Positions 1-10,256 of a DNA stretch of 10,256 bases are shown in pieces. Source of the DNA: Promethearchaeota archaeon (GTDB taxonomy: Archaea; Asgardarchaeota; Lokiarchaeia; Sigyniarchaeales; SOKP01); contig JAHLWS010000001.1 of NCBI GenBank assembly GCA_019057795.1, forward strand, positions 1 to 10,256, written 5' to 3'. Position 1 is the first letter of the stretch, and each line of letters opens with the position of its first letter. The notes beneath the pieces were generated by a model. The model saw nothing but the letters and a program-made list of their open reading frames with translations. It searched no databases and was not told the DNA's origin. Made by a program: the position numbers and the translations under genes.

Positions 1-402
1 ACCGAATACACCTAAATTTCTACCACTAAACACAGTAAGTAAGAAGCTAGCCAAAAAAAGTATACTGGATGATATAATTATTAACTTTTTATTTTTGGAA
101 TACCTATCAAATAAATATCCTAAAATTGGTCCTGAGAACATAACGAGATAAACAAATACTTGGATGAATGCTAATTGGCTTCTATCAACATTCAAAGTAT
201 TTAATAAATAGACCGGAAGATATATTACTAAATAGATTCTTATGACGCTAATGGCAAAATACAGAAAGAAGAACCCTATATAGTTTGATCTCTTAATATT
301 TCCTTTTTCTCTTTGCTTAAAGAACCTATAATTCCACTTATACTTAAACTCTGATATTTCAACCGATTTATTAGCTGTTGCCCTATCTTTATTATTAAAC
401 AT
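1..402 (-). CDS. MFS transporter, N-terminal part (runs off the left edge; not in the ORF track)
   Basis: Manual translation from ATG at 402 gives 134 uninterrupted codons: MFNNKDRATANKSVEISEFKYKWNYRFFKQREKGNIKRSNYIGFFFLYFAISVIRIYLVIYLPVYLLNTLNVDRSQLAFIQVFVYLVMFSGPILGYLFDRYSKNKKLIIISSSILFLASFLLTVFSGRNLGVFG. It has successive hydrophobic helices and an MFS motif-A-like loop (GYLFDRYSKNKK) after TM2. An SD-like GCGGTTGA lies upstream. Confidence 0.85.
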   Translation of the reverse strand, partial: MFNNKDRATANKSVEISEFKYKWNYRFFKQREKGNIKRSNYIGFFFLYFAISVIRIYLVIYLPVYLLNTLNVDRSQLAFIQVFVYLVMFSGPILGYLFDRYSKNKKLIIISSSILFLASFLLTVFSGRNLGVFG

Positions 403-576
403 CTTCAAAATTCAACCGCGAAAAATTATTCAGTTTTTATATTCAATAATTTTGTTCTTAAACTTAAAAACTACACAGTAAATAATTTTATGATGTTTTA
501 GAAAGCTATAATAATCAGCAAAAGAAAATTATTGATATTTATCCTTACTGAGCCAGATATCTTCCATCATACTTAC

Positions 577-606
577 AAAAAAAAAAGGGAAAAATATGGT
601 TTTCCC
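577..606 (-). terminator. Hairpin plus U-tract terminator
   Basis: Minus-strand RNA GGGAAAA-CCAUAU-UUUUCCC is a perfect 7-bp stem with a 6-nt loop (606-587), followed immediately by U10 (586-577). Confidence 0.75.
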
Positions 607-641
607 GCATTTCGGATTTTTTAATAATCCAAGCGGGAGAA
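600..641 (-). promoter_or_regulatory. Candidate antiterminator hairpin overlapping the terminator's 5' arm
   Basis: UUCUCCCGC (641-633) pairs with GCGGGAAAA (608-600) at 8 of 9 positions. UUGGAUU (632-626) pairs with AAUCCGA (618-612). The 3' arm includes GGGAAAA, which the terminator stem also needs. Confidence 0.55.
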
Positions 642-645
642 TCGT

Positions 646-675
646 TTAGGGTGTAGTATCACAAGTTGCAGGCAT
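646..675 (-). CDS. Putative leader peptide MPATCDTTP (9 aa)
   Basis: ATG CCT GCA ACT TGT GAT ACT ACA CCC TAA. A strong SD GAGGT (688-684) sits 8 nt before the ATG, and a TATA box TTTATATA at 729-722 is correctly spaced to transcribe it. Confidence 0.55.
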   Translation of the reverse strand: MPATCDTTP

Positions 676-721
676 TTTAGCTTACCTCAGCTTATTTTAA
701 TAAAATTTAAATTGATTATTG

Positions 722-729
722 TATATAAA
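722..729 (-). promoter_or_regulatory. Archaeal TATA box for the leader transcript
   Basis: TTTATATA on the minus strand. It predicts a start site near 700, just upstream of the SD at 688-684. Confidence 0.55.
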
Positions 730-867
730 CCCGCTATCCTCAACCAACGAGCTCACAATATTTTATTTATAAATAAATATAAAAACATAGAGAAAAAAGT
801 AAAAGATAAGCTTGGATTTTTATACTAAAAAAACCGATTAATCATTAAATCTAAAATTTTATGGCAT

Positions 868-884
868 GAAAAAGTATTTAAGTA
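868..884 (+). promoter_or_regulatory. BRE plus TATA promoter of the 1204-aa gene
   Basis: Purine-rich GAAAAAG (868-874) followed by TTTAAGTA (877-884), about 50 nt before the ATG at 935. Confidence 0.55.
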
Positions 885-934
885 GTTATGTAAATTCATA
901 ATTCTAACCCGTATTTATCTATAAAATTGAATAT

Positions 935-3900
935 ATGGCAAAATTAAATATCGATTTTTTGATAAAAACTCGAATCAAAAATATCCTAGAAAAGATTGAC
1001 TACTTTTTTCGTGAACTTCTTCGAGAAATTGAATCCTATCTCAATATTGAAGTAATTTACCCTAAAATAAACATTATTTTAAAAAATGAAGAATCAATCA
1101 TTTCAGCTGCGGCTGATAACATATTTTCAATAGGAGTTGATAGATCTTATCATAATGATATTCTCAGTATTAAAATATATTCAGATTTTTTTCAATACAT
1201 CCAATTTATTATACTTCGGGAAGCGTATAAATGCTTTATTCCTCTTTTCGCCAATCAAATGAAAACAATTGAAATTTTCATAAATCAAAAAGTATTAATC
1301 GATCTTAAAAAAATAAAATCTTGCAATGAATGGAACCAGCTCATACGGGATAAACTGGTTAATTATGAGTTCATTTCGGGTGAGTTAGATCGTTTAGAGA
1401 ATTTTTTGAAACGTGAAAGTACTGAGAACATTGATTCTCCCTTTATCTTTTTCTTTAAATATATTAGAAAAAATATCCAAATCATAGGTGAAAAAGAACA
1501 AAATTTTTACGACACATTTTTCAAAGAATTTTTATTAGTTTCCTCAAAATCATTATTCAATGATGAAATAATAGAAACAATAAGAGTTCTTGATAAAATC
1601 TTCAACCAGGTAAAATATTATTCTGCATTGTTAGACTATCAAGATTATTTTACCTTATTTAAAGAAAAAGGAGTGATTGAAACTAATCTTAGTCTAAACA
1701 AATTTACTGAAAACATGCAATGGATTAAAAATTTTAGTTATTTATCTCCGAGTTATAAAGTAAACTGGCCATCATTAAATATACTCTCAATAAATTGCTG
1801 CATTAAATTCAACCCGATTATAAAGAGATCAGAAATACTCAAAATCATTAATGAGCTACCCTTTTTTGTTCTTCTTAAGGAATCCAGAAATAGTTTCGGA
1901 TTCGAAATTGAAGGATATTTTGTAATACCAAAAATTTATTTTGATGATTTAAAGATTTATCTTGAGAAGTTTAGAGATTATGGATATACTCTTCAAATTA
2001 AGTTAGGTATTCTTGAAAATGTTGAAACTTTAGTTAACTTAAATTATTTTCGAGAATATCATGATAGAAAAACTATTGTTAATAGAAATCACAAGTTCTA
2101 TGAGAGTAAATATGAATTGGATTTTTCGATTGCATATGGTAAAGAAGTTATTATGCCTAGTTTGTCACTTCTCGATTGGTTAATAATTGATAGAATTCGT
2201 TACTTTTCACAAACTGGATTTAATTTCGAAAGAAGAGCTGGAGCTCTTAAGTTGTTAAAGACTGATCTTATTAACGAGATTATAAGTCAAAGGAAATTTA
2301 TTACTGATTTAAAAACAAATTTGTTAACCATTCATTCCTCGTTAAAACTCAAGAACAATTTTCTAGAGTTTTTAAAAACAAATGAATCCTTTGGATTCTT
2401 TTACATTAAAAATATACTTAATGATTACATCATTACTTTTAACGTAATTAAAGATATTTTAAATAAAAATCCTTCTATCAACAGCGTCTTCAAATTTCGT
2501 GAACATTTTATAAGACAAGGAATATCAAATTCAATCGAAAATAACATTACCTTTAAAAATTCAATTAAAAAGGCGATTTTTAACCAATTCTTACCATTAT
2601 ATTTTAAATCAAAGGAGAATTTTGAGGATGAAATTAACAAATATACCAGCTTTTTTAAAGTAATTAGCTCTTGTTGCGATTTGAAGATCTCCAATCTTCA
2701 ATCAATTCACATGATTGTAAAAAACAGATCTTTGATAAACACTATTTATAAATCTAAGGAAGATAAATTACTGAGTTCATATGAGAGCTATGAAAAATCC
2801 GATCTAACATATCAAATAATTGAGGAAAAGCTAGATTATTACCTAAATAGCAAACCACCTGTAATTAAACCAAATTTATTCGCAACTATATTAGTTTCAA
2901 TGGTTCAAATTTTTATTGTTTTATTAAAAAATAACGAGGAAACTTTAGAAAATCTTAATAAAATATCTTTTATATCAAAGAGAATGTCGATTAGTTCTGG
3001 AGATATACTAAATGTAGTATTATTAATTCCAAACTTAAGTAGCAGTGAAAAGGGGACATTTATTTCATTATTGATTAATCTTTTTAAAGAAAATCTGATT
3101 AGTGTTAAAAGATATTTGTGGAGCTATTTTCAACAGGCGTTTTCAAGGAAAGATTTTTATGATTTAGAAAAAAAAGAATTTTTTTATCAAAAAGATCTTT
3201 TTGAGCAATTTTTCCTAAATGTGAGAAGCATTCTTGGTGAAGTGCAAAAATCTCTTCCAGAAATCCAAAGAATGGCGCAGAAACGATTTTGGTCTGAAGA
3301 GAAAGATGTTTCTTACTTGATTAAAGAGGTAGAAGATCGAGTACGAAACGAAACTATAGATTTAAGCTCAGAAAATCTACGAAAATTATTCGAATTTCAT
3401 AATCTATTAAGCAAAAACATACTAAACATTGAAGAGTTTAAAAAATCCCAAGAAAAGATTTTTTTTAAAAATTGCATCAATTCAATCGATTTCATACCGT
3501 CATTTCAAAACTTTGGGATAAGCCAGTATTTCTTATATTTTTATCCTACAGATATTGAAAACATTAATTTTAAGCTGCTATTAAATAACTCATTCCAATC
3601 AATTAGCTATCCCGCACAGATCGATAATTCTAATTCATTTTTGGTTCAATTTATTTATCCGTATCGCAATCCGGGTATATCGCCATATATAAATTGGCTG
3701 ACCAAGTCGAAAAAAATCATCAGAGAATATTGCTTATTTTTCATTAAGAAGTTCTATCAAATTTTGCATTTCGATTACAACCTGAGCTCTGAAGGTTGGG
3801 ATCTTGACCCAAATCGGTTTAAGATATATTTCCAAAATGTATTGTTTAACCCTGATTATAAAGTCCAAATTCCTGATTTAAAGGAGTTCAATATTGGTGA

Positions 3901-4549
3901 TTTAAACAGTTCAAATTATCTAGGACCCAATTCCTCTGAATTTAAAGCGCTATCTCAAATATTTAACTGGAAATCATTGGATATTAAATCTTACTTAACC
4001 AGGCGTTATTTTAAGATAAATAAAAGTATAGTGGAATTGTTAAAGAAAGGATTAATTCAACCCTTTATTTCTTTAAAGAATTTAGATTTAGTGGAAGAGA
4101 TTACTATCATTTTACCAGATGTTAAAAAAGAACTTAACGAGTCAATTCTTAAGATTTTTAGCTTTTTCAACATCGGGTTCACCTATGAATTGGAAGGAGA
4201 ATATTACATTCATGGATTTGAGGATATAATAAAGTTCGAGAACGGCATAATGATTAAACTATATTTCCCCGATTGCCAAATAGATGAATTCGAGAAACTT
4301 TTCGATTTGCTTTTTGAATACATGAAAATTGACCACTATCTAATCTTAAACGATTTAGTTGACGGGGAGAATTTAATAAAATCTACATTCAATGGATTGA
4401 AATTTTTAGAGACATATAATCCTTTAACCAACCTTATTTGGAACGATAAAGACAAGAGATGGCGGAACCATAAATTATTTAACGAGAATTTTGAACCGGT
4501 TTATCCTGATTTGCTCTTTGGAAAAAATAATTACGATTTAGATTCATAA
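935..4549 (+). CDS. Large soluble hypothetical protein (1204 aa), probably a multi-module Lrp/AsnC-like (wHTH + RAM/ACT-like) regulator with a degenerate zincin-like N-terminus
   Basis: Long ORF with its own promoter and no TM segments. Lrp/AsnC-like linker motifs recur: SPSYKVNWPSLN (~aa271), FIPSFQNFG (~aa853) and LLKKGLIQPFISLKNLDL (~aa1035), each followed by alternating beta/alpha patterns. LSLLDWLII (~aa410) resembles an AsnC helix-1 start. ILREAY (~aa93) resembles a degenerate HExxH helix. The CDS is secure; the domain assignment is by eye. Confidence 0.6.
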   Translation: MAKLNIDFLIKTRIKNILEKIDYFFRELLREIESYLNIEVIYPKINIILKNEESIISAAADNIFSIGVDRSYHNDILSIKIYSDFFQYIQFIILREAYKCFIPLFANQMKTIEIFINQKVLIDLKKIKSCNEWNQLIRDKLVNYEFISGELDRLENFLKRESTENIDSPFIFFFKYIRKNIQIIGEKEQNFYDTFFKEFLLVSSKSLFNDEIIETIRVLDKIFNQVKYYSALLDYQDYFTLFKEKGVIETNLSLNKFTENMQWIKNFSYLSPSYKVNWPSLNILSINCCIKFNPIIKRSEILKIINELPFFVLLKESRNSFGFEIEGYFVIPKIYFDDLKIYLEKFRDYGYTLQIKLGILENVETLVNLNYFREYHDRKTIVNRNHKFYESKYELDFSIAYGKEVIMPSLSLLDWLIIDRIRYFSQTGFNFERRAGALKLLKTDLINEIISQRKFITDLKTNLLTIHSSLKLKNNFLEFLKTNESFGFFYIKNILNDYIITFNVIKDILNKNPSINSVFKFREHFIRQGISNSIENNITFKNSIKKAIFNQFLPLYFKSKENFEDEINKYTSFFKVISSCCDLKISNLQSIHMIVKNRSLINTIYKSKEDKLLSSYESYEKSDLTYQIIEEKLDYYLNSKPPVIKPNLFATILVSMVQIFIVLLKNNEETLENLNKISFISKRMSISSGDILNVVLLIPNLSSSEKGTFISLLINLFKENLISVKRYLWSYFQQAFSRKDFYDLEKKEFFYQKDLFEQFFLNVRSILGEVQKSLPEIQRMAQKRFWSEEKDVSYLIKEVEDRVRNETIDLSSENLRKLFEFHNLLSKNILNIEEFKKSQEKIFFKNCINSIDFIPSFQNFGISQYFLYFYPTDIENINFKLLLNNSFQSISYPAQIDNSNSFLVQFIYPYRNPGISPYINWLTKSKKIIREYCLFFIKKFYQILHFDYNLSSEGWDLDPNRFKIYFQNVLFNPDYKVQIPDLKEFNIGDLNSSNYLGPNSSEFKALSQIFNWKSLDIKSYLTRRYFKINKSIVELLKKGLIQPFISLKNLDLVEEITIILPDVKKELNESILKIFSFFNIGFTYELEGEYYIHGFEDIIKFENGIMIKLYFPDCQIDEFEKLFDLLFEYMKIDHYLILNDLVDGENLIKSTFNGLKFLETYNPLTNLIWNDKDKRWRNHKLFNENFEPVYPDLLFGKNNYDLDS

Positions 4550-4616
4550 TTTTCCATGTTAATATTTGGTTTTGTTCGTAAACACTGAGACAAACTTGTA
4601 AAGGGTAATAAAAACT

Positions 4617-4650
4617 AAAATATCAAAAATAATAAATCAGTTGATATTTT
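4617..4650. promoter_or_regulatory. Perfect 10-bp inverted repeat, candidate operator
   Basis: AAAATATCAA (4617-4626), a 14-nt spacer, then TTGATATTTT (4641-4650), ending 11 nt before the acdA-like start codon. Confidence 0.45.
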
Positions 4651-4661
4651 TTCTTAAATGA

Positions 4662-6116
4662 ATGGTAGTTAAAGATCTCGATTTTGAAAAGTTCGAAACT
4701 TTGTTTCATCCAATTAATATCGCGTTTATTGGAGCTAGCGAGAAATCTGCTTTTGGAGCAATGTTGTATTTATCAGCGTTTAAAACTTCGAAATGGAAAG
4801 ACACATTCTTCCCTGTAAATCCAAAATATGATAAAGTCCTCGATTGGAAATGTTATAATTCAGTCTTAGATATTCCGTATCCTATAGATACTGCTTATAT
4901 TTCTGTTAAAACTAAATACATTCCCCAAGTTTTAAAAGAGTGCGTAGAGAAGGATGTTCCATGGGTAATTATTTTCTCATCTGGTTTTTCTGAAACGGGA
5001 GATCCAGCGGGATTAAAATTAGAAAAAGAATTAAAGCAAATTTTATTAAAATCCAATACCAGAGTTATAGGTCCGAATTGTATAGGACCTTATAACGCAG
5101 CTGAAGGTATGGCATTTTCGTTCAGCGCCAAAAAGAATACTCCTGGGCAAGTCTCGTTCATGTCTCAATCTGGGGGGCATATGAGCCAGTTATTAGATGT
5201 AGGGTATAAAAGGGATATAAGGTTTAGGTACGGGGTGTCATTTGGTAATCAAATAGACCTGAATTGCATTGATTTTCTGAAATATTATCACAAGGATTCC
5301 ACAACTCACGTAATCGCAGCCTACTTAGAGTCATTCGGGTCCGCTACGGGCCACGAATTCTTTTTAGAGCTGAAAAAAAACACAAAAAACAAACCAGTTA
5401 TTATATGGAAAGGAGGTTATACTGACGATGGCTCGAGAGCAGCGTTTTCCCACACTGGTGCCATAGTAAGTGATTTAAGGTTATGGCATTCAATGGCCAA
5501 GCAAACCGGTGCAACTATAGTTAGAGATAACGAAGAATTTTGGAATGCTATTAAGACATTTGAATTATTATTTCCAAAATATGTCCCTCAAGGTAGAAAT
5601 GTAGGAATAATTACTCCTGGTGGCGGATCTAGCGTGAATACAACTGATCTGTTCAATTTTCATAATTTAAAAATTCCGGAATTAACTTTAGATTCCCAAA
5701 AGAAAATTAGCGAAATACTTCCATATGAAAACGTAAATGTGAAGAATCCTGTGGATTTAGGAGCCCTTGGCTTTGTCGTAGAGATATTCGTAAATTGTAT
5801 TGAGATTGTAGTAAACGATCCAAACATTGATATTATAGTAATTCCGCTATGGCCTCATTTTATCTATAATCATGTTTTCAAGCAGATGATTAAAATCCAG
5901 AAATCAACAAAGAAACCATTTATGTTTTGTTTACCAAGCATTGCTGACTCATCGGAACTTGCCCAACGATTTTCAACAGTTAAAAAAATACTTCATGAAG
6001 AGCGAGTACTCTACTTTCTATCATTAAGAGACGCAGCAAAAAGCTTATCACTTTATTGTGATTATGTCGAATATTTAAACTCACACAAAAATGAAATTTT
6101 GGATAAAGAAGAATGA
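4662..6116 (+). CDS. acdA: Acetate/acyl-CoA ligase (ADP-forming) alpha subunit, CoA-binding protein
   Basis: NDP-forming acyl-CoA synthetase alpha motifs appear in order: IAFIGAS, PVNP, IIFSSGFSETG, IGPNCIG, SQSGG, VSFGNQ, YLE, KGG, SHTGA (catalytic phospho-His, aa264) and NPVDLG. There is no fused ATP-grasp beta domain. Substrate specificity is unknown. Confidence 0.9.
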   Translation: MVVKDLDFEKFETLFHPINIAFIGASEKSAFGAMLYLSAFKTSKWKDTFFPVNPKYDKVLDWKCYNSVLDIPYPIDTAYISVKTKYIPQVLKECVEKDVPWVIIFSSGFSETGDPAGLKLEKELKQILLKSNTRVIGPNCIGPYNAAEGMAFSFSAKKNTPGQVSFMSQSGGHMSQLLDVGYKRDIRFRYGVSFGNQIDLNCIDFLKYYHKDSTTHVIAAYLESFGSATGHEFFLELKKNTKNKPVIIWKGGYTDDGSRAAFSHTGAIVSDLRLWHSMAKQTGATIVRDNEEFWNAIKTFELLFPKYVPQGRNVGIITPGGGSSVNTTDLFNFHNLKIPELTLDSQKKISEILPYENVNVKNPVDLGALGFVVEIFVNCIEIVVNDPNIDIIVIPLWPHFIYNHVFKQMIKIQKSTKKPFMFCLPSIADSSELAQRFSTVKKILHEERVLYFLSLRDAAKSLSLYCDYVEYLNSHKNEILDKEE

Positions 6117-6121
6117 TATTA

Positions 6122-6403
6122 TTACTCTTTTTTCATTATTTCTCTTAAGTAGAGTTTCATAAAATATCTTTCAATACTACAATAATCTAATTTTTGATTA
6201 TTCGTTAATTCTTTATTGTTTAACAAGAAAAAGTGGACATCTATGATTTTTCCATAAAATTTTTTCAATTTGTTGACAAATTCTTGTTGTTTTAAGTGAA
6301 ATAAGTCTTTTTTTTCAAAAACTGGCAGATTAGATAAATAATTTGCTTCAGTAATATCAAAGGATTCTATAGAATAATTGAAATTAGCTTTTCCTGAACT
6401 CAA
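6122..6403 (-). CDS. Small hypothetical protein (93 aa, TTG start)
   Basis: ORF converges on acdA with a 5-nt gap. An SD-like AGTGAT precedes the TTG. No recognisable motif. Confidence 0.6.
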   Translation of the reverse strand: MSSGKANFNYSIESFDITEANYLSNLPVFEKKDLFHLKQQEFVNKLKKFYGKIIDVHFFLLNNKELTNNQKLDYCSIERYFMKLYLREIMKKE

Positions 6404-6709
6404 TTTTTATCACTTAGAATTTTAAAATAATATAATTAAACTCCATTGTTTTTGAAACTGTAGTGCTGTTTTAATTTTGTCGGTAATCTGCAATAATACC
6501 TACTAAATTGTCTATTTTTGAGTGTAATTAGGGTTATAATCTCAATTTTGTATATACTATTGTTTTCCGTATATTAAACTTAGAGCGAATTATGTGTTAA
6601 GGGGTTAATAAAGAGAAACTAAAACCTAAAATGAGTGTAAAAGTAATATTTAAAATAAATTGAATAAATTATCTAATAATTATCTCAATAATAAATTGTG
6701 TGAAAATCA

Positions 6710-7729
6710 ATGGGTTTTATTTCTGGACTGAAAGGATTGTTTAAAAAACCAATTTTTGTATTTATTATAAGCCTATTTACAATTACTTGGATTTTGATAA
6801 TAATTAATAGTTATTTGCTTATTCCAGCGATTAGATCGTTTATATTCATGTTCGGAGGAGGTTTATTATTATTTAATTTAATTTTTTTATTTATTTCCTT
6901 ATTTAAAAATCTTGATAAAATAAATAAATGGTTTTACATAATCATTTATATAGTTGCGATAGCTTTAGCTATATTTTTCTATGCTTCAATTTTTTCTCCC
7001 ACATCTAATTTAGCCTTTCTAATTCTCCTTAATGTTAATATATTTTTTACAGCTTTCTTCGCCTTCAAATTATGTATGGATTCATCTACTAATATCGATG
7101 ATTATTTGTATAAAAGTAAGAGCTCTCGTAAAGTGACTCGAGTAATTGAATTTTTTGTTTTTGGTTTTTTAGTCTTATGGTTTTTTAGATTGACCGTAAT
7201 TTTTTTCAGTTATACTCCTCTACCAATATTCCTTGTTGTAATTCAGATTTTACAAACATTGTTTTGGATAAACGTAGTTTTAATGATAATTGTCCTAATT
7301 CGCTTGATTATAACAAAGAAATTATCAGCATATGTTACTTTATTTTTTCTGTTTACTTTCTTCTACGCACTATATATCCTTTTTGATTTATTATATGGAA
7401 TATTTTTTAGCACAGCAACTGGAGACCCAACTCATGTTATCATTTCGTTTGTAATAGATGCTGCATTATTTTTATACATCCTAGGCACTGTCTATGATAA
7501 AATTGATTATCTTCAAGACAAAATAAAGATTTTTCGAGTTGATACAATTGCTTTATTTCTAATAACTATGAAGATTTATGTGCAGGTTTCAAGAATCGGG
7601 GCAATTCTTGTTCCAGTAGATGTACAAATCTTACAAGCCCAAGTGTTATTTATTATCTTCGTATTTTTTAATTTATTATTTGGAATGTATTCAATTCTCG
7701 TGCATAAAAGCAAAAAGAGTAAACGATAA
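6710..7729 (+). CDS. Polytopic membrane protein of unknown function (339 aa, about 10 TM segments)
   Basis: Continuous series of hydrophobic segments, a basic C-terminal tail (HKSKKSKR) and an SD-like GTGTGA before the ATG. Confidence 0.85.
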   Translation: MGFISGLKGLFKKPIFVFIISLFTITWILIIINSYLLIPAIRSFIFMFGGGLLLFNLIFLFISLFKNLDKINKWFYIIIYIVAIALAIFFYASIFSPTSNLAFLILLNVNIFFTAFFAFKLCMDSSTNIDDYLYKSKSSRKVTRVIEFFVFGFLVLWFFRLTVIFFSYTPLPIFLVVIQILQTLFWINVVLMIIVLIRLIITKKLSAYVTLFFLFTFFYALYILFDLLYGIFFSTATGDPTHVIISFVIDAALFLYILGTVYDKIDYLQDKIKIFRVDTIALFLITMKIYVQVSRIGAILVPVDVQILQAQVLFIIFVFFNLLFGMYSILVHKSKKSKR

Positions 7730-7769
7730 AGAGGAAATATTAAATTTATTAATTTTTTATCTTATATTT

Positions 7770-7825
7770 TTGAATTAAAATATCAACTATAGGTTTTGAT
7801 ATATTCAATTAAAAGGAAAAAAAAA
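7770..7825. terminator. Convergent-gene terminator region (AT-rich inverted repeat plus minus-strand U9)
   Basis: TTGAAT-taaa-ATATCAA-N9-TTGATAT-ATTCAA inverted repeat (7770-7808). The A9 run at 7817-7825 is a U-tract about 21 nt after the stop of the 172-aa gene. Confidence 0.45.
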
Positions 7826-7846
7826 TTTATTTAATGCATCTCTTCT

Positions 7847-8365
7847 TTAATACATTTCTTCTTTAGTAAATAGTAAACTGAAGCAACCGTAGAATACGCC
7901 GTTTACAGCTCCGCTCATCAAAAAGAAGATTAACACTACGATTGGATCTGCTACAAGGATACCATAATACAATAAGGTTGCTGGATTTATGAAGGCTAAT
8001 ACTCCCAAAGCTACAGCACTTATTATAGCCGTAATCATCCACCCGCCAAAACTTCCCCCTTTTTTCTCTCCGGTTCGTCCTGCGATTATTGCTGCAACAA
8101 AGGGAGAAATAATGAATCCAATGCTTTGAATTAGCGAAGAACCAATCATTCCCGAGGAAACTTGAAGATAAATAGAACTAAAAACAGACCCTGGCATACT
8201 AATAATGGGTCCGAAAAAAATCAGCAATATGATTAATGGATTATTTCCAATATCGCTAAAAAGAATGTTTAAATTACCACTAATAGTTTCAGTTATTATT
8301 ACAAACAGAAAATTTAGACCTATTAACGCAAGCAAACTAAATCCTAGAGCTTTACCTAATCCCAT
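7847..8365 (-). CDS. Gly-rich membrane protein of unknown function (172 aa, about 4-5 TM segments)
   Basis: Hydrophobic helices with small-residue motifs and a Gly-rich loop AAIIAGRTGEKKGGSFGGW. Confidence 0.85.
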   Translation of the reverse strand: MGLGKALGFSLLALIGLNFLFVIITETISGNLNILFSDIGNNPLIILLIFFGPIISMPGSVFSSIYLQVSSGMIGSSLIQSIGFIISPFVAAIIAGRTGEKKGGSFGGWMITAIISAVALGVLAFINPATLLYYGILVADPIVVLIFFLMSGAVNGVFYGCFSLLFTKEEMY

Positions 8366-8558
8366 ATTTGTCAGACTCTTATTTTCAAATTATATAACTT
8401 AATTAATTTACTTCTTTATGTATAAAATAGATTGTAATTGCTATTTAAATTTATTTAACTTAAAACATAATGATATAACAACATAAAATTTTTAATAATT
8501 CATGGGTTACAAACCAAAATTAGAATTTTATTAAAACTTGACATCTCACGTCAATTTT

Positions 8559-8906
8559 TTAAATATTATCAAAATTTAGCATTTCTTGTAATTGTCTTAA
8601 AGTTTGTATGTAATCTTGAGCTTGTCTTTCTCCTAAATCTAAGAAATCCCACATCCATTTGGGCACATCTTTTACACTTAAATGAGCTAATAGTAAATTA
8701 AAACTTTTTGGAGCACTAAATCTCTTATGTCTTGGTTTTTCTTTTACAAATTCAATAAAATCTTCTTTATTATTAAACTGTTTGTAAGTTTTATGAAACG
8801 TAATAAATTCTGCCAACCATATAAGTTTTCTAAGGCATAGAGTCCTAATATTTCCACATCTAATTTTATCCATATCAGTAAAATACTTATCTATTTCTTT
8901 ACTCAT
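8559..8906 (-). CDS. Hypothetical protein with a possible C-terminal HTH (115 aa from ATG 8906)
   Basis: ATG at 8906 follows an AAGGA-type SD and is preferred to the track's TTG at 8915. The C-terminal VKDVPKWMWDFLDLGERQAQDYIQTL resembles a turn plus recognition helix. Confidence 0.7.
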   Translation of the reverse strand: MSKEIDKYFTDMDKIRCGNIRTLCLRKLIWLAEFITFHKTYKQFNNKEDFIEFVKEKPRHKRFSAPKSFNLLLAHLSVKDVPKWMWDFLDLGERQAQDYIQTLRQLQEMLNFDNI

Positions 8907-8933
8907 TTTAATCAATTTCCTTATTTGTTTTTT

Positions 8934-9152
8934 TTATTTCAATTTTATTTCATTTCCACATTTTTCACAGATTATTGTTGTTTTAGGTTTTATAGGAATT
9001 TTATAAATTTCTATTATTTTTTCAATAAACTCGTCTGGATCTTCAGTTAGAAATACAGTGTTATGATACCAAGCGTTAATAAGTTCATAACGTACATTTT
9101 TGGTTATAGGATCTTTTTTTACGTGTATTTGGCAACATTTTGCTAAGTTCAT
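8934..9152 (-). CDS. Small Cys-motif (putative zinc-binding) protein, 72 aa
   Basis: C-terminal CEKCG knuckle and N-terminal CCQIH. SD-like GCGTGA before the ATG, and tight spacing with co-oriented neighbours. Confidence 0.7.
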   Translation of the reverse strand: MNLAKCCQIHVKKDPITKNVRYELINAWYHNTVFLTEDPDEFIEKIIEIYKIPIKPKTTIICEKCGNEIKLK

Positions 9153-9201
9153 TTTTTATCACGCTCATTTTTTTAATTTAAAAAGGTTAAGTGTTAGTAA
9201 C

Positions 9202-9540
9202 TTAACCGTTTATTTTTGGTAACTGTAAAATGGTTTTATAATCAAAACTTAACCCTTTGGCAAGTTTTAAACCCTTTTCAGTTAAAATAATCCATTTCTG
9301 TCTTTTATCATAATCATCAATTCTTAAATCTATTAACCCACGATCCTTTAATCTTTTAATACTTCTACTAAAACTACTCTCAAAAGAAGATGTTTGAAGA
9401 TAAAATGCAGGACCAGCCCAATCTTTAGGTACATATATATATTTCCCTAATTTTTCTTTAATAAATGAATATTTCATATCGCACTTACTCCAAGCTAAAA
9501 CAATTAATATTAGTTTTTGATACTTACTCAATTTATTCAT
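9202..9540 (-). CDS. MarR-like winged-helix DNA-binding protein, 112 aa
   Basis: LSKYQKLILIVL (helix 1), FSRSIKRLKDRGLI (recognition helix) and DDYDKRQKWIILTEKG (wing with DxR and LTxKG, typical of MarR). SD AGGAGA at 9557-9552. Confidence 0.8.
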   Translation of the reverse strand: MNKLSKYQKLILIVLAWSKCDMKYSFIKEKLGKYIYVPKDWAGPAFYLQTSSFESSFSRSIKRLKDRGLIDLRIDDYDKRQKWIILTEKGLKLAKGLSFDYKTILQLPKING

Positions 9541-9562
9541 TTTTCAATCAATCTCCTATTTT

Positions 9563-9642
9563 AAAAAAAAGGAGGGAAAGGATTAGGTTGACACGTTGGG
9601 GAGAGTGATCCCTAACCAAGTATCTTTTAAATCCTTCCCCAT
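9563..9642 (-). ncRNA. Putative ~80-nt structured RNA or cis-leader ending in U8
   Basis: GC-rich island folding as one long hairpin: GGGGAAGGAUU/AAUCCUUUCCC (11 bp), a 5x5 internal loop, GAUAC/GUGUC, UUGG/CCAA, GGGA/UCUC and a UCAC loop, followed by UCC-U8. Four G-U pairs form only on the minus strand if the 11-bp stem, GAUAC/GUGUC and GGGA/UCUC are counted with their wobble positions (at least three are unambiguous). Confidence 0.6.
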
Positions 9643-9668
9643 GTTTAATTAACCTATCGTTTTCCCAT

Positions 9669-9682
9669 AATTTAAGGTTTAT
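9669..9682 (-). promoter_or_regulatory. Candidate TATA-like promoter for the structured RNA and three-gene cassette
   Basis: Minus strand ATAAACCTTAAATT. It would place the start site near 9648-9642, at the 5' foot of the hairpin. Confidence 0.4.
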
Positions 9683-9755
9683 TGATCGTTTTTTTTTCAA
9701 GTTCTAATCTCCTTTATTTTATGTTTTATGGGAGAAATTTTTGATTTAAGATTAG

Positions 9756-10256
9756 TCATTCAATTTCAAAACGAGCAAAGGGTCTCCACTTTCTTTTTTT
9801 GCCAATTCTGTACATTATATAACCACCAATTGCATAAAAAGTAAGGAGGAGGAGGAGATTAATTCTCCCCCTTATTACCGCATCGCCAATCAAAATTCGT
9901 AAGGGAGCCCAAGGAGCTTGAATAAGTAAATAACCAATAATAAACCACATGATACCACCGAGACCAAATATACCGAAACTTACTAAGATTATTCCAGTAA
10001 TGAGCTTCAAGAGTTTAAGATTTCTAATACGTTTAAGATAATATGTAAAAAGAAAAAAAGCTAAGCCCAAGATTGTTGAAAAGATAACGCGTCCTAAATC
10101 CAAAATCCCGACAAAAAATAACCCCCAATAATTCATCATCCACATTACATAAGCTCCAATATAAACATAAACCCAGTTTTTATTAAGATTCTTCCCGAAA
10201 ATTTTGATTTTTTCTTTCAAGTTCCTTTTATTTGAATTTTCTTTCAATTCATTCAC
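9756..10256 (-). CDS. Membrane protein of unknown function (at least 166 aa; start may lie beyond the window)
   Basis: Four to five hydrophobic segments flanked by basic stretches. The GTG start coincides with the last base of the window, so the true start is uncertain. Confidence 0.8.
   Translation of the reverse strand: MNELKENSNKRNLKEKIKIFGKNLNKNWVYVYIGAYVMWMMNYWGLFFVGILDLGRVIFSTILGLAFFLFTYYLKRIRNLKLLKLITGIILVSFGIFGLGGIMWFIIGYLLIQAPWAPLRILIGDAVIRGRINLLLLLTFYAIGGYIMYRIGKKRKWRPFARFEIE

Follow-up and report, generated by a model that had tools for sequence, protein, structure and literature searches.

The window (the whole 10,256-nt stretch of DNA analysed, with 26% G+C) holds part of an MFS transporter gene at its left end and, divergent from it, the gene of a 1204-aa protein. 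Between the two lies a compact unit whose elements, from the TATA-like box to the U10 run, are given in coordinates of the minus strand of the window. A first-pass annotation had read this unit as a leader-peptide attenuator of the bacterial type acting on the transporter gene, and every element that it listed (a TATA box, an SD, an ORF encoding MPATCDTTP, the pairing segments, a hairpin at 606-587 and U10) is found where it was placed. The features of the locus are:

1-408, minus strand: MFS transporter gene, N-terminal part, cut by the contig end (Pfam MFS_1, E = 5e-10)
452-476, minus strand: MFS promoter-like box GTGTAGTTTTTAAGTTTAAGAAC, before 14 of 14 co-oriented MFS genes
541-576, minus strand: conserved block 3′ of the terminator, GTAAGTATGATGGAAGATATCTGGCTCAGTAAGGAT, in about 12 copies with differing downstream genes
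577-594, minus strand: two-part U-tract U5-CCC-U10, predicted transcription terminator
587-606, minus strand: alternative 7-bp hairpin, GGGAAAA (606-600) with UUUUCCC (593-587), able to form in the window copy
603-638, minus strand: P1 hairpin, outer stem 638-633/608-603, inner stem 632-626/618-612
646-675, minus strand: nine-codon ORF MPATCDTTP, ATG at 675, TAA stop at 648-646, conserved at the codon level
684-688, minus strand: SD GAGGU (GAGGT in DNA), 8 nt 5′ of the ATG
722-729, minus strand: proximal TATA-like box TTTATATA, 47 nt 5′ of the ATG
724-757, minus strand: P0, an inverted repeat overlapping the proximal TATA, from the fold
752-785, minus strand: distal T/A-rich box TTTTTATATTTATTTATAAATAAAATATTGTGAG, from alignments, the 5′ edge of the unit common to unrelated loci
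935-4549, plus strand: gene of the 1204-aa protein, divergent, with ACT/RAM-like beta-alpha-beta-beta-alpha-beta modules

Pfam searches with all window ORFs returned MFS, CoA-ligase and MarR-like domains only; neither an MccB-like adenylating enzyme nor a DUF885-like HExxPGHH metallopeptidase gene was found among these ORFs. Rfam at a permissive threshold and a tRNA scan, each applied to the whole window, gave no match. The ideas of a C/D-box sRNA and of pairing with the anti-SD were dropped when the inspected window sequence did not fit them.

Distribution and boundaries of the unit

DNA searches matched a 190-nt stretch in relatives, usually in two copies per genome, and the unit keeps 72-86% identity among them despite its intergenic setting of 26% G+C. 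The host genome has a second copy, on contig C21, that is 99% identical to the window copy. A covariance model, R1, was built from 15 sequences taken from MFS-linked copies, and matched strongly in 20 of the 42 genomes of one Promethearchaeota genus, with at most five copies per genome; 109 genomes from other genera of the same order gave almost no matches. Against R1 the window copy reaches 116 bits, though it belongs to the 15 sequences used to build the model. About 50 distinct copies keep the SD and a frame of 8-10 codons (M-P-(G)...P-stop), and the alignment reads as an invariant AGGT, ATGCC, an ORF with preserved frame, TTCTCCCGC, a variable helix, GCGGGAAAACCATATTTT and a C-interrupted T-run.

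On the 5′ side, a TATA-like octamer (TTTATATA, TTTAAGTA, TTTAAATA or ATTTAAAT) occupies the same position in all aligned copies, and we infer that the proximal box is a promoter. The distal box is kept both beside the 1204-aa gene and behind DUF7064 genes, with differing sequence further upstream. Between these boxes, copies of the second upstream type have the P0 arms ATCGC(N12)GCGAT, whose two sides change together (ATCGTT/AACGAT, for example), and P0 is broken in some type I copies. P0 may be either an RNA hairpin, which would apply only if the distal box starts transcription, or a protein-binding palindrome; as a conserved RNA hairpin it was rejected, since C-A mismatches in several type I copies disrupt the pairing. 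On the 3′ side, the block at 541-576 includes an 8-bp palindrome, AGATATCT. A second ORF 3′ of the terminator (MMEDIW...) was considered and set aside, neither its length nor its start being conserved.

The neighbours vary more than the unit does. A homologous MFS gene, whose full-length products have 412-465 aa, is the 3′ neighbour in 21 of the 31 strong copies, co-oriented in 14 (139-192 nt downstream) and convergent in seven (48-223 nt away); the remaining 10 strong copies lack a downstream MFS gene and sit behind peptidase, hydrolase or DUF7064 genes. The 1204-aa gene is divergent upstream in 15 of the 31. Elsewhere the unit, from distal box to terminator, has a DUF7064/7065 gene on one side and a convergent uncharacterised gene on the other, or is flanked by an M29 peptidase gene with the MFS gene convergent, or by alpha/beta hydrolase and radical-SAM genes. 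Its occurrence at unrelated loci indicates that it is portable and self-contained, and with 14 copies co-oriented, seven convergent and 10 beside other genes, the supposed tie of a leader to the MFS gene downstream of it is not conserved.

Codon-level selection on the ORF and covariation in P1

The AGGT of the SD is invariant in all 15 aligned copies, and the SD is complementary to the 16S rRNA 3′ end GGAUCACCUCCU, which was found in the host genome. SD-like motifs stand 5′ of 11% of long ORFs and of 2% in a control window; an SD therefore carries meaning in the host organism.

We compared 51 distinct ORFs, of which 38 have nine codons, seven have eight and four have ten; length differences are always multiples of three. 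Codon 2 is CCN (third base T in 26, A in 22 and C in one), the final sense codon is CCN too, each of the four third bases being used, and the stop is TAA in 48 of the 51. Entropy is 1.35 bits at codon position 3, as against 0.96 and 1.00 bits at positions 1 and 2. Four peptides are each encoded by sequences that have synonymous differences only, one to five of them, and one pair with identical peptides has five synonymous differences over ten codons. Over 60 close ORF pairs pN/pS is 0.66: Pro2, Gly3, Gly or Asp at position 6 and the final Pro are held, and the central residues drift.

The held residues together with third-position wobble make an incidental ORF unlikely, and the substitution pattern shows selection at the codon level that keeps the reading frame, Pro2 and Pro9. 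Taken alone, this conservation does not tell a functional peptide from an arrest peptide. The central residues are under weak selection, and what matters could be translation as such, or arrest by the nascent chain, instead of a free peptide. The ORF contains no string of codons by which an amino acid could be sensed: its fixed codons are the single Pro codons at 2 and 9, and the window copy's Thr codons are unconserved among the 51 ORFs.

P1 is the minimum-free-energy fold of 570-700 (-25.7 kcal/mol, z = -2.0), and it is essentially the pairing of 641-626 with 618-600 that had been proposed from the window sequence. Its outer stem is UCCCGC/GCGGGA and its inner helix is variable. P1 cells are paired in 83.5% of cases, compared with 75.5% in shuffles and about 50% with a slid partner; cells with a double change number 37 against 12.9 expected, a count matched by none of 500 shuffles, and compensatory changes occur in five of the seven inner pairs. 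The covariance-model alignment mis-registers about 13 of 29 rows, so these counts are conservative. MAFFT with RNAalifold alone recovers the outer stem and not the inner helix, because the latter occupies two registers. Most copies have P1 energies from -16 to -23.5 kcal/mol, and a few degenerate ones are weaker, at about -1.5 to -13.5 kcal/mol. By these comparisons P1 is a conserved, covarying hairpin.

P1 begins 0-7 nt 3′ of the stop codon in all copies, so that a terminating ribosome and P1 cannot coexist; this supports the proposed placing of the upstream pairing segment within the footprint of a ribosome at the leader stop. Distant mini-genes (below) have a simple hairpin, UCCGC-loop-GCGGA, directly 3′ of the stop, and the outer stem of P1 looks homologous to it, with a helix inserted in the loop. 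Given this likeness, P1 is better seen as the gene's own 3′-end hairpin than as an antiterminator.

Alternative hairpin, U-tract and rival explanations

The alternative hairpin with U10 (586-577) is the sole terminator-like site in the first 1200 bases, where shuffles expect 0.3. It overlaps P1 at 606-603, and in the window copy the two structures are indeed mutually exclusive. Across the aligned copies its pairing is 90%, compared with 89% in shuffles and with 91% and 97% in registers slid by -1 and -2; neither register specificity nor covariation above shuffles was seen in it. The window copy has the best energy of 30 copies, -7.7 kcal/mol; the median is about -4 kcal/mol, many copies are at -1 to -2 kcal/mol, and the mean where the MFS gene is co-oriented, about -3.9 kcal/mol, does not differ from that of the remaining copies, about -3.5 kcal/mol. 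The part of terminator hairpin that had been given to 606-587 thus finds no footing, since its pairing does not exceed that of shuffles or slid registers and its energy is -1 to -4 kcal/mol in most copies. The alternative hairpin amounts to a purine stretch set against a pyrimidine stretch and is not a conserved structure.

The U-tract is a different matter. In 27 copies it consists of U3-7, a C-containing spacer of 1-5 nt and U6-10, and starts mostly 4 nt after P1. Archaeal terminators are U-tracts, to which aCPSF1 binds; two U4+ tracts are the most efficacious and a hairpin is not strictly needed (PMC8716108). The tract at 594-577 agrees with this description of one or, better, two runs of at least four U (PMC8716108), and U5-CCC-U10 is likely a transcription terminator.

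Between the terminator and the MFS gene, TGTGTAGTTTATAAGTTTGAAAAC (window 476-452) lies about 55 nt 5′ of the MFS start in all 14 co-oriented copies and is the best-conserved stretch of the spacer; similar GAGTTTATAAA boxes precede MFS genes at distant loci. Transcription of the MFS gene solely from its own promoter was what the first-pass annotation had itself named as refuting the attenuator, and the box in 14 of 14 copies points to such an independent promoter, though read-through into the MFS gene may also occur.

An attenuator of the MFS gene would use P1 as antiterminator and GGGAAAA/UUUUCCC with U10 as terminator; a ribosome at the stop would melt P1, and absence of translation would mean read-through. 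All the parts exist and exclude each other in the window copy, the one with the best alternative hairpin, P1 adjoins the stop in every copy, the 14 copies with a same-strand MFS gene 139-192 nt downstream make up two thirds of those linked to MFS, and the same logic is seen in mccA, where ribosome binding unmasks a terminator (PMC4231749). The covariation that such a design predicts in both stems is seen in P1, along with a conserved SD and ORF, but the 606-587 hairpin gives no signal: it has no conserved register and is marginal in most copies. Moreover, archaeal termination needs a U-tract rather than a hairpin (PMC8716108), so P1 should not block it; the MFS gene is convergent in seven of the 21 copies that have it, one mini-gene points the other way, and no MFS gene follows in 10 strong copies; the conserved promoter-like box intervenes before the MFS gene; and there is no run of regulatory codons. 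Of the trp/thr/his-type layout the short ORF is present, a conserved terminator hairpin, regulatory codons and a conserved downstream gene are missing, and we consider attenuation unlikely. A hybrid of the mccA type, a peptide gene in which ribosome occupancy would tune U-tract termination and the lifetime of the short RNA and so set a high ratio of peptide message to read-through, has a modest chance at best. It would account for the shared architecture (SD, tiny ORF, structured spacer, terminator and nearby MFS pump), for an RNA predicted at about 120 nt beside the 105-107 nt of the mccA short RNA (PMC4231749), and for a stop that abuts the hairpin in every copy; however, archaeal termination has no known dependence on hairpins, an MccB-like enzyme is absent from the window, and a convergent downstream gene leaves nothing to read into.

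Two further explanations concern the ORF itself. Pro-stop and Pro-Pro are established stalling contexts, and a start in M-P with an end in P-stop might tie translation to aIF5A, proline or release factor, with the stalled ribosome as the output. No residues are better conserved than Pro2 and the final Pro, whose synonymous codons are all in use, and some distant relatives have PP two to three residues before the stop; yet relatives ending in DG or GG do without the motif, Gly3 and Gly/Asp6 are conserved too, and there is no conserved downstream target in cis, which leaves such an arrest-peptide sensor quite improbable. A non-coding small RNA with an incidental ORF would suit the stable covarying hairpin and the terminator, and no Rfam match names the element otherwise; three-base periodicity, a fixed ORF length, indels in threes, an SD at fixed spacing and a conserved TAA make it hardly credible.

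The mini-gene family, its possible role and known parallels

Mini-gene and MFS gene again adjoin homologues of the 1204-aa protein that have 35-47% identity to it. The peptides there are MNPGLAGGPPRY, (I)PGNDAICPRY, MPAGVGDG and MPYGGENGG, and in one genome the mini-gene MPGSADVIPL lies in inverted orientation beside the homologue. Two loci of another genus encode MPCTITPPSA and MPGSFGEPPTK, with a hairpin (for example UCCGC-UCU-GCGGA) directly after the stop and then a U-run. Weaker R1 matches, at 28-57 bits, make up a wider family with the same SD, ATG CCN GGN ... CCN TAA and a ATATTTTTCYYTTTTTT tail; its members are often in tandem arrays and lie just downstream of (in one case convergent with) the gene of a protein of about 400 aa that has the motif HETYPGHH and a weak DUF885 match. 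Four such peptidase-linked copies and two MFS-linked ones are present in the host genome, and the reversed-genome control gave one match. That R1 retrieves the peptidase-linked copies at 28-57 bits lends independent support to their family membership.

The peptidase-linked nonapeptide genes have the SD, the M-P-(G)...P-stop frame, the hairpin and the ATATTTTTCYYTTTTTT tail in common with the window copy. The window copy and its 30 close relatives differ from them in a two-tier hairpin, the peptidase-linked members having a simpler one than P1, and in adjoining MFS and 1204-aa genes where the others follow a peptidase gene; position 5 of their peptides is often Cys, Ala or His. Taken together, the comparisons show the window unit to be a member of a family of genes with 8-10 codons, built as M-P-(G)...P-stop, hairpin and U-rich tail.

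We think it probable, if well short of certain, that 729-577 on the minus strand, possibly from 785, is a stand-alone mini-gene with its own terminator. As judged from gene neighbourhoods, it accompanies a homologous MFS transporter and a protein of about 1,200 residues with ACT/RAM repeats, in either orientation. Transcription would start about 25 nt after the proximal TATA and end in the U-tract, which would terminate as elsewhere in archaea, giving an RNA of about 120 nt. P1 would guard the 3′ end of this very short message; each terminating ribosome would melt it, and it would refold after every round of translation. The stop-to-hairpin spacing, kept throughout the family, would also suit a translation-coupled switch. 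The product would be a short peptide that removal of Met leaves with Pro at both ends, and so resistant to exopeptidases. The neighbouring transporter may handle this peptide, as an exported signal or a peptide precursor, and the MFS gene would be transcribed mainly from its own putative promoter.

More tentatively, one may imagine a peptide circuit of Loki-type Asgard archaea, in which the MFS protein exports the Pro-capped peptide, the ACT/RAM-repeat protein senses or processes it, and sister copies are paired with peptidases; we regard this as a possibility worth stating and would not bet on it. If true, the circuit would either parallel, in an archaeon, the peptide signalling of bacteria or represent peptide natural products of a new class.

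Among documented designs the nearest, by analogy, is mccA of the microcin C operon in E. coli and H. pylori. This 7-codon gene has a terminator under ribosome control, and its 105-107-nt transcript ends just after the ORF and is made abundant and stable by ribosome binding (PMC4231749). In both, a strong SD precedes a tiny ORF, a structured spacer with terminator follows, the RNA has about 100-120 nt (predicted in our case) and an MFS pump gene lies in the neighbourhood or cluster; in both, ribosome and RNA structure may plausibly act on each other. In contrast to mccA, the window has no MccB-like adenylating enzyme and its peptide ends in Pro, not Asn; the terminator is an archaeal U-tract, the transporter has its own putative promoter and variable orientation, and the neighbours are the 1,200-residue ACT/RAM-repeat protein or peptidases. 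With the bacterial attenuators (trp, his, thr, pheA, pheST) the unit shares a short ORF, a stop beside a hairpin, overlapping pairings in the window copy and a U-run. It differs from them in having no string of codons for an amino acid to be sensed, an unconserved second (terminator) hairpin, a downstream gene that varies in identity and orientation and has its own promoter-like box, and a peptide sequence that is itself conserved.

A third parallel is given by the leaderless communication peptides of Firmicutes, which use RopB/Rgg receptors (PMC10518010). There as here a peptide of about eight residues is encoded at its final length, the sequences diversify between lineages, and the peptide gene adjoins, and is divergent from, a large partner gene. 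The mini-gene peptide, however, is small, polar and Pro-capped, not hydrophobic; the transporter is of the MFS type instead of ABC/Opp, and the host is an archaeon. For the 1204-aa partner, sequence and fold searches gave ACT/RAM-like modules and neither HTH nor TPR domains; Atlas offered a weak HTH lead, and the C-terminal third is poorly modelled.

Our literature search returned no archaeal leader-peptide attenuation and no report of an Asgard micropeptide gene, of peptide signalling or of leader-peptide control in this group. Attenuation, had it held, would have been the first of the trp type in archaea; the evidence disfavours it here. The mini-genes would instead rank among the shortest conserved protein-coding genes known, each with a promoter-like box, SD, covarying 3′ hairpin and terminator, and with a transporter, a giant protein and peptidases for neighbours. 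Asgard archaea are the archaeal lineage closest to eukaryotes. Standard gene callers miss genes of 8-10 codons entirely, which is a warning, and the family offers a small, concrete target for RNA mapping and peptidomics in cultured relatives.

The 1204-aa protein had no match in Pfam (E up to 10), NCBIfam or a PDB sequence search. Its family occurs in 106 of the 131 genomes of the archaeal family and is absent from 19 genomes of other families; high-identity orthologues are confined to genomes that carry the strong element. The structural model is good for residues 1-770 only. Foldseek with the full model returned AcrB rows alone, at a meaningless TM of 0.07, and Atlas gave a weak HTH lead (score 0.80). 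Residues 655-730 of the model resemble ACT/RAM folds at Z 8-9.2, this being a generic fold.

Sequences flanking the mini-gene

Window 724-785, minus strand: conserved upstream region, compared with those of loci L040, L060 and L066.
Window 541-576, minus strand: conserved 35-nt block (GTAAGTATGATGGAAGATATCTGGC...) directly 3′ of the terminator, kept in about 12 copies.
Window 452-476, minus strand: box TGTGTAGTTT(A/T)TAAGTTTGAAAAC, about 55 nt before co-oriented MFS starts.

The conserved upstream regions of the copies fall into two types. In type II, an inverted repeat, ATCGC(N12)GCGAT, lies just 5′ of the TATA-like box and shows paired changes; it could be an operator. The portable unit has its edge farther out, at a distal box (TTTTTATAT/GTTTAAATAT) located about 105 nt 5′ of the SD. 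On the other side, the post-terminator block is kept despite differing downstream genes, and contains the palindrome AGATATCT. An ORF reading of this block was rejected, as the ORF is not conserved.

Where an MFS gene lies downstream of the mini-gene on the same strand, its start is preceded at about 55 nt by the TGTGTAGTTT(A/T)TAAGTTTGAAAAC box in every case (14 of 14), and MFS genes at distant loci are likewise preceded by similar GAGTTTATAAA boxes. In the window, this box probably represents the transporter gene's BRE/TATA.

Second copies and diverged units

Contig C21 of the window genome, 1284-1505: second copy of the whole unit and the 5′ part of the MFS gene (L009/L062).
Genome G048, contig C11, 29561-29789 (L052), and locus L045: second, degenerate P1-like unit, immediately 3′ of a strong copy.

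The C21 copy is 99% identical to that of the window and has a DUF7064 gene as its upstream neighbor. Each of the two contigs stops within the MFS gene, so the copy may reflect true duplication, strain variation or a break in the assembly at a repeat. The second units at L052 and L045 have GGAGG upstream, as well as a longer ORF extending across the hairpin, and are thus diverged units in tandem.

Neighboring genes

Window 935-4549, plus strand: 1204-aa protein gene, of a constant-length family (about 1200 aa).
Window 8934-9540, minus strand: MarR/winged-helix-like 112-aa ORF and several small ORFs without family.
Genome G012, contig C44 (L086): peptidase-type mini-gene MPGHNQIFP, between a pyrroline-5-carboxylate reductase gene and a DUF885-like gene.

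The 1204-aa protein family is restricted to one archaeal family, where it occurs in 106 of 131 genomes with one to four paralogues per genome; the 1204-aa protein contains several ACT/RAM-like modules and no named domain. The MarR-like and small ORFs, which lie at the window's far end, are unrelated to the mini-gene finding. Pyrroline-5-carboxylate reductase serves proline synthesis, a curious neighbor for the L086 mini-gene given the conserved prolines of the peptides.
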